NCBI GenBank assembly: GCA_043814055.1
Contig: JBDRKL010000012.1
Location: forward strand, 64,001-128,000
DNA length: 64,000 nucleotides
Direction of reading: 5' to 3'
From: an archaeon
GTDB lineage: Archaea > Undinarchaeota > Undinarchaeia > Undinarchaeales > JBDRKL01
How positions within the stretch are numbered: the stretch's first letter is position 1; every line of letters begins with the position of its first letter. A model generated the notes under the pieces. It worked only from the letters and a program-made list of their open reading frames with translations, did no database searches and was not told the origin of the DNA. The position numbers and the translations under genes were made by a program. This document shows positions 1-64,000 of the stretch, piece by piece.

Positions 1-119
1 TTTGGACCAGGGCTTTGGGTGGATTTTGCAATTTGGTCCCTGGTAGCGTTCAACATTGTCCGGCTGGTCCTGCTGTTCGGGCGTTTGCCGCCGAAGAATA
101 CTGTGTTCTTTTTCCCCAT
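1..119 (-). CDS. 5' portion of a hypothetical protein running off the window edge
   Basis: Minus-strand ATG at 119, frame open to position 1 (MGKKNTVFFGGKRPNSRTSRTML...); divergent from the PhoU-like gene. Confidence 0.4.
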   Translation of the reverse strand, partial: MGKKNTVFFGGKRPNSRTSRTMLNATRDQIAKSTQSPGP

Positions 120-215
120 AAACGTGGGAATCAATTACTATCTAATTACCAATTATCTCGTTCCAATAATAACTTGGCTGGGTGGTAATGCTTAAAGCAT
201 AGGAGGACAAATAAA

Positions 216-1064
216 ATGAAAATGATAGAAAAAATCAGGGAAAAAATCAAGGCTTACAAGGAGATGTATTACATCTGGAGGAAGCGGCCTACTGCAACGT
301 TCCAGGAAATAACTGACATCTGGACCAAGGAACCTATGCTGAAGAAGGCAAGGAAGAACGCTGTAGACATGCTTAAGCGCGATCAGTTCATGTTCAACGA
401 GGTTTCAAATGCACTCCTGACAGGCGAGATAATAAGGAAGACTTCAAAGGGCAAGACAGAGAGCATAGTTGACATCCTGCAGAGGGAAGACGAGAAGATA
501 AACGAGTACACGCAACAGATAAGGAGAGAGGTAATGAATTATATGGCGGACAACTCTGCGCCGAATGTTGAAGCCTCGCTTGTGCTTACCAGCTTGGTAA
601 TAGACCTTGAAAGATTAGGAGACCAGACAAAGGACCTTGCAAAGCTCACACTTATTAGCAAACCTGATTTTGAGAAGCGGACATATATGAGGGACATAGA
701 GAAACAGCAGAGGAGAATAATGGGAATGTTTGACAAGACCATCACGGCCTTTGAGAACAAGGACAAGGAAGTGGCGGGCGAGGTGATGGATGATAACGTC
801 TCACTCAGGAACGAGACCGACGTTTTGCTGCACACGCTAAGCACTGACAAAAACATACGCGGCAGGGAAATGCTGATGTACACGCTTTATATTCGGTTTT
901 ACAGAAGGGCTGCAGCGCACTTGGAGAACATCGCGTCAAGCGTGATTTCCCCGTTCCCATATCTGGGATTCAAGAGCGCGCCTGATGTGAAACTGCACAA
1001 GAAAAGGAAGAAGATGAGTAGGATTGTTAAAAAGAAGAGCAAGACTGCTAAAAGCCAATCCTAG
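216..1064 (+). CDS. PhoU-domain phosphate uptake regulator-like protein with Lys-rich C-terminal tail
   Basis: PhoU repeat motifs (EDEKINEY, DLERLGD, RRAAAHLENIA); SD GGAGG upstream. Confidence 0.8.
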   Translation: MKMIEKIREKIKAYKEMYYIWRKRPTATFQEITDIWTKEPMLKKARKNAVDMLKRDQFMFNEVSNALLTGEIIRKTSKGKTESIVDILQREDEKINEYTQQIRREVMNYMADNSAPNVEASLVLTSLVIDLERLGDQTKDLAKLTLISKPDFEKRTYMRDIEKQQRRIMGMFDKTITAFENKDKEVAGEVMDDNVSLRNETDVLLHTLSTDKNIRGREMLMYTLYIRFYRRAAAHLENIASSVISPFPYLGFKSAPDVKLHKKRKKMSRIVKKKSKTAKSQS

Positions 1065-1731
1065 TTCCGGTGAATTCCTGGTTTGAAAGAATTTTTTCTA
1101 TGTTAGCCAGGTCTTTGCCATTTACAATAGCCATCTTGATTTTGCTCTCTGCGAGCATCTCCGCCGCGACCTTGTCCATTATGGTTGCCTTGTTGGCCTC
1201 GTGCTCCTGGTCGCCGAGCTTTTTCAGCTCTTCGTAGGAGATTGTTTCAAGTGGTTTCGCGTCCTTGTTCTTCTTTGGGTCTGAGTCGTAAACATAATCA
1301 ACGTCAGTTCCTTTCACAACAAGCTCTGCACCCCAGGTTTTTGCAATTTCCACAGCCACTGCGTCGGTTCTTTGCCCGGGCCTGAAGCCGCCAGCAACTA
1401 TGATTTTGCCAGGGTGAGCTTTTGTGAGTGCAATAAATTCTGCCTCGCTTCGCGGGACTTCGGGGCAGGCGTTTTGGTCAAGGGCTGAGATTAGAGTTGA
1501 AGCAACGAATCGTGATGCTTGGATTCCGATTAGGTCAAGAAGACGCGGGTCCTTGGTGAATTTTTTCCCAGCCTTGCCAAATTCGCGGGAGAGTTTTCCG
1601 CCGCCGACAACAATTGCGAGCTCATGCTCTGCTGACCAATTTGAGACAGAAGAAGCTAGTTTTTCAAGAAATTCAAAGTCAACGGAATTCGGCGCGAGAA
1701 TTGAGCCGCCGAATTTGAGGACTGCTTTCAT
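1048..1731 (-). CDS. pyrH: UMP kinase
   Basis: VLKFGGS, VVGGG, GQRTDAVA, DVDYVYDSDPK motifs; start reassigned to MKAVLK at 1731. Confidence 0.93.
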   Translation of the reverse strand: MKAVLKFGGSILAPNSVDFEFLEKLASSVSNWSAEHELAIVVGGGKLSREFGKAGKKFTKDPRLLDLIGIQASRFVASTLISALDQNACPEVPRSEAEFIALTKAHPGKIIVAGGFRPGQRTDAVAVEIAKTWGAELVVKGTDVDYVYDSDPKKNKDAKPLETISYEELKKLGDQEHEANKATIMDKVAAEMLAESKIKMAIVNGKDLANIEKILSNQEFTGTRIGF

Positions 1732-1735
1732 TATA

Positions 1736-1942
1736 TTATATTGTTTCCTTGCCTGTTGCGCGCACCATGAACCCTGCAAGGCGGTTTCGCACTTTCTTGC
1801 TCGGGCAGTTGAGCTCGCGCGAGTCCATGAGCTCCTGGAGCGTTTTCTTGATTTGTTCAAAGTCAGGCTTGAACTTGGTTGGGTACTTCTCAATAAGGTC
1901 CTTACCTGCTCTTTTTATGAAAGTTTGTTTTATATTGCCCAT
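1736..1942 (-). CDS. rps17e: 30S ribosomal protein S17e
   Basis: MGNIKQTFIKR...DFEQIK...SKKVRNRLAGF signature; start at 1942. Confidence 0.93.
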   Translation of the reverse strand: MGNIKQTFIKRAGKDLIEKYPTKFKPDFEQIKKTLQELMDSRELNCPSKKVRNRLAGFMVRATGKETI

Positions 1943-1977
1943 TGTGGCACTTGTATCTATTAACTGCTTTATAAAGA

Positions 1978-2027
1978 TTGTCAAAGCGCAAGCTTTGACA
2001 AACAGCAGTTCACTCAGTGAATCGCTG
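1978..2027. repeat. Twin hairpin in divergent intergenic region
   Basis: TTGTCAAAGC-GCAA-GCTTTGACAA perfect 10-bp stem, followed by CAGC-A-GTTCAC...GTGAAT-C-GCTG. Confidence 0.6.
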
Positions 2028-2053
2028 GATTATTAAAGGAGAAGATACAGATA

Positions 2054-2842
2054 ATGCCTATGAATTTCTCAAAAGAACAGCTAGCAGAGCATGAGAAGAA
2101 CTCGGCAATCACCAAGCGGGAGCTGAAGGAAGCTCTTTCTAGTTCAGACCAGAGGATTTCACAGATAGTGACCTCTATTAGCGAGCTGGATGAATCAATT
2201 AATGTTAATGTTGAAAGGCTTAGGGAGTGGTATATGTTATATTACCCAGAGGTTGTGGCGAAGATAAAGAACAACGAGGCGTTCGTGAAGGCGACTGCAA
2301 AAGCGAAGTCAAGGGATGATTTTCATGACGTGCCGAAGGACTCCATAGGCGCGGATTTCGCGCAGACTGATGTGGACACGATGAGGATTTTAGCGCGCTC
2401 AATTCAGGAGACCTACGAGCTTCAGGAGAAGTTTAGGAATGTTCTGAAGACCCTGATGAAGGCGAATTACCCGAACTTGCAGACAGTTGCTGGGGATATT
2501 GTCGGCGCAAAGCTCATCGCGCATGCAGGAGATGCTGAGCGTTTGGCAAGGATGGCGAGCTCAACGATTCAAATTCTCGGCGCTGAGAAGGCTTTGTTCA
2601 GGCACATGACCACTGGAGCGAAATCTCCTAAATATGGAATTTTGCTCCAGCATCAACTGCTTCAGAGCGCAAGGCGCGGGGAGAAAGGCAAGGTTGCGCG
2701 GGCTGTGGCTGGGAAGATTTCAATTGCGGTGAAAGTGGATGTTTACGGCGGCGAGTACTGCGGGGACAAATTGAGAAAGGACATGGAACGGGCTGTGGAG
2801 AGGATTAAGGAGAAAGCTAAGAGGAAGGGGTTGAAAGGATGA
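2054..2842 (+). CDS. nop5: C/D box RNP protein Nop5/Nop58 (short form)
   Basis: ERLREWY..YYPE, STIQILGAEKALFRH, SPKYG motifs. Confidence 0.92.
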   Translation: MPMNFSKEQLAEHEKNSAITKRELKEALSSSDQRISQIVTSISELDESINVNVERLREWYMLYYPEVVAKIKNNEAFVKATAKAKSRDDFHDVPKDSIGADFAQTDVDTMRILARSIQETYELQEKFRNVLKTLMKANYPNLQTVAGDIVGAKLIAHAGDAERLARMASSTIQILGAEKALFRHMTTGAKSPKYGILLQHQLLQSARRGEKGKVARAVAGKISIAVKVDVYGGEYCGDKLRKDMERAVERIKEKAKRKGLKG

Positions 2843-3492
2843 ATAAGAAATTTGACCAAATAAGATACATTGGAAAAGACGTTGCAACCGAGAACATTGT
2901 TCCAGGCAGCCGGGTATATGGTGAGAAGATTGAGAAGAAGGCTGGGGTTGAATTCAGGCTCTGGGACCCGTACCGCTCAAAGATGGCTGCAGCGCTCAGG
3001 CAGGGCGTCAAGACTTTCCCATTTAAGGAAGATTCAAAAGTTCTTTATCTCGGGGCTGGGAATGGAACCACGGTTTCGCACATTGCAGATGTTTGCAAAC
3101 ACGGTTTTGTTTACTCAGTTGAGTTCTCACCAAGAGCTGTGACTGACTTGATGATGGTTGCTGATGAGAGGAAAAACATAATTCCAATTCTGGCGAATGC
3201 GAAATTCCCAGAGAGATATGCAGAGAAGGTGCCGCAGGTTGATATTCTTTATGAGGATGTTGCGCAAAAGGGGCAGGTTGACATTCTGAAAGTGAATGCG
3301 GACAAGTTCCTGAAGCAGGATGGGTATTTGTTTTTGATGGTTAAAGCAAGGTCAATTGATGTTACAAAGGAGCCAAAGTATGTGTTTGAAGTTGTGGCGA
3401 ATGAATTGATGGAGAATTACAAAATTTTAGAACGCATTAAGCTTGACCCGTACGAGAAGGACCATATGTGCATTGTGATGCAGAAGAAATGA
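2839..3492 (+). CDS. flpA: Fibrillarin-like rRNA/tRNA 2'-O-methyltransferase
   Basis: VYGEK, WDPYRSKMAA, VLYLGAGNGTTVSH, YEKDH motifs; coupled to nop5. Confidence 0.95.
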   Translation: MNKKFDQIRYIGKDVATENIVPGSRVYGEKIEKKAGVEFRLWDPYRSKMAAALRQGVKTFPFKEDSKVLYLGAGNGTTVSHIADVCKHGFVYSVEFSPRAVTDLMMVADERKNIIPILANAKFPERYAEKVPQVDILYEDVAQKGQVDILKVNADKFLKQDGYLFLMVKARSIDVTKEPKYVFEVVANELMENYKILERIKLDPYEKDHMCIVMQKK

Positions 3493-3613
3493 TACAACCT
3501 TTTTCCGCGAAGGCGCGCAAAAAGCTCAAACACACAAAGTGTGTTGAGCAACACGCTGTCGCGTGTTTGCTTGACCAAAAAAATTCGCTTCGCTCGAAAG
3601 GTAGAATATGATA
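3489..3613 (+). mobile_element. Multi-hairpin insert flanked by ATGATA direct repeats
   Basis: ATGATA at 3489 and 3608; outer stem ACCTTT/AAAGGT; internal hairpins at 3524-3549 and 3550-3567. Confidence 0.5.
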
Positions 3614-4525
3614 AGAGAAGAACTGCTCAATAAGGTCTCGCAAACCCTGCGCGAGGCAGGCTACGAAGTTGCGCTCCAGTGCACGCCAAGCTGTTTTGAC
3701 ATACTCGCCCGCAGTGGGCACATTCTGCTCGTGAAAGTTTTGACAAATGTTGACTCGCTCTATGAGGAGCAGGCCGAGGATTTGAAAAGGATTGCGGATG
3801 TTCTGGACGCTTCGCCGCTGCTCGTTGGCGGCACTGCGCGGGGCGAGATGATGAAGGAGAGCACGATGTATGAGAGGCACGGGATTCCTGCTGTTTCGTT
3901 TGACACTTTTGCCGAGACCATAGTTGATAAAAGATTGCCTTTTGTTTACGCGAAGAAGGGCGGGTTCTACGCGCACATCAACGCGGACTTTTTGAAGAAG
4001 TTGCGGGAGAAGAAAGACCTTTCTTTGAATGATTTGGCGCGGGAAGCCGGGGTTTCAAAAGCAACGATTCAGAATTATGAGAAGGGTGAGGGCGCTGAGG
4101 TTGACAATATCTTCCGCCTGCAGGAAGCGCTGGGCGACTTGGTTCTGGATCCCATTGACTTATTTGACTTTGAGGAGAAACCTATAGAGGTTCAGCCGCG
4201 GACTGTCTACGAGCGCGAAATTCACGCGCAGCTTGGCGATATAGGTTTTAAAACAACTGCGGTTACAAAGGCGGCGTTTAGCATTGTTGGAAAGCACAAG
4301 GATGATATTCTGCTCACTGGCTTGAGGAAGGAGTCAATTGAGAAAAAAGCGCAGGACATCCACGGGGCTTCAATGGCGCTTGAGCAGCACGGGATGTTCG
4401 TTGTGAACAAGGCGGTGCAGAAAAGCGTTTCAGGAGTTCCTGTTCTTGAAAGGAAAGAGCTTGACAAGGTTGTTACATCAAGGGAATTACTTAAAATACT
4501 GAAAGAACTAGAGGAGGAACAATGA
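3608..4525 (+). CDS. Archaeal HTH (Cro/C1-type) transcriptional regulator, COG1395-like
   Basis: SCFDILAR..LLVKVLTNVDSL, YERHGIP, XRE HTH LSLNDLAREAGVSKATIQNYEKG. Confidence 0.85.
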   Translation: MIREELLNKVSQTLREAGYEVALQCTPSCFDILARSGHILLVKVLTNVDSLYEEQAEDLKRIADVLDASPLLVGGTARGEMMKESTMYERHGIPAVSFDTFAETIVDKRLPFVYAKKGGFYAHINADFLKKLREKKDLSLNDLAREAGVSKATIQNYEKGEGAEVDNIFRLQEALGDLVLDPIDLFDFEEKPIEVQPRTVYEREIHAQLGDIGFKTTAVTKAAFSIVGKHKDDILLTGLRKESIEKKAQDIHGASMALEQHGMFVVNKAVQKSVSGVPVLERKELDKVVTSRELLKILKELEEEQ

Positions 4526-4845
4526 GCGAAACCATTATTGTGCAGAAAGGATTCAGGAATTTGAAAGAGTTTATAGCAGGGCAGAATAATTTTTACGCGT
4601 ATTTCCTAAAAGGGAATGACTGGGGTGAGATTCGCAGGAGGCATCCTTGGTTCAAGAGATTCCAGAAAGAACATCCAGAGTTGGAAAAAGCACTGGTAAA
4701 GGCAGTGGGAAAAGCAGTAAAGGAACGGGACGAATATCCTTACGAGCAATTGTTTGAGGCGTACAAACTGATGTCAGAGATGGTGCATTCGGGCGATTTC
4801 AAGAAGGGAAGATACAAGGAACCTAGCCGGATTTTGATTTCGTGA
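4522..4845 (+). CDS. Hypothetical protein
   Basis: ATGA-coupled 107-aa ORF with GAGGAGG upstream. Confidence 0.6.
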   Translation: MSETIIVQKGFRNLKEFIAGQNNFYAYFLKGNDWGEIRRRHPWFKRFQKEHPELEKALVKAVGKAVKERDEYPYEQLFEAYKLMSEMVHSGDFKKGRYKEPSRILIS

Positions 4846-4866
4846 GTTGTTCAAATACCCCAAGGC

Positions 4867-6456
4867 TCACTCTTCACCCAACTTCTCAAGTATAGTGTCA
4901 AGTTTTGCATCAATCTCGTCAAGCCGCTTTTCAATATCCTCATCTGAAACAGCAGCAGGAGTTTCAACCACGGATTCTTCCGCCTCAACCACTTCAGCCC
5001 CACCGAACATTGTTTTCAGGAGCGCTGCGTGTACATCGTCAAGATTTGAATATTCCGCGGTCTTAATTACATAAGCCCGCTCCTCTTCGCCAAGCAAGTT
5101 GACCCCTGCAAGAGCCATTATCCTCTGGCCGCTGCCAGAGCCGCTCACGATTGATGACAGCGCATACAAATTCTTGTCTTCGTCCTGATAAATCTGAACC
5201 TGTTGCGGTATCCAGCCCTCAAAGTTCTGCACCTCTGCGCGCGCGAACCTGAATATCTTGTTCACTCCGGCGAGATTTCTCTCCAGCTTGTCAAGTTTTA
5301 ATAGCGTGATTTCTCCAGAGTTCGTATGGTCTGCTCCAACGAGGAGTATTCCCGCAATCCTTGCGCCGCTTATCTCTCCGCCTATCGGCTCGTAAACAAC
5401 CACCCAGTATAACTTGTCATTGTATACTGTGAGGAAGGGGTATTTCTGCCACGTGCTGGAGCTGCTGCTGAGCTGACCGCCTGGAATCTCGTACAGGGAT
5501 TCGCCATCTGATGAGCGCTGTGTGACGTGCTTAGCCCACCAGCCGAACCTGTTGTAACCGTATACATTGGCCTGCTGGAGCGCTAGGCTCTCTGGGTAGC
5601 AGCGGACGTCCCCACCCAGGAACTCTGAGAGCTCCTGAAGCTCGTCCGGGTTGTAATGCGTTATATCCGAATTTTTAGCGTTTACCAATGTGACGCCTTC
5701 AAATGATTTCTTGTATGTGAATATGAACCAGTTGATTGAGGTCCTTGGATAAACCCACCAGTACCCGCCGTCTGCGTCGGTTGTTATGTAGCCGTCATCA
5801 ACCAGCCAAAGCCTGTTGTGGTACCAGGCACGGCGCTTTGAGTAATCCCAAAAGAGCTTGGCCTCTGTGTGCTCCAAGTCAATCTCTGTGACAACAGGGC
5901 TGGCCTCTATCTCTGCCGAGGTTTGGGAAACGCCTGGTGCGCTTTTTGTGAGCTGGTTTATGAGGCCTCGCGGTTCTATTACTGCGCGCCACACGAGCTC
6001 TCCTTCTTCATAGACAGGGTCAGTGTCAATTACATCAGCCCAGCCAAAGCGGTTAGCGCGAAGCCTGATTCCTCCAGTGTTCTCCGGGACTTTTCTGACA
6101 ACGCTCGTCTGGAAGAGGGTGGTTTCCTTTAGCTCAGCGAGGTCTACTTCCTGCGCGTTGAAGTCTGCGCCATCCTCCACGTTGTAGAAGCTTGGGGACA
6201 TGCCGACCCAGAGAATGCTCCAGACGCCGCCGATAGCGATTACGGCGATGAAATATGCTATGATTAGCTTTGCAGAGTTGTTAATCTGCAGAGGGACTGG
6301 CTCTTCAGAATCAAACTTGAGTACATTGAGAGCCAGGAGTATGCCGGGAATTCCGAAGAAGATTCCGAAGTACACGATTTGCACGTCCAGGGATTGCCAC
6401 CATAGGAAATAAGTTATGAGCAAAAGCGGTATTACAAGAAATAGGTTTTTTTTCAT
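4867..6456 (-). CDS. Membrane-anchored hypothetical protein (about 3 N-terminal TM helices, large soluble domain)
   Basis: 529-aa ORF, hydrophobic N-terminus, short coiled-coil C-terminus. Confidence 0.7.
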   Translation of the reverse strand: MKKNLFLVIPLLLITYFLWWQSLDVQIVYFGIFFGIPGILLALNVLKFDSEEPVPLQINNSAKLIIAYFIAVIAIGGVWSILWVGMSPSFYNVEDGADFNAQEVDLAELKETTLFQTSVVRKVPENTGGIRLRANRFGWADVIDTDPVYEEGELVWRAVIEPRGLINQLTKSAPGVSQTSAEIEASPVVTEIDLEHTEAKLFWDYSKRRAWYHNRLWLVDDGYITTDADGGYWWVYPRTSINWFIFTYKKSFEGVTLVNAKNSDITHYNPDELQELSEFLGGDVRCYPESLALQQANVYGYNRFGWWAKHVTQRSSDGESLYEIPGGQLSSSSSTWQKYPFLTVYNDKLYWVVVYEPIGGEISGARIAGILLVGADHTNSGEITLLKLDKLERNLAGVNKIFRFARAEVQNFEGWIPQQVQIYQDEDKNLYALSSIVSGSGSGQRIMALAGVNLLGEEERAYVIKTAEYSNLDDVHAALLKTMFGGAEVVEAEESVVETPAAVSDEDIEKRLDEIDAKLDTILEKLGEE

Positions 6457-6615
6457 AAGAGTGGTGTAATGTGGAGGGGGTAATATAGTTTGGGGGATAG
6501 GGAGTTAGGAAAAAAGAGTTAGTTTTCTGCAAAGCCCCCCTCATTCGTAACACTTATATACTACTTTTAGTAGAGTATACAGTCCGATTAATTTTACTGG
6601 GAGGTAAATAAACAA

Positions 6616-8265
6616 ATGACACAAATGGGAGGGCAGCCTGTCTACATTATGTCAGACAAGGCGCAGAGGACCATGGGCAGGGATGCCCAGCGAATGAACA
6701 TCATGGCCGGTCGAATAGTTGCCGAGACCGTGAGAACTACTTTAGGCCCGAAGGGAATGGACAAGATGCTTGTTGATTCTTTGGGCGATGTTGTGATTAC
6801 GAACGACGGCGCGACCATACTGACCGAGATGGACATAAACCACCCGGCAGCGAAGATGCTGGTTGAGGTCGCGAAGACCCAGGACAAAGAGGTCGGCGAC
6901 GGAACAACTACAGCTGTTGTTATCGCAGGCGAGCTCCTGAAGAAGGCAGAGGAGCTTTTGGACCAGGGCATACACCCGACAGTCATAACAAGGGGTTACC
7001 GCCTGGCGAACGACAAGGCTCAGGAAGTGCTGGAGAGCATTGCCGAGAATGTCTCGCACACCGACAGGGACACGCTTGAGAAAATCGCAATGACCGCGAT
7101 GACCGGAAAATCAGCTGAGAGGGCAAGAGAAAGTCTTGCGAAGCTCGCTGTTGAGGCAGTCACGCTGGTCGCTGATGAACGCGATGGAAAAAGGACAGTG
7201 AACCAGGACAATATCAAGCTGGAGAAGAAGCAGGGCGGCTCAATTGACGACTCAGAGCTGATAAAAGGGATTATACTTGACAAGGAAAGAGCCCACTCTG
7301 GAATGCCAGAGCGCGTTGAAAAAGCAAAGATCGCTTTGGTTGACGCTGCGATTGAAATCAAGAAGACAGAGACCGACGCTGAGATAAGCATCACAGACCC
7401 GAGCAAGCTCAAGGACTTCCTTGACCAGGAAGAGAACATGCTGAAAGAGATGGTTGAGAAGGTCAAGAAGTCTGGCGCGAACGTGCTGTTCTGCCAGAAG
7501 GGCATAGAGGACATTGCACAGCACTTCCTAGCAAAGGCAGGAATCCTGGCTGCGCGAAGGGTTAAGAAGAGCGACATGGACGCGCTCGCAAGGGCCACGG
7601 GCGGAAAGGTTGTTTCAAGCCTTGACAGCCTGACAGAAAAGGACCTTGGCTACGCAGGCATTGTTGAGGAGAAGAAAATTGCAGGCGACGAAATGATGTT
7701 CGTGACCGGCTGCAAGTCCCCGAAAGCTGTTTCCGTTCTAGTGAGGGGCGGGACAGAGCACGTTGTGGACGAGGTTGAGCGCGCATTGAAGGACGCAGTC
7801 GGCGGAGTCGCATCTGCAATTGAGCTTGGAAAAATTGTTGGCGGCGGCGGGGCTGTTGAGATGGAAGTCGTGAAGGAGCTGAGAAAAGCTGCTGAGAAAA
7901 CAGGCGGCAGGGAACAGCTCGCAATGACAGCTTTCGCAGACGCGCTGGAAATCATTCCAAGAACCCTTGCTGAGAACGCAGGTCTTGACACAATAGACAA
8001 GCTCGTTGAGCTCAGGAGCCAGCACGAGAAAGCAGGAAACAAATGGATCGGGCTTGACGTGTTCACTGGAAAGACTATGGACATGTACAAGGAAGGCGTC
8101 ATAGAGCCGCTCAAGATAAAGACGCAGGCGATTAAGAGCGCGTCAGAAGCGGCAGAAATGATTCTGCGCATAGACGACATTATCAGCGCAAGGAACATGA
8201 GTGAGTCCGGCGGTGGCGGTGGAATGCCGCCTGAAGGAATGGGTGGAATGCCAGGGATGATGTAA
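6616..8265 (+). CDS. thsA: Thermosome (group II chaperonin) subunit
   Basis: [20 protein letters not shown]-rich tail; TATA TTATATA near 6555 and SD GGAGGT. Confidence 0.97.
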
Positions 8266-8356
8266 GGCCTCGGTCTGTTTAGCCCACTTCGCGAAGCGAA
8301 TGTGGGTGCTCACCCTCCGCGAGCAGGCGGAGGTGTGGATGCCGGGGATGATGTAG
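8266..8356. repeat. Palindromic insert followed by a second copy of the thermosome 3' end
   Basis: ATGCCAGGGATGATGTAA (8248-8265) vs ATGCCGGGGATGATGTAG (8339-8356), enclosing two hairpins. Confidence 0.7.
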
Positions 8357-8376
8357 ATACCCAATAAATAATCTGA

Positions 8377-8418
8377 AGAGGGGCTCAATACAAGGGCTCC
8401 TCTTTTTCTAATTTTTTA
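8377..8418 (+). terminator. Stem-loop plus T-tract terminator
   Basis: AGAGGGGCTC/GGGCTCCTCT stem followed by T-rich runs. Confidence 0.6.
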
Positions 8419-8470
8419 ATCGTTATCATAAGCTTTAAATAGATACTTTCTTTATTCCGCAGTGGTAACA

Positions 8471-9061
8471 ATGCCGCTAAGAGAGGAAACTTACGAAATA
8501 GTCCCGATTGACCCTGTTCACAAGGCTGAGAGGAAGCACGAGAGCCTTGAGAAGGAAATTGCAGACATAAAAGCCGCGATGAGGGGGACTGTTGGAATTT
8601 CAAAGCTCCAGTCAGGGGCTGATGAATTAATACATCACATGCTTGACTTGCTGAAGAGTTCGCAGAACATGGTTGAAGAGGTCGCGAAGTCAAACCAGCA
8701 GGTTTCGCTCAAGATTCAGGAGGGGCTGGACAAGATGAACGCGGTGAACGAGCAGATGTCCGGCAAGCTCGCGAAGATTCTTGAGATGTTCTCCCAGGCT
8801 GCAGCGGCAATGGGCGGGGACGATGGCTCCGAGGAGCTCGCCAAGGCAATTACTGGATTGAACAAGTCAATTGAAACTCTTGTTGAAAAGACCGGGGAGA
8901 ACACGCAGATACTAAAGTCAATTGAAAAGAACCTGAGAGGCCCGGCGGCAAAGCCGCGAAGCGCAATGCCAATGTTGCAGAGGCCGAACTTCCCGCCGGC
9001 TCCGAGGGGAATGCCGCCGCTCGGGCAGGGTGAGCTCCCACCACCGCCACCGCCAATGTGA
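8471..9061 (+). CDS. Coiled-coil protein with Pro-rich C-terminus, upstream of the pilus locus
   Basis: Heptad-like helical sequence with PPPPPPM end; ATG at 8471. Confidence 0.7.
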   Translation: MPLREETYEIVPIDPVHKAERKHESLEKEIADIKAAMRGTVGISKLQSGADELIHHMLDLLKSSQNMVEEVAKSNQQVSLKIQEGLDKMNAVNEQMSGKLAKILEMFSQAAAAMGGDDGSEELAKAITGLNKSIETLVEKTGENTQILKSIEKNLRGPAAKPRSAMPMLQRPNFPPAPRGMPPLGQGELPPPPPPM

Positions 9062-9074
9062 GGTAAAAAATTGA

Positions 9075-9281
9075 ATGACCACAAGAAAGTCACGGAAAAT
9101 AGTAATTCAACTTGCCATACTATTGGCTTTCATATTTGGGGCAATGGTTGCCGTGGTTGCATACTACACAGGAAGCACGATGATGGGGTTGATATTTTTG
9201 ACCGCGATACAAATCATAATACTGCTCGCTGTTCTGTTTATGATGGAGACCATAACAGAGTTGCTGGAGGCTAAACTATGA
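9075..9281 (+). CDS. Small two-TM membrane protein
   Basis: Two hydrophobic segments; GAGGT upstream. Confidence 0.6.
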   Translation: MTTRKSRKIVIQLAILLAFIFGAMVAVVAYYTGSTMMGLIFLTAIQIIILLAVLFMMETITELLEAKL

Positions 9282-9322
9282 CCCAAGAAACATATATAAA
9301 GGCAGAGGCATTAAGACGAAAT

Positions 9323-9787
9323 ATGAATTTCCCATTGGGCAACCGAAGAGGTATCACACCCATTATTTCAGTTATCTTATTACTGATGATGACCATAGCC
9401 ATCGCTGGCTTGGCTTATACCTGGCTGCAGGGCCTGCAGACAACTATAGAAGAGTCTACTGAGAACACTACAACGAGAATGCTAGGCGAGATGAATGTTG
9501 AGCTCAGACTAGATGGAGCATCTGGGTCACCCATCAGCGGGAGCGGCTACTGCAATGCGACTGTTTACGTGAGGAATAAAGGAACTGAGAGGGCGGACAA
9601 TCTTCAGCTCTATGTTAACGACTTAATGGTTGTTGGCGGGAATATAACTTCACTTTCACCCGGATCAACAGTCAGTTGGGCATACGTAAATTCATCCACG
9701 CTTAATGTCACGAACAACACATTCCACAAGTTCAAGATAGTGAGTGACGAGACCGAAGCATCTGAGAGCATAAAGGTTCTTTGCTGA
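9323..9787 (+). CDS. Type IV pilin (archaellin/pilin N-terminal domain), probable major pilin
   Basis: Class III signal RRG/ITPIISVILLLMMTIAIAG; own TATA (ATATATAAA near 9292); alternative start 9278. Confidence 0.85.
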   Translation: MNFPLGNRRGITPIISVILLLMMTIAIAGLAYTWLQGLQTTIEESTENTTTRMLGEMNVELRLDGASGSPISGSGYCNATVYVRNKGTERADNLQLYVNDLMVVGGNITSLSPGSTVSWAYVNSSTLNVTNNTFHKFKIVSDETEASESIKVLC

Positions 9788-9830
9788 ACCCTAAGCAAAC
9801 TATTTTAAATTCCACTGCTTAGACAGGAGT

Positions 9831-10466
9831 ATGTCAAAGGGGCAAATTACGTCATTCTCAACCATCCTGATGATAAGCCTGATAATCGTGCTTATTGTTG
9901 GGACTTACAGCTGGGGCAGTGATCTCGTGGAAACGCAAGAGACAAGAACAACGATTAATTACATGCAGGCAAATCTCCTTGACCTGGAGAGCGCCATAGT
10001 TGAGGTTTCCCACGAAGGCGAGAACGCGACGAGAGCAATCCAGATTGATGTTTCTGCTGGGAAGCTCTATGTTGCTGACGAGGATTATTGCATTGGAGAT
10101 GTTGTGAATAGCAATGGAATCGTGTATGAACTCAGCACTGAAAATGCGTTCATAGATTCAAGCGCAACTGGATGGATAAACATAGATCCATATGATTCCG
10201 GCACTGATTGCGAGGTTAGCTATTTTGATAACTCGGCTGGACTGCTCCTAGCCAGGACTCAGAATGTGGGAGACGCATACGTGAACCAGTACATGATTTG
10301 GTTCAGGAAGCTCACTTCGGGCGGCGGTAACTACTTGATTAACATTAGCAAAGGCACTTCAAGCGAAACCTCGGGCGGCGGGGCAGTGGTAAGTGTCCGA
10401 AATACTGGGACCGTGACAACAGGCGGGGTAACATACATCAACGTGGAAGTTAACCTCGGAGGATAA
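9831..10466 (+). CDS. Pilin-like protein (class III signal peptide)
   Basis: SKG/QITS followed by hydrophobic helix. Confidence 0.75.
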   Translation: MSKGQITSFSTILMISLIIVLIVGTYSWGSDLVETQETRTTINYMQANLLDLESAIVEVSHEGENATRAIQIDVSAGKLYVADEDYCIGDVVNSNGIVYELSTENAFIDSSATGWINIDPYDSGTDCEVSYFDNSAGLLLARTQNVGDAYVNQYMIWFRKLTSGGGNYLINISKGTSSETSGGGAVVSVRNTGTVTTGGVTYINVEVNLGG

Positions 10467-10498
10467 AAGATATATAAATAGCAACGCTAGTTCTGAAT

Positions 10499-10939
10499 AT
10501 GTGGTCAAACAGGAAAGGCGCAGCTATGGTTGTTGAGCAGGCCTTCATAGCAGTTTTTGGCATTGTAATACTCATAACCGTGATGATAGTATTCTCAAAT
10601 CTCAGGATAGATTTTTCAAAACACGTTGCAGAGGCGCAGTTTGACGAGGTGGGCGCGGTCACGCACAATGCTGTTCTGCAGGCCTATGAAAACGGGAAGT
10701 ATGCGAATAGTGCCAAGGTAGTGGTCAGACTGCCTGGCAAACTAGGGGGAATGCCGTACACGGTCTCGCTGACCAATGATAATATAACTGTCCAAAATAT
10801 ATACGGAGACGTGAACAGAACGCTGGGCGTGATGAATATTACCGCAAACCTGTCCGGAAATTGCAGCTCAACTGGCAGCGGACCTTGCGTGGTTGAGTAC
10901 AACAGCTCAAGTGGAAACATAACCCTGGAGACCCTCTGA
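10499..10939 (+). CDS. Pilin-like protein (class III signal peptide)
   Basis: RKG/AAMVVE followed by hydrophobic helix. Confidence 0.72.
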   Translation: MWSNRKGAAMVVEQAFIAVFGIVILITVMIVFSNLRIDFSKHVAEAQFDEVGAVTHNAVLQAYENGKYANSAKVVVRLPGKLGGMPYTVSLTNDNITVQNIYGDVNRTLGVMNITANLSGNCSSTGSGPCVVEYNSSSGNITLETL

Positions 10940-13005
10940 TGGGAAGGCAAGAACTTAAGGAGTTTATGAGAAAAGCGGCTGAAGTCTACCGTGAGGAGGA
11001 TGAAATACGCAAGAAGGTCACGATTAAATCAACTCCGAAGCCAGTGATTATAGATGACCTCCACAAGGAGCTCAGGGGCGAAGGCGTCCCAACCGGCCTG
11101 AGCCAGAAAATGCACGAGATTGTTAATAAAGAACCAGCCATTGACAGCAGCTCTGAACCTGACTTGCGCGAGGAGGTTGGCAGTGCGATAAAGGAAGCGG
11201 TTGAGCACAAGAAGAACGGCAAGATAAGCGAGGAAGGGCTCACGAAAATAGTGCAGGAAGCTGTTTCAGAGCACGAAAAAGGATTCACGAAAGATGACGT
11301 CAGGGCCATAATACAGGAGGTTCTCAAGTCAGAGTTGCAGAAGGGGGCGATTCTTTCAAGGTACGCCCCACAGGTGAATGCAACCCCTGTTGCGATTGAA
11401 GTAAAGGATGAAACGCAAAACCTGAGTATGCCGCTCCCGTCCATTAATGATGGGGGAATGATAAAGAGACGGCATGCGGATGCGAGCGGATTTGCAGGGG
11501 AGGATTTCACAAAGGTTAACATAACCTATCCGCTTGTGTACAGAGAGGGCAAGGTTCACGTTTACGCTAACATAAAATATGACCAGCAGGAGCGCGGTCT
11601 TTTGTACAGGATTATAGAGCCGCAGTTGAGCAAGGAAGAGCAGGAGAAGCTTGACAAGATAGAGACCACGCTAATAGAGGAGCTTGAAGTTGACTTTGCC
11701 GCACTAAAAATGCAGACCGCTGAGAAATACCTGAAAGAGAAAGTTGACGAGGTCATCATATATTATAAGATGGAAATCAGCAAGAGGACTAGGGACCTGA
11801 TGGATTATTTCATACATCGGGACCTGATAGGGCTTGGAAAAATTGAGGCGATGATGCAGGATGCGAACATAGAAGACATAAGCTGTGATGGTGTTGGAAT
11901 CCCAATTTACGTTTACCACAGGGACCCGAGGTTTGGATCAATAAAAACCAACATATCGTTCAATAACGCGGATGACCTGGACTCGTTCGTGATGAAAATC
12001 GCGCAGCGCTGCAACAGGTCAATAAGCGTGGCAGACCCTCTCTTGGATGGCGCGCTGCCGGACGGAAGCCGTGTCCAGGCAACATTTGGAACTGGAATAT
12101 CAATGAAGGGCTCCAACTTCACTATAAGAAAGTTCACGCTTGACCCATTGACATGCATTGACTTGCTTAATTATGGGACAATAGGCCCGGAGATGCTCGC
12201 ATACCTGTGGATTGCAATAGAAAACGGAAAGTCCGTGCTGATTGCAGGACCGACCGCGTCAGGAAAAACAACGATGCTCAACGCGCTCTCGCTGTTCATA
12301 CGGCCGGAACTCAAAATTGTTTCAATAGAGGACACTCCGGAATTGAGGCTGCCGCACGAGAACTGGATATCACAAGTCGCAAGAATTGGCTTCGGGCCTG
12401 AAACAATCTCTGGCAAGAAGCTCGGGGAGATTTCATTGTTTGACCTGCTCAAGGCATCGCTCAGGCAGAGGCCGGACACGATAATCGTGGGAGAAGTTCG
12501 TGGCAAGGAAGCCTACGTGCTGTTCCAGCAGATTGCAACCGGGCACCCTGGCATAAGCACGATTCACGCTGAGTCAATGGCCGCGGTCGTGAACAGGCTG
12601 AGAACGCCGCCAATAAATCTGCCGGCAAGCCTGGTGCAGCACTTGGACATATTGATAGTGGTTACGAGGCAAAGACTGCAGGGCAAGTACATGAGGAGAA
12701 CCAAGGAGATTGTTGAAGTCATTGGGTATGATATGGAAAAGGACTGGCCCAAGGTAAACACCACTTATGAGTGGGTGCCCGCAAAGGACAAGTTCAACTA
12801 CACCGGCAAGAGTTTGATACTTAAAGATGTTATGGAAACAATGGGCTCAGACCCTGCGGGAATTTTTTCAGAGGTTGAGCGAAGGATGAAAGTGCTTGAG
12901 TGGATGCAGGAAAATGGCGTTCGCGACTACAAGAATGTTGGACGCGTCATACATGAATACTACCAGAGCCCAGACACGCTAATGGAGAGGATAGGCGAGG
13001 ATTAG
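10939..13005 (+). CDS. Type II/IV secretion / pilus assembly ATPase (VirB11/ArlI family)
   Basis: Walker A GPTASGKTT, SIEDTPEL, LRQRPDTIIVGEVRG, GHPGISTIHA. Confidence 0.95.
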   Translation: MGRQELKEFMRKAAEVYREEDEIRKKVTIKSTPKPVIIDDLHKELRGEGVPTGLSQKMHEIVNKEPAIDSSSEPDLREEVGSAIKEAVEHKKNGKISEEGLTKIVQEAVSEHEKGFTKDDVRAIIQEVLKSELQKGAILSRYAPQVNATPVAIEVKDETQNLSMPLPSINDGGMIKRRHADASGFAGEDFTKVNITYPLVYREGKVHVYANIKYDQQERGLLYRIIEPQLSKEEQEKLDKIETTLIEELEVDFAALKMQTAEKYLKEKVDEVIIYYKMEISKRTRDLMDYFIHRDLIGLGKIEAMMQDANIEDISCDGVGIPIYVYHRDPRFGSIKTNISFNNADDLDSFVMKIAQRCNRSISVADPLLDGALPDGSRVQATFGTGISMKGSNFTIRKFTLDPLTCIDLLNYGTIGPEMLAYLWIAIENGKSVLIAGPTASGKTTMLNALSLFIRPELKIVSIEDTPELRLPHENWISQVARIGFGPETISGKKLGEISLFDLLKASLRQRPDTIIVGEVRGKEAYVLFQQIATGHPGISTIHAESMAAVVNRLRTPPINLPASLVQHLDILIVVTRQRLQGKYMRRTKEIVEVIGYDMEKDWPKVNTTYEWVPAKDKFNYTGKSLILKDVMETMGSDPAGIFSEVERRMKVLEWMQENGVRDYKNVGRVIHEYYQSPDTLMERIGED

Positions 13006-13006
13006 A

Positions 13007-13879
13007 ATGAATTTTTTTGAAAAGTACAGGGCAATCTCAGGGAGATTTTTTAATTCCTATGTGGAGAAGAATCTTGAGTCGTACAAGAACATACACCACG
13101 ACTTGCGGCTTGCGAACATAAACATAATGCTACGGGAGTACATTAGCATATGTTATTTCACGCTTTTCCTAGTGATGGCTGTTTCAATACCATCGCTTTT
13201 AGTGATTTTTCTTTTGATGGAAAAAGGAATTGTACTTTCCCTGCTACTTGCGTCAGGCATCGGGCTTGGCATCTCGTTCGGGAGCTTCGTGGTCGCGCTG
13301 AAGTACCCGATGACAAAGGCAGACGAGAGGAAGAGGAGCATAGAGAACAACCTGCCTTTCGCAGTCCTGTACATGAACACTATTGCTGGCACTGGCTCGC
13401 CGCCCTACTTGATATTCAAGCTGCTCACCGAATTCAAGGAGTATGGGGAAGTTTCAGTTGAGGCGCAGAGAATTGTTGAGGAAGTTGAGATAATGGGTCA
13501 GGATATAGAGGTTGCGATGCAGCGGACTGCTGACGAGACCCCGTCAAAACAGCTGCGGGACTTGCTCTGGGGAATGATTACGACAATTGTTGGCGGAGGA
13601 GACCTGAAGGCTCTGCTCAAGGAAGAGGCCTCCTTCCTTATGAATGACTACAGGAGGCGGATGGAGGAGTACACTAATACTCTGACGATGTACGTTGAGG
13701 TTTACATAACGCTCGTGATTGTTGGATCCATATTCGGGCTGGTCATGTCAACAATAATGGGGACCATCTCAGGATTTGCAGGCCTGCGCGTGATGCAAGA
13801 GCTGCTTGTATTCGTGTTCCTGCCGATTGCGTCAATTGTTTTCATAATGCTGCTGAAGGTGACATCACCTATTTCGTGA
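13007..13879 (+). CDS. Pilus platform membrane protein (TadB/TadC, T2SS F family)
   Basis: IENNLPFA, YGEVSVEAQRI, TPSKQLRDLL, multiple TM segments. Confidence 0.88.
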   Translation: MNFFEKYRAISGRFFNSYVEKNLESYKNIHHDLRLANINIMLREYISICYFTLFLVMAVSIPSLLVIFLLMEKGIVLSLLLASGIGLGISFGSFVVALKYPMTKADERKRSIENNLPFAVLYMNTIAGTGSPPYLIFKLLTEFKEYGEVSVEAQRIVEEVEIMGQDIEVAMQRTADETPSKQLRDLLWGMITTIVGGGDLKALLKEEASFLMNDYRRRMEEYTNTLTMYVEVYITLVIVGSIFGLVMSTIMGTISGFAGLRVMQELLVFVFLPIASIVFIMLLKVTSPIS

Positions 13880-14808
13880 GAAAAATGACTGAAGAAAAAA
13901 ACAAGAAACAGAAAGAGAAGAGAAAGATAGACCTAATCGGGTTTTTCAGGGACGATGCAAAGAAAGGGAAGACAATTGATGAGGGCAAGTTCCTAGGACT
14001 TTCAAAGACGCATCAGCTTATTTTGGTTTCTGGGATTGGAGTCATAATTCTTGTGTTTGCCGCATTGCTTATTGGAAGCGCGAAATTCTATGGACTTTTC
14101 CTGGGTATGGCGGTTATTGTTGGGTTTATCCCATACTCACTGCGCGTGTACTTTAGGAAACAGAGATTGGTGAAGTGGGAAGATAACCTGCCAGCGCTTT
14201 TGAGGGACATAGCAGAGGCCAGAAAGAGCGGGATGACCCTGCCGCAGGCAGTTTACAAGAGCGCAAAGGTTGATTATGGGGAATTGAATCCTGAGGTTAA
14301 GAGGATGGCGAATCAGATATCCTGGGGCGTGCCGTTCAATGAGGTCCTGACGAGCTTTGCGAAGCGGAGCAAGAGCAGGTTCATAGAGCGCGCGATTGCA
14401 ATCATAGTTGAGGCGCAGGTGAGCGGCGGTGCGCTGACTGACACGCTGGACGCAGTGGCGAGGGACGCGAGCATGATAAAGGAGCTGGAAAAGGAGAGGA
14501 AGACGCGGCTGAACCAGCAGGTTGTCGTGATGTACTCCATATTTTTCCTGTTCATCGCAATAGTTGTTGCACTACAAAGATTAATGATACCGCTCATAAC
14601 ATCGCGCGGATTCAGCCTTGCCTCTGAGAGCCCTGAGGAGGTTTTGTTCTTCTACAGAAACCTGTTCTTCTCAATGATTGTGATACAGGCAATATTCAAT
14701 GGAATGCTCGCGGGTCAGATAGGAGAGGGCTCCGCAGTCATTGGGCTGAAGCACAGCGCAGTATTCCTCGTGGTTGGCGTTGTGATATCAGTAATGTTCA
14801 TATTTTAA
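13876..14808 (+). CDS. Pilus platform membrane protein (TadB/TadC, T2SS F family)
   Basis: LPALLRDIAEARKSGMTL, DYGEL, WGVPF, GQIGEG..GLKH. Confidence 0.88.
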   Translation: MRKMTEEKNKKQKEKRKIDLIGFFRDDAKKGKTIDEGKFLGLSKTHQLILVSGIGVIILVFAALLIGSAKFYGLFLGMAVIVGFIPYSLRVYFRKQRLVKWEDNLPALLRDIAEARKSGMTLPQAVYKSAKVDYGELNPEVKRMANQISWGVPFNEVLTSFAKRSKSRFIERAIAIIVEAQVSGGALTDTLDAVARDASMIKELEKERKTRLNQQVVVMYSIFFLFIAIVVALQRLMIPLITSRGFSLASESPEEVLFFYRNLFFSMIVIQAIFNGMLAGQIGEGSAVIGLKHSAVFLVVGVVISVMFIF

Positions 14809-14809
14809 A

Positions 14810-15316
14810 ATGAAAAAAGGGCAAATAAACCTGGGATTCGTGGTGGCAGTATTGCTGCTGATAGTATTGATAATATCCACTACAATGACTGTTGTTGGGT
14901 GGGCTCCGGAAGTTGTGGACGAGGCGCGGCACAAGGCGCTTGAGTCCAAGGCAACTGACTTGGGTAAACTGATACTAGAAGACCCAGGAATGCCGGCGGA
15001 TTGGAATGACCCAACCCTTGTGGATGTGCCAGGACTCGCGCTTTATAATGAATATTCAAAAGAGACTGTTATCGGCAAGCTTGACACTATTAAAATAGTA
15101 GGCTGGGAGCTTTTGGGGTATCAGGAGGTCAAGATAAAATTAGGATTGGACAATGACACTAATTTCAGGCTGACCATAAATAGCTGTAATACCACTGATT
15201 TTTATGGGTCGCTTCCAGACGAAACAACGCGGGTTGTGCGGGTAAGGAGACATCTAGTGATTGGGAATTTAACAAATAATGATTGCACGTCAAATGTGAC
15301 ACTGTGGGTGTGGTGA
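14810..15316 (+). CDS. Minor pilin-like protein
   Basis: KKG/QINL, hydrophobic helix, PGMPADW motif. Confidence 0.72.
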   Translation: MKKGQINLGFVVAVLLLIVLIISTTMTVVGWAPEVVDEARHKALESKATDLGKLILEDPGMPADWNDPTLVDVPGLALYNEYSKETVIGKLDTIKIVGWELLGYQEVKIKLGLDNDTNFRLTINSCNTTDFYGSLPDETTRVVRVRRHLVIGNLTNNDCTSNVTLWVW

Positions 15317-15792
15317 TGAGGTCAATAAGAAATAACAAGGGATGGATAAGATTGGTTGAGGTAGCCTTGGCCAGCGCTCTTGTTTTTGGGTATATTACAT
15401 ACTTGCAGGGAACAATGCTGGTTGAAGACCCTGAACCGGAATGGGATTCTGCCAAATTGAAGTCCTATGGGGAGGATGCCTTCAAATCGCTTGACTTGAG
15501 CGATGTTCTCGGGGATTATAAGACAGACTTGAGGGAAAGACTGCTTGAAGGGACTTGGGTGACCTTGGGAGATGACTTGGATAGAATCCTACCAGAAAAT
15601 GTTGCATACGCTTTGTATTTTTACAGTAATACAACAGCTTTGTGGGAGCTCAAGGCAGGAATTGATGACTCGCAAGTCTCGGCTGGAAAGGACAAGGTTG
15701 TGGTGTTGTACGTTGTTGCCGGAGACCGCGGGGAATACTGCGAGGGAGAGGGCGCGTGCGTTCTGAAAATGGTGCTATGGTACATAATATGA
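15316..15792 (+). CDS. Minor pilin-like protein
   Basis: NKG/WIRLVEVAL class III-like signal; TGATG-coupled start. Confidence 0.7.
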   Translation: MRSIRNNKGWIRLVEVALASALVFGYITYLQGTMLVEDPEPEWDSAKLKSYGEDAFKSLDLSDVLGDYKTDLRERLLEGTWVTLGDDLDRILPENVAYALYFYSNTTALWELKAGIDDSQVSAGKDKVVVLYVVAGDRGEYCEGEGACVLKMVLWYII

Positions 15793-16550
15793 AACTTGGA
15801 AATAGGAAAGGACAGTTTTTCATAGCCGCGGGCGTGATAATGATAATGACGATTGCAATTATATTCCACTTTGTCGTGAACGTTGAGGAAGTTGACAGCG
15901 CAGGAGTTGTTTCAAGTGATGCCGGGTTCTTCTTCAAGAACATCAGGGACGAGTATGGGATGGTGACTGAGATTTGTTTGGAAAATGCGTCGCAAGAGGG
16001 GCTGGATCCAACACAATCCGCAGACGTGCTTGATGCAAATATTTCAAATTTCACAGAGTTTGTGAAGGAGGTTGCGCGATGGAAAGGAATGGACCTCCAG
16101 GTCAGCACGCAGAGGAACACTGCAAACAACAGTTTCATGAACACTACTGTGAACCTGACGCTGAAGACGCAGAGCAATGAGCTGTACAGCAGTTTTGAAG
16201 CGGTTAGGGGGATACAGGTGGAAATTGAGAATCTAATTGCTTCTTCAACTGGCCCGCCAACTTGCACCCTTAACATAACGGGAGTGGAGTTTAACGTGAC
16301 TAAGGAGCATTATGAGCCAATGCCAGGGCTTGATACCACCACTTTTGGAGATCTCATTGCTGATATTTCAGGTTGTGGAACTGTCACGAATACTTGCACA
16401 TACACAGAAGTAGGAGGAGGAAAATATGCAGGCGCTTGTAGCCCTCTAGTACTTACCTGTCCTTGCCCAACAACAGTTGAAGTAACTCAGGATGTTGTGG
16501 ACCGCAGGAACATATATGGTGCAGGAACAAGAAGTTTCCCAGTGCCTTAA
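15789..16550 (+). CDS. Minor pilin-like protein with Cys-rich C-terminal domain
   Basis: RKG/QFFI and hydrophobic helix; ATGA-coupled start. Confidence 0.7.
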   Translation: MKLGNRKGQFFIAAGVIMIMTIAIIFHFVVNVEEVDSAGVVSSDAGFFFKNIRDEYGMVTEICLENASQEGLDPTQSADVLDANISNFTEFVKEVARWKGMDLQVSTQRNTANNSFMNTTVNLTLKTQSNELYSSFEAVRGIQVEIENLIASSTGPPTCTLNITGVEFNVTKEHYEPMPGLDTTTFGDLIADISGCGTVTNTCTYTEVGGGKYAGACSPLVLTCPCPTTVEVTQDVVDRRNIYGAGTRSFPVP

Positions 16551-17740
16551 GCAGAGAGCAGAAACTTTCGCTCTTCCGGCTCAAGCCTAAAAAGTTCACT
16601 GTCTTTTGAAATCATTGCCAAGTAGGGAAACTGCTCAATCGCGCGCTTCTTTGAGCAGTGAAGCTCAGCGCCTATTTTTGCAGCGATTGCGTCACGAGTT
16701 GCCCGCGCAATTTTGGAGCGGCCCATTTTCATAATGATTGAGGGTGGGGCATACTTTGTGAACTTGCTGTATTTTTCGTGCTTCGCGCTTGAAACACCGA
16801 GAGCAATGTGGTCGTTGTAATACTTCAGCAAGCCCCAGGATTGTGTGCGCATTATTCTCCTGCTGAAAACGTCAGCGCGGGAAAGATGGTCATATGCCTT
16901 TGCGATTTCATCAGGCTTTTCATACTCGTTAGGAATGTTCTCAGCGAGCCAGTTGAATATTTCTTCAGGGTTCTTGCCAAAGCTGAAAAGGGTGTCCATT
17001 ATGAATTTTGAGTCCTTTGACTTGAAGATTGCCATAAGAACTTGGGTGATTTCTTTCTCGCGGTCACGGACCCCCATTGAATCCAAATCTTCAAACTTTA
17101 CATCTTTCACTCCGTTGGTTACACACTGCAAATCGTTTAAAGCAGCGCGCAAGTCTCCCTCGGAGCGGCGGGCTATTTCCGCAACAACATCCTTGCCAAT
17201 TTTCAGGTTTTCCAGACCTGCGATTTCCATAAGCTTTTTCGTTGCCTCGCGGATTCCAACCGGCTCCAACTTAATTGTTTTGCACTTCTTGCGGAGCAAG
17301 CTGAGCTTTGGCTTCCACGCGTCGTTGGCTGTGATTAGTACAGGGTAGCTTGACTCCTTGATTATCTCGTAAATCGCTGGCAAGCCGCCGCGGTCAGAGT
17401 TTCCGTGCACCCCGTCAATTTCATCAATGAGAATTATCTTGCCTTTTTTCTGGAGCAGGCTTTGCTGGCCTGATGCGTGGCCGAGCTTTTCCTTGATTGA
17501 GTTCTTTGTTCGGAAGTCTGAGGCGTTCATCTCAACGAGTTCATAATCAAACTCGTTGGCTAGCGCGATTGCAAGAGAGGTCTTGCCATTGCCTGTGGGG
17601 CCGTGGAGCAGGGGCGGCTTCGCTCCTTTCTTGAAATTTTTAACATAACTCAGGACGATTTCTATCGCTTTCTCGTGGCCGGCTATTTCGGAAAGTTTAT
17701 TGGGGCGGTATTTCTCAGTCCAGGGTGTTGATTCATTCAT
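16547..17740 (-). CDS. rfcL: Replication factor C large subunit
   Basis: PWTEKYRP, GPTGNGKT, EMNASD, IDEIDG. Confidence 0.93.
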   Translation of the reverse strand: MNESTPWTEKYRPNKLSEIAGHEKAIEIVLSYVKNFKKGAKPPLLHGPTGNGKTSLAIALANEFDYELVEMNASDFRTKNSIKEKLGHASGQQSLLQKKGKIILIDEIDGVHGNSDRGGLPAIYEIIKESSYPVLITANDAWKPKLSLLRKKCKTIKLEPVGIREATKKLMEIAGLENLKIGKDVVAEIARRSEGDLRAALNDLQCVTNGVKDVKFEDLDSMGVRDREKEITQVLMAIFKSKDSKFIMDTLFSFGKNPEEIFNWLAENIPNEYEKPDEIAKAYDHLSRADVFSRRIMRTQSWGLLKYYNDHIALGVSSAKHEKYSKFTKYAPPSIIMKMGRSKIARATRDAIAAKIGAELHCSKKRAIEQFPYLAMISKDSELFRLEPEERKFLLSA

Positions 17741-18711
17741 TGCTTCTTGCTGCCCAGCGCGTAGAACTGAGCCAGAAGAGCATCCAGCTGGACGCGCGCG
17801 TCAGAGCCCTCCGTAATCCTGAAGTCGTACTCGCCGAGCTTGTCTAGCAAAATAACGAGCTGATCCTGCGGCAGGTCCATTCCCATCAGCACTGAGTGCA
17901 CCTGGCGTATCACGTCCTCACCGGCGAGACCCTGCTTAATCATGAAATCATCCATCTTCTTCTTTGCGTCCTTGAATTTTCCATCCAAGGCGAGCTTGAC
18001 GCACTCCTCAACATCCTTTGGCTTTGCGCGGGTCGCGACCTTGAAGATTGTTTCCTCGTCTATCTTGTCGCCGAGCGCTGAGGACGCCTGGAGAAGGTTT
18101 ATCGCGTGGCGCAAATCTCCGCGGGCTATGCCGAGTATCGCATCTGACCCGCTGTCCTCAAGCTTAACATCCTCTTCTTTCGCGATGTGCTTAAGCTGTC
18201 CTGCGATGTCCTCGTCTGTGAGCGGGGTGAAGCGGAAGAGCATGCAGCGGCTCTGGATTGGATCTATGATTTTTGAGTTGTAGTTGCAGGCGAGTATAAA
18301 GCGGCATGTGTTGGTGTAGTTCTCCATTGTCCTGCGGAGTGCCTGCTGGGCTTCCCGGGTTAGAGCGTCGCTCTCGTCAAGGTAGATTATCTTGTAGGGG
18401 ATTTCGCCGAGCGGCCGGGTTCTCGCAAAGTTCTTGACCTTGTTGCGGATGACGTCAATGCCCCTTTCATCAGATGCGTTAAGCTCAAGAATGTTTGACT
18501 TCCAGCCCTCGCCAAAGAGCTCGCGGGCTATGGCTATTGCGCAAGTTGTCTTGCCTGTTCCAGCCGGACCTGAGAACATCAGGTGCTGCAGGGATTTATT
18601 TTCTACAAATGCCTTCAGCCGCGATACAACTTCCTTCTGCCCGACAACCTGGCCGAGCTTTAGCGGCCTGTACTTCTCAGTCCAGACCTGCGTGAATGAT
18701 TGTTCTGCCAT
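17737..18711 (-). CDS. rfcS: Replication factor C small subunit
   Basis: WTEKYRP, GPAGTGKTT, ELNASDERGIDVIR, AQQALRRTME, SRC; no intein. Confidence 0.96.
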   Translation of the reverse strand: MAEQSFTQVWTEKYRPLKLGQVVGQKEVVSRLKAFVENKSLQHLMFSGPAGTGKTTCAIAIARELFGEGWKSNILELNASDERGIDVIRNKVKNFARTRPLGEIPYKIIYLDESDALTREAQQALRRTMENYTNTCRFILACNYNSKIIDPIQSRCMLFRFTPLTDEDIAGQLKHIAKEEDVKLEDSGSDAILGIARGDLRHAINLLQASSALGDKIDEETIFKVATRAKPKDVEECVKLALDGKFKDAKKKMDDFMIKQGLAGEDVIRQVHSVLMGMDLPQDQLVILLDKLGEYDFRITEGSDARVQLDALLAQFYALGSKKQ

Positions 18712-18825
18712 CTTTTCTCCCAACACATACAAGGACAGCCCCATTTAAATAATGTTCACCTCCATAGGAAATTGTGCCTGAAAAAATTGGAAAAGGTTTA
18801 TATACTACAATTTATGAACTAGACG

Positions 18826-18935
18826 CTCCCAATGCGAAGTGCTTTGGCTGAAGTGCTTCCCTGATGTTTTTGGCTGAGGGCGCAGGAGAGAATTCCTGCG
18901 CATCTGATGCCAACGCCTGCTTTGGGAGGTGGGAG
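18826..18935 (+). promoter_or_regulatory. Structured 5' leader of histone gene (candidate cis-regulatory RNA)
   Basis: BRE/TATA GAAAAGGTTTATATA at about 18790-18804; nested stems CTCCCAA/TTGGGAG, TTGGC/GCCAA, GCGCAGGA/TCCTGCGC. Confidence 0.55.
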
Positions 18936-18940
18936 ATACA

Positions 18941-19141
18941 ATGGCTGAATTAGCTTTTGCAGCCGTGTCAAGCGTTATGAAACGCGCGGGTGCAGAAAGA
19001 GTTTCTGTTGAGGGAACAGAGAGCCTGCGGGAAATCCTTGAGTCATACGGGAACGAGATAGCGATTAAAGCGCTTGAGTTCGCCCAGCACGCTGGGAGAA
19101 AAACCGTACGCGCCGAGGACATTACCCTGGCTCTCGCATAA
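18941..19141 (+). CDS. Archaeal histone (HMf family)
   Basis: [24 protein letters not shown] histone-fold signature. Confidence 0.93.
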
Positions 19142-19148
19142 ACAATTT

Positions 19149-19179
19149 GGGGCACTTGGTGCCCCTTTTTCCTTTTTTT
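19149..19179 (+). terminator. Stem-loop plus T-tract terminator
   Basis: GGGGCAC-TTG-GTGCCCC followed by TTTTT. Confidence 0.75.
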
Positions 19180-19213
19180 AAAATTATTTAAACAAATAAA
19201 ATAAAGTCTTTTT

Positions 19214-19882
19214 ATGGAATATCCAATTCACTTGGCTGCGATTCCTGACGGATGCAGGCGATGGGCTGAGGAGCGGGGCAAAATGCCGTGGGAAGGGCAT
19301 AAGAAAGGCATTGAGACCCTGGAGGAAGTTGCAAAATGGGGCTTCAACAACACGCCGATAAAATATTTTACTGTTTACGGATTGTCAATGGAGAACCTGC
19401 AGAGGCCAAAGGCGCAGCTGAGCGCGCTAGACCGGCTGTACTCTGAACATTTCGCGCGGATTGCGGCAGATGAGGACATCCACAAGAATGAGGTGCGCGT
19501 TGACATGATAGGCCGTGAGGAATTATTGCCAAAGAGAATAAAAGCTGCTGTGAAAAAAGCGCGGGAAGAGACAGGGAAGTATAACAAGAGATTTTTGTAC
19601 ATCGCGCTGGCTTACTCTGGCAGGGCTGAGATTATTGACGCTGTCAAGAAAGTCAAAGGCGAGCTGACCGAGGAAGCGGTTTCAAAGAATCTTTACGCAA
19701 ACGCGCCAGAGCCGGACTTGATAATCAGAACCGCTGAGCAGAGGATGAGCAACTTCCTCCTGTGGCAGGGGGCATATGCAGAGCTTTACTTTTTTGACAA
19801 GCATTGGCCGGACTTCACGATTGAGGACTTGAAGAAAGCGCTGGAAGCTTATAATGAAAGGAAGAGGCGATTTGGGAAATGA
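19214..19882 (+). CDS. uppS: cis-prenyltransferase (undecaprenyl diphosphate synthase family)
   Basis: HLAAIPDGCRRWA, SMENLQR, PDLIIRT..RMSNFLLWQ, RRFGK. Confidence 0.93.
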   Translation: MEYPIHLAAIPDGCRRWAEERGKMPWEGHKKGIETLEEVAKWGFNNTPIKYFTVYGLSMENLQRPKAQLSALDRLYSEHFARIAADEDIHKNEVRVDMIGREELLPKRIKAAVKKAREETGKYNKRFLYIALAYSGRAEIIDAVKKVKGELTEEAVSKNLYANAPEPDLIIRTAEQRMSNFLLWQGAYAELYFFDKHWPDFTIEDLKKALEAYNERKRRFGK

Positions 19883-19883
19883 G

Positions 19884-20927
19884 CTAGAGGATGTGGCGCA
19901 GGTAGGGCAGAAGTTTCAGCGCCCTGGGGTTTTTTAAGAGATGCTTAACAAGAATTGAAGGTTTTTCAGTGTTCCCGTACTCTGCTATGACCTCGTTGAG
20001 ATTTGCGCTCTTTACTAGTTTAGTTATGTTGTCAATTTCAGAGTCCTGGAGCTTCTTGTAGATTTCATGGATTTTGTGGTTGAGTTTCAGTTCAGGGAGC
20101 GCTTCTATTTTCCAGTTTTCCTCGTAGCCCTGCAAATTGTTGTTCTTTATTGCTTCTGCGAGAATTTCTGCAGAGAGAAAACCCATATAAACCCCGCCGC
20201 CGGTTGTGGCTTTCACTTGCCCAGCTGCGTCGCCGAGCAGAGCAACATTATCTTTTACAAAGGACGAGCGCCACTTGAGCGGGATTTGTCCGGCGTTTTT
20301 CTGAAGAATTTCAGGCGAGCTGAACTTTTTCTTCACGAACTTGTCAAGGTATGCCACCGGGCTCTTGTTCGTTGCGAGGCCGACACGCAGGTTGTCGCCT
20401 GCAGGGACTATCCACGCGAAGAAATTAGGAGCCACCTCGCTGCCAGCGTAGGCCTCAACAAAATCTTCGTCGTAGCCTGGGTTTTTTATAACGTATTGCA
20501 CCCCGACCACGACGTCTTCAAGGGGAGGGAATCCTGCTAGCCGCGCGATTTCTGAGCTTGGCCCGTCAGCACCGATTACGTAATCGCTTTTTGGAATTTC
20601 AGAAACGCGCGTGTTGAATTTAACATCAACATCCTCGGCTAAGTGCTGGTCAAATTTCGCGCGGTCAACTATATACGCCTTCACTTCGCTTTGCTTCACC
20701 TCAATCATTTCCCCTGAGGGAGAGAATAGCCTGGCTCCGCGGATTTTGTTTAGTATAATTTCTTCAGGGATTTTCACGAACTGCTCTATTGTTTTGCTGA
20801 GTATGCCTGTACACTGCACTGGCTCGCCGACCTTTGGGTGCTCTTCAAGGATTTCAACGTCAAAATCTTTTAACTGCTTGGCTAAATATAATCCTGCAGG
20901 CCCGGCGCCGACAATTGAAATGTGCAT
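19884..20927 (-). CDS. Geranylgeranyl reductase family FAD oxidoreductase
   Basis: GAGPAG, PVQCTG, IGADG, FFAWIVP, GDAAGQVKATTGGG. Confidence 0.88.
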   Translation of the reverse strand: MHISIVGAGPAGLYLAKQLKDFDVEILEEHPKVGEPVQCTGILSKTIEQFVKIPEEIILNKIRGARLFSPSGEMIEVKQSEVKAYIVDRAKFDQHLAEDVDVKFNTRVSEIPKSDYVIGADGPSSEIARLAGFPPLEDVVVGVQYVIKNPGYDEDFVEAYAGSEVAPNFFAWIVPAGDNLRVGLATNKSPVAYLDKFVKKKFSSPEILQKNAGQIPLKWRSSFVKDNVALLGDAAGQVKATTGGGVYMGFLSAEILAEAIKNNNLQGYEENWKIEALPELKLNHKIHEIYKKLQDSEIDNITKLVKSANLNEVIAEYGNTEKPSILVKHLLKNPRALKLLPYLRHIL

Positions 20928-21035
20928 AAGTTTATATCTGCTTGAGTTAATTTAAATGTATGGCAGTACAAAGCATAACAAATTATACCAGCTTTGTACT
21001 AATTTCAAAGCCTGGGAAATTGGTGAAACTTTGAA

Positions 21036-21299
21036 ATGGCAGAGCACGAGAACCTCAAGCAGAAGATAAAGGACATTATTGAGAATGATATTGAGCACAA
21101 ATGGAGAACTTTCAGCCTTGCAGATGTTGTTGAAGAGGCGAAGATACAGGGAATTAGCGAGCACGAGGTTGAGGAGATTATGCACGAGCTCATTGAGGAC
21201 AATTACATTCACGAGGTCCGCGGGGCGCACGAGCTTTATGAGCGGACTGTTTGGAAAGATTACAACCCGGCGAATGAAGAGGGGCCGGATTTTAGCTGA
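21036..21299 (+). CDS. Small winged-helix protein
   Basis: Pattern resembles the C-terminal WH of MCM and RPA in this window; SD GGTGA. Confidence 0.6.
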   Translation: MAEHENLKQKIKDIIENDIEHKWRTFSLADVVEEAKIQGISEHEVEEIMHELIEDNYIHEVRGAHELYERTVWKDYNPANEEGPDFS

Positions 21300-21946
21300 T
21301 GGATAAAAAAAGCAACAAAGCAACAAGTACTGAGTTTAAGTGCACAAGCTGCAATGGCGTGATAATGCAGAGCGATAAGGTGCCGATAAAAATTGAAGGG
21401 GAAGAGTGCACAATTGACGGATATTTCTGCCCGAAGTGCGAGGTCGTATTTTTCAGGGATAGGAACGTTAGGAAGGCGAAAGAAATTATTATTCCGGCAG
21501 ATAATAAAGAAAGTGGGCTTATTGTAGAAGGCGGAAAAATTGGCATAGCAAATATAAAAAAGAATCACATCTGCATATGTAGAAACGATAGAAAAACTAT
21601 AAAAGAGAACCAAGAGGTTTTGATTACCCGAAAGAGTGGTGATATTGAAAGATATCATACCTGGGCTTTCTACTGCAAAAATTGCAAAACATTTGTTCCG
21701 ATAGGCGTTGAGAACATTAGATGGATTTGTGGTAATCGGGGGGAGAAATTTGAAATACATAAGAAACCAGAAACAAAAGGAAAATCCAAGTTTCAGAGAT
21801 GTTTCTGTGGCACTGAAGAGTGTGAAGAGCGAGTTGATTATATCTTAATTGGAAAAAAACAATTAAAGGTTAATGCAGCTGTCTGCACTAGAGATTATTG
21901 CGTGTTCATAAAACTTGACAAAAAGAGAATGAAAGACATTATGTAA
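21299..21946 (+). CDS. Cys-rich protein with about three YgiT/MqsA-like zinc ribbons
   Basis: CTSC...YFCPKC, CIC...FYCKNC, CFC...VCTRDYC; AT-rich DNA. Confidence 0.6.
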   Translation: MDKKSNKATSTEFKCTSCNGVIMQSDKVPIKIEGEECTIDGYFCPKCEVVFFRDRNVRKAKEIIIPADNKESGLIVEGGKIGIANIKKNHICICRNDRKTIKENQEVLITRKSGDIERYHTWAFYCKNCKTFVPIGVENIRWICGNRGEKFEIHKKPETKGKSKFQRCFCGTEECEERVDYILIGKKQLKVNAAVCTRDYCVFIKLDKKRMKDIM

Positions 21947-23099
21947 GAAGGTAAAAAGGGGTCGCCTTCTTGATTTCAACCTGCTTTGTTTCCCCGATTT
22001 TCCCTTCAATTATGATTTGCTTGTAAGCATAATTCCTGCCCTGGCTTTCTTCGTCAATTAAAACTGAACCCGTCCAGCCGAGCCAGGTGTTGTTGCGCTT
22101 TTGCCTGACTTCTTTCGCAAGGTCTGTGAGCTTTGAGCTGCGGTTCTTTTTCACAACTTCCTCATGCTCTTTGAGTTTTTCAGCTTCAGTGCCTGGGCGT
22201 TTTCCGAAGCGGGAGATGTTTATGTCGTCCGGCTCTATTTCTTTGATTAAATCCAGGGTGTCTTGGAACTGCGCTTCGGTTTCTGTGGGGTATCCAACAA
22301 TCACGTCTGTTGAGATTGCGAAGCCTGGGAATTCTTTTCTGAATCTCTCAACTATTTGCTTGAATTCTTCCACGGAATATTGCCGGTTCATATCTTTGAG
22401 GACTTGGTCATTCCCACTTTGAACTGGCAGATGCAGAAACTTAAACAATTTCTCGCTTTTGAAAGCCCCAATTAACTCATCTTGGATTTTTAAAACGTGA
22501 TTTGGATTCATCATACCCACGCGGACTTTGAAATCTCCATGCACTGCGCAGACTTTTGTGAGAAGCTCAGCGAGGTTGGAATTTATATCAAAGCCATACG
22601 CTGCGGTGTCCTGCGCTGTAATCCAGATTTCCTTACAGCCGTCCTGGATGAATTGCTCAACTGATTTGATTATTTTTTCAGGCGCGTAACTCTTTAATGG
22701 ACCACGCGCATTCTTCACAATACAATAAGTGCAATTACCCAAACAGCCTGAACTGATTGGAACTATTCCAATTATTTTGTTGGTTCGAATTACTGGACCA
22801 TCCAAGACCTCTTCATGCTTAACGCCCCAAAACTCTGCGTTCGGTGCAACTTTTTTCAATTCCTCAAGCTGGACTTCGGGCATGCAGCCTGCGATGATTA
22901 GTTTTTTGTGCCTGAGCTCTTTGACTCGCTTCAGGATTTTGAGCTCAGTTGGCTTTTTCACAGTGCAAGTGTTGATTACAATTAAATCCGCGTCTTTTTC
23001 AGACTCAACTTGCTCGTGCTCAGCGCTCAACACTCCTGCTATGTGCTCGGAGTCTGCGAAATTTCTGGAGCAGCCGTAGGTTTCGATGTAGAACTTCAT
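21939..23099 (-). CDS. mtaB: tRNA methylthiotransferase (MtaB/CDKAL1-type radical SAM)
   Basis: ETYGC, NTCTVK, CLGNCTYC, VRVGMMNP, HLPVQSG, TRAM domain. Confidence 0.88.
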   Translation of the reverse strand: MKFYIETYGCSRNFADSEHIAGVLSAEHEQVESEKDADLIVINTCTVKKPTELKILKRVKELRHKKLIIAGCMPEVQLEELKKVAPNAEFWGVKHEEVLDGPVIRTNKIIGIVPISSGCLGNCTYCIVKNARGPLKSYAPEKIIKSVEQFIQDGCKEIWITAQDTAAYGFDINSNLAELLTKVCAVHGDFKVRVGMMNPNHVLKIQDELIGAFKSEKLFKFLHLPVQSGNDQVLKDMNRQYSVEEFKQIVERFRKEFPGFAISTDVIVGYPTETEAQFQDTLDLIKEIEPDDINISRFGKRPGTEAEKLKEHEEVVKKNRSSKLTDLAKEVRQKRNNTWLGWTGSVLIDEESQGRNYAYKQIIIEGKIGETKQVEIKKATPFYLLT

Positions 23100-23151
23100 G
23101 ATTGATTTGTTGTTGAGAATGTTTATTAAGTTGGGGGTTTAATAATAAAAT

Positions 23152-23565
23152 ATGAATGAAAAAGAATTTTTCAGAAACTTTTTCCCCAAAATTCTTAGCG
23201 GAGAAATAAAGCAACCGATTGTGGCTTTTGAGGGGTCAGGCAAATGTTTTACAGATAGGACAGATTTGCATATCTCCAAAATACACCAAACTGCCCTTAT
23301 ACACATAATAAACGAAAAACCAGCCGTGATAGATCTTGCCCGCCGAGACTTTGGAACAGAAACAGGGGTACTGTACGTATATTCTGGAATGGAGAACCTA
23401 GGCAGGAAGGATATAAAGACTATTAGTGATCGCTTAAAGGATTTCCCTTTGCCCTACATAATTCTTGCAAATTCAAAAGAATATGAGAGATTAAGACGAA
23501 ATAATCACTTCCAAAAATTAAAGCCAATTTTTATTGATAATGAAGGAAATGTTTCTGAAGTTTAA
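23152..23565 (+). CDS. Hypothetical protein
   Basis: 137-aa AT-rich ORF filling the gap between minus-strand genes. Confidence 0.55.
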   Translation: MNEKEFFRNFFPKILSGEIKQPIVAFEGSGKCFTDRTDLHISKIHQTALIHIINEKPAVIDLARRDFGTETGVLYVYSGMENLGRKDIKTISDRLKDFPLPYIILANSKEYERLRRNNHFQKLKPIFIDNEGNVSEV

Positions 23566-23568
23566 GAA

Positions 23569-24357
23569 TTAAATCAACGAGCCATCCAAAGCACTCTTGC
23601 ACCCGCACTTTCTCTCTTTTGAAATCTTTGGAATAACTTCCGCGAGCAGTTTCTTGACTTTCTCCTCACTTTCCTTCATTGTCTTGATTACTTCTTCAAG
23701 TGTTACAGCGCCCTCTTTCCAGCAGTCGTAATCAGTCACAGTTGCGATTGAGGCGTAGCAGATTTGGGCTTCGCGGGCGAGGATGCACTCAGGCACAAGA
23801 GTCATTCCGATTACGTCGCAGCCCCACTGCCTGTAAAGAAGGGACTCGGCGCGGGTTGAGAAGCGCGGACCCTGGACGCAGATGTACGTGCCTTTAGGGT
23901 GGTGAGAGTACTCAAGCGCGTTGCACTGCTCTATGAGAGTATTGCGCAGTTCCGGACAGAATGGGTCTGCCATTGAGATATGGCACACCTGACCGTGGTC
24001 ATAGAATGTTTTCTGCCTGCCCCAGGTTCTGTCTATGAACTGGTCGCAAATTACGATGTCGCCGGGCTTGGTTTCTTCTTTCATTCCGCCAACTGCCTGC
24101 GGAGCGAGAATGTGCGTAACTCCTAACTGCTTGAGCGCGTCAATGTTCGCGCGGAAGTTGATTGAGTGTGGCGGGATTGTATGCTTTTTCCCGTGTCGCG
24201 GCAGGAACGCGATTTGCTTTCCCTGAAATTCGCCGATTGTGATTTTGTCAGAGGGCTCGCCGTACTTTGTCTTTACTGCGATTTCCTTAGAGTTCTTGAG
24301 CATCCCGGGGTCGTAGACGCCTGTGCCGCCGATTATTGCAATTTCTGCTTTTTCCAT
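23569..24357 (-). CDS. mtnP: 5'-methylthioadenosine phosphorylase
   Basis: IIGGTG, LPRHG, DQFIDRT, GPRFSTRAES, GMT, TDYDCW. Confidence 0.93.
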   Translation of the reverse strand: MEKAEIAIIGGTGVYDPGMLKNSKEIAVKTKYGEPSDKITIGEFQGKQIAFLPRHGKKHTIPPHSINFRANIDALKQLGVTHILAPQAVGGMKEETKPGDIVICDQFIDRTWGRQKTFYDHGQVCHISMADPFCPELRNTLIEQCNALEYSHHPKGTYICVQGPRFSTRAESLLYRQWGCDVIGMTLVPECILAREAQICYASIATVTDYDCWKEGAVTLEEVIKTMKESEEKVKKLLAEVIPKISKERKCGCKSALDGSLI

Positions 24358-24417
24358 AATGGACTTTTGGTTCAAAAGCTATATAAACTTTAAACCGTAT
24401 TTTTCCGAGGTGAGTTA

Positions 24418-24945
24418 ATGGATTTAAAATCAAGTATTCGCAACGTGCCGGATTTCCCGAAGAAGGGAATAATGTTCAGGGACATTACTACGCTTTTGGA
24501 AAACCCTGAAGCGTTCAAGTACTGCATAGACCAGTTCGCTGGGCACTACAAGGGCAAGGGAATTGACATTATTGTCGGGGTTGAGAGCCGCGGGTTCATG
24601 TTCGGCGCAGCACTTGCCTATGCAATGGGAAAGCCGCTTATGATTGTGCGCAAGCCAGGAAAGCTTCCGTGCGACGTGGTTTTTGAGGAGTACGAGCTTG
24701 AGTATGGCACTGACAAGATTGAGATGCACGCGAACTGCATCAAGCCCGGGCAGACCGCGCTTTTGATTGATGACCTGCTCGCCACGGGTGGAACCATACG
24801 CGCCACTGCGAATCTGGTTGAGAAGATTGGAGGGAAGATTGGCGGGATTGCTTTTGTGGTTGAACTCACGTTCCTGAACGGGAAAGATAAACTAAAAAAT
24901 TATGACGTGTTCACGCTTGTTGAATACGATTCAGAGGAGGAGTAA
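24418..24945 (+). CDS. apt: Adenine phosphoribosyltransferase
   Basis: PDFPKKGIMFRDIT, ESRGF, RKPGKLP, IDDLLATGGT. Confidence 0.95.
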   Translation: MDLKSSIRNVPDFPKKGIMFRDITTLLENPEAFKYCIDQFAGHYKGKGIDIIVGVESRGFMFGAALAYAMGKPLMIVRKPGKLPCDVVFEEYELEYGTDKIEMHANCIKPGQTALLIDDLLATGGTIRATANLVEKIGGKIGGIAFVVELTFLNGKDKLKNYDVFTLVEYDSEEE

Positions 24946-26199
24946 ATGAGCAAAATAGCAAACCCAAAACTGGCAGAACAGGGAAGAAAGAAGATTGAAT
25001 GGGCAGAAGCTAGAATGCCTGTAATGATGAAGATTCGCGAGAAATACTCAAAAGAGAAGCCGCTCAAGGGGCAGCGAATCGCAGGATGCCTGCACGTTAC
25101 AAAGGAGACTGCGGTTCTCGTGAAAACTTTGCGTGATGCTGGAGCTGAGATTGCGTGGAGTGGATGCAACCCGCTGAGCACCCAGGATGATATCGCGGCA
25201 GCGCTCGCTGAGGAGGAAAATGTTGAGATTTTCGCGTGGCACGGGCAGAACACTGAGGAGTTTTACTGGAGCATTGAGCAGTGCCTTGAGTTCAAGCCGA
25301 CCTTGACTTTGGACGATGGGGCTGACTTGATATTCACAGTGCACAACAAGCACCCAGAACTTGCTGACGGGATTATTGGCGGAAGCGAGGAAACAACCAC
25401 AGGAGTTCACAGGCTTAGGGCGATGTCTGATGCAGGGAAGCTCTTGTATCCGGTTATTGCAGTGAATGATGCAGAGACCAAATGGGACTTTGATAATGTT
25501 TACGGCACAGGGCAGAGCTCGCTTGACGGAATTTTGAGGGCGACTAATGTTCTGCTTGCTGGAAAGACTTTTGTGGTTGCAGGGTACGGGCACTGCGGCA
25601 AGGGCTGCGGAATGCGCACAAAGGGAATGGGCTGCAATGTTATTGCAACTGAGGTTGACCCAATACAGGCGCTCAAGGCAACTCTTGAGGGAATTAGGGT
25701 GATGAAGATGGATGACGCCGCAAAGGTCGGGGATATTTTCATAACCGCGACCGGAGTCAAGGACATTATTAGGAGGAATCATTTTGAGGTAATGAAGGAC
25801 GGTGCGATTGTGTGCAACACCGGGCACTATGACTGCGAGATAAACATTCCTGAGCTGGACTCGCTGGCCAAGAGCAAGAGGACCATAAGAGACAATTGCG
25901 AGGAATATACAATGAAAGACGGCAGAAGGATTTATCTGCTTGCACAAGGCAGGCTTGTCAATCTTGCGGCAGCTGAGGGGCACCCAAGCGAAGTTATGGA
26001 CATGAGCTTTGCGAACCAGTTCAACGCGATGATGCAGCTGGCAAAGGAAGGAAAAACCATGGGCAAAAAGGTCTATGACACTACCAAGGAGCAGGACCAG
26101 GAAATAGCCGGAGTGAAGCTAAGCACAATGGGCATTGAAATAGACAAGCTCACAAAGGAACAGGAAGCGTATCTCACGGATTACAGCATGGGGACATAG
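24946..26199 (+). CDS. ahcY: S-adenosylhomocysteine hydrolase
   Basis: CLHVTKETA, CNPLSTQD, EETTTG, FDNVYGTGQS, GRLVNL..GHP. Confidence 0.96.
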   Translation: MSKIANPKLAEQGRKKIEWAEARMPVMMKIREKYSKEKPLKGQRIAGCLHVTKETAVLVKTLRDAGAEIAWSGCNPLSTQDDIAAALAEEENVEIFAWHGQNTEEFYWSIEQCLEFKPTLTLDDGADLIFTVHNKHPELADGIIGGSEETTTGVHRLRAMSDAGKLLYPVIAVNDAETKWDFDNVYGTGQSSLDGILRATNVLLAGKTFVVAGYGHCGKGCGMRTKGMGCNVIATEVDPIQALKATLEGIRVMKMDDAAKVGDIFITATGVKDIIRRNHFEVMKDGAIVCNTGHYDCEINIPELDSLAKSKRTIRDNCEEYTMKDGRRIYLLAQGRLVNLAAAEGHPSEVMDMSFANQFNAMMQLAKEGKTMGKKVYDTTKEQDQEIAGVKLSTMGIEIDKLTKEQEAYLTDYSMGT

Positions 26200-26220
26200 A
26201 AAAGGTTCATAGGATGAGAT

Positions 26221-26266
26221 AACCCCTTTATAAAGAGAACCCTTTATATACCCCCTTACTTATATA
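26221..26266 (+). promoter_or_regulatory. Three tandem TATA-like boxes upstream of tbp
   Basis: CCCTTTATAAA, CCCTTTATATA and CTTATATA about 16-17 nt apart. Confidence 0.5.
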
Positions 26267-26318
26267 GTACTTCCCCGCGATGGAGGGGGCTAAATTTTAG
26301 TCATGAGGTGGTAATTGA

Positions 26319-26428
26319 ATGGCACCCAGCCCCTGAAGTTGGGGACTGGGTGTATTTCGAAGCGGCGGAAGTCGCTTCAAAAAAAAGAGGGAGGGAAATG
26401 CGGCATTTAATGCCGCTTCGAAATGGCA
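26319..26428 (+). promoter_or_regulatory. uORF plus double-hairpin leader of tbp, flanked by AATGGCA repeats
   Basis: SD GAGGTG then ATG at 26319 (MAPSP*); 13-bp stem ATTTCGAAGCGGC/GCCGCTTCGAAAT covers the tbp ATG. Confidence 0.6.
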
Positions 26429-27064
26429 AAAAAAACAACAAAAAAAAGTACAACAAAACCTGTTAAAAAACAGGTTATTAAGAAATCTAAGACAACAAAA
26501 CCTGTTAAAAGACAATTTATTAAGAAACCCAAGGTTAAGATTGAGAACGTGGTTGCGTCCGCTTCTGTGGATGCCGAAATAGACTTGGACAAAATTGCTG
26601 CAACGCTTCCGAATGCTGAGTATGAGCCGGAGCAGTTCCCAGGGCTTGTCCTAAGACTTACTGACCCCAAAGCCGCAATACTGGTCTTTTCCTCAGGAAA
26701 GATGGTCTGCACAGGCGCAAAAGAAGTAGCTATGATTAAGGTGGCAATAGACAAGACCATCAAGCAGATAAAGACAACCGGAACCAAGGTTAGGGGGGAG
26801 GCAACCATAACTGTGCAGAATATTGTGGCAAGCTCTGACCTAGGCGTAGAGCTCAACCTGGACAAGATTGCTTTCTCGCTTCAGAACGCTGAGTTTGAGC
26901 CAGAGCAGTTTCCCGGGCTCGTGTTCCGCGTGTTTGACCCTAAAGTGGTGTTCCTGCTGTTCAGGTCTGGGAAGATAGTGTGCACTGGCGCAAAGAAGAA
27001 GATTGATGTTGAGCGCGGAGTCGCAAAGCTGATACAAGAACTCAAAAAGATAAAGGCGCTTTGA
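26423..27064 (+). CDS. tbp: TATA-box binding protein with Lys-rich N-terminal extension
   Basis: Two TBP repeats: IENVVAS..EYEPEQFPGL..FSSGKMVCTG and VQNIVAS..EPEQFPGL..FRSGKIVCTG. Confidence 0.97.
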   Translation: MAKKTTKKSTTKPVKKQVIKKSKTTKPVKRQFIKKPKVKIENVVASASVDAEIDLDKIAATLPNAEYEPEQFPGLVLRLTDPKAAILVFSSGKMVCTGAKEVAMIKVAIDKTIKQIKTTGTKVRGEATITVQNIVASSDLGVELNLDKIAFSLQNAEFEPEQFPGLVFRVFDPKVVFLLFRSGKIVCTGAKKKIDVERGVAKLIQELKKIKAL

Positions 27065-27086
27065 ATCATTTCATAATGGGGAGAAT

Positions 27087-29123
27087 ATGGAGAGAGATCC
27101 AATAGAACGATTTGAGGAATTTTTCCGAGAGAAATACTACGACGACCTACTGAAGGTTGCGCGTGAATACCCTGACAAGAAATCTCTTGTCGTGGACTAC
27201 GCGGAGCTGGACAAGCACGATGTTGAGCTGGCTGATCTGCTTCTCAAGGACCCAGAGGAGACCTTCAAGATTGCCAAGGACGCCCTGATGGAGATTGACC
27301 TCCCTATTGAGGGAATCTACAGTATAAATGTGCGCTTCAAGAACTTGCCGAGCTCCCAGAACATAAATATCCGCGACGTCAGGTCAGAGCACATAGACCA
27401 CCTCATAACGCTTGAAGGGCTTGTGAAGAGTGCGGCGGACGTGAGGCCTGAGGCGATTAGGGTTGTGTATGAATGCCCAGACTGCAAGAAGGAAATTGTT
27501 GTGGCACAGGGCGGGAAGAAGCTCAAGACCCCGTTTATGTGTGATGACCCGCAATGCGCCAGGAAAGGGCGGTTCAAACTGCTCAGGGCAGATTTGATTG
27601 ACACGCAGAGCATAAAGATACAGGAGCCCCCTGAGACGATTATCGGCGGGGAGCAGCCATCACAGCTTTACTCACAGCTCAGTGAGGATTTGGTTTCACC
27701 TTTTGAGAGGAAGAAGTCGCTGCCTGGAAACAGGGTCAAAATAACCGGAATTCTCAGGAAGAGGGCAACGCACACGACTGCCGGCGCGCCCACCACAAGA
27801 TTTGACTTGTATCTTGAAGCAAACCACATTGAGACTATTGAGCGCGAGTTTTCAGAGATAGAGCTGAGCAACAAGGATATTGAGGATATAAAGAAATTGT
27901 CAAAGGACAAGAAGCTTTACAAGAAGTTTGTTGATTCGCTTGCACCTTCCATCCAGGGTTATGAGGATGTGAAGGAGGCCATATTGCTGCAATTGTTCGG
28001 CGGGGTTCCTAAGATTCAGCCGGACGGAACCAGAATTAGGGAAAATATTCACTTGTTCCTTGTTGGTGACCCAGCTGTTGGTAAGTCACAGCTGCTAAGG
28101 TATGTTGCTGAGTTGTCGCCAAAGGGCAGGTTTGTCTCTGGGCGAAAAGCGTCAGGGGTTGGTTTGACAGCAGCGGTTGTGCGCGATGAATTTGCCGGCG
28201 GCTGGACCCTTGAAGCAGGCGCGCTTATCCTTGCAAACAATGGAGTGGCTGCTGTTGACGAGTTTGACAAGATGGATGACGACGACAGGAGCGCTATGCT
28301 GGAAGCCATGGAGCAGGGGACGATTTCCATTGCCAAGGCAGGGATTGTAACAACGCTCAGGGCGAACACAACTGTGCTTGCTGCAGCGAATCCAAAGTAT
28401 GGAAGGTTTGACTTGTACAGGCCGCTACCTGACCAGATTGACTTGTCTCCGGTTATACTGAGCAGGTTTGACGTAAAGTTTCTGATACAGGACACGCCAG
28501 GCAGGGAAGCGGACGAGAAACTCGCTGATCACATTCTTAATTCGTTTATTTCTCCAAAAACTGTTGAGCCCGTGATAAAGGGGGAGTTCATCAGGAAGTA
28601 TGTTGCTTACGCAAAGACACATTGCAAGCCAAAGATGACAAGGGAAGCACAAAAAATCATAAAGGACTTCTATGTGACTTGGAGGGGAAAACACGGCGGC
28701 GGGGACAGCGGGGACAACAAAGTTGCGCTTACTCCGAGGCAACTGGAAGCGCTTGTGCGAATGTCAGAAGCATCTGCCAAGGTGCGGCTTGCTGATAAGG
28801 TTACTGTTGAGGATGCGAGGCGCGGCACAAGGTTGCTTGAGTTCTCGCTGAGGCAGCTTGGCACTGAGCCTGAGACAGGGCAGATTGACATTGACAGGAT
28901 AGAGGCGGGCACTAGTTCAATGCAGAGAAGCAAGATTTACACCATGCTCACAATTATTGAGGAGATTACAAAGGACGTTGGCAAGAATGTTCCGGTTGAG
29001 GATATCCTGAAAGAGGCAAAAGACCGCGGCATAGAGGAGCTCGCGGCGCTTGAGCTTATTGGAAAATTAAAGGAGAAAGGTGATTTGTTTGAGCCAAAAC
29101 CGGGCTACCTCCAAAAAGCGTAA
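27087..29123 (+). CDS. mcm: MCM replicative helicase
   Basis: Zn finger, GDPAVGKSQ, VDEFDKM, AANPKYGRFD, SRFD, C-terminal WH; no intein. Confidence 0.97.
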   Translation: MERDPIERFEEFFREKYYDDLLKVAREYPDKKSLVVDYAELDKHDVELADLLLKDPEETFKIAKDALMEIDLPIEGIYSINVRFKNLPSSQNINIRDVRSEHIDHLITLEGLVKSAADVRPEAIRVVYECPDCKKEIVVAQGGKKLKTPFMCDDPQCARKGRFKLLRADLIDTQSIKIQEPPETIIGGEQPSQLYSQLSEDLVSPFERKKSLPGNRVKITGILRKRATHTTAGAPTTRFDLYLEANHIETIEREFSEIELSNKDIEDIKKLSKDKKLYKKFVDSLAPSIQGYEDVKEAILLQLFGGVPKIQPDGTRIRENIHLFLVGDPAVGKSQLLRYVAELSPKGRFVSGRKASGVGLTAAVVRDEFAGGWTLEAGALILANNGVAAVDEFDKMDDDDRSAMLEAMEQGTISIAKAGIVTTLRANTTVLAAANPKYGRFDLYRPLPDQIDLSPVILSRFDVKFLIQDTPGREADEKLADHILNSFISPKTVEPVIKGEFIRKYVAYAKTHCKPKMTREAQKIIKDFYVTWRGKHGGGDSGDNKVALTPRQLEALVRMSEASAKVRLADKVTVEDARRGTRLLEFSLRQLGTEPETGQIDIDRIEAGTSSMQRSKIYTMLTIIEEITKDVGKNVPVEDILKEAKDRGIEELAALELIGKLKEKGDLFEPKPGYLQKA

Positions 29124-29126
29124 GAT

Positions 29127-29186
29127 AGGGGCTTCGCGAACTAAAGTGAGCGAACGCCCCAGCTCTACCTCCGCGAGCAGGCGGAG
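29127..29186. repeat. Palindromic element homologous to 8283-8332
   Basis: GGGGCTTCGC...GCGAACGCCCC hairpin plus identical 18-mer CTCCGCGAGCAGGCGGAG. Confidence 0.75.
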
Positions 29187-29202
29187 TGATTGGAAATTAG
29201 GA

Positions 29203-30015
29203 ATGTTCTTTTCCGAGCTTTCACTGTTTCTGGGCGCGCAGATTTTGGGAGTTTATGTTGGATTTTCGCTCATAAACATGGGTTACACCTATGTGCAGGA
29301 CACGGGCGCTTCGGTCTCAAGCTTTTTGATTTCCTTCACAATCGCAACATTGGTGCTTGTGTTAATGCTTAAGTTCCTGAAGAGCCACTTGTTCTTCAAG
29401 GGGCTTCTCGCGTTCCTGATATTCGTCGGCGCTGAAACCGTGTTCGCGGTTTTCATCTGGGAAGGCGCAGCGCTTTTGCTTGCCATAGCGCTTGTTGTTT
29501 TAAGATTTAAGCTGCCCAACGTGTTTATGCAAAACTTGGTGATGGTTATAGCCATAGCCGGGATTGGCGCGAACTTGGGGACGCTGTTCTCAGTTCCAGC
29601 TGTTTTGATAATACTCGCTGTTCTTTGCATCTATGACGTTGTTGCAGTGTACAAGACCAAGCACATGGTAAGCTTGTTTAAGGGAATGGTCAGTAAGGGC
29701 GTTCCATTTTCATTAATAGTGCCGGAGAGCATTGGGGATGTTAGGATTAATGTCAAGGATGCCGTGCCGGGAGAGGGGCGGTTTTTAATGCTTGGGACTG
29801 GAGATGTCGCGTTCCCTGTGATATTTGCTGTGGCTGCGCTACAGGTTGGGTTGATGAGTTCAGTGGCAGTTGTGGCAGGAGCTCTTGTCGGGCTTCTCAC
29901 GATTCATTTGCTCCTTGTGAGCAAGAAGACCGGAGCAATTCCAGCTCTTCCGCCGATAACATTTTTCTCAGTAATTTTCTTCCTGATTTCGCTGTATTTT
30001 AATGGAGGGCTCTGA
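29203..30015 (+). CDS. Presenilin/SPP-family intramembrane aspartyl protease
   Basis: YD, LGTGD and PALP motifs; multiple TM segments; start reassigned to 29203. Confidence 0.9.
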   Translation: MFFSELSLFLGAQILGVYVGFSLINMGYTYVQDTGASVSSFLISFTIATLVLVLMLKFLKSHLFFKGLLAFLIFVGAETVFAVFIWEGAALLLAIALVVLRFKLPNVFMQNLVMVIAIAGIGANLGTLFSVPAVLIILAVLCIYDVVAVYKTKHMVSLFKGMVSKGVPFSLIVPESIGDVRINVKDAVPGEGRFLMLGTGDVAFPVIFAVAALQVGLMSSVAVVAGALVGLLTIHLLLVSKKTGAIPALPPITFFSVIFFLISLYFNGGL

Positions 30016-30623
30016 TGGAGCTCGCAACGAAAATTCACATTAAGGATATACTTGACGGAAAATTCACTCCAGGGCAAGGCTACGAGTCTGGCACGCTGAA
30101 GACAACTGACGGGAAGGAAATCAAGAAAATTCATATTCTGGCCACTATTGTTGAAAAGTTCGTTGCGGAAGACAAGGGATTCGCGAGCATCACGCTGGAC
30201 GACGCCACTGAGACAATAAAAGTCAAGGTATTCAAGGAGCACGTGGCGAAGATTGAGCCCCGGAAGGTTGGGGATATTATTGACGTGATGGGTGTGCTAA
30301 GAGAATATGAGGGCGAGGTTTATGTAATGCCGGATTTTATTAAGATTATTGATGACCCTAATTGGGAGATATTGCGAAACTTGGAGCTTGATAAAAGGAC
30401 TTTGCAGAAAGCAAATGAAAACACAGCGCTGGGAGCAGCCAGAGTGGAGATTGACCTTGGGCCGATAATACTTGAGAAAGTTGGAGCAGGTAGAATAGCA
30501 ATTAAAGAATTGATAAATGATTTAAAGGAGCACGAAGAAGAGAATGTTCTTGGCAAGGTGCGAGAGCTGATGATGAAGGGCGATTTGTACGAGCCAAAAC
30601 CAGGAGTGATAAAAGCAGTATGA
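30015..30623 (+). CDS. RPA32-like OB-fold ssDNA-binding protein with C-terminal WH
   Basis: ITLDDATETIKV..GDIIDVMG.LREYEGE, DPNWE, GDLYEPKPG. Confidence 0.85.
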   Translation: MELATKIHIKDILDGKFTPGQGYESGTLKTTDGKEIKKIHILATIVEKFVAEDKGFASITLDDATETIKVKVFKEHVAKIEPRKVGDIIDVMGVLREYEGEVYVMPDFIKIIDDPNWEILRNLELDKRTLQKANENTALGAARVEIDLGPIILEKVGAGRIAIKELINDLKEHEEENVLGKVRELMMKGDLYEPKPGVIKAV

Positions 30624-31021
30624 GCTACGAAGACCTTTTAAAAAGAGCGAGGGAGAATTTGCCGGAACAGACCGCAGAAGATAACCGATTTGAGGCGCCG
30701 ACGTTTCAGAGCTTTAACCAAGGTTCTCAAACCATCATCAAGAACTTCACTGAGGTTGCAGGAACGCTTGAGCGGGATGTTGCCCATTTAATGAAATTCA
30801 TACTAGGAGAGTCAGGAGCTGCTGGCGATTTGGACGGGCACAGGCTGATACTGAAAGGCAGGAAGACCCAGGATTTTCTCAACCAAAAACTTGAGGTTTA
30901 TATTAACAGGTTCTTGATTTGTGACCAGTGCGGAAAGCCGGACACTGAGCTGAGGAAAGAAGAGGGTGTTTTGAGAATTAAGTGCAAAGCGTGTGGGGCG
31001 AAATACACACCTAAAAGATGA
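30620..31021 (+). CDS. eif2b: Translation initiation factor aIF-2 beta
   Basis: YEDLLKRA, RFEAP, TIIKNF, CDQCGKPDT, CKACGA. Confidence 0.93.
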   Translation: MSYEDLLKRARENLPEQTAEDNRFEAPTFQSFNQGSQTIIKNFTEVAGTLERDVAHLMKFILGESGAAGDLDGHRLILKGRKTQDFLNQKLEVYINRFLICDQCGKPDTELRKEEGVLRIKCKACGAKYTPKR

Positions 31022-31320
31022 TTAGCATAAAAGAAACTGAAACCACAGATGGAAAAGTTCTCGCCGCTTGCGACGAGGAATTGCTTGGGAAGAATTTTAA
31101 AGAGACCGGAAGGACTTTAGAGGTTAGAGAAAGTTTCTACGGCGGCAAGATTGTAACGATTGAGGAGTTTTCTGACAAATTACAAGCCTGCACGATTGCT
31201 AATTTGGTTGGGGATATTGTTGTTGGGAAAGCACTGGAGCTCGGACTGGTTGCTGAAAGCTCAGTTATTAGAATTCAAAATGTGCCGCACGCTCAGATAT
31301 TATTCTTTAAAACAGCATAG
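31018..31320 (+). CDS. DUF424 family protein
   Basis: [28 protein letters not shown]. Confidence 0.85.
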
Positions 31321-31555
31321 TTTCCAGGTCAGCGCTGGCTATGTCAATTATTATTGGCTCTTTTCCATCCGCGCGCCTTATCACGGTCATTGGGATTGCG
31401 CGGTCCTTGAACTCCAGGACTGCAACCTCGGTTGGAGAACCCTTGAGCTCATCAGGAACATTCACGAGCACAGGTGCGCCCATTGAAATCTGCAAAGAGC
31501 GGGCTCCAATGATGCGTGCGCGCTCAAAACGTGTAAGTTTGTTTGTAGGATACAT
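31307..31555 (-). CDS. rpoK: RNA polymerase subunit Rpo6 (K)
   Basis: [22 protein letters not shown]. Confidence 0.95.
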
Positions 31556-31595
31556 AAGCGAAATGATATCTATTGAAAGGTATTTAAAGGTTAGT

Positions 31596-31659
31596 ATGAG
31601 ACACACATTGGAGAAAGTTGTTACGTGTGTTCATCAACATCGGAGGCGATGTTGATGGA
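31596..31659 (+). promoter_or_regulatory. uORF/double-hairpin leader module before kinase
   Basis: ATGAGACAC...GTGTT stem 1; 13-bp stem 2 with GAGG loop covering both candidate ATGs; uORF stop overlaps ATG (TGATG). Confidence 0.55.
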
Positions 31660-32278
31660 GCCGAAGAAAGAAGAGCTGGAACAACTCAAAGCCACAGGAC
31701 TTGAGTACGTAGCGAAAGGGTGGCGCTCAAGCGTGTATAAAGCGCAAATGGGCAAGAAGGTTGCTGCGCTAAAGGTTTGCGAGGCTGGGACGGCTGTGAA
31801 GGAGGCCGAGATGCTCAGAGAAGCGAACAAAGTGGGCGTGGGGCCGGAGTTATATGGCAGTGCAGAGCACATTGTTGCGATGGAGTTTATTGACGGGGTT
31901 CGCTATGCGGACTGGGTTGAAACCGCTGAGCCAGTTGATGTTAAAAAAGTTGTTTTGAAAATACTTGAGCAGTGCAGGGCGCTTGACAAAGCCGGGATTG
32001 TGCACGGCCAGCTCTCCACTGCGGAGAAGCATATTATTGTGAGGGGGAATATTCCGTATATTATTGATTTTGAAAAGGGCTCCGCAGAGGGGAATGCGCG
32101 CAATTTTACAGCTGTTTTGAACTTTATTTTGCTTAATCCGAACGGGTATGCGGCAAAGACAACAGTAGAAAAGCTTAATATAGACGCCAACGAAGTAAAG
32201 CGCTATGCCAGGGAATACTCAGAACACGGGGAAGAAGCCTACGCCAAAACCAGGCGGTGGATACAGACCGGGATTTAG
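31655..32278 (+). CDS. RIO/Bud32-like Ser/Thr protein kinase (COG2112-like)
   Basis: AKGWRSSVY, ALK, EAEML, MEFIDG, HGQL, IIDFE; start 31649 or 31655. Confidence 0.8.
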   Translation: MEPKKEELEQLKATGLEYVAKGWRSSVYKAQMGKKVAALKVCEAGTAVKEAEMLREANKVGVGPELYGSAEHIVAMEFIDGVRYADWVETAEPVDVKKVVLKILEQCRALDKAGIVHGQLSTAEKHIIVRGNIPYIIDFEKGSAEGNARNFTAVLNFILLNPNGYAAKTTVEKLNIDANEVKRYAREYSEHGEEAYAKTRRWIQTGI

Positions 32279-32609
32279 GCCAGGATACCGCCCAGGTTTT
32301 AATAGGAACCAGGACGGAGATGGCTTTGTCCGCGTTCGCATGCCCAAGGAGCAATTTAGAGAGGTTTTGGGCACGGTTGAAGAGAACTATGGCAGCAAAC
32401 TATTGATAAAGTGCAAGGATGGGCACGATAGGATTTGCAGAATTCCCGGCAAGATACGCTACAAGCTAAGGCTCAAGATTGGGGACATAGTACTTGTCAA
32501 GAAGTGGACAGTGCAGGAGAATGAGAAAGGCGATTACCTTTATCGGTACACTCCGGCACAAATTGCAAAGCTCAAGACGATGGGCATTTTGAAGGATGAG
32601 GATATGTGA
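32205..32609 (+). CDS. eif1a: Translation initiation factor aIF-1A with Gly/Arg/Pro-rich N-terminal extension
   Basis: RVRMP, CKDGHDRICRIPGK, GDIVLV..W..KGD..YRY; start uncertain. Confidence 0.88.
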   Translation: MPGNTQNTGKKPTPKPGGGYRPGFRPGYRPGFNRNQDGDGFVRVRMPKEQFREVLGTVEENYGSKLLIKCKDGHDRICRIPGKIRYKLRLKIGDIVLVKKWTVQENEKGDYLYRYTPAQIAKLKTMGILKDEDM

Positions 32610-32731
32610 AAGGGCGGAGCGTGGCGATTTTGGTTTTTAGAGCTGTGTGTTTTGAAGACTAAATCAATATGCTGCGACGCAGTTACCTTTATATACCAAG
32701 AGAGATAAATAGCATATAGTCCTTCTGGATA

Positions 32732-33274
32732 GTGGTTAAAGTGGCAGAATACGTTAAAATACCAGCAGAGCGCATTGAGGTTTTGCTGGCAAACAAAGAG
32801 AAGATAAAGAGAGAGATTGAGAAGGGCACGAATACAGAACTTGAGATAGACGAAGAGGCCTGCGACGTAGAAATTATTGAAACCGAGAGAATGGAAGACC
32901 CCTTAGCTGTCTGGAAGGCGCGGGATATTGTAAAGGCAATTGGCCGCGGATTTGAGCCAGAGATTGCGATGATGCTGCTGGACGAGAACAATGTGCTTAA
33001 GGTTATAGACCTGAAAGCGTTTGTTGGAAAAAGTAAGAATGCGGCGATAAGAATAAAGGGCCGCGTGATTGGTCGCGAAGGAAAGTCCAAGAAGAAGATA
33101 AGCGAAATAACCGACACGGAAATGGTCGTATACAGCAAGACAGTGGCGATAATTGGAAAAATGGAGTACGTTGAAATTGCCGCAAGGGCCGTAGACATGC
33201 TTGCGTCAGGCTCAATGCACGGCTCAGCATTCAAGATGGTTGAGGAAGAAATGGCAAAAGCGGTGACAAAGTAA
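32732..33274 (+). CDS. KH-domain ribosome biogenesis protein (Dim2/Pno1)
   Basis: KARDIVKAIGRGF, RIKGRVIGREGK, GSMH. Confidence 0.9.
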   Translation: MVKVAEYVKIPAERIEVLLANKEKIKREIEKGTNTELEIDEEACDVEIIETERMEDPLAVWKARDIVKAIGRGFEPEIAMMLLDENNVLKVIDLKAFVGKSKNAAIRIKGRVIGREGKSKKKISEITDTEMVVYSKTVAIIGKMEYVEIAARAVDMLASGSMHGSAFKMVEEEMAKAVTK

Positions 33275-33275
33275 G

Positions 33276-33352
33276 ATGAGACACAAAGCAAAAAATTTGT
33301 TAAGCAACTTCATTGTGTTCAAAGCAGGTAAAGGGGGTGAAACTTTGAAATG
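33276..33352 (+). repeat. Leader/uORF module copy 1 (before top6B)
   Basis: 31/36 nt identical to 35098-35133; uORF MRHKAKNLLSNFIVFKAGKGGETLKWQEK* (33276-33365). Confidence 0.75.
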
Positions 33353-35101
33353 GCAGGAGAAATAACAGCAGAAGCATTATTCAAGGAATTCCAGAGCGTT
33401 CAATTGAGCGAGTTCTTTAGGAAGAATAGGCAGTTTCTTGGCTATGTTGGAAAAATAAAGTCACTCACTACGGTTATTCACGAGCTTGTTACTAATTCAT
33501 TAGACGCGTGCGAGGAAGCGGGCATACTGCCTGACCTTCGGGTTATTGTTGAAGAGCTTGGAGTTGAGCATTACAAGATTACTTGCCAGGACAACGGACC
33601 AGGAATCCCGGAAACACATCTGGAAAAAGTTTTCGGGCAATTACTCACAGGGACTAAATTTCACAGGAATATTCAACTCAGAGGACAGCAGGGGCTTGGT
33701 GTCAGCGGAGCAGTGCTGTTCTCACAGATCACTACTGGCCAGCCGAGCAGGATAAAATCAGGAACAGGCAAAGGCACAGTTGTTGATGCCATGATTGAGA
33801 TGGATATCAAGACGAACTCGCCAAAGATAATTTCAAAAAATGTTGAGCACGATTCCTGGAGGGGAACGCGCGTGGAAAGCGAATTCAAGGGGGTCCAATA
33901 CTCAAAGGGCTCTAAAGGGCCGTTTGAATATGTCAGGTGGACCGCTGCCTCAAATCCACACGCGAAAATTTACTTCAAGGACCCTGCGGGCAGTGAGATT
34001 GTGTTTGAGAGGGTTATTGACAAGATTCCGCAGACACCAAAGGAGATAAAGCCGCACCCGGAGGGGCTTGAGGCGCACGACCTGCTTGACCTAGCGCACA
34101 AGTCAACGGCAAGGCAGGTTTCAACGTTCCTGACCACAGAGCTCGCTCGAGTGAGCTCGCAGAAGGTCACGGAGATGGAAGACATAATCAACAAGGACAT
34201 GATTAGGGATTACTTGGTAGCTGCTGGAATTTCAAAGGAATCTGCTGAGACGCAAGCTGCTAGCATAACCCCTAAAGAGTGGACTGAGAAGCACGCGGAT
34301 AAGCCGCTCTTTGACACCCGCAGAAGCCCGAAGAGGATTGAGTGGAAAGACGCTGAACATCTCGTGAATGCTTTCAAGAAAACCAAGTTTATGGCGCCGC
34401 CGAGTTCTGGATTAATTCCAATTGGGCAGAAAACTGTTGAGAAGGCGCTAACAAATCTGCTCGCGCCTGACTTTGTTGAGGCAATCACACGAAACCCCAC
34501 AGTTTACAAAGGCGGAATTCCGTTCATGGTTGAGGCTGCGATTGCATACGGCGGAAACTCAGGGAGAGAAGGAGCAGAAGGCGGGAGAAAAGTTGAATTG
34601 ATGAGATTCGCAAACCGCGCTCCACTATTGTTTGACGCAGGCGGCTGCGCTTTAAACAAGTCAATGGAGTCAATTGACTGGAAGAGATACCACATAATGG
34701 ATATGGACCACGCGCCGGTGACTGTTTTCATAAATCTCGTATCAACGCACGTACCTTACACATCCGCAGGGAAGCAGGCGATTGCAGAGGAGGACGAGGT
34801 TGTGGCAGAGGTGCGGTTCGCGCTGATGCAGATAGCAAGAACACTTCAAAAGTTCTTGTCCGGAAAGAGGCGGGCTTCAGAGAGGAACGCGAAGAAAAAG
34901 CTGTTTGAAAAATATATCCCAGAGACCGCGAAGGCGATATCAAAGCTCAGCGGCGCAAAAGAAGAGGACCTGCGCAAGAATCTTGAGAAAATCGTTCTTG
35001 ACCGGTTTGGAAAGGAATTCGCCGGCGGCGAGCCAGAGGAAGAAGAGACCGCTGCGTATGAGGAGATTCCTGAAGAGATTGAAGAGGAGGCGGAAGAATG
35101 A
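33350..35101 (+). CDS. top6B: DNA topoisomerase VI subunit B
   Basis: EFFRKN, HELVTNSLDACE, DNGPGI, RGQQGLG, RFANRAPL, VPYTSAGK. Confidence 0.96.
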   Translation: MAGEITAEALFKEFQSVQLSEFFRKNRQFLGYVGKIKSLTTVIHELVTNSLDACEEAGILPDLRVIVEELGVEHYKITCQDNGPGIPETHLEKVFGQLLTGTKFHRNIQLRGQQGLGVSGAVLFSQITTGQPSRIKSGTGKGTVVDAMIEMDIKTNSPKIISKNVEHDSWRGTRVESEFKGVQYSKGSKGPFEYVRWTAASNPHAKIYFKDPAGSEIVFERVIDKIPQTPKEIKPHPEGLEAHDLLDLAHKSTARQVSTFLTTELARVSSQKVTEMEDIINKDMIRDYLVAAGISKESAETQAASITPKEWTEKHADKPLFDTRRSPKRIEWKDAEHLVNAFKKTKFMAPPSSGLIPIGQKTVEKALTNLLAPDFVEAITRNPTVYKGGIPFMVEAAIAYGGNSGREGAEGGRKVELMRFANRAPLLFDAGGCALNKSMESIDWKRYHIMDMDHAPVTVFINLVSTHVPYTSAGKQAIAEEDEVVAEVRFALMQIARTLQKFLSGKRRASERNAKKKLFEKYIPETAKAISKLSGAKEEDLRKNLEKIVLDRFGKEFAGGEPEEEETAAYEEIPEEIEEEAEE

Positions 35102-35176
35102 GACGCAAAGTAAGAAATTTGAAAAGCAACTTCGCGTTTATTTCAAACCTGATGCAGGCGGGGAGGGTTTGAAATG
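35098..35176 (+). repeat. Leader/uORF module copy 2 (before top6A)
   Basis: Homologous to 33276; uORF MRRKVRNLKSNFAFISNLMQAGRV* (35098-35172). Confidence 0.75.
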
Positions 35177-36289
35177 AGCGACGATGCAAAAAATAAGAGG
35201 AAGCTTGAAAAAGAGGAAGAATCCACTGAGAGAATAGGCGATTTTGGAAAGAATATTTCTGACACGATTCTTGCCGGGAAGTCCCCGGATTTCTCCATGC
35301 CAATAAGGTCAAAGAACAACGTCACATATGACGCTGGACATGGCTACCTTGAGCTTGGGGACAAGATGGCAAAGCGTTATTTCCTGAACGTGGCTCACAC
35401 CAGAAAATTCATGCAGTCAATGCTCGTTGCCTCGGCGTGCAAGACGTATATTGAAAACGACAGGACAGTAGGAAAACGTGAGTTGTACTACAACCTGAAG
35501 CACTCACTGCCAAATTCAAGGGAGAACACTTTTGAGGATGACATTGAGTCCGGCACTGTGCTTGATGATTTGGAGGCATCGCTTGACACCCTGCGTGAGA
35601 ACCTGCACATTGAAGCAAAAGCGCGCGGGTCAATTTATGGAGACATAACGCTGAGCCAGGCAGGGGACACTTTTGACTGCAGCAGGCTTGGCAGGGGCGG
35701 ATGGGCTATTCCTGGATACACCGAGGACGTTGAGGTAGTCAACCACAAGGCGGATTTCATATTAGCAATAGAGAACGATGCCATGATGTCCCGACTCATT
35801 CAGGAAAAGATTTACAAAAAGTTGAACTGCATCCTGATGACAGGAGAAGGCATGTTCCCGCGGGGCGTGAGGCGGTTCGTGAAGATACTGAGCGAGCGGC
35901 TCAAGCTGCCGGTCATAACTTTCGTTGACGGCGACCCGTACGGGTTTTACATATACTCTGTGCTGAAGTATGGGTCAATCCAGCTTGCGCACTTGTCAAG
36001 GAGGTACGCGATACCGGATGCAAAGTATGTTGGAATGACAATGGATGATATTGACACTTACGAGCTGGGGAATGTTACGGAAAGGCTCAAGGAGATTGAC
36101 AAGAAGAGAATCAGGGAGGAAATGGAGTACCCGTGGTTCAAGGGCAATGAGGTCTGGATGAGGCAGTTAAAAATGATGCTGGAGAAGGGTGTGCGTATTG
36201 AACAGCAAGCGCTTGCGAATAAATCACTGGACTTTGTCGCGAAGAAGTATCTGCCTGAGAAAATTGAGGCGGAGAAGTTCTTGTTTTAG
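35174..36289 (+). CDS. top6A: DNA topoisomerase VI subunit A (Spo11 family)
   Basis: RELYY, IEND, DGDPYG, EQQAL. Confidence 0.96.
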   Translation: MSDDAKNKRKLEKEEESTERIGDFGKNISDTILAGKSPDFSMPIRSKNNVTYDAGHGYLELGDKMAKRYFLNVAHTRKFMQSMLVASACKTYIENDRTVGKRELYYNLKHSLPNSRENTFEDDIESGTVLDDLEASLDTLRENLHIEAKARGSIYGDITLSQAGDTFDCSRLGRGGWAIPGYTEDVEVVNHKADFILAIENDAMMSRLIQEKIYKKLNCILMTGEGMFPRGVRRFVKILSERLKLPVITFVDGDPYGFYIYSVLKYGSIQLAHLSRRYAIPDAKYVGMTMDDIDTYELGNVTERLKEIDKKRIREEMEYPWFKGNEVWMRQLKMMLEKGVRIEQQALANKSLDFVAKKYLPEKIEAEKFLF

Positions 36290-36368
36290 TAGGCAGATAT
36301 CAGTTTGTAGTTCGTAGTAACTACCAACCACTAACTTTAAAAAGAGCTAAGAATATAAGAGTTGTACA

Positions 36369-36539
36369 ATGGGAAAGAAAGAAAAGGTCAGCCTGCCGCC
36401 AATGGGCGGGGGATTGTTCAGGCCAACAGAAGGCGAAGGAACAGGACTAAAGCTCAAGCCAGAGCACGTAATTGGAGCTGTTATTTTTGTGATTGTTTTT
36501 GAGGTTTTTCTTCACTTTTACGGGAACTCGCTGTTTTAA
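36369..36539 (+). CDS. secG: Preprotein translocase subunit Sec61beta (absent from ORF track)
   Basis: My translation: MGKKEKVSLPPMGGGLFRPTEGEGTGLKLKPEHVIGAVIFVIVFEVFLHFYGNSLF; LP.xGGGL.R...KxxPE + TM pattern. Confidence 0.88.
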   Translation: MGKKEKVSLPPMGGGLFRPTEGEGTGLKLKPEHVIGAVIFVIVFEVFLHFYGNSLF

Positions 36540-37566
36540 CTCCAGGAATTGAAAGTATTGGGGAATCACGTTCAGTAAAAGATGAGCCGTAGGTTTGCGT
36601 CCGTTCTATGCCGGGAATTTTGATAATCTCTTTGATGATTTGCTTCATGATTTCACGCTCGCTTGAGCCGTGAGCCTTCGCAACTATGTTGAACTTTCCG
36701 GAGAGGATATGTGCCTGAGTGATATTTGGTATGGCTGCAAGAGCCTTCAGGATGTCGTCAAGCTTTATGTTCTTGTCTATTAGTTTGTCAGCTGAGATTG
36801 TTGAGACGAAGATGAAAGCGGTTGCAGGAAGGCCTATTTTTCCAGGGACTATTTTTGCGTGGTAGCCAATGATAACCTCGTTTGTTTCAAGGCGGCGCCT
36901 GCGGTGGTGCACAGTGGTTGGAGGGATGTTAAGTTTTGAGCCAAGCTCACGGGAAGAGAGCATGCAATTCTGCTGAAGCTCAGCGAGGATTTTGCGGTCA
37001 GTGTTGTCAAGCTTGACCTCGCCTTCCTTGAGCACTGGGATTTCCTTTTTCACTGACTCGTGGATAGAAAGCTCGTGGCTGTCCAGGGCAGAGAGTCCGA
37101 TGAAAAGCGTCTCGGTTCGGTTGATTCCAGGAACAGCTCGGATTTGGTCAATAAAGAGACGACCGATCTCCCAATCAGTGGCGCCTGTTGCCCTAACGAG
37201 TATGTCCAAATCCCCTGTGAGAATGTCAACGCTTGAGACGTTGTTAAGCTTTCCAATCTCGTGAGTGATGTCATATACGCTCAGCTTTTCCTGCATCATC
37301 AGGTGTAGGGAGAGAATTTCAATAAGAATTAGGACTGATGTATTAAGGCCGACTGCGTTTGGATTTAATTTTGCGTGGTATCCTGATATCACGCCGGTTG
37401 CCTCAAGTCGCTTGCGCCTGTGATGTGCAGTGGTTGAGGGGATTCCAACTTTTGAGCCAAGCTCACGGGAGGAGAGCATGCAATTCTGCTGAAGCTCAGC
37501 AAGAATCAAGCGGTCAGTGTTGTCAAGCTTGACCGGAGCTATGGGATTTGGGAGAGTTTCTTTCAT
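36481..37566 (-). CDS. Tandem (double) Lrp/AsnC transcriptional regulator
   Basis: Two LDNTDRxILAELQQN HTH + RAM domain units. Confidence 0.9.
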   Translation of the reverse strand: MKETLPNPIAPVKLDNTDRLILAELQQNCMLSSRELGSKVGIPSTTAHHRRKRLEATGVISGYHAKLNPNAVGLNTSVLILIEILSLHLMMQEKLSVYDITHEIGKLNNVSSVDILTGDLDILVRATGATDWEIGRLFIDQIRAVPGINRTETLFIGLSALDSHELSIHESVKKEIPVLKEGEVKLDNTDRKILAELQQNCMLSSRELGSKLNIPPTTVHHRRRRLETNEVIIGYHAKIVPGKIGLPATAFIFVSTISADKLIDKNIKLDDILKALAAIPNITQAHILSGKFNIVAKAHGSSEREIMKQIIKEIIKIPGIERTQTYGSSFTERDSPILSIPGVKTASSRKSEEKPQKQSQK

Positions 37567-37838
37567 TTTGATATTGGCACATACAGTACAAAGTGTTATT
37601 TTTGTACATTATACCATAAATGAGTAGCTGTTTATATGTTTTTCTAATAATTTGCAATGTAAATCGCCTAAATAGGAACATACGTACAAGATAGCGAAGG
37701 AACGTATAAACAAGAAAATGGGTATTGATTGGATAATGTACAAGATTTAGTTAGTATTCGTTAGAATATCATAAAATATACAATATTTTTTAAGAAACTT
37801 ATATATAAGGAATAGTGTATAAGAAAGGCGTGGTGGAA

Positions 37839-37919
37839 ATGAAACTATATGGAGAGAGAGGCGCAATAGAAAGTTTGAGAGCCAATTTGTATGGCAGAAA
37901 GGTGGTGGAGAAATGGTAG
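37839..37919 (+). CDS. Candidate 26-aa uORF/small protein
   Basis: TATA near 37800, SD GGTGG, MKLYGERGAIESLRANLYGRKVVEKW*, overlaps next start. Confidence 0.35.
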   Translation: MKLYGERGAIESLRANLYGRKVVEKW

Positions 37920-38140
37920 TGGCTTTCATACTGGCCAATACAAAAACAGGGAAAGAGAGCGATGTAATAAACAGCCTGAAGGTTATGCCAGAGATTAAGG
38001 AGGCGCACAGCGTGTATGGAGACTATGACATTTACATACGGGCGGAGACTGAGAATCTTGAGCACCTGAATGACTTCCTGCTCAAGAAAATACGCGGCGT
38101 TACAGGCATATCTTGCACGACCACGATGATTGGCCTTTAG
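37913..38140 (+). CDS. Stand-alone Lrp/AsnC ligand-binding (RAM) domain protein
   Basis: AFILANT..GKE, EAHSVYGDYDI, KIRGVTGISCTTTMI. Confidence 0.88.
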   Translation: MVVAFILANTKTGKESDVINSLKVMPEIKEAHSVYGDYDIYIRAETENLEHLNDFLLKKIRGVTGISCTTTMIGL

Positions 38141-38232
38141 GCTCTGGGGTCTGCTAGTTCTGAATAGACGTGAGTATTGATTATAGAAAGTGTTAAAAGG
38201 GTTCGCGGAGAGAATAGTCTAGTTATAACATA

Positions 38233-38351
38233 GGGGGTGTGGTCTAGTTTGGTATGATACTTGCTTTGGGAGCAAGTGGTCCCCAGTTCAAAGGCGTGCG
38301 AAGCGTGACTTAACATGCGCTTGTGCGTGGAAAATCTGGGCACCCCCACCA
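38233..38351 (+). tRNA. tRNA-Pro(TGG) with 42-nt T-loop (59/60) intron at about 38293-38334
   Basis: GGGGGTG/CACCCCC acceptor, CTTGC-TTTGGGA-GCAAG anticodon arm, CCCAG-TTCAAA[intron]T-CTGGG, encoded CCA. Confidence 0.92.
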
Positions 38352-38457
38352 CTCCGCCTAGCCGCGGAGAAAGGCTGTCCCGCATCACACAACACACACT
38401 CGTGTGTGTGCATAAATCACCGCAATGCGGTGATTCATGTTTGTGATGCTGCGGGAC
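38352..38457. repeat. Multi-hairpin palindromic element downstream of tRNA-Pro
   Basis: CTCCGC/GCGGAG, GTCCCGCA/TGCGGGAC, ACACACAC/GTGTGTGT, AATCACCGC/GCGGTGATT stems. Confidence 0.7.
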
Positions 38458-38474
38458 TACTGGACAAGTACATC

Positions 38475-39035
38475 TTAAACAAGATTTCTGATTTCATCCT
38501 GCACTAAATCAACCTCGCGCGAGGCGTCAATTATTTTGAAACCGCTTTCCTCCGCGAGTTTCAGGTAGTTCCCCCGGACTTTTGTAAGAAACTCAGTGTT
38601 CTCAAATTTTTCCTCAGTTGTGGTTCTGCCTGCTCCGACTTCGGGCGGGACGTCAAGCAGGATTACAATGTCAGGCTTAGGGGCGAATGAATTCAATGAT
38701 TTCAACCATTCCATATCTAGGCCCTGCGCGGCTTGGTAAGCGATTGTTGAATAGGTATAGCGCTCGCAGATTACGGTTTTGCCCTGCTCAAGAGCTGGCT
38801 TTATTTCCTGCTCAACATGCTCAGCTCGGTCTGCGATGAAGAGCATTGTGTCAACGAGCGGCGGAGCATCCTGCCTGAGATACTCGCGGAGAAGTTTTCC
38901 AATTTGGCCGTGGCTCGGCTCGGCGGTGTGCAGGACTTCTTTGCCATGCTCTTTCAGAAATTCAGTAAGAAGCTCTGCGTGGGTTGACTTGCCGCAGCCG
39001 TCTATGCCTTCAAAAACTATGAGCTTACCCGGCAT
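38475..39035 (-). CDS. tmk: Thymidylate kinase
   Basis: FEGIDGCGKST, ADRAEH, ERYTYSTIAYQ. Confidence 0.95.
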   Translation of the reverse strand: MPGKLIVFEGIDGCGKSTHAELLTEFLKEHGKEVLHTAEPSHGQIGKLLREYLRQDAPPLVDTMLFIADRAEHVEQEIKPALEQGKTVICERYTYSTIAYQAAQGLDMEWLKSLNSFAPKPDIVILLDVPPEVGAGRTTTEEKFENTEFLTKVRGNYLKLAEESGFKIIDASREVDLVQDEIRNLV

Positions 39036-40191
39036 TTTTCTCCACTACCTCGCCTGGCTTTGTGGTTGCTCCGGATTTTATTTTTCTGCCAGGGTATATT
39101 ATTGAGCAGATTCCTGTTTTCACGTTGTCGCCAATTACTGCGCCGAATTTTCTCAGGCCTGTGTCAACCATTTCACCGTTCACTTCCATCTTTATGTTCG
39201 CGTTATCGTGGCGCAGGTTTCCGATTATTGTTCCTGCTGCGATGTTGCAGTTTTCCCCTATGATTGAATCTCCAACGTAATTCTGGTGTGGCAGGCAGGT
39301 ATTGTTAAATATGACTGAATTTTTTATCTCAACACTCTGGCCTATTTTGCAATTGTTGCCGATTGTTGAATACGGGCGGATGTAGCAGTTCGGGCCGATT
39401 CTGCAGTTAGTCCCAATAAGCACTGGGCCTTCTATGTAAGCTCCTGCGCGGATTATCGTGCCTTTGCCCGCGATTATCTTGCCCTTTAGTGTTGCGCCCT
39501 GCTCAACCTCAGCCTCATTCTTCCCTTCAATTTCATTTAGAAGCGACTGGTTTGCCTCAAGAATCTGCCACGGGTAGCCGACCGGCTGCCAGAAGATTGC
39601 GTCAACGTATTTCAAGCTGCCAAGTTGAAGCGCAGCCTGCGGGAGTTCGTAATCGCCGCGCTCGGATTTCTCAAGTTTCAGTTCAAAGAATTTTTTTGGG
39701 AGGATGAAAGCGCCGGTGTTTACAAAGCCATCTGCTCCTGATTTTTCAGAGAATGAAATTACCTTGTCATCATCCAGCTCTGCAACCCCGAATGCGGACG
39801 CATCTTTCACTTTTGCAAGAGCAACAGCGGGCGCGCCTTTTTCAATTAAGTTTTGTATTGTCCCGGCGTCTATTATGTCGTCTCCGTTTAGCACGAGGAA
39901 ATCTTTCTTGATAAAATCTTTTGCAGCTGCAACTGCGTTCGCGGTTCCGAGCGGCTCTTTCTGCACTGCGTATTCAAGCTTGACCCCAGCGGTTTCGGTT
40001 CCAAGTGCGCCCTTGAGTGTTCCGTCCGGCTTCTGGACTATGACTGCCTCGCTGATGCCTGCTGTTTTCAGGGCTTCAAGTATGTGCACTATGATTGGCT
40101 TGATTGCAATAGGGATGAGCGACTTGAGCCGCGTCTCGGTCAGCGGGAGCATTCTGGCCCCGTCTCCTGCGGCAAGGATTACAGCTTTCAT
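39025..40191 (-). CDS. glmU: Bifunctional sugar-1-phosphate nucleotidylyltransferase/acetyltransferase (archaeal GlmU)
   Basis: ILAAGDGARMLPLT, LGTANA, LNGD, hexapeptide repeats, NLRHD. Confidence 0.85.
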   Translation of the reverse strand: MKAVILAAGDGARMLPLTETRLKSLIPIAIKPIIVHILEALKTAGISEAVIVQKPDGTLKGALGTETAGVKLEYAVQKEPLGTANAVAAAKDFIKKDFLVLNGDDIIDAGTIQNLIEKGAPAVALAKVKDASAFGVAELDDDKVISFSEKSGADGFVNTGAFILPKKFFELKLEKSERGDYELPQAALQLGSLKYVDAIFWQPVGYPWQILEANQSLLNEIEGKNEAEVEQGATLKGKIIAGKGTIIRAGAYIEGPVLIGTNCRIGPNCYIRPYSTIGNNCKIGQSVEIKNSVIFNNTCLPHQNYVGDSIIGENCNIAAGTIIGNLRHDNANIKMEVNGEMVDTGLRKFGAVIGDNVKTGICSIIYPGRKIKSGATTKPGEVVEKNAG

Positions 40192-40267
40192 GGGCACTCA
40201 TTTGAGAAAAGCCTCTCTTATAGTTTACTACAATAATAATTTAAGGCAGCGCGGACAAGTGGGAGTT

Positions 40268-41020
40268 ATGGGATTGGAGGAAGAACTGGTTGAGGTTTAC
40301 AGGAAGGCAGCCTGCGAGCTGCCTGAGGATGTTCTAGCGGAGCTGAAGAAACGCGCAGGGGACAGGAAGATTGATACTATTTTGGATAACTGCGAGATTG
40401 CGAAAGCTGAGAGCAAACCGATTTGTCAGGACACCGGGACTCCGGTTTGGTATGTTAAAAAGCCAACTGGAAAAAGCGAGGATGAAATCCGCACAGCGAT
40501 TGAAAGCGCCACCAAGCGAGCTGTTGAAGAGGTTCCGCTTCGCGCTAATTCCGTCTGTCCTGTTACCGGGCAGAACTTTGGATTGATGCCATTCATACAT
40601 TTTGAAGAGCACGAGAAAGATTTAATTCAGTTTGACCTGCTTTTGAAAGGCGGCGGCTCTGAGAACATTGGACAAACTTATTTTGTGAAGGAAATGGAGT
40701 TTAGCGCTGTGAAGAATTACGTGAAGGACGCGGTTGAGAAAGCCGGAGACCGTGGCTGCCCGCCCTATGTGCTTGGTGTTTGCGTTGGAGGTTCAAGGGA
40801 TATTGTTTCTTATTACTCAAAGAGGATGCTGAGGCGGAAATTGGATGATGTTAATAAGAATCCGGTTGCAGCGGAGATGGAGAAAGAACTGGTTGAGGAA
40901 TTTGATAATGTGATGGGTGTGAAAATTGGAATTACTAATAGGCACCCTGCGTCGTATTTTGTTGATGTTTGCTTTTCGTGCTGGGCGCTGAGGAGAGGTA
41001 GGTTGGAATGGAAATTATAG
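40268..41020 (+). CDS. Class I fumarate hydratase / tartrate dehydratase alpha subunit
   Basis: PICQDTG, KGGGSEN, GCPP, RHPAS, CWALRR; true start 40268. Confidence 0.88.
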   Translation: MGLEEELVEVYRKAACELPEDVLAELKKRAGDRKIDTILDNCEIAKAESKPICQDTGTPVWYVKKPTGKSEDEIRTAIESATKRAVEEVPLRANSVCPVTGQNFGLMPFIHFEEHEKDLIQFDLLLKGGGSENIGQTYFVKEMEFSAVKNYVKDAVEKAGDRGCPPYVLGVCVGGSRDIVSYYSKRMLRRKLDDVNKNPVAAEMEKELVEEFDNVMGVKIGITNRHPASYFVDVCFSCWALRRGRLEWKL

Positions 41021-41760
41021 TTCTTACAGAGGATATTGCTAGAGAAGGATTCCTTGCTGAGCATGGAGTTTCATTTTTGATTAAACATAATGGGAAAAAA
41101 TTGCTTTTTGACACTGGACAAAGTGATGTTTTCATAAAAAATGCAGAGAAAATGGGAGTTATACTTGATGTTGATGCGATTACACTAAGCCACGGGCATT
41201 ATGATCACAGCAGGGGTTTGAAATATTTAGCTGGGAAAAAATTGAAGTTAATTGCTCATCCGCTTGCGTTTAAAGAGCAGATAGAAGAAGGACAGAACAT
41301 TGGAACTCCAATGAGCAAAGAGGAAGCGCAGAAAGCATTTAATCTAATTGAAGCCGTTGAGCCGTACAATATTTTTGACGAGGTTCTATTTTTAGGAGAG
41401 GTTCCAAGAGAGAGTGGATTTGAGCAGAATGAATACAATGAACTGCTTGATGATTCAGGGGTTGTGATAAAAACTAACAAAGGGCTCGTTGTTATTTCTG
41501 GCTGCGCGCATTCGGGCATTGTAAATATTATTGAGCATTCAAAAAGAGTTGCAGGTATTGAAAAAGTTTATGCAGTTATTGGTGGATTTCACCTTCGAAA
41601 AACTTCGCAGGAGCAGATTGAAAAAACAATTGAGTATTTCAAGGAAGAGAGAATTGAAAAAATAATGCCCTGCCATTGTAATGATGCTGAAGCAATGACA
41701 GCTTTCCATAATGCTTTTGAATTTAAAAAACCGTGTGCAGGAGATGTGATAGAATTATGA
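41008..41760 (+). CDS. Metallo-beta-lactamase fold hydrolase (COG1237-like)
   Basis: EHGVSFLI, FDTGQ, SHGHYDH, SGCAHSG, GGFHL, PCHC. Confidence 0.88.
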   Translation: MEIIVLTEDIAREGFLAEHGVSFLIKHNGKKLLFDTGQSDVFIKNAEKMGVILDVDAITLSHGHYDHSRGLKYLAGKKLKLIAHPLAFKEQIEEGQNIGTPMSKEEAQKAFNLIEAVEPYNIFDEVLFLGEVPRESGFEQNEYNELLDDSGVVIKTNKGLVVISGCAHSGIVNIIEHSKRVAGIEKVYAVIGGFHLRKTSQEQIEKTIEYFKEERIEKIMPCHCNDAEAMTAFHNAFEFKKPCAGDVIEL

Positions 41761-42191
41761 AAACAAGCGAGGATTTTTCAAAGCTCAAGAAGGGCGACGA
41801 GGTTTTGCTCTCTGGGAAAGTTTACATTGCCCGAGATTTGGCGCATAAAAAATTGCTTGAAGAGGATTTTGATTTGAAAATTGATGTTATTTACCACTGC
41901 GGACCTTTGTTTAAGGGCGATGAGATTGTTTCTGCAGGGCCGACCACTTCAAAGAGAATGGAACCATACACGAAAGAGGTTGTTGAGAAGTACGGGGTTC
42001 GCGGGATAATTGGGAAAGGCGGGATGGAAGTGCCTGAAGGTGTTGTTTATTTTGAAGCTGTGGGCGGAGCAGGAGCTCTGCTTGCGAAGAAAATTAAGAG
42101 CTGGAAGAAGATTGTTGACTTGGGACCGGTTGAGAGCATTCTTGAATGCGAGGTTGAGGAGTTTCCGGTTATAGTTTCATCTTCGCGCTGA
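41757..42191 (+). CDS. Class I fumarate hydratase / tartrate dehydratase beta subunit (short)
   Basis: ARDLAHK, IYHCGP, AGPTTSKRM, IIGKGGM. Confidence 0.88.
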   Translation: MKTSEDFSKLKKGDEVLLSGKVYIARDLAHKKLLEEDFDLKIDVIYHCGPLFKGDEIVSAGPTTSKRMEPYTKEVVEKYGVRGIIGKGGMEVPEGVVYFEAVGGAGALLAKKIKSWKKIVDLGPVESILECEVEEFPVIVSSSR

Positions 42192-42792
42192 GCAGTTCAT
42201 ACGCCTTTGTAGCATCTTTTTCATCAACTATAAAAATCGTGTCAGTGTAGCAGGATATTACCTCAACTATGTTTATACCTTCGGCTGAAAGGAGCCCTGT
42301 TGTATACTCAACAAAACCAAGTGTTTCTTCAACATCAATGGGGCTGATTAAAGCAATCTCCACAAGGTTCTTGCGTATTTCTATGGCGTTGACTACATCA
42401 ACCTTTTCCAGATCCTCGTTGTTTATCACTAGAGTGTCGGCATTTGAGCCGCTTGAGGTATGAATTGGCTTGAAACCTTTAACTTTCAGCTCCCCCTTCT
42501 TGAAAGTTATGTCAACAACACAGTTCTTCATGCTGATTTGAGACTTTGAAAGGAGCTTCAGGAGTTTTGTTTCCTGGACGCTGGCTTCCTTGCTCAAAGT
42601 TTCAGCAAAGCGGCGGGCTGAGACAGCGATTGCATCGTTGCTGACTTTTCGGCCAAGGGTTTCAACTATAGCGGGCTTTATTTTTTCAGCTAGAGCAGAG
42701 TAGTTTATTATGCCATTCTCCATTGCATACAACAAGTACGGCTTTTTCTCTAAGTTCTCGCGCACAGTTTTTGCGAGTGAGTTTTGCTTCAT
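42169..42792 (-). CDS. ACT-domain protein with N-terminal HTH-like region; candidate amino-acid-responsive regulator
   Basis: GIINYSALA N-domain; C-terminal ACT (LLSAEGINIVEVISCYTDTIFIV); start likely MKQNS at 42792. Confidence 0.8.
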   Translation of the reverse strand: MKQNSLAKTVRENLEKKPYLLYAMENGIINYSALAEKIKPAIVETLGRKVSNDAIAVSARRFAETLSKEASVQETKLLKLLSKSQISMKNCVVDITFKKGELKVKGFKPIHTSSGSNADTLVINNEDLEKVDVVNAIEIRKNLVEIALISPIDVEETLGFVEYTTGLLSAEGINIVEVISCYTDTIFIVDEKDATKAYELLSAKMKL

Positions 42793-42800
42793 ACATATAA

Positions 42801-42882
42801 TGTCGTATTTAAGACATATAAATATTGCGGTGATTTTAGAGAATACCACACAAAATTGGATTATTTTGTCTTATTTAAGACA
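42801..42882. promoter_or_regulatory. Two 16-bp palindromic operators TGTCKTATTTAAGACA
   Basis: TGTCGTATTTAAGACA (42801-42816) and TGTCTTATTTAAGACA (42867-42882) in the divergent promoter. Confidence 0.75.
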
Positions 42883-42920
42883 CATTTTTGATATAGGATG
42901 TTGAGCACTTTTAGTGGGCT

Positions 42921-43787
42921 ATGAAATTAGAATTTAAAAAATATCATCATTGCGGAAACGACTTCGTTATAGTTGATGATTTAACTGGGACGATCGAGCC
43001 AGAGTTTGCAAAGAAGCTCAGCAAAAACCTTCTCAAGAGAAAATATGCAATTGGGGGAAATGATTTACTTTATTTGAAAAGTGATGAAGATACTGATGCA
43101 TTTATGCACATTTACAATGTCTCGGATGTTGAGGGGAGTATGTGCGGAAATGGCAGTCTTTGTGCTGGAAAATATCTCAGTGGAAAGCTTGGTAAAAATG
43201 AAATAAAAATAAAAACCTTGTCTGGAATTGTTAATATTAAAAAGATAGGCAATAACTTCTTTGAACTTGGGCTAGGACAGGTTTTTCACAAGTATGGCGA
43301 GCTTTCAAAGTTTTTCAAGTATCCTGGGCTGGCTAAAGAGGAAAGTGTGCTTGCAGTTGAATTTAACATAAAAGAAGTTCCACCGTTTATTGGAAATGTT
43401 GTGCATGTTGGGGAACCACACTTGGTTGTTTTTGAAACTGAGGTAGATAAAGTGGATTTGCAGAAGTTTGGAGATGCTGTAAACAATTGCAAAAAACATT
43501 TTCCAGAATTTATAAACTTAAATCTTGTACAGATTTTGGACGAGAAAACAATAAAAATCCGCACATATGAGCGCAGCTGTTTTGAAGAAACCGATGCTTG
43601 CGCCACCGGAAGCACATGTGCAGCATATGTTTGCAAATTACTGGGAAATCTAAAAGAAGATATGATTACTGTCAAGGTCAAGGGTGGAGAATTCAAAGTT
43701 TATGCAAAAAAGAATATGAATTATCTTGTTGGGAGCCCAGAGAAAGTTTTTGAAGGTCATGTAGCGATACCAGAGGGGGAATTTTAG
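42921..43787 (+). CDS. dapF: Diaminopimelate epimerase-like PLP-independent epimerase
   Basis: GNDF, SMCGNG, GEPH, RTYER..ETDACATG (both catalytic Cys). Confidence 0.8.
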   Translation: MKLEFKKYHHCGNDFVIVDDLTGTIEPEFAKKLSKNLLKRKYAIGGNDLLYLKSDEDTDAFMHIYNVSDVEGSMCGNGSLCAGKYLSGKLGKNEIKIKTLSGIVNIKKIGNNFFELGLGQVFHKYGELSKFFKYPGLAKEESVLAVEFNIKEVPPFIGNVVHVGEPHLVVFETEVDKVDLQKFGDAVNNCKKHFPEFINLNLVQILDEKTIKIRTYERSCFEETDACATGSTCAAYVCKLLGNLKEDMITVKVKGGEFKVYAKKNMNYLVGSPEKVFEGHVAIPEGEF

Positions 43788-43788
43788 A

Positions 43789-44982
43789 ATGAACCAAAAA
43801 ATAATATTGGCATACAGTGGTGGACTTGATACATCGTTCTGTGTGCCATACCTGAAAGAGAAGGGATACGACGTAATAACCCTGACAGTTGATACTGGAG
43901 GGCTGAACAAGGATGAGCTTGAGTATATCGAGAGCCATTCAAAGGAGCTTGGGGCTTCAAAGCACTACTTTGTTGACGCGAAGGATGAGGTTTATGAGAA
44001 AATCATAACCAATGTGATAAAAGCGAACGGGCTTTACCAGGGAGTTTACCCCCTGATGTGCTCGGACAGGTTCCTTTTTGGGAAGTATGCCAAGGAAATC
44101 GCGGACAAGGAGGGCACGAATGTTATAGCGCACGGCTGTACAGGCACTGGGAATGACCAGTTTCGTATAGAGCTTCCTGTGCTTGCAATGTATCCTGAGA
44201 TTGAGATAGTTGCGCCAGTGAAGGAATTGGGGAGCACGCGTGATTATGAAATAGAATATCTGGAAAAGAAAGGGTTTGAAGTTCCGAAAGAGGTCAAGAA
44301 GTACACTTATAATCAGAATGTGTTTGGAGTTACGATTTCAGGCTCTGAGATTGACGAGAACAAGGAGATTCCTGAGAGCGCGTGGGTAATGTCTAAAGTC
44401 ACGAAGACTGAGCCGGAGTATGTTGAAATTGAATTTGAGAAAGGAGTCCCGGTTGGATTAGATGGTAAAAATTTGCCTGGGATTGAGATACTCGGAAAGC
44501 TGAATGAAGTTGCTGGAGCGCACGGATATGGCCAAGGATACTATATTGAAGATGAAATCCTTGGAATAAAGGGACAGCAGGCGTTTGAGGCTCCGGGTTT
44601 GATGCTAATTATAGAAGCACACAAAACATTGGAGAAATTGACGTTGACCAAGGAGCAGTTGAGCATTAAGCACGGGCTTGAGTATACTTGGGCTGAGTAC
44701 GCGTATTTGGGCAAGCTGTTTGACCCAATGATGAAGGATGTTCAGGCGTTTTTTGATTCAACGCAAGAGTCCGTGAATGGAAAGGTAAAGATGAAGCTGG
44801 AGCACAAATCAGCTTTCCTGTGCGAGGTGCACAGCCCGAACTCGTTGATTGACGAAGATGTGGCGTTGTATGCACAGAAGGCAACTTGGACCGGAGGGGA
44901 CGTGAATGCATTCATGAAATTCTATGGGATGCAAAGCACAACGTTCAATAAAAAAAATGAAAAAACAAATCTGGAAAACTGA
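43789..44982 (+). CDS. argG: Argininosuccinate synthase
   Basis: LAYSGGLDTS, HGCTGTGNDQFR, FEKGVPV, FEAPG. Confidence 0.95.
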   Translation: MNQKIILAYSGGLDTSFCVPYLKEKGYDVITLTVDTGGLNKDELEYIESHSKELGASKHYFVDAKDEVYEKIITNVIKANGLYQGVYPLMCSDRFLFGKYAKEIADKEGTNVIAHGCTGTGNDQFRIELPVLAMYPEIEIVAPVKELGSTRDYEIEYLEKKGFEVPKEVKKYTYNQNVFGVTISGSEIDENKEIPESAWVMSKVTKTEPEYVEIEFEKGVPVGLDGKNLPGIEILGKLNEVAGAHGYGQGYYIEDEILGIKGQQAFEAPGLMLIIEAHKTLEKLTLTKEQLSIKHGLEYTWAEYAYLGKLFDPMMKDVQAFFDSTQESVNGKVKMKLEHKSAFLCEVHSPNSLIDEDVALYAQKATWTGGDVNAFMKFYGMQSTTFNKKNEKTNLEN

Positions 44983-46132
44983 AAAAGAGAATGAATTGAA
45001 TCCAACTATTCTGGAGTATAATTCAGGAGAGAATATCCAGCTTGACCAGGCTTTGCTCAAATATGACATCAAAGTGAACAAAGCGCATGCGAATATGCTT
45101 GAGAAAACTGGGTTGATTTCAGCTGAAGAAAACAAAAAGATTCAGGAGGCATTGAACAAGATTCCAGAGGATTTTAAACTGGATCCGGAACTTGAAGACG
45201 TTCATATGAATGTTGAGTCTGCGCTTGGAGAAATTGGAAAGAAACTGCACACTAGCAAGAGCAGAAACGACCAGGTTATGGCTGACCTGCAACTCTATAT
45301 GAAAGACCAGATAGGAGAAATTGCTGGAGGACTGCAGGAGCTTCAGAAAGTTTTGAAAGAGAAAGCAGATGAGTACAAAGGAGCAGAAATGCCGGCTTAC
45401 ACGCACATGCAGCCAGCGGTTTCCACCACGTTTGATGAATGGATTGGAGCTTATGCCTGCCTGTTTGAGTCAGACGTTGAGTTTTTTAATACTGCAAAAA
45501 AGTCTCTTTTTTGCCCGCTTGGCGCGTGCGCTGTGGCCGGCACCAATCTTCCAATAGACAAGAAAATGACTGCAAAGGAGCTTGGGTTTGAAAAAAGCTT
45601 TGAGAATCCAATTGCAGTGATAAGCTCGCGCGGGGAGGTTGAGACACACTGCTTGTTCGGGCTTTCAATGGCAATGTTGCACTTGAATAAGCTGGCGAAT
45701 GACCTTCAGCTTTATTCCACATTTGAGTATGGAATGATTGAGCTAGCGGATGAAGTTTGCACTTCCAGTTCCATAATGCCGCAGAAGAAGAATCCAGACG
45801 TATTGGAGATTTTGCATTCTAAAAGTGTAGAGATTCACAGTTTGTTGATGCAAAACCTTATGATACTTAATTCATTGACTTCTGGGTTTCACATGGATAT
45901 GCAGCAGACCAAGAAGAATGTGATGCAAGGATTTGAGATTGTCCTGAAAAGTATTGAAGTTATGAAAATTGTAATTGCCGGACTAAAAGCAAACCCGGAG
46001 AAGATGAAAGAGTTGGTTGAGGCAAGTGGCTGCAATGCGATTAAGGAAGTTGAGCAGCTTGTTTTAGGTGGGATGCCGTTCCGTGATGCGTATAAGAAAG
46101 TGAGGCAAAACTATATAACCGCGAATAGGTAA
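44957..46132 (+). CDS. argH: Argininosuccinate lyase (short)
   Basis: EDVHMNVE, LHTSKSRNDQ, YTHMQ, SSIMPQKKNPD, PFRDAY. Confidence 0.93.
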   Translation: MKKQIWKTEKENELNPTILEYNSGENIQLDQALLKYDIKVNKAHANMLEKTGLISAEENKKIQEALNKIPEDFKLDPELEDVHMNVESALGEIGKKLHTSKSRNDQVMADLQLYMKDQIGEIAGGLQELQKVLKEKADEYKGAEMPAYTHMQPAVSTTFDEWIGAYACLFESDVEFFNTAKKSLFCPLGACAVAGTNLPIDKKMTAKELGFEKSFENPIAVISSRGEVETHCLFGLSMAMLHLNKLANDLQLYSTFEYGMIELADEVCTSSSIMPQKKNPDVLEILHSKSVEIHSLLMQNLMILNSLTSGFHMDMQQTKKNVMQGFEIVLKSIEVMKIVIAGLKANPEKMKELVEASGCNAIKEVEQLVLGGMPFRDAYKKVRQNYITANR

Positions 46133-46164
46133 ATTCAATACCTAATTGTAGGAGAGATTTAAGA

Positions 46165-47271
46165 ATGGCTGATAAGAGTCTAATTGTGTTCAGGGACGGC
46201 GCTGTGCTAGAGGGGAGAAGCTTTGGCGCGCGGAAAACTGTTGTCGGCGAGATAGTTTTCAATACTGCTATGACAGGTTACCAGGAATCGCTGACTGACC
46301 CTTCCTACCACAGGCAGATTCTGAACCAGACCTACCCGATTGTTGGAAATTACGGAATTGATGAGGAAAGTTTTGAGGGCAGCAAGCTCTGGGCCTCCGG
46401 GTTCCTGGTCAGGGACTTGTGCGAGAAGCCGTCGCATTATAAATCCATAAAAACTTTGGATGAATTTTTAAAAGAGCAGGATGTTCCCGGGGTTTGCGGG
46501 ATTGACACAAGGGCAGTCACTGTGAAGCTGAGGAATGCTGGCTCAATGCTTGGCGCGATTGTGCCTTATGAGGGAAAAAAGCCTGAGCTGGGAAAAATCA
46601 GGGAAGAAATCAGCTCGTTTGACTATGCAGGAGCGGACCTGGTCAAGGATTACGCAGAGGCTGAGTTCAAGGACAAGGAGAAAATTATCCACGGCAAAGG
46701 GAACACGTACAAGGTTGTGATGATTGACTGCGGAGTCAAGCTCGGGATTGTGCGCGAGATGGTGAAGCGCGATATTGAGGTTATAAGGGTTCACCCTGTG
46801 ACAAGCGCTGAGAAGATTCTTGCAATGAAGCCGGACTGCGTGCACATTTCAAACGGACCTGGGAATCCTGAGACAATACTTTACGCAATAGAAACTGCGA
46901 AGAAGCTTGTGGGAAAAGTTCCAATGCACGGGATTTGCGTTGGTCACGGCGTTATTGCCGCGGCGTGCGGAGGGAAAAATTTCAAGATGAAGTTCGGCCA
47001 CCGCGGAGGGAACCACGGGGTTAAGGATTTGAAAACCGGGAAGGTTTTCATCACTTCGCAGAACCACGGCTTCTGCGTGGATGGGGATTCGCTGAAAGGC
47101 ACTGGGCTTGAGGTTACTGAAGTTAACTGCAATGATGGGACTGTGGAAGGAATGGATCATACAAAGTATCCGATTTTTTCAACGCAGTACCATCCTGAGG
47201 CGAACCCAGGACCTTACGACGCGCTTGGGAAGTTTGACAGGCTTGTTGAGATGATAAAGGAGAACCGATGA
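46165..47271 (+). CDS. carA: Carbamoyl-phosphate synthase small subunit
   Basis: GEIVFNTAMTGYQE.LTDPSY, SNGPGNP, GICVGH, QYHPEA. Confidence 0.96.
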   Translation: MADKSLIVFRDGAVLEGRSFGARKTVVGEIVFNTAMTGYQESLTDPSYHRQILNQTYPIVGNYGIDEESFEGSKLWASGFLVRDLCEKPSHYKSIKTLDEFLKEQDVPGVCGIDTRAVTVKLRNAGSMLGAIVPYEGKKPELGKIREEISSFDYAGADLVKDYAEAEFKDKEKIIHGKGNTYKVVMIDCGVKLGIVREMVKRDIEVIRVHPVTSAEKILAMKPDCVHISNGPGNPETILYAIETAKKLVGKVPMHGICVGHGVIAAACGGKNFKMKFGHRGGNHGVKDLKTGKVFITSQNHGFCVDGDSLKGTGLEVTEVNCNDGTVEGMDHTKYPIFSTQYHPEANPGPYDALGKFDRLVEMIKENR

Positions 47272-50200
47272 AAAGAGATGTGAAAAAAGTGCTTGTGATT
47301 GGCTCTGGCCCGATTGTGATAGGCCAGGCTGCAGAGTTTGACTACTCAGGAAGCCAGGCGCTAAAGGCGATGAAAGAGGAAGGCGTCAAAACCGTGCTTG
47401 TCAATTCAAATCCCGCTACTATTCAGACTGACAGGGACATGGCTGATGCAGTTTACATAGAACCGCTGACCCCCGAGATTGTTGAGAAAGTGATTGAAAA
47501 GGAGAAACCGGACGGAATTTTGTCCGGGATGGGAGGGCAGACAGCGTTGAATATAATTTCTGAATTGGCTGAACGCGGAGTTCTTGAAAAGCACAATGTT
47601 CAAGTGCTTGGGACTCCGGTTGATACGATTGAAACCAGCGAAAACAGGGAGTTGTTCAAGCAGATGATGCTCAAGATTGGGGAGCCGGTTCCGAAGTCAA
47701 AGAGCGTGAACACAGTTCAAGAGGCGCTGGATTTTGCAGAGGAAATAGGATATCCGGTTGTTGTAAGGCCGGCTTACACACTTGGCGGCTCAGGCGGCGG
47801 CATTGCCCACGACTTCGTTGACCTAGAGAGGATTGCAGGCAATGGCATTTCGCTGAGCAGGATAGGCCAGGTTCTCATAGAGGAATACCTGAGCGGCTGG
47901 AAGGAGATAGAGTACGAGGTTATGCGCGATTCTGCTGACAACTGCATAACCATCTGCAATATGGAGAACCTTGACCCGATGGGAATACACACAGGGGATA
48001 GCATTGTTGTTGCGCCGTCGCAGACGCTGAGCGATGATGATTACCACATGCTGCGCTCGGCGAGCCTGAAAATTATCCGCGCGCTGAAAGTGGAGGGCGG
48101 GTGCAACATACAGTTTGCCCTTGACCCAAAAAGCAGCGATTATAGAATCATAGAAGTCAACCCGAGAGTTTCAAGAAGCTCAGCGCTCGCGTCAAAAGCA
48201 ACCGGATACCCAATAGCACTCATCTCCGCTAAGATAGCAATTGGCAGAACGCTTGGTGAGATACCAAACGCAGTAACTAAAGACACGCCAGCCTCTTTTG
48301 AGCCGGCGCTGGATTATATTGTTGTTAAAATACCAAGATGGCCATTTGAGAAGTTCCCAATGGCTGACAGAACCCTTGGAACCGAGATGCGCAGCACTGG
48401 TGAGGTGATGGCAATAGGCAGGACGTTTGAGGAGGCGCTGGACAAGGCAGTGAGGAGCTTGGATATTGGGAAGAAATTGATTGATGGGACTGGGGAGATG
48501 GATAAGGGGCACTTGAGAGAATTTTTGACAGTCGCAACTCACAAGCGGCTGTTCCACATAGTTGACGCGATTAAGAGCGGATTTTCAGACGAGGAGATTG
48601 TTGAGCTCACAAAGATAGATCCGTGGTTTATCTGGAAAGTACGGAGCATTGTGGAGAGTGGAGATGGGAAAAAGAAAAAGTGCTACAAGATGGTGGACAC
48701 TTGCGCGGCAGAGTTTGAGGCAAAGACGCCGTATTACTATTCGACTGAAGGCGATGTAAGTGAGAGCGTTGCATCAAACAAGAAGAAAATAATTATACTT
48801 GGCTCCGGGCCAATACGGATAGGACAGGGTATTGAGTTTGACTACTGCACTGTTCACGCGGTGTGGGCGCTTAGGGAGATGGGCATAGAGACAATTGTAA
48901 TTAACAACAACCCAGAGACAGTTTCAACTGATTATGACACTTCGGATAAATTGTATTTTGAGCCGCTTGATTTTGAGCACGTGATGAATGTTGTGAACGT
49001 GGAGAAACCAACAGGCATTATAACCCAGTTCGGCGGGCAGACAGCTGTAAATCTTTCTTTGCCTTTAGAAAAAGCAGGTGTTAAAGTCTTTGGAACCTCA
49101 CCAAAAAGTATGGACTTGGCTGAGGACAGGACTAAATTCACAAAGGTTTTGAAAAAGCTCAAGATACCGCAGGCAAACTATGGTGTTGCACACAGCTTTG
49201 AAGATGCAAAGAAGGTTGTTGCCAGTATTGGCTATCCGGTTTTGGTCAGGCCGTCTTATGTTCTTGGTGGCAGGGCAATGGAGATAGTGCATAGCGAAGA
49301 TGAACTTGTGAATTACATGAAAGAGGCCAGAAAAGTTTCTGAAAAGCGACCCATACTCATTGACCAATTTTTGCAGAATGCGATAGAAGTTGATGTTGAT
49401 GCGGTGTGTGATGGAAGTGAAGTGCTTATTGGCGGCATCATGGAGCACATAGAGCAGGCAGGAGTGCACTCTGGGGACAGCTCGTGCGTTGTGCCACCGC
49501 AGAGTTTGAGCAACGAGATTGTGAAGAAAATCAGGGATTACACTAAAAAGCTTGCGCTAGGTTTGAATGTTGTTGGGTTAATGAATGTGCAGTATGCGGT
49601 GAAAGATGAGGTGGTTTATGTTCTTGAGGCGAACCCGCGGAGCTCAAGGACAGTGCCGTTCATAAGCAAGGCAACAGGGATTCCGCTCGCGAAGATTGCG
49701 GCGCAGGTCATAGCCGGAAAGAAATTAAAAGAGTTAAAAGTGAAGAACAAAATTCTGAATCATGTTTCAGTTAAGTCCGTTGTTTTCCCGTTCAACAAGC
49801 TGCCTGGCTCTGACACCAAGCTCGGGCCTGAGATGAAGAGCACTGGAGAAAGCATGGGCATAGCTGACAGCTTCCCGGAGGCATTTTACAAGGCACAGCT
49901 CGGCGCAGGCGTTGAGATTCCATCAGATGGGTGTGTTTTTTTCGCTGTGAACCACGAGGACAAAGAGCATATCACTGAGATAGCGCGCGGCTTTGAGGGG
50001 CTGGGGTTTGAGATACTTGCAGTTGGCCGAACTGCAAAAATTCTCCGCGTGGACGGCGTTTCAGTTAGAAAAGTCTTTAAGGCCAGCGAGGGAAACCTAA
50101 ACATTGTTGACCTTATCAAGCGCGGAGAAGTGGACCTTGTGATTAACACGCCGACAAAAGGAGGATCAGCGAATAGGGATGGCTATAAGATACGGACGGC

Positions 50201-50321
50201 GTGCATACGCTCAAATGTTCCGTGCATAACAACGCTTGCAGGGGCAAGGGCTGCGCTCAAGGCGATTGAAAATGCAGGTAGGGGCGGGATGCAGGTTAAG
50301 CCGCTTGGGGATTACTACTGA
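47268..50321 (+). CDS. carB: Carbamoyl-phosphate synthase large subunit
   Basis: GSGPIVIGQAAEFDYSG, two ATP-grasp units, MGS domain. Confidence 0.97.
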   Translation: MKRDVKKVLVIGSGPIVIGQAAEFDYSGSQALKAMKEEGVKTVLVNSNPATIQTDRDMADAVYIEPLTPEIVEKVIEKEKPDGILSGMGGQTALNIISELAERGVLEKHNVQVLGTPVDTIETSENRELFKQMMLKIGEPVPKSKSVNTVQEALDFAEEIGYPVVVRPAYTLGGSGGGIAHDFVDLERIAGNGISLSRIGQVLIEEYLSGWKEIEYEVMRDSADNCITICNMENLDPMGIHTGDSIVVAPSQTLSDDDYHMLRSASLKIIRALKVEGGCNIQFALDPKSSDYRIIEVNPRVSRSSALASKATGYPIALISAKIAIGRTLGEIPNAVTKDTPASFEPALDYIVVKIPRWPFEKFPMADRTLGTEMRSTGEVMAIGRTFEEALDKAVRSLDIGKKLIDGTGEMDKGHLREFLTVATHKRLFHIVDAIKSGFSDEEIVELTKIDPWFIWKVRSIVESGDGKKKKCYKMVDTCAAEFEAKTPYYYSTEGDVSESVASNKKKIIILGSGPIRIGQGIEFDYCTVHAVWALREMGIETIVINNNPETVSTDYDTSDKLYFEPLDFEHVMNVVNVEKPTGIITQFGGQTAVNLSLPLEKAGVKVFGTSPKSMDLAEDRTKFTKVLKKLKIPQANYGVAHSFEDAKKVVASIGYPVLVRPSYVLGGRAMEIVHSEDELVNYMKEARKVSEKRPILIDQFLQNAIEVDVDAVCDGSEVLIGGIMEHIEQAGVHSGDSSCVVPPQSLSNEIVKKIRDYTKKLALGLNVVGLMNVQYAVKDEVVYVLEANPRSSRTVPFISKATGIPLAKIAAQVIAGKKLKELKVKNKILNHVSVKSVVFPFNKLPGSDTKLGPEMKSTGESMGIADSFPEAFYKAQLGAGVEIPSDGCVFFAVNHEDKEHITEIARGFEGLGFEILAVGRTAKILRVDGVSVRKVFKASEGNLNIVDLIKRGEVDLVINTPTKGGSANRDGYKIRTACIRSNVPCITTLAGARAALKAIENAGRGGMQVKPLGDYY

Positions 50322-50812
50322 GGAAGCCTTGGCCGACGGCCGGTTTCTTTAACAAGCCGGTTAAATTTGTCCTGCAAATCTGTCATAGCGTATTCAATCA
50401 GCTCATCCAATTTGGAGATGTCTTCTTCTGTGACTTTCAAAAAAAGAGTGAATGAATGCTGGACGCCTTTTAATTGATTCAAGTTGTTTTGGGTGGTTTC
50501 AAAATCTCTGCGAAGTGAGGTGATTGTGAAGGGGGATGAATGGTTTTCCTTTAAAGAGCGTGCGATGCCTGCAATTCGGAATTCCTCGTGCTGTATTGAA
50601 TCGTCTATTTGCGCCAGTATTCCTTTGAACTCTTCTTGCCGTGCGAGCAGAGCCTTTTTAAACGTATTCAAACCAGGCAGGATGGAATTGAAGTCCTTGT
50701 AGTCCTGATCAGAAATGCGGGCGCGTGACTTGGTAAAAAATTTGTCTGCCCACGCCCTGAGACCCTCTTCAAGTTCCTCAGTGAGGTGATTGTACCCCTT
50801 TTGATCACCCAT
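50315..50812 (-). CDS. Hypothetical coiled-coil protein
   Basis: 165-aa helical ORF with TATA-like box upstream. Confidence 0.6.
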   Translation of the reverse strand: MGDQKGYNHLTEELEEGLRAWADKFFTKSRARISDQDYKDFNSILPGLNTFKKALLARQEEFKGILAQIDDSIQHEEFRIAGIARSLKENHSSPFTITSLRRDFETTQNNLNQLKGVQHSFTLFLKVTEEDISKLDELIEYAMTDLQDKFNRLVKETGRRPRLPQ

Positions 50813-50891
50813 ATGATAAAATAGTTGTTTTCGCTGTATAAAAGCTTTTATGGAAAGGTATAAATCACATTTTAAACATGATATTTTAGAT

Positions 50892-50933
50892 ATGGGCGCA
50901 AAAACTTCAGTTCGGAGAAGCAGGCGGCTTTAG
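50892..50933 (+). promoter_or_regulatory. Candidate Arg-rich leader peptide MGAKTSVRRSRRL*
   Basis: TATA GTATAAAT 50858-50865; codons CGG AGA AGC AGG CGG; overlapping hairpins and downstream T-tract. Confidence 0.4.
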
Positions 50934-51015
50934 CCGCGCCCATCGGTATCTTTTTATTCACCCAAAGATTATTAGTCTTCAGCCAATGGGCTGTTGACGG
51001 TGTAAGGCAAAAAAA

Positions 51016-51202
51016 GGATCCGTAGCCTAGTCTGGATAAGGCGACAGCCTTCTAACAACCGCAAAATCGGTTGACGCTTTGGGTCGCATTCCGCTTCGCG
51101 GAAGCGACCCGGCTCGCGCGTTCGCACGCGCTCGCTCGGTCAATTCGAGCAAGTTGGTTGGAAGCCAGCTGTAAATCAGGGGTTCAAATCCCCTCGGATC
51201 CA
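51016..51202 (+). tRNA. tRNA-Arg(TCT) with 112-nt 37/38 intron (51055-51166)
   Basis: GGATCCG/CGGATCC acceptor; ACAGC-CTTCTA[intron]A-GCTGT; canonical BHB CTTC/GAAG with 3-nt bulges. Confidence 0.95.
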
Positions 51203-51216
51203 CTCAAACCTAAAAT

Positions 51217-51466
51217 GGGCCAGTAGCCTAGTCTGGATACGAGGCGGAAGCAAGCTCCCGCTTGTTTCCAGCTCCGCTGGAAAAGGCGTCAGGCTTCGGA
51301 CCAGCGGCAAATTCATTTGCTCTGGAAGGATACCTGAAGACCGAGGGTTCAAAACTCCGCCGCTGCGGAGGATAGCAGGGGGCTTGGTTAAAACCGAGCA
51401 TTCCGCCAAAAGCGGAAGCCCCCTATAAAATGCAGCGCCGGACTGAAAATCCCTTCTGGCCCACCA
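51217..51466 (+). tRNA. tRNA-Arg(TCG) with three introns (D-loop about 51240-51283, 37/38 about 51300-51331, 59/60 51354-51449)
   Basis: Removing the three inserts gives a complete cloverleaf GGGCCAG...CTGGCCC-A-CCA. Confidence 0.88.
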
Positions 51467-51502
51467 TAATCATTAAAACCAAGGAAAACCTACGGGAAAA
51501 CA

Positions 51503-53665
51503 ATGGCAAAGAAAGAAAAGTCAAAAAAAGCGGTAAAGAAGAAGGTAATGCCGAAAACTCTAAAGAAGAAGGCAGCCATTAAGAAGAAACTAGTAGTGAA
51601 GAAGAAAGCTTTGATTAAGAAAAAAATTGTAGTGAAGAAGAAACCAGTGTCTAAGAAGAAAGTGACACCAAAGAAGAAGGTTTCAAAACCAAAGAAAGCC
51701 CTTGCAAAGAAAAAGCTGGTGGTGAAAAAGAAAGCTGCAAAACCGAAAGCCAAAAAGGCAGCGATTAAGAAGAAACCGGTAAAAGCAAAGAAAACTGTGA
51801 AGAAGACAACAGTTAAGAAGAAGGTTTCAATAAAAAAGAAGGCTGTAAAAGCCAAGAAAAAAGCAGCAAAACCTAAGAAGCCGCCGGAACCAAAAGAAGA
51901 GCAAGAACCTGAGAAACCAAATGAACCTACCTATGACCCGTGGCAGGAACTAAAGAATCAGGCACAAGCAGCGATTGAAGAAGCTGTGAAGACCGCGAAG
52001 ATTAAGGTTCCATCAGAGGTAAATTTTGCAACTGCGATTGAAGAGCCGCCAAGCGCCAAGATGGGAGATGTGGCTTGTAGCATTGCGTTTTCATTGGGAA
52101 GAGCATCTAAGAAGAACCCAAGACAGCTTGCGGAACTGCTCATATCAAAAGTAAAGAAGCCGCCAATTTTCAAGAAGGTTGCGCTCGCAGGAGCGTACAT
52201 CAATTTCTTTCTGGATCACGATAAGTTCGCAAAGCACATTCTTGCAAAGGTTGTTGACGACGATTATGGCCGGGGAGGGAAGAAGGGCGACAAGGTAATG
52301 GCAGAGTTCTGCCAGGTTAACACGCACAAGGCGTTTCATATTGGGCATATTAGGGGAACCATACTTGGCGAGACTATTTCACGCATTTTGGAGTACAGCG
52401 GGTATGAAGTTGTGAGAGCAAATTACCAAGGGGACATTGGCTCGCACGTTGCAAAGTGGATGTGGTATTATAACAAGTTCAAGAGTGGAGAGAGCCCGCA
52501 TGGCAAGGGGGAAACCTGGCTTGCTAATATTTACCGGGCTGCCACGCAGGAGCTAAGGGAGCACCCTGAATACGAGAAAGAGACCAGCGAGATTCTGCAG
52601 AAGCTTGAAGCCGGTGAAGATGAAAAACTGATGCAGGCCTGGCGGGAAACTCGGCAGTGGTCGCTTGATGAGTATGAGAAAATTTACAAAGAGCTTGACG
52701 TGCGATTTGACCGATATTTCTTTGAGAGCGAGATGGGAAACTCTGGCAAGGAAATCGTGGACGAACTGCTCAAGAAAAAGATTGCAAAGATGAGCGAGGG
52801 CGCTATTGTGATAAATTTGGAGAAGTTTGGGCTCGGAACGTATCTTTTGCTTAAGAGCGACGGGACCGCGCTTTATTCCACCAAGGACCTGGCGCTTGCA
52901 AAGGCTAAGTTTGAAGAGTTTGGAATTGATATTTCACTTTATGTTGTTGGATCAGAGCAGCGGCTTTATTTCCAGCAGCTGTTCAAGACGCTTGAGCTGA
53001 TGGGCTTCAAGCGCGCGAAGAAGTGCCACCATCTTGCTTTTGACCTGATAAGCCTGAAGGAAGGCAAGATGTCCTCAAGGGAAGGTACTGCCATTTTATA
53101 TTCTGAGCTGAGAGACGGGATGTTCAAGAGGGCGCTTGAAGAAGTTATGGAAAGAAATCCGGAGATGGACCCGCACGAACAGAAGATCATTGCGAATAAA
53201 GTTGCGTACGGCGCGATGAAGTTTGACATACTTAACATAAACAACAACAAGACAATATTCTTTGACTGGGAAAAAGCACTTGAATTTGAGGGCGAGACCG
53301 CGCCTTATGTGCAGTACGCCGGAGTTCGATGCAAGAGAATACTTGAGAAGGCTGGAAAAGTGCCTGAGACTGGAAAAGTTGACTTCGGAAAGCTGAAGCT
53401 TGCAGCAGAGCACGAGCTTGTCAAGATGCTCGCGAGATTCCCTGGGGTTATTGCCACGGCTGCGAAGGAGTACAAACCGCACTTCATTGCGAATTATGTA
53501 TATGGGCTAGCTGACAAGTTTAGCACTTTCTATACCGAGGCGCCTATAATGGACGCGGGAGATAAGGCAACAAAAGATGCTCGGCTTATGCTGCTAAGCG
53601 CAACATATAAAACCCTTGAGAAAGCCCTATATCTGCTCGGAATAGAAATTCCTGAGCGTATGTAA
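51503..53665 (+). CDS. argS: Arginyl-tRNA synthetase with about 140-aa Lys/Ala/Pro/Val-rich N-terminal extension
   Basis: NTHKAFHIGHIR (HIGH), KMSSREG, GETAPYVQYA, LGIEIPERM. Confidence 0.96.
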   Translation: MAKKEKSKKAVKKKVMPKTLKKKAAIKKKLVVKKKALIKKKIVVKKKPVSKKKVTPKKKVSKPKKALAKKKLVVKKKAAKPKAKKAAIKKKPVKAKKTVKKTTVKKKVSIKKKAVKAKKKAAKPKKPPEPKEEQEPEKPNEPTYDPWQELKNQAQAAIEEAVKTAKIKVPSEVNFATAIEEPPSAKMGDVACSIAFSLGRASKKNPRQLAELLISKVKKPPIFKKVALAGAYINFFLDHDKFAKHILAKVVDDDYGRGGKKGDKVMAEFCQVNTHKAFHIGHIRGTILGETISRILEYSGYEVVRANYQGDIGSHVAKWMWYYNKFKSGESPHGKGETWLANIYRAATQELREHPEYEKETSEILQKLEAGEDEKLMQAWRETRQWSLDEYEKIYKELDVRFDRYFFESEMGNSGKEIVDELLKKKIAKMSEGAIVINLEKFGLGTYLLLKSDGTALYSTKDLALAKAKFEEFGIDISLYVVGSEQRLYFQQLFKTLELMGFKRAKKCHHLAFDLISLKEGKMSSREGTAILYSELRDGMFKRALEEVMERNPEMDPHEQKIIANKVAYGAMKFDILNINNNKTIFFDWEKALEFEGETAPYVQYAGVRCKRILEKAGKVPETGKVDFGKLKLAAEHELVKMLARFPGVIATAAKEYKPHFIANYVYGLADKFSTFYTEAPIMDAGDKATKDARLMLLSATYKTLEKALYLLGIEIPERM

Positions 53666-53680
53666 TAGAGACAAAAGTGT

Positions 53681-53863
53681 GCCAGGGTAGCCTAGTTTGG
53701 ATAAGGCGACAGCCTCCTAACAGCGGCAAATTCCGCTGGCAAATTGGGCCGCATTCGGCTTTCAGCCGAAGCGACCCGGCCCGCTGCGCGGGCAAAAGCC
53801 AATAGCGGAAAGCTGATGGAAGCAAGCTGTAAGTCGAGGGTTCAAATCCCTCCTCTGGTGCCA
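53681..53863 (+). tRNA. tRNA-Arg(CCT) with 105-nt 37/38 intron (53720-53824)
   Basis: GCCAGGG/CTCTGGT acceptor; ACAGC-CTCCTA[intron]A-GCTGT; encoded CCA. Confidence 0.92.
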
Positions 53864-53868
53864 TAATA

Positions 53869-54351
53869 ATGACCTTAGTAGACGAATGCAAAATAAGGGA
53901 CGCAGCGCCTGAAGATGTTGATGCAATCATAGAACTGTACAAGGAAGCCCTAGTCCCGATATGGGACAGGATACACAGGCCCTATGACCTTGTTAGGCTA
54001 AGGAGAACGCTTGAGAAACGGTTTGAAAAAGGGCATAGCGGTCTGGTGGTTGTTAGGGAGAACAAGATTATTGGGTGCGTTCTGACCGCACTGCGAACCG
54101 GGAAGATATCCAATAAAAAAGTAATGAAAATATCGTCTCTTCTGGTCAAGCCGGAATTTTTTGGGAAAGGCTTAGGCCAGGAACTCATTAGAATCGTAGA
54201 AGACACAGCAAGGCAAAATGGCGTGGAGCGGATAAGACTGAAGTGCGCCTATAAGAACACTGCACTGGAGTTCTACAACAAAATGGGTTTTCAGGAAGAC
54301 CAGATAAGCTTTATCAAGGAGCTAAAAACAAAAAAAGCCCCCGTAGTCTAG
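53869..54351 (+). CDS. GNAT family acetyltransferase
   Basis: IRDAAPEDVDAI, LLVKPEFFGKGLG, NTALEFYNKMGF. Confidence 0.85.
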   Translation: MTLVDECKIRDAAPEDVDAIIELYKEALVPIWDRIHRPYDLVRLRRTLEKRFEKGHSGLVVVRENKIIGCVLTALRTGKISNKKVMKISSLLVKPEFFGKGLGQELIRIVEDTARQNGVERIRLKCAYKNTALEFYNKMGFQEDQISFIKELKTKKAPVV

Positions 54352-54410
54352 TTTGGATAGGATGTGAGCTTGCGGAGCTCGAGGCTTGGGTTCAAATCCC
54401 GACGGGGGCA
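54337..54410 (+). tRNA. tRNA-Arg(GCG), intronless
   Basis: GCCCCCG/CGGGGGC acceptor; TGAGC-TTGCGGA-GCTCG; TTGGG-TTCAAAT-CCCGA. Confidence 0.92.
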
Positions 54411-55886
54411 CTAATGTTTTCTTTTACTAAAACTCTTTTTGAACTCGTGGCGCCAGAGCTTGTCGCGGAATGACTTTCGCTTTGAGTTGAAAAAGAAGAC
54501 TGCAGCTATTATGAGGAGTATTACAACAGCTAAAAGCAGTTTTCCGCCTAAGGAGTCCAGCAACCTGACCGGTTTTTCCTCAATTACAAATGCTGCAGAT
54601 TCGCTCTCCGCAAGCCGCTGTTCATCCACAAGAATCGTGACCTTGAGCAAGTGGTCGCCAGGCGCTTCTGGGATGTCCCAGACGCTCAACACATCCTTTT
54701 TCTCGCCCCTGAGAAGCGTGAATGAATTAAAACCAATTTTATAAGAGTCCATATAGAAGTTTACCGTGCCCTGAATGTCAATGTTTCCTGTGTTCTCAAG
54801 CGCGGCAACCAAATCTACTTGGTCTCCAATGTACGCGGAGCTGGCGTTGAGCTTGAGGCCGGCAAGTAATTTCTTTTCTTCCGCGACTGTGAAAGTCTTT
54901 GCGCACTTGCCCTTGTTGCCATACTCATCAGTTGCCTCTGCCTTTGCAGTGTACTGGCCGGGAGGGTCCTGCTTGCTTATCGGGGCTTCAAAAGAGAAGT
55001 GGCCGTTGCTATCTGAGATTGCGTCATATGTTGTTGAGATGTCCTCTGAGGTTGTAAACCAGGATTTTGTGCTTATTTTATCAAGTGGCTCGTCGTGCAC
55101 ATTGTCTATGGTTCCAAAGAGGACCACAACACCGCCTGGGTTTATGTTTGTCTTCTGGAGAGAACACGCCATCTTGAGCTCATCCGTGACAATGATGTCA
55201 TCAATGATGGAGGTTCTTGCGTTCCCGTAGTTGTCAAGAAAGTTTGCTTCTAGTGAATATGTTCCAGGAGGGTCTGACGCTTTGAATGTGTAAGCGTAGG
55301 ATATGTAGCCGTTCTTAAGGTCTGCGGAATCTGTAACAATGCCACCCAGACCGGACTCCTCAAGGCTTATGGACGCTTTGCCCTCTACCGGGAACCCGTG
55401 GGCGTTAAGGACTATACTGCTGAACTCAAGGGTTTCGCCTCGGTTGAAGATGCGAGCGTTTATGCTACGCTCAACAAAGAGGTTCTCGGTTATGGTGAAT
55501 TTGCCAGAGTAAAAATCTGCATAGGAATCGTAGCCGGTCTTTATCTTTACCTTGATTCTCCAGTCGTCCGCGGTGTTTATGGTGCTGGTTACGTCCCAGA
55601 GGAGTGTGCCCTTGGTGATTAGAGAGAATGAAACTGGGGTGTCTGCGAGGAAGGAGTATATTTTAGTGGTTATTGGAATTTCCTGGGAAGTAGAGTCGCT
55701 CACAGCAAGGAACTGGACCTCAGAGCCTGGAATGTTCTCGCCGAGCTCAATTGTTCCAGTAATCACGATTTGGTCGCCGTAGTTGAACGTGCTGTTCGCC
55801 CGCGGGTTTGAAACTGTCATTCCAGCGTGAGCCCCGGATAGCACGATTAGAAATAACACTAGGGCGCATAATGCAAGCTTTTTCAT
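54411..55886 (-). CDS. Secreted cell-surface protein with Ig-like/CARDB-like repeats and C-terminal TM anchor
   Basis: Signal peptide, repeated DPPGxY..D.YGN beta modules, LENTGN motif, TM + basic tail. Confidence 0.75.
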   Translation of the reverse strand: MKKLALCALVLFLIVLSGAHAGMTVSNPRANSTFNYGDQIVITGTIELGENIPGSEVQFLAVSDSTSQEIPITTKIYSFLADTPVSFSLITKGTLLWDVTSTINTADDWRIKVKIKTGYDSYADFYSGKFTITENLFVERSINARIFNRGETLEFSSIVLNAHGFPVEGKASISLEESGLGGIVTDSADLKNGYISYAYTFKASDPPGTYSLEANFLDNYGNARTSIIDDIIVTDELKMACSLQKTNINPGGVVVLFGTIDNVHDEPLDKISTKSWFTTSEDISTTYDAISDSNGHFSFEAPISKQDPPGQYTAKAEATDEYGNKGKCAKTFTVAEEKKLLAGLKLNASSAYIGDQVDLVAALENTGNIDIQGTVNFYMDSYKIGFNSFTLLRGEKKDVLSVWDIPEAPGDHLLKVTILVDEQRLAESESAAFVIEEKPVRLLDSLGGKLLLAVVILLIIAAVFFFNSKRKSFRDKLWRHEFKKSFSKRKH

Positions 55887-55926
55887 ATTCTCCCAAGGAT
55901 GGGTATGAATTTTGAGTATTTAAGGG

Positions 55927-56826
55927 TTACTTTGTGATTTGAGTTCCTGCTTTTCCGCCAAGAGCTTTCTCAATATCGCTGAGGTGGCAGATTATTGCAC
56001 GCTCGCCGCCGGATTCAATAAAGTTTATTGCGGCTTGAATTTTCGGGCCCATTGAGCCCGCTGGGAAAGAATCCATGTGTTTTTTTGCTTCTTTAACCGT
56101 GAGTTTGTCAAGGAGCTTTTGGTTTGGCTTGCCGAAGTTGAGGTATGCGCCTTTCGTGTCCGTGACTATTAACAAAATATCTGCTCCGATTTCCTCGCCG
56201 AGCTTCGCGCTTGCAAGGTCCTTGTCTATGACTGCTTCTATGCCATGGTAGTTGTGCTCTTCCCTTTTTATCACAGGAATTCCGCCCCCGCCGCAGGTTA
56301 CAACCAGGAAGCCGGCCTTGAGGAGCTCCTTGATTTTGTAAGAGCCGACAATCCTTATTGGTTTTGGAGATGCCACGACTTTGCGCCAGCCCTTTGCGGT
56401 TTTCACAAAGCCTGGTTTTTTGTTTTTGTAAGCAGGGCCGATTGGCTTTGTCGGGTTCTTGAACGCTGGGTCGTTCGCGTCAACCTGAACGTAAGTTGAA
56501 AGGGTGGAGAGGAGCGGGTGCATAATTCCGATTTTCATTAATTCGTTATCAAGTGTTTTCTCAATCATGTAACCGATTTGACCCTGAGTCATAGCGACCA
56601 GGACTTCAAGGGGCATTTCAGGGACTTCAGAAGTTGCCTGCTGCTGGAGAAGAAGGTTGCCGACCTGGGGTCCGTTGCCGTGCGTGATTACAAGATTGTA
56701 TTTGCCGTATAATTTCGCGACCTTGCTCAGCGGGATTTCAAGGTTGTTGAACTGCTCGCTCACGTTCCCTTCCTGACCTTTCTGGATGAGGGCGTTGCCT
56801 CCGAGCGCGATAATTAGAGTTTTCAT
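55927..56826 (-). CDS. arcC: Carbamate kinase
   Basis: IALGGNAL, THGNGPQVG, NPTKPIG, GGGGIPV, AVIDKD, GSMGPK. Confidence 0.96.
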   Translation of the reverse strand: MKTLIIALGGNALIQKGQEGNVSEQFNNLEIPLSKVAKLYGKYNLVITHGNGPQVGNLLLQQQATSEVPEMPLEVLVAMTQGQIGYMIEKTLDNELMKIGIMHPLLSTLSTYVQVDANDPAFKNPTKPIGPAYKNKKPGFVKTAKGWRKVVASPKPIRIVGSYKIKELLKAGFLVVTCGGGGIPVIKREEHNYHGIEAVIDKDLASAKLGEEIGADILLIVTDTKGAYLNFGKPNQKLLDKLTVKEAKKHMDSFPAGSMGPKIQAAINFIESGGERAIICHLSDIEKALGGKAGTQITK

Positions 56827-56914
56827 TAATTTTGTATTATTTTGAGGGGTAATATGCTTTTTTGTTTGTGGAAAAACAAAATGTTTATGAAGGAATGAAT
56901 TTAAATGAAATAAA

Positions 56915-57655
56915 ATGGCAGTAACAAGCTATAGGAGAGACGGCGCTTTGCTTTTGGACAAGCTTTTCCCAGGGTTCGGGTTGGATGTTAAGATTTATGA
57001 AATCTGGAGGGATTTTGACTTAGATGATTACAAGATGGGGAAAGACGATCGTCTTATGGTGAGAACATTCGGCAGTAATTCTCCAAATGTTAGAAACCCA
57101 GATATAATTGTTAAGAATACTGCGGATGCGCTTAAGTTTATGAAAAGGCAGGCTAAGAAAAATCGGTTTGGATACATAGGTCAAAGGACCATGAATGAAA
57201 ATGATATAAAATATTCTGTGAGTGGCTCGCTTGATTATAGGAGAATTCCTTCATTAGCATTCACAATACGAGAAGTGGACAAAGGATTCATATTGAATAA
57301 TATGGAAACAGATGAGCGCGGAACAACTACACGAGAGGCAAAGGTGCTTGTTGAGTTCAAATATGATTATTTCTCCGCAACTCCGAAAGCTCCTAGCTTG
57401 TCACCACCTAATTTTCCGAAGAGCGAGCTTAGAAAACTGAAGAAAACTGTACTTCAGGTAGTGAAGTTCGCAAAAATAGTTGATGATAATTACACTAAAA
57501 ACTATGCGAAGAAGGACCTAATGCCAAATTTCCTTTTGTATGTTTCAAAGAAGGGCGACATTTTGCCAGTTGATTTAAAGCAGAAATACAATTTGAAGAG
57601 TACACAAAGAAAAATCTGGATGGGGATTAAAGTTTCCCCATCAAAAACAGCATAA
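56915..57655 (+). CDS. Hypothetical protein (possible divergent ATP-grasp fold)
   Basis: 246-aa AT-rich ORF; weak VRT / IGQ / SG pattern. Confidence 0.55.
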   Translation: MAVTSYRRDGALLLDKLFPGFGLDVKIYEIWRDFDLDDYKMGKDDRLMVRTFGSNSPNVRNPDIIVKNTADALKFMKRQAKKNRFGYIGQRTMNENDIKYSVSGSLDYRRIPSLAFTIREVDKGFILNNMETDERGTTTREAKVLVEFKYDYFSATPKAPSLSPPNFPKSELRKLKKTVLQVVKFAKIVDDNYTKNYAKKDLMPNFLLYVSKKGDILPVDLKQKYNLKSTQRKIWMGIKVSPSKTA

Positions 57656-58559
57656 TCGCGTTCTGGGCGTGCATTCTGTTCTCCGCCTGGTCGTACACGA
57701 TGCTCTGCGGTCCGTCAATCACGTCAGCTGTTTGCTCAAGCCCACGGGCTGCTGGGAGGCAGTTCATGAAAATCGCGTCCGGCTTTGCCTTGCTCATGAA
57801 GTCCGCGTTAATTTGGTACGGCATGAACTTTGCCTTGCGCGCTTCCATCTGGTCTTCTGGAATGTGGTAGGACATCCAGGAGTCAGTGTAGACCACATCC
57901 GCGTCCTTTGCTGCCTCAGCTGCGTCGTGTGTTACGATTACTTTGCCTCCAGAGGTTTTGCAGAGCTCTTTGCACTCGTCAAGAACTTCCTGCTCAGGGG
58001 AATATTCAGCACCCTCTGGGCAGGCTACTGCGATTTCAAAGCCCATCACAGCTGCTGCGCGCATCAGGTCGTAGGTCACGTTGTTGTGGCAGTCGCCGGA
58101 GTATGCCATCTTGATTCCTTCCAGACTTCCTTTCTTTTCAACTATTGCTTGGAGGTCGCAGATGATTTGGCACGGGTGCGCGAAGTCGTCAAGCGCGTTT
58201 ATTACTGGCACGTTGGATTCTTCAGAGAATTCTTTAAGGTCTTCCTTCTTGTTCACGCGGGCCATAATTATGTCAACATATCTTGAGGCGCACTTCGCAG
58301 TGTCCTTGATGTTCTCTTTCTTGCCGAGCGGGGAGTCCTTGATGCTGTAGAATATTGCGTGGCCACCGAGGCGAGTCATACCGGTTTCAAAGGAGACGCG
58401 GGTGCGCAGAGAGGGTTTCTCAAAGAGCATTAGAAGGGTCTTACTCTTCATTGTTGTGTTGTAATTCTCAGGGTTCTTTTTTATGTCAATTGCTTTTTCA
58501 ATAATAGTTGCAATCTCGTCCTTTGTAAAATCAGATACTTTTAGCAAATGTCTTGTCAT
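57627..58559 (-). CDS. argF: Ornithine carbamoyltransferase
   Basis: FEKPSLRTR, HPCQ, DVVYTDSWMS, CLPA, QAENR. Confidence 0.95.
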   Translation of the reverse strand: MTRHLLKVSDFTKDEIATIIEKAIDIKKNPENYNTTMKSKTLLMLFEKPSLRTRVSFETGMTRLGGHAIFYSIKDSPLGKKENIKDTAKCASRYVDIIMARVNKKEDLKEFSEESNVPVINALDDFAHPCQIICDLQAIVEKKGSLEGIKMAYSGDCHNNVTYDLMRAAAVMGFEIAVACPEGAEYSPEQEVLDECKELCKTSGGKVIVTHDAAEAAKDADVVYTDSWMSYHIPEDQMEARKAKFMPYQINADFMSKAKPDAIFMNCLPAARGLEQTADVIDGPQSIVYDQAENRMHAQNAIMLFLMGKL

Positions 58560-58671
58560 TCATCTCACCTTGGCACAAGTAAGGATGTATCGTTTATAAG
58601 AGTATTTATAAAAAATTTTTAAAAGGTTTTATAAATCAATATTTCTTAGTTGGTGCAAGGAGGGATTTAAA

Positions 58672-60009
58672 ATGGCAGAAAAAAAGAAAGTATTGATTAT
58701 GGGTGCGGCAGGCACAGATTTCCATGTTTTTAACACGTACTATCGGGACAACGATGAGTATGAGGTTGTGGCGTTCACAGCCGAACAGATTCCAGGGATT
58801 GGAGGAAGAATCTATACAAAGGAACTTGCAGGGGATTTGTATCCTGATGGGATTCCAATTTTTGATGAATCAGAACTTCCAAAACTCATAAAGGAAAAGG
58901 GAGTTGAGCTCGTGGTATTTGCATACCACGATTTGACTTATGAGTATGTTATGCACCGCGCGTCCATTGTGAATGCGAACGGTGCAGACTTCATGCTGAC
59001 CGGGACGAAGAAGAGGATGATAAAATCAGAGAAGCCTGTTATTGCAGTGTGCGCTGTGAGAACTGGTTGTGGCAAGTCGCAGACAGCGAGAAAGATTTGC
59101 GACATAATGCTGAAGAAAGGCTACAAGATTGTTGCAATAAGGCACCCGATGCCTTATGACCAGGATTTGAATTCGCAAACCTGCCAGAGATTTGCAAGCC
59201 GCGAGGATTTGGACAAGTACAGGTGCACTATTGAGGAGAGGGAAGAGTACGAGCCATACATAGAGCGCGGCATGGTGATTTATGCCGGGGTGGATTATGA
59301 GAAGATTCTGCGCGAGGCAGAGAAAGAGGCGGACATAATCCTCTGGGACGGGGGGAACAATGACTTCTCGTTCTACAAGCCAGATTTGTACATAACTGTT
59401 GCAGACCCTAGGCGACCTGGCCACGAGATTTCTTACTATGCAGGTGAAATAAATTCGCGGCTTGCTGACTATGTTATAATAAATAAGGTTGACAGCGCGG
59501 AAGAGAAGGACATCAAGACTGTTGAGAAAAATATCAAGAGCGTCAATCCGAATGCAATTATTATCAGGGCTGAGTCAAAACTGACTCTGGATGATGCTGA
59601 GGCGATTAAAGGCAGGCGGGTTCTTGTGGTTGATGACGGACCAACGCTCACACACGGCGGACTGCCTACAGGAGCTGGCTACTTCGCAGCGAAGAGGAAC
59701 GGGGCAAAGGAGATAATTGACCCAAGGCCTTACGCGGTTGGTTCTATAAAGGCAACTTTTGAAAAGTATCCGCAGACAACCGAGGTTCTGCCAGCGATGG
59801 GTTATGGAGATGAGCAGATTAAAGAGCTTGAAGAGACCATAAACGCTGCGGACTGTGATGTGGTGGTTGATGGCAGTCCGGTTGACTTGGCAAAGATTGT
59901 CAAGGTGAACAAGCCGATTATAAGGGTAACCTATGACCTTGAAGAGATTGGCGAGCCAAATCTTGAAACTGTCCTGGACGAGTTTGAGCAAAAGTTCATA
60001 AAGAAGTAA
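58672..60009 (+). CDS. arcE: Arginine synthetase ArcE-like P-loop protein (often annotated GTPase / cDPG synthetase-like)
   Basis: IMGAAGTDFHVFN, AVRTGCGKSQ, RHPMPY, TIEEREEYEP, WDGGNND, DGPTLTHGG; divergent from OTC and near arcC. Confidence 0.8.
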   Translation: MAEKKKVLIMGAAGTDFHVFNTYYRDNDEYEVVAFTAEQIPGIGGRIYTKELAGDLYPDGIPIFDESELPKLIKEKGVELVVFAYHDLTYEYVMHRASIVNANGADFMLTGTKKRMIKSEKPVIAVCAVRTGCGKSQTARKICDIMLKKGYKIVAIRHPMPYDQDLNSQTCQRFASREDLDKYRCTIEEREEYEPYIERGMVIYAGVDYEKILREAEKEADIILWDGGNNDFSFYKPDLYITVADPRRPGHEISYYAGEINSRLADYVIINKVDSAEEKDIKTVEKNIKSVNPNAIIIRAESKLTLDDAEAIKGRRVLVVDDGPTLTHGGLPTGAGYFAAKRNGAKEIIDPRPYAVGSIKATFEKYPQTTEVLPAMGYGDEQIKELEETINAADCDVVVDGSPVDLAKIVKVNKPIIRVTYDLEEIGEPNLETVLDEFEQKFIKK

Positions 60010-60025
60010 GTAGTTGCACTACAGC

Positions 60026-60661
60026 ATGATACTTGAACTGCATATGCATTCGCACTACTCGGACGGCATGTATTCTCCGCGGGTTATGGCAAAGCATGTA
60101 AAGAAGCTTGACTTGGATGGTTTTGCTCTTGTTGACCACGAGACTGTGAAGGGGCACAAGGATGCGAGGGCTGCTGCGAAGGAATTTGGTTTGGAGTTTG
60201 TTCCTGGAATAGAAGTTGCCGCGGACAAGGGGCACATTCTCGGGCTTGGAGTCACTGAGTACATAGACAAGGGGCCTGTTGAGGATGTTCTTGAGGAGAT
60301 TAAGAGCCAGGGCGGGGTGAGCGTTGCAGCGCACCCGTATGATTTTTTCAGGCACGGCATAGGCGGAGATTTGCGCAAGTTCAAGTTTGATTATGTTGAG
60401 GGGTTCAACTCGCGGGTTGTGCTCTTGTTTTTGAATTACTTCGCGCAGAAAGCAGCGAAGGAGCTGAAACTGCCGATGACCGCAGGCTCGGACGCACACG
60501 ACCTGGCATGCCTTGGATTGGGGACAACCAGAGTTGATTCAATTGAGGACTTGTATAAGGGAAAAGCGCAGATGCATAAGACAGAGTGGGCTGGTATAAG
60601 GCGCATATCTGTTGAGAAAACGCAGAGGATACTCCGATCTGTTAGAGAGAGCACTGCCTAG
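60026..60661 (+). CDS. PHP-domain metal-dependent phosphoesterase
   Basis: LHMHSHYSDG, DH, PGIEV, AHP, GSDAH. Confidence 0.88.
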   Translation: MILELHMHSHYSDGMYSPRVMAKHVKKLDLDGFALVDHETVKGHKDARAAAKEFGLEFVPGIEVAADKGHILGLGVTEYIDKGPVEDVLEEIKSQGGVSVAAHPYDFFRHGIGGDLRKFKFDYVEGFNSRVVLLFLNYFAQKAAKELKLPMTAGSDAHDLACLGLGTTRVDSIEDLYKGKAQMHKTEWAGIRRISVEKTQRILRSVRESTA

Positions 60662-60688
60662 AGCCAGAATAAATATTTTCTGAAATTC

Positions 60689-60898
60689 TTACATCAACTG
60701 CTCTATCTTGCGGACTATCGGCACTGTGAAGAGCAGAAGCCCGAGCCAGAGCACGAAGATGCCCAGCACGAAGTTCGCCCAGCCTGCGCTCATTATCACA
60801 ATGATGCCGAATGCGAGCACAAGAGCTCCGATAAAGCTGAGGATTATTTCCTCAATAGCGAACATCAGCCGCTTCTCCGCTTTGCTTGTCTTTGCCAT
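60689..60898 (-). CDS. Small two-TM membrane protein
   Basis: 69 aa, two hydrophobic helices. Confidence 0.6.
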   Translation of the reverse strand: MAKTSKAEKRLMFAIEEIILSFIGALVLAFGIIVIMSAGWANFVLGIFVLWLGLLLFTVPIVRKIEQLM

Positions 60899-60972
60899 GG
60901 GGCGGAATAAGTTGAACCCTATTAAATACTTTTTCCCAAGATATTTATAGAGGTTTATCCACGTGAAAGGGT

Positions 60973-61743
60973 ATGAAAAGAATACTGCTTCTTGGAATTG
61001 TATTGCTTGTTATTTTGACCAGTTCGGCATATGCACAAATGCCCGGCGATGACTGCGTGGTTGGAAAAGTTGATGCCTCAGTGGCTTATGACGGGACAGC
61101 GCACGTCAAGATGATTTACAGGTTCACCTGCAGCGGCACGATTGACTATACAGGGCAGGTTACCAAGATGCTCATAAGCCTTCCCTTGAATGATGTGAAA
61201 AATGTAGAGGTAGAGGATGGGCTTGGGTCAATGAAAGTTCTTGAGGGACCGGAGTATGTCAAAGTTGAGAAGGATTCTGACGAATCCAAAATTGGAATCA
61301 TATTTAGAAAAGGGCTTTTGATTAATAGGGAGACCAATGATTATGACATTGCGATTGAGTTTGACACAGACTCGCTTGTCACAGAAGGGGAGAGTGTGAA
61401 TAGCATTAGCTCCGGGGTGCTTGTTGCGAATCCCAAAGTCACGATAATAACCAGCGGAATGACTGAAACCGTACTGCCAGTGAACGCTTTTGATTTCGCG
61501 CTCAAGCTGGACGAAGAGGCGAGCATACAAAGCGTGAAGCCGAGCGTTTGTGCAATAGAGGGCGGTGACGTTGAATGCGCAGACTTGAGTAAACAGGAGA
61601 TGGAGCAGCTTGAAATAAGCTGGACTGGCGGAAGCACAGGCTGGGGCGGGAAGATTCAGGGATTCACAAAGAAATACCTGCCCGCTGCTGGGGATTTCTT
61701 AGGCAGCTTGTTTGGTAATATAAAGGATATGCTGGACAAGTAA
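60973..61743 (+). CDS. Secreted beta-rich hypothetical protein
   Basis: Sec signal peptide ending AYA; beta-strand-rich sequence. Confidence 0.7.
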   Translation: MKRILLLGIVLLVILTSSAYAQMPGDDCVVGKVDASVAYDGTAHVKMIYRFTCSGTIDYTGQVTKMLISLPLNDVKNVEVEDGLGSMKVLEGPEYVKVEKDSDESKIGIIFRKGLLINRETNDYDIAIEFDTDSLVTEGESVNSISSGVLVANPKVTIITSGMTETVLPVNAFDFALKLDEEASIQSVKPSVCAIEGGDVECADLSKQEMEQLEISWTGGSTGWGGKIQGFTKKYLPAAGDFLGSLFGNIKDMLDK

Positions 61744-62024
61744 TGAGTATAGAAGCGGTTATTTTTGCTGTAATCGGGCTGATAGTTGCGATTATTGCGT
61801 ATTTTACTTATTTTAGGGAGCTAGGAATTCCGAAGGTAAGGATGCCGAAAAAGAAATCTGTTGCTGAGATTACGCCGCCGAATAAAAAGAAGCTGAGCCC
61901 GGTGAGCGGGAAGTGCGCAAAGTGCAGGAAGAAAGTTACAATGCCGTTCAGGTGCAAGCATTGCGAGGGGCTTTATTGCGATGATCACAGGCTGCCTGAG
62001 AATCATGATTGTAAGGAGTTATAG
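61743..62024 (+). CDS. Membrane-anchored AN1-type zinc finger protein
   Basis: N-terminal TM; CAKC..PFRCKHCEGLYCDDHRLPENHDC. Confidence 0.85.
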   Translation: MSIEAVIFAVIGLIVAIIAYFTYFRELGIPKVRMPKKKSVAEITPPNKKKLSPVSGKCAKCRKKVTMPFRCKHCEGLYCDDHRLPENHDCKEL

Positions 62025-62115
62025 CTAAATCGCAATCTATATATAGCACTTTATTCACCCTTATGGAGTAGTAACAAGGAGTTGGGAGACTCTAACACGT
62101 AGTGAGGACAATGTA

Positions 62116-62958
62116 ATGATATGGATGCTTGCAGCTGTACCAGTGATTCTGATTTTGGGAGGCTTGGGTCTAGCTGCAAAATCGCCAAAGGGCATTATAA
62201 TCGGCAAGCTTATTTTTGAGTTTCGCGAATACGAGCGAGGCGTAGTCTTCCGGTTTGGTAAGTTTCATAGAGTTGTTGGCCCCGGCTGGGTTTTTGTGAT
62301 TCCCACTATTGAGAAATTCGTTTTGTACGACCTGCGTACTGAGACAATTGATATTCCTCCGCAGGAGGTTATTACCAAGGACGCGGTAAAGCTGCTTATT
62401 GATGCTGTCATTTTTATGCGTGTTGAGGACCCTGTAAAAGCCGAGCTGTATGTTGAAGAGGATTACAGGAAGGCTGTTGAGGAATATACCAAGGGCAGAA
62501 TCCGAAACGTTATTGGCAGTGTTGAACTCGGCGAGCTATATGCCAAAATAGGGGAGATTAACGAAACGCTCAAGAAGGATGTCCAGAACATCGCAGAACG
62601 CTGGGGAGTCATGATTACGGATATTGAACTTATTGATGTTACCCCGCCCCCAGAGGTTGTAGAAGCAATGCAAGCCCAGGAGATTGCGGAGAGGTACAAG
62701 GCTGCGGCTGCTGAAGAGGCTAAAACCACTCAGATTAGAATAGGTGCGATTCAGGAGGCTGCGGGCAAGTTGACAGCGCCTGCGCTGACTTACCTTTACC
62801 TGAACGCGCTCAAGGACATTGCAAACGGCCAGGCTTCAAAGCTCATATTCCCACTTGAATTCTCAAAGCTGGCTGAAGGCATTTCAAAGGGAATCGGCGG
62901 CAAGGCTACAGACCTGGAGGCGCTGGCTGAGAAAGTTCTGGTGAATGTAAAGGGATAA
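62116..62958 (+). CDS. SPFH/Band 7 (stomatin-like) protein
   Basis: EYERGVVFRFGK, DLRTETIDIPPQEVITKDAV, ERWGV. Confidence 0.92.
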   Translation: MIWMLAAVPVILILGGLGLAAKSPKGIIIGKLIFEFREYERGVVFRFGKFHRVVGPGWVFVIPTIEKFVLYDLRTETIDIPPQEVITKDAVKLLIDAVIFMRVEDPVKAELYVEEDYRKAVEEYTKGRIRNVIGSVELGELYAKIGEINETLKKDVQNIAERWGVMITDIELIDVTPPPEVVEAMQAQEIAERYKAAAAEEAKTTQIRIGAIQEAAGKLTAPALTYLYLNALKDIANGQASKLIFPLEFSKLAEGISKGIGGKATDLEALAEKVLVNVKG

Positions 62959-62960
62959 AA

Positions 62961-63194
62961 ATGGATGAATATATTCTGGCGAACAAAAATGACCTGAAAA
63001 ACGTGTCGGAGAGAACAAGAACTCTTAAAATCAGCTGTAGCCTGAAGCATCAGGACGCGGCCGATATTATGAAAAGATGCCGGCTGCTTGAGGAGATTAT
63101 TTTTGACCACAAGGCATTTGGCGAGACAGAGGACTCGGCAAAGGAGTATCTCAACAAATGGGTTTTTGTTGACACAGACGCAAGGCTTATTTAA
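62961..63194 (+). CDS. Small DUF1699-like protein, paralog of the next gene
   Basis: Aligns by eye with the N-terminus of 63217 (TRxL..C.L...AA...RCRxLE.IIFD). Confidence 0.55.
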   Translation: MDEYILANKNDLKNVSERTRTLKISCSLKHQDAADIMKRCRLLEEIIFDHKAFGETEDSAKEYLNKWVFVDTDARLI

Positions 63195-63216
63195 ATTCCC
63201 GTTCTATTTCTTTTTC

Positions 63217-63594
63217 ATGCTTATTGAATCCACGCTGGAGCACAAAGAGGATGTTTGGCAGGTTCCAGGAAATACGCGAATTTTGCACGTTCACTGCAAG
63301 CTGGACAGGCACTCCGCAGCTGAGGTTTTGGCTAGATGCAGGGAGTTAGAGGTTGTGATTTTTGACGCGAACGCTCACACGCTGATTGATGAGGAAACTA
63401 AAACATATTTAAGCGAGCGAGTATTTTTAGAGATAGAGGGAGAGCTCAGGGAACACAAAGTTTCGCGCGAAGAGGCGCACAAGATTCGCGAGCTTTACAT
63501 GCGGGGCGACCATAGCATTGACGAGCTCGCCAGGGAATTTGAGCTGGATAGGGATATGGTATGGCAAATAATAAAGGAGAAAGCACATGGCTGA
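63217..63594 (+). CDS. DUF1699-like protein with C-terminal HTH
   Basis: KIRELYMRGDHSIDELAREFELDRDMVWQII HTH; start at MLIES. Confidence 0.6.
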   Translation: MLIESTLEHKEDVWQVPGNTRILHVHCKLDRHSAAEVLARCRELEVVIFDANAHTLIDEETKTYLSERVFLEIEGELREHKVSREEAHKIRELYMRGDHSIDELAREFELDRDMVWQIIKEKAHG

Positions 63595-64000
63595 AGATAA
63601 AACAATGGTAACTGTTGACGTCCTTGTATCGGACGAGAAGAACGAGAAGTTTCTGCTCGTGAAGAGGAAGAACGAGCCTTTCGCAGGAAAGTGGGCGCTG
63701 CCAGGCGGATTCGTTGAGGCAAACGAGACTGTTGAGCAGGCAGCAGTGCGGGAAGTGAAAGAGGAGCTGGACATTGATGTTGAGCTGGAAGGACTCCTTG
63801 GGGTTTACTCAGAGCCGGGAAGGGATCCGCGAGGTCACACGGTTTCTATTGTGTTCTTTGGGAAGAAGAAAAGCGGCAAGGAGAAAGCTGGGAGCGACGC
63901 AGAGGACTTTATGTGGGCGCTTCTTGGAAAGACAGATTCAATTGACTTTGCCTTTGACCACGCGGTTATGGCAGAGGATTTCAAAATCATATATATGAGC
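63587..64000 (+). CDS. NUDIX hydrolase (3'-partial; absent from ORF track)
   Basis: WALPGGFVEANETVEQAAVREVKEE Nudix box, GRDPRG, AFDH. Confidence 0.9.
   Translation, partial: MAEDKTMVTVDVLVSDEKNEKFLLVKRKNEPFAGKWALPGGFVEANETVEQAAVREVKEELDIDVELEGLLGVYSEPGRDPRGHTVSIVFFGKKKSGKEKAGSDAEDFMWALLGKTDSIDFAFDHAVMAEDFKIIYMS

Follow-up and report, generated by a model that had tools for sequence, protein, structure and literature searches.

The long introns of two tRNA-Arg genes in the 64,000-nt stretch of archaeal DNA analysed here (the window) are alike because each holds one copy of a hairpin-forming repeat, hereafter E. Our interpretation is that E is a small non-autonomous insertion element, which lands in or beside tRNA genes and persists there as bulge-helix-bulge (BHB) introns; we assign this reading, taken as a whole, a probability of about 0.6. 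The host assembly (G000) is a 0.98-Mb, 82%-complete genome of DPANN type. E is a structured repeat family without a matching Rfam model. The Rfam search proposed in a preliminary description of this DNA returned tRNA for the region, and for the region together with 16 E-holding loci of this genome it gave, besides tRNA, only weak sub-threshold matches at an E-value ≤1. A known ribozyme or intron domain was rejected on these Rfam results.

The window contains a cluster of four tRNA-Arg genes, all on the + strand. The tRNA-Arg(TCT) gene (51016..51202) has a single intron at position 37/38; it matches the Rfam tRNA model at 51.9 bits with a 114-nt insertion, and is miscalled by ARAGORN with introns allowed. 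Its 112-nt intron (51055..51166, boundaries by reading, fold computed) consists, in order, of an E copy, a third hairpin region and GGTTG-GAAG-CC. The E core (51056..51110) was matched by our covariance model R1 at 66.6 bits (51054-51119), and comprises hairpin 1, CAACCG-CAAAAT-CGGTTG (51056-51073), a spacer (51074-51080) and hairpin 2, GGGTCGC-A-TTCCGC-TTC-GCGGAA-GCGACCC (51081-51110). The tRNA-Arg(CCT) gene (53681..53863, 45.9 bits with the Rfam tRNA model) likewise has one intron at 37/38, of 105 nt (53720..53824, read from the sequence, fold computed), in which an E copy is followed by a third hairpin and GCTG..GGAAGCA. Here the E core (53721..53777; R1, 74.3 bits at 53719-53786) comprises CAGCGG-CAAATT-CCGCTG (53721-53738), a spacer (53739-53745) and GGGCCGC-A-TTCGGC-TTTCA-GCCGAA-GCGACCC (53746-53777). 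All intron strings quoted in the preliminary description were located in these two introns, and TGGAAGC does end both, directly before A38 and GCTGT. The two genes are 74% identical over 173 nt (blastn E-value 2.7e-23), a likeness far beyond chance, which together with the two common hairpins bears out the proposed homology of their introns.

A third gene, tRNA-Arg(TCG) (51217..51466), was read from the sequence and was missed by both ARAGORN and the Rfam tRNA model. Its minimum-energy fold is a cloverleaf with three inserts, i.e., introns in the D-loop (~51240-51283), the anticodon loop (51300..51331) and the T-loop (~51355-51449), and its CCA end is encoded. The anticodon-loop intron contains 13 nt of the E head, CAGCGGCAAATTC, as had been pointed out before, and continues with a tail ending CTGGAAGGAT; it looks like an internally deleted E intron, in which the pairing of GAAG with CTTC would also be available. 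The fourth gene, tRNA-Arg(GCG) (54337..54411), was found by tRNA gene searches including Rfam, and is intronless.

The predicted mode of removal of these introns is that of other BHB introns. In the TCT gene, GGTTG-GAAG-CC is able to pair both with the start of the intron and with the anticodon loop, which places GAAG opposite C32-U33-U34-C35; read in this way, CTTC-GAAG and CAACC-GGTTG leave 3-nt bulges, i.e., a putative BHB. The minimum-energy fold has a shifted 8-bp helix instead. In the CCT gene GAAG is kept despite facing CTCC, as had been remarked, and by reading this leaves a C34-A mismatch; the minimum-energy fold of this arm is a relaxed motif that includes the mismatch and has a central helix of only 2 bp. 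The Rfam tRNA model spans the TCT and CCT genes with one insertion each, and the joined exons match the intronless orthologs of seven relatives (TCT) and four relatives (CCT). A splicing endonuclease is present in the genome (PF01974, 110 bits, in a 185-aa open frame; G000:C6:30540-30794).

The E head is a GC-rich 6-bp hairpin with a 6-nt loop (hairpin 1), followed by a 7-nt spacer, the last 3-4 nt of which pair with the head loop, and by hairpin 2, which has at least 7 bp. A variable tail frequently comes after, and complete units are 43-194 nt long. The compensatory changes first seen between two introns persist in a set of 39 copies. Here 84.5% of cells are paired, as against 60.7% in shuffles, and the observed value was reached in 0 of 500 shuffles; the covariation score is 0.564, versus at most 0.145 with the partners slid. 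Hairpin 1 is paired in 98.3%, with changes on both sides at five of its six pairs. The loop-spacer helix is 88.5% paired and has double changes at three of four pairs, one of which is UA in 14 copies, AU in 11, CG in 10 and GC in 1. This helix lay outside the covariance model, and the alignment was thus not fitted to it. G-U pairs are nearly absent from hairpin 1 (one U-G in 231 lettered cells; 2 of 298 cells in another count). The copies are old and diverged, with a mean column identity of 61%; for the pairing kept among such copies, selection on each resident copy is as good an explanation as turnover.

Because pairing is almost exclusively Watson-Crick and copies occur in both orientations, we infer that the fold matters at the level of DNA or of single-stranded DNA, or else on both strands. 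The compensatory changes would then reflect the repeat's own need to keep its hairpins, and need not concern the excised intron RNA. The conserved pairing belongs to the whole repeat family and is seen in both orientations relative to transcription; it does not by itself establish the earlier suggestion that the excised introns are a functional structured RNA. In this genome, mispairs (12 C-A versus 1 G-T) and folding energies (19 versus 11) favour the reverse strand; in the metagenome set there are 18 G-T versus 9 C-A mispairs, and energies stand at 27 versus 21 (p=0.17). We therefore make no firm claim on the strand of action, as the second set did not confirm the first. By eye, hairpin 2 has no tandem G-A pairs, pocket or boxes that would make it a K-turn, H/ACA or C/D structure, and no C/D boxes, such as belong to the guide RNA encoded by the intron of archaeal tRNA-Trp, are visible in the tRNA-Arg introns, in agreement with the preliminary description.

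The alternative put forward there, that of a mobile unit, is the one that the distribution of E supports. R1 identifies 36 copies in the genome at an E-value <0.01; it was trained on 19 of these, and the other 17 are new. Of the 36, 26 are no more than 200 nt away from one of 43 listed tRNA genes, a territory that makes up 2.3% of the genome (binomial P ~4e-35). The block thus occurs in 34 places besides the TCT and CCT introns, mostly not tRNA-Arg, among them introns at other positions: that in the anticodon loop of tRNA-Trp, and that in the T-loop of a tRNA whose anticodon is CAT (G000:C10:136334-136420), which is 84% identical to the CCT intron over 89 nt. Orientation depends on the site. 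In this genome, the four copies within introns all have the sense orientation of their tRNA, and all nine copies at 0-2 nt from a tRNA 5' end are antisense. Metagenome contigs agree, with eight loci (seven distinct) antisense at distance 0 by ARAGORN coordinates, and intron copies at L048/L067 and L065 in sense orientation. A promoter role for the antisense copies at +1 was rejected by reading: the -30 to -20 region is a GC-rich stem, and TATA-like A/T-rich boxes lie about 100 nt further upstream.

Outside introns, E is often bordered by duplicated target, and for this reason it looks like an insertion element able to become a tRNA intron. Among 46 distinct metagenome copies, 15 have a direct repeat of 12-40 nt that reaches to 0-1 nt from the head. 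At least 17 nt are repeated in 12 of them, and the longest match in 920 shuffled controls is 15 nt. In this genome, direct repeats of 17-26 nt were found at five E copies; one is the first 23 nt of an ORF, and others are tRNA 3' ends. Some repeats cover ORF starts and promoter-like sequences. Flanking repeats are missing from the intron copies and from nearly all copies abutting +1. The repeat lengths are highly variable, unlike those of any classical transposase.

Comparison among relatives shows E to be patchily present. R1 matches 6 of 41 relatives, this genome included; outside this genome it detects E in two members of the order and in one genome from another phylum, and nine of the 12 other genomes of the order have no match at an E-value ≤0.001. 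Of 401 archaeal genomes, 7 have the head motif, again including this one (reversed-pattern control, 0), and it is present on 63 metagenome stretches; it has no match in viral contigs, and blastn gave none in phage or plasmid records. Two GC-rich E-carrying contigs (L081 and L091) yielded only one response-regulator domain in Pfam, and the protein atlas was uninformative on their domain of origin. The tRNA-Arg(TCT) gene is intronless in seven genomes of the order, and within one genus the G002 gene contains E, the G010 gene has an intron that is short, non-canonical and free of E, and the G006 gene has no intron. Among the relatives compared, tRNA-Arg(CCT) has E only in this genome. Relative to its G010 ortholog, tRNA-Trp carries one clean 134-nt insertion, which starts with the E head. 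Insertion is inferred here from cross-species comparison, and no near-identical pair of filled and empty alleles was seen. Some placements are shared: this genome and G010 have E at the same place upstream of tRNA(CAT), where 25 nt are identical, and several related metagenome contigs have it upstream of tRNA-Cys. This looks like stable inheritance, perhaps function.

We propose that E inserts within tRNA genes or next to them, and into other genes at their 5' ends or promoters, and that insertion often duplicates 12-40 nt of target, such that the upstream repeat ends exactly at the head. Sense copies arriving in the loop of a tRNA, or of an intron already in place, would be removed with the intron by the splicing endonuclease, and would thereby persist as long BHB introns. 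Antisense copies against +1 probably form long 5' leaders of the tRNA transcripts, to be cut off by RNase P. Inside this genome, the intron would have spread from one tRNA-Arg isoacceptor to others, three in all, and sequence exchange between E copies also appears to take place.

The copies at +1 could instead be the functional ones. That is, E may be a host RNA module and not a selfish insertion. Its reverse strand, E', would be either a 5' leader capped by a pseudoknot or a small RNA that RNase P cuts free at tRNA +1, and would serve the expression of tRNAs, the stability of their precursors or regulation. Copies would be numerous because many tRNA genes need the module, and those in introns would be by-products or a second release route. 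We regard this as unlikely, even though the junctions speak for it: the end of E' falls no further than 3 nt from tRNA +1 in nine cases by the model and in a tenth by reading, the last G of E' is tRNA G1 in 6 of these 10, and RNase P RNA was found in the genome. As deduced from alignment columns, the reverse-strand loop-spacer helix would make a sterically ordinary H-type pseudoknot, with a 3-nt loop over the 6-bp stem and a 2-nt loop over 3-4 bp. The pairing kept in diverged copies and the conserved placement upstream of tRNA(CAT) and tRNA-Cys are also as expected for such a module, and so is the preference for E' in the mispairs and folding energies of this genome; the metagenome set, however, did not reproduce this asymmetry. 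A general tRNA function is improbable because most relatives in the order are without E. Moreover, the intron copies have the opposite orientation, other copies, far from any tRNA, are flanked by long duplications that cover ORF starts and promoters, and hairpin 1 is nearly devoid of the G-U pairs that conserved RNA helices usually show.

Enzymes that could move E were also sought. The assembled 82% of the genome yielded no Y1 transposase, TnpB, tyrosine recombinase or reverse transcriptase. Y1 (PF01797) is absent from G000, G002, G010, G009 and G037, and was found only in G030; reverse transcriptase (PF00078) is absent from six genomes, i.e., this one and five others with R1 matches. The genome has no multi-copy ORFs of the IS kind, and no kb-scale version of E between repeats was seen within 8 kb. 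We have considered, as a speculative and rather improbable proposal, that E is a new kind of archaeal mobile element without an enzyme of its own, in which a pseudoknot-capped reverse-strand RNA cut by RNase P, or a single-stranded DNA copy, is joined head-first to exposed 3' ends. The reverse-strand transcript would get its precise 3' end from RNase P at the following tRNA; joining at 3' ends exposed at transcription starts and tRNA loops would yield variable target duplications; and joining in sense orientation would produce ready-made BHB introns. If true, this would be a direct, observable route by which tRNA genes of archaea acquire introns.

Several known systems resemble E in part. REP, BIME and REPIN sequences and MITEs are short, non-coding, multi-copy, GC-rich hairpin units whose stems covary between copies, and which are nested in one another within the scarce non-coding DNA of compact genomes. 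E shares the hairpin units, covarying stems and many copies of REP/REPIN sequences, but no associated Y1 (RAYT) transposase occurs in this genome. In contrast to MITEs, E has no terminal inverted repeats (by reading, the head and tail of complete units such as the 43-nt L084 are not inverted), its target duplications of 12-40 nt are neither fixed nor short, and no autonomous transposase partner was found in the 82%-complete genome, the families searched and repeated ORFs being negative. From both groups E also differs in its strong tie to tRNA gene ends and introns. SINE-like retroposons insert by target-primed reverse transcription, and Ty3 and the Dictyostelium TRE elements are targeted to tRNA genes. 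Like these, E has one precise and one variable end, variable target duplications and oriented insertion by tRNA genes, the precise end being seen in 15 of 46 copies, where the repeat stops 0-1 nt short of the head, and the variable one in unit lengths of 43-194 nt; unlike them, it has no A-rich tail and an archaeal host, and a search of six genomes found no reverse transcriptase. The split tRNA genes of Nanoarchaeum equitans rely on pairing between leader and trailer. E similarly places structured sequence after 5' tRNA pieces, and its complement before 3' pieces or whole tRNAs, but trans-splicing by E and E' was rejected: there is no sense/antisense pair with matching stems, and tRNA fragments always lie beside an intact gene and repeat its end.

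These split genes are mentioned in PMC4090602, which also refers, as does bioRxiv 10.64898/2026.10.13.758758, to the tRNA intron "transposition" of Thermoproteales (Fujishima et al. 2010), and calls its mechanism unknown. As far as these sources describe it, there too the BHB requirement restricts the sites of persistence; E differs in being found also outside introns, at tRNA ends and non-tRNA sites between long direct repeats, in having a defined covarying fold, and in belonging to a DPANN-like lineage. In the literature on archaeal tRNA intron mobility or DPANN intron repeats we found no published description of the E family; the intron tables of the 2026 preprint and Fujishima et al. 2010 may bear on this.

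It is very improbable that tRNA genes served integrative plasmids or viruses as attachment sites and that the E units are their scars, with the direct repeats as att cores and E as a retained end. Several repeats do run from the T-loop to the tRNA 3' end, the classical att position (Pro-TGG, 20 nt; Ser-CGA, 20 nt; L074, 32 nt). Other repeats hold ORF starts and promoter-like sequences, however, and all units between repeats are 43-194 nt with none larger; repeated deletion to the same tiny remnant is improbable. The genome also has no detected tyrosine recombinase, and viral contigs, phage and plasmid records have no match. A precedent is Caldiarchaeum subterraneum, in which, according to the account in PMC3293823, a 1.8 kb recombinase-encoding integrating element disrupts a tRNA gene; as with E, intron gain is tied to insertion there, as is a scattered tRNA fragment, and tRNA fragments lie at the insert beside an intact gene, but E is of 43-194 nt rather than 1.8 kb and no recombinase was found.

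Least probable is paralogy alone, i.e., duplication of one intron-containing gene followed by a T34-to-C change, which is already insufficient as a full account, for although the two genes have identical D-arms and anticodon stems and GAAG fits only the TCT gene, their acceptor and T stems differ, the E copy of the CCT intron is nearer to that of the tRNA(CAT) T-loop intron than to that of the TCT intron, and the block occurs mostly outside tRNA-Arg. It survives as one step, in the spread among tRNA-Arg genes. Since the acceptor and T stems differ, copying can have involved no more than the anticodon arm plus the intron. In the CCT gene, the anticodon stem is of TCT type (ACAGC/GCTGT), unlike those in the CCT genes of six relatives, which suggests such joint copying; the CCT gene thus seems to have received a TCT-type arm together with its intron, which would also account for the GAAG/CTCC mismatch. 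The transfer from a TCN-anticodon gene suggested earlier is retained in this modified form, with a TCT-type arm as the source.

How archaeal tRNA introns arrive is an open question, for which the published work cited above gives no general route. Under the insertion-element reading, one sequence family is seen here in three states, namely as a free insertion with duplications, as a block in an existing intron (tRNA-Trp), and as the bulk of canonical and T-loop introns. With the presence and absence of E within a genus, these states form a concrete series from donor to product, open to testing in DPANN populations.

The window also contains, as context, an arginyl-tRNA synthetase gene between the TCG and CCT genes (51503..53665, + strand). 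A scan for closer relatives based on this protein found three loci in genome contigs, all of them distant, and nothing in metagenome contigs. Among named relatives, Ca. Aenigmarchaeum subterraneum is the best, with 37% identity by tblastn; matches cover residues 179-720 only, and are preceded by a Lys-rich N-terminal extension of about 178 aa.

The genome bin that contains the window is archaeal, comprises 0.98 Mb in 14 contigs, and is 82% complete. In the window, four tRNA-Arg genes lie around the ArgRS gene (51503-53665), whose closest named relative, 37% identical, comes from a DPANN archaeon. tRNA-Arg(TCT) (51016-51202) and tRNA-Arg(CCT) (53681-53863) have a single intron each, at 51055-51166 and 53720-53824, respectively; tRNA-Arg(TCG) (51217-51466) has three, one in each of its D-, anticodon and T-loops; and tRNA-Arg(GCG) (54337-54411) is intronless. 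Without introns, ARAGORN detects only the latter gene, and the Rfam tRNA model detects three of the four; tRNA-Arg(TCG), with its three introns, escapes both, and folding of its whole precursor yields a cloverleaf carrying three inserts. The ArgRS itself is extended at the N-terminus by about 178 residues, rich in Lys, that are not found in its relatives.

The preliminary description held that the TCT and CCT introns are homologous, differ by compensatory base changes and share the ending TGGAAGC. All strings it quoted are present in the sequence, the two genes align with 74% identity over 173 nt (BLAST, E=2.7e-23), their intron stems indeed differ at paired positions, and TGGAAGC is the 3' end of both. 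Each intron starts one base past position 37 with the same layout, namely a 6-bp stem capped by a 6-nt loop (hairpin 1, or the head), a 7-nt spacer, and a longer hairpin in which one A is bulged out (hairpin 2); this structured repeat is referred to as E. The intron GAAG pairs with the anticodon-loop CTTC in tRNA-Arg(TCT), and likewise in tRNA-Arg(TCG), and is mismatched in the CCT gene, as had been claimed, with C34-A as the mispair. The anticodon-loop intron of tRNA-Arg(TCG) resembles an internally deleted version, because 13 nt of the E head are joined directly to a GGAAG tail.

BLAST searches with the tRNA-Arg genes located the E block elsewhere in the genome, in the tRNA-Trp intron, in the T-loop intron of a tRNA(CAT), which is 84% identical to the CCT intron over 89 nt, and in many intergenic places. 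A covariance model built from an alignment of 19 copies yields 36 matches in this genome at E<0.01, 17 of them new. Among 12 other genomes of the order, G002 has three matches, G010 five and G009 a weak one, and G030, from another phylum, has a single strong one. The 23-nt head motif of one E subfamily occurs in seven of 401 archaeal genomes, this one included (none for a reversed-pattern control), and on 63 metagenome stretches, 61 of which match the covariance model. No match to this motif was found in viral contigs, nor to the E core in phage and plasmid records (blastn); the motif, as a text string, is absent from the literature searched, and the Rfam search proposed in the preliminary description returned no family for E. 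The head motif is also carried by four GC-rich contigs (L081, L091, L077 and L109), with direct repeats that measure 25 and 40 nt in L081 and L091; one of the four has a response-regulator gene. In two otherwise matching metagenome contigs, L095 (644-830) and L058, a 57-nt unit consisting of a 43-nt E and 14 nt is repeated in tandem, in different copy number.

The fold was assessed in a set of 39 copies drawn from this genome and from G002, G010 and G030; the copies are related by descent, so that pairing counts are not probabilities. Paired cells amount to 84.5%, versus 60.7% after shuffling, with none of 500 shuffles as high, and the covariation score is 0.564, versus 0.048-0.145 with slid partners. 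Pairing reaches 98.3% in hairpin 1, where five of the six pairs show double changes, as do 11 of 13 in hairpin 2. A third interaction, outside the model, joins loop positions 3-6 to the final four spacer bases; it is 88.5% paired, and one of its pairs appears as UA in 14 copies, AU in 11, CG in 10 and GC in one. Despite the kinship of the copies, the controls with slid partners and the many types of pair make it very likely that the E fold is real. Hairpin 1 is nearly pure Watson-Crick, with one U-G in 231 lettered cells of the 39-copy set and two G-T in 298 cells of the metagenome set.

Copies of E are concentrated at tRNA genes: for 26 of the 36, a listed tRNA gene is no more than 200 nt away, and such territory makes up 2.3% of the genome. 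All four intron copies (Arg-TCT, Arg-CCT, Trp and the tRNA(CAT) T-loop) are in the sense orientation relative to the tRNA, and the nine copies situated 0-2 nt from the 5' end of a tRNA all have the antisense orientation, their hairpin 1 abutting +1; a tenth such case, at Ser-TGA, was added by reading the sequence. In six of these ten the tRNA G1 is the final G of the reverse strand of E (E'), whereas three have one extra T and one has three extra bases. Nine more antisense copies lie downstream of tRNAs, and two sense copies begin directly behind the 3' end of a tRNA. The same orientation rules hold in the metagenome copies.

Many copies of E lie between direct repeats of the flanking sequence, with the upstream repeat stopping at the head. 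Of 46 distinct metagenome copies, 15 show a direct repeat of 12-40 nt, which reaches 17 nt or more in 12 of the 15; the longest match over 920 shuffles is 15 nt; in this genome, five copies have repeats of 17-26 nt. The repeated material comprises 3' parts of tRNAs from the T-loop on, 5' parts of tRNAs, promoter-like AACCTTTA motifs, and the initial 23 or ~37 nt of ORFs, and the unit between repeats is 43-194 nt long. Partner repeats farther from E, searched for up to 8 kb away, were not found. At one locus (L025/L096; G030:C3 ~39709-40374), E has on either side a partial copy, in tandem, of a tRNA-Thr(GGT) that contains an intron; the duplicated flank measures no less than 30 nt and probably over 100 nt.

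In relatives, tRNA-Arg(TCT) is intronless in seven genomes of the order. G002, G006 and G010 belong to one genus: the gene has an E-containing 137-nt intron at 37/38 in G002, an intron of ~31 nt without E, within the anticodon stem, in G010, and no intron in G006. tRNA-Arg(CCT) is intronless in four relatives and has an intron of ~18 nt in two, and among the genomes compared only this one has E in that gene. Its anticodon stem here is of the TCT type, and the CCT genes of all six relatives have other stems. Spread among the tRNA-Arg genes thus looks like joint copying of anticodon arm and intron, and such copying would explain the mismatch of GAAG with CTCC. tRNA-Trp corresponds to its G010 ortholog apart from one 134-nt insertion, which begins with the E head and sits in the apical loop of an intron helix.

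Taken together, these data are best fitted by E being a small non-autonomous insertion element, to which we assign a probability of roughly 0.6. Its hairpins would be kept for its own propagation or persistence, and it would be tolerated in tRNA genes where bulge-helix-bulge splicing can excise it; the genome has RNase P RNA and a gene for a 185-aa splicing endonuclease. We do not place the probability higher because a mobilising enzyme and a pair of filled and empty alleles were not found, because resident copies remain paired despite their divergence, and because some placements are conserved between families. In the assembled 82% of this genome, Y1 transposase, TnpB, reverse transcriptase and tyrosine recombinase (phage-integrase family, Xer-type included) were not found, nor were repeated ORFs. 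Reverse transcriptase was not found either in five other genomes with matches to the E model, among which Y1 transposase was found only in G030.

These limits on the insertion reading (enzyme and allele pair not found, retained pairing, conserved placements) leave room for a host role of an E' leader, which we consider improbable. In this genome, the mispairs (12 C-A versus one G-T) favour the reverse strand, which is also predicted to be the stabler in 19 copies versus 11 (p=0.025); the metagenome set lends this no support, with 18 G-T versus nine C-A and stabilities of 27 versus 21 (p=0.17). Plain paralogy of the tRNA-Arg genes, like att-site scars, accounts for parts of the picture only. 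As for how archaeal tRNA introns arrive, earlier publications describe similar introns in different Thermoproteales tRNAs and regard the mechanism as unknown (PMC4090602), report that a general route was not found in Asgard archaea (10.64898/2026.10.13.758758), and associate the gain of introns with a 1.8-kb element that carries a recombinase (PMC3293823).

The genome has further intron and hairpin repeats. A gene at G000:C10:139214-139440 (L016) reads as tRNA-Lys(CTT); it shares the 3' exon end of tRNA-Arg(TCG), and its T-loop intron is 88% identical over 100 nt to the T-loop intron of that gene and includes a hairpin resembling hairpin 2 of E (ATTCCGC..GCGGAAG). A second repeat, in which a long T5/A5 hairpin precedes AAAAAGYTTGAYCAAAA, occurs in 18 copies versus none in shuffles (e.g., C10:83466, C12:37898 and C12:3842); it follows many tRNA genes at their 3' end and adjoins the gene for RNase P RNA. 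The long introns in the anticodon loops of tRNA-Gly(GCC) and tRNA-Met(CAT) (C4:126247-126427 and C12:152935-153119), 78% alike, open with this repeat as well, and a related module starts the intron of tRNA-Val(TAC). With a module resembling a terminator inside introns, the question arises whether transcription of such tRNA genes proceeds in two pieces. The hairpin CAACACGC-loop-GCGTGTTTG constitutes a third repeat, with eight copies versus none in shuffles, at ~3549 in the window (G000:C12:67549) and at seven other sites in the genome; one copy is nested in the E block of the tRNA-Trp intron.
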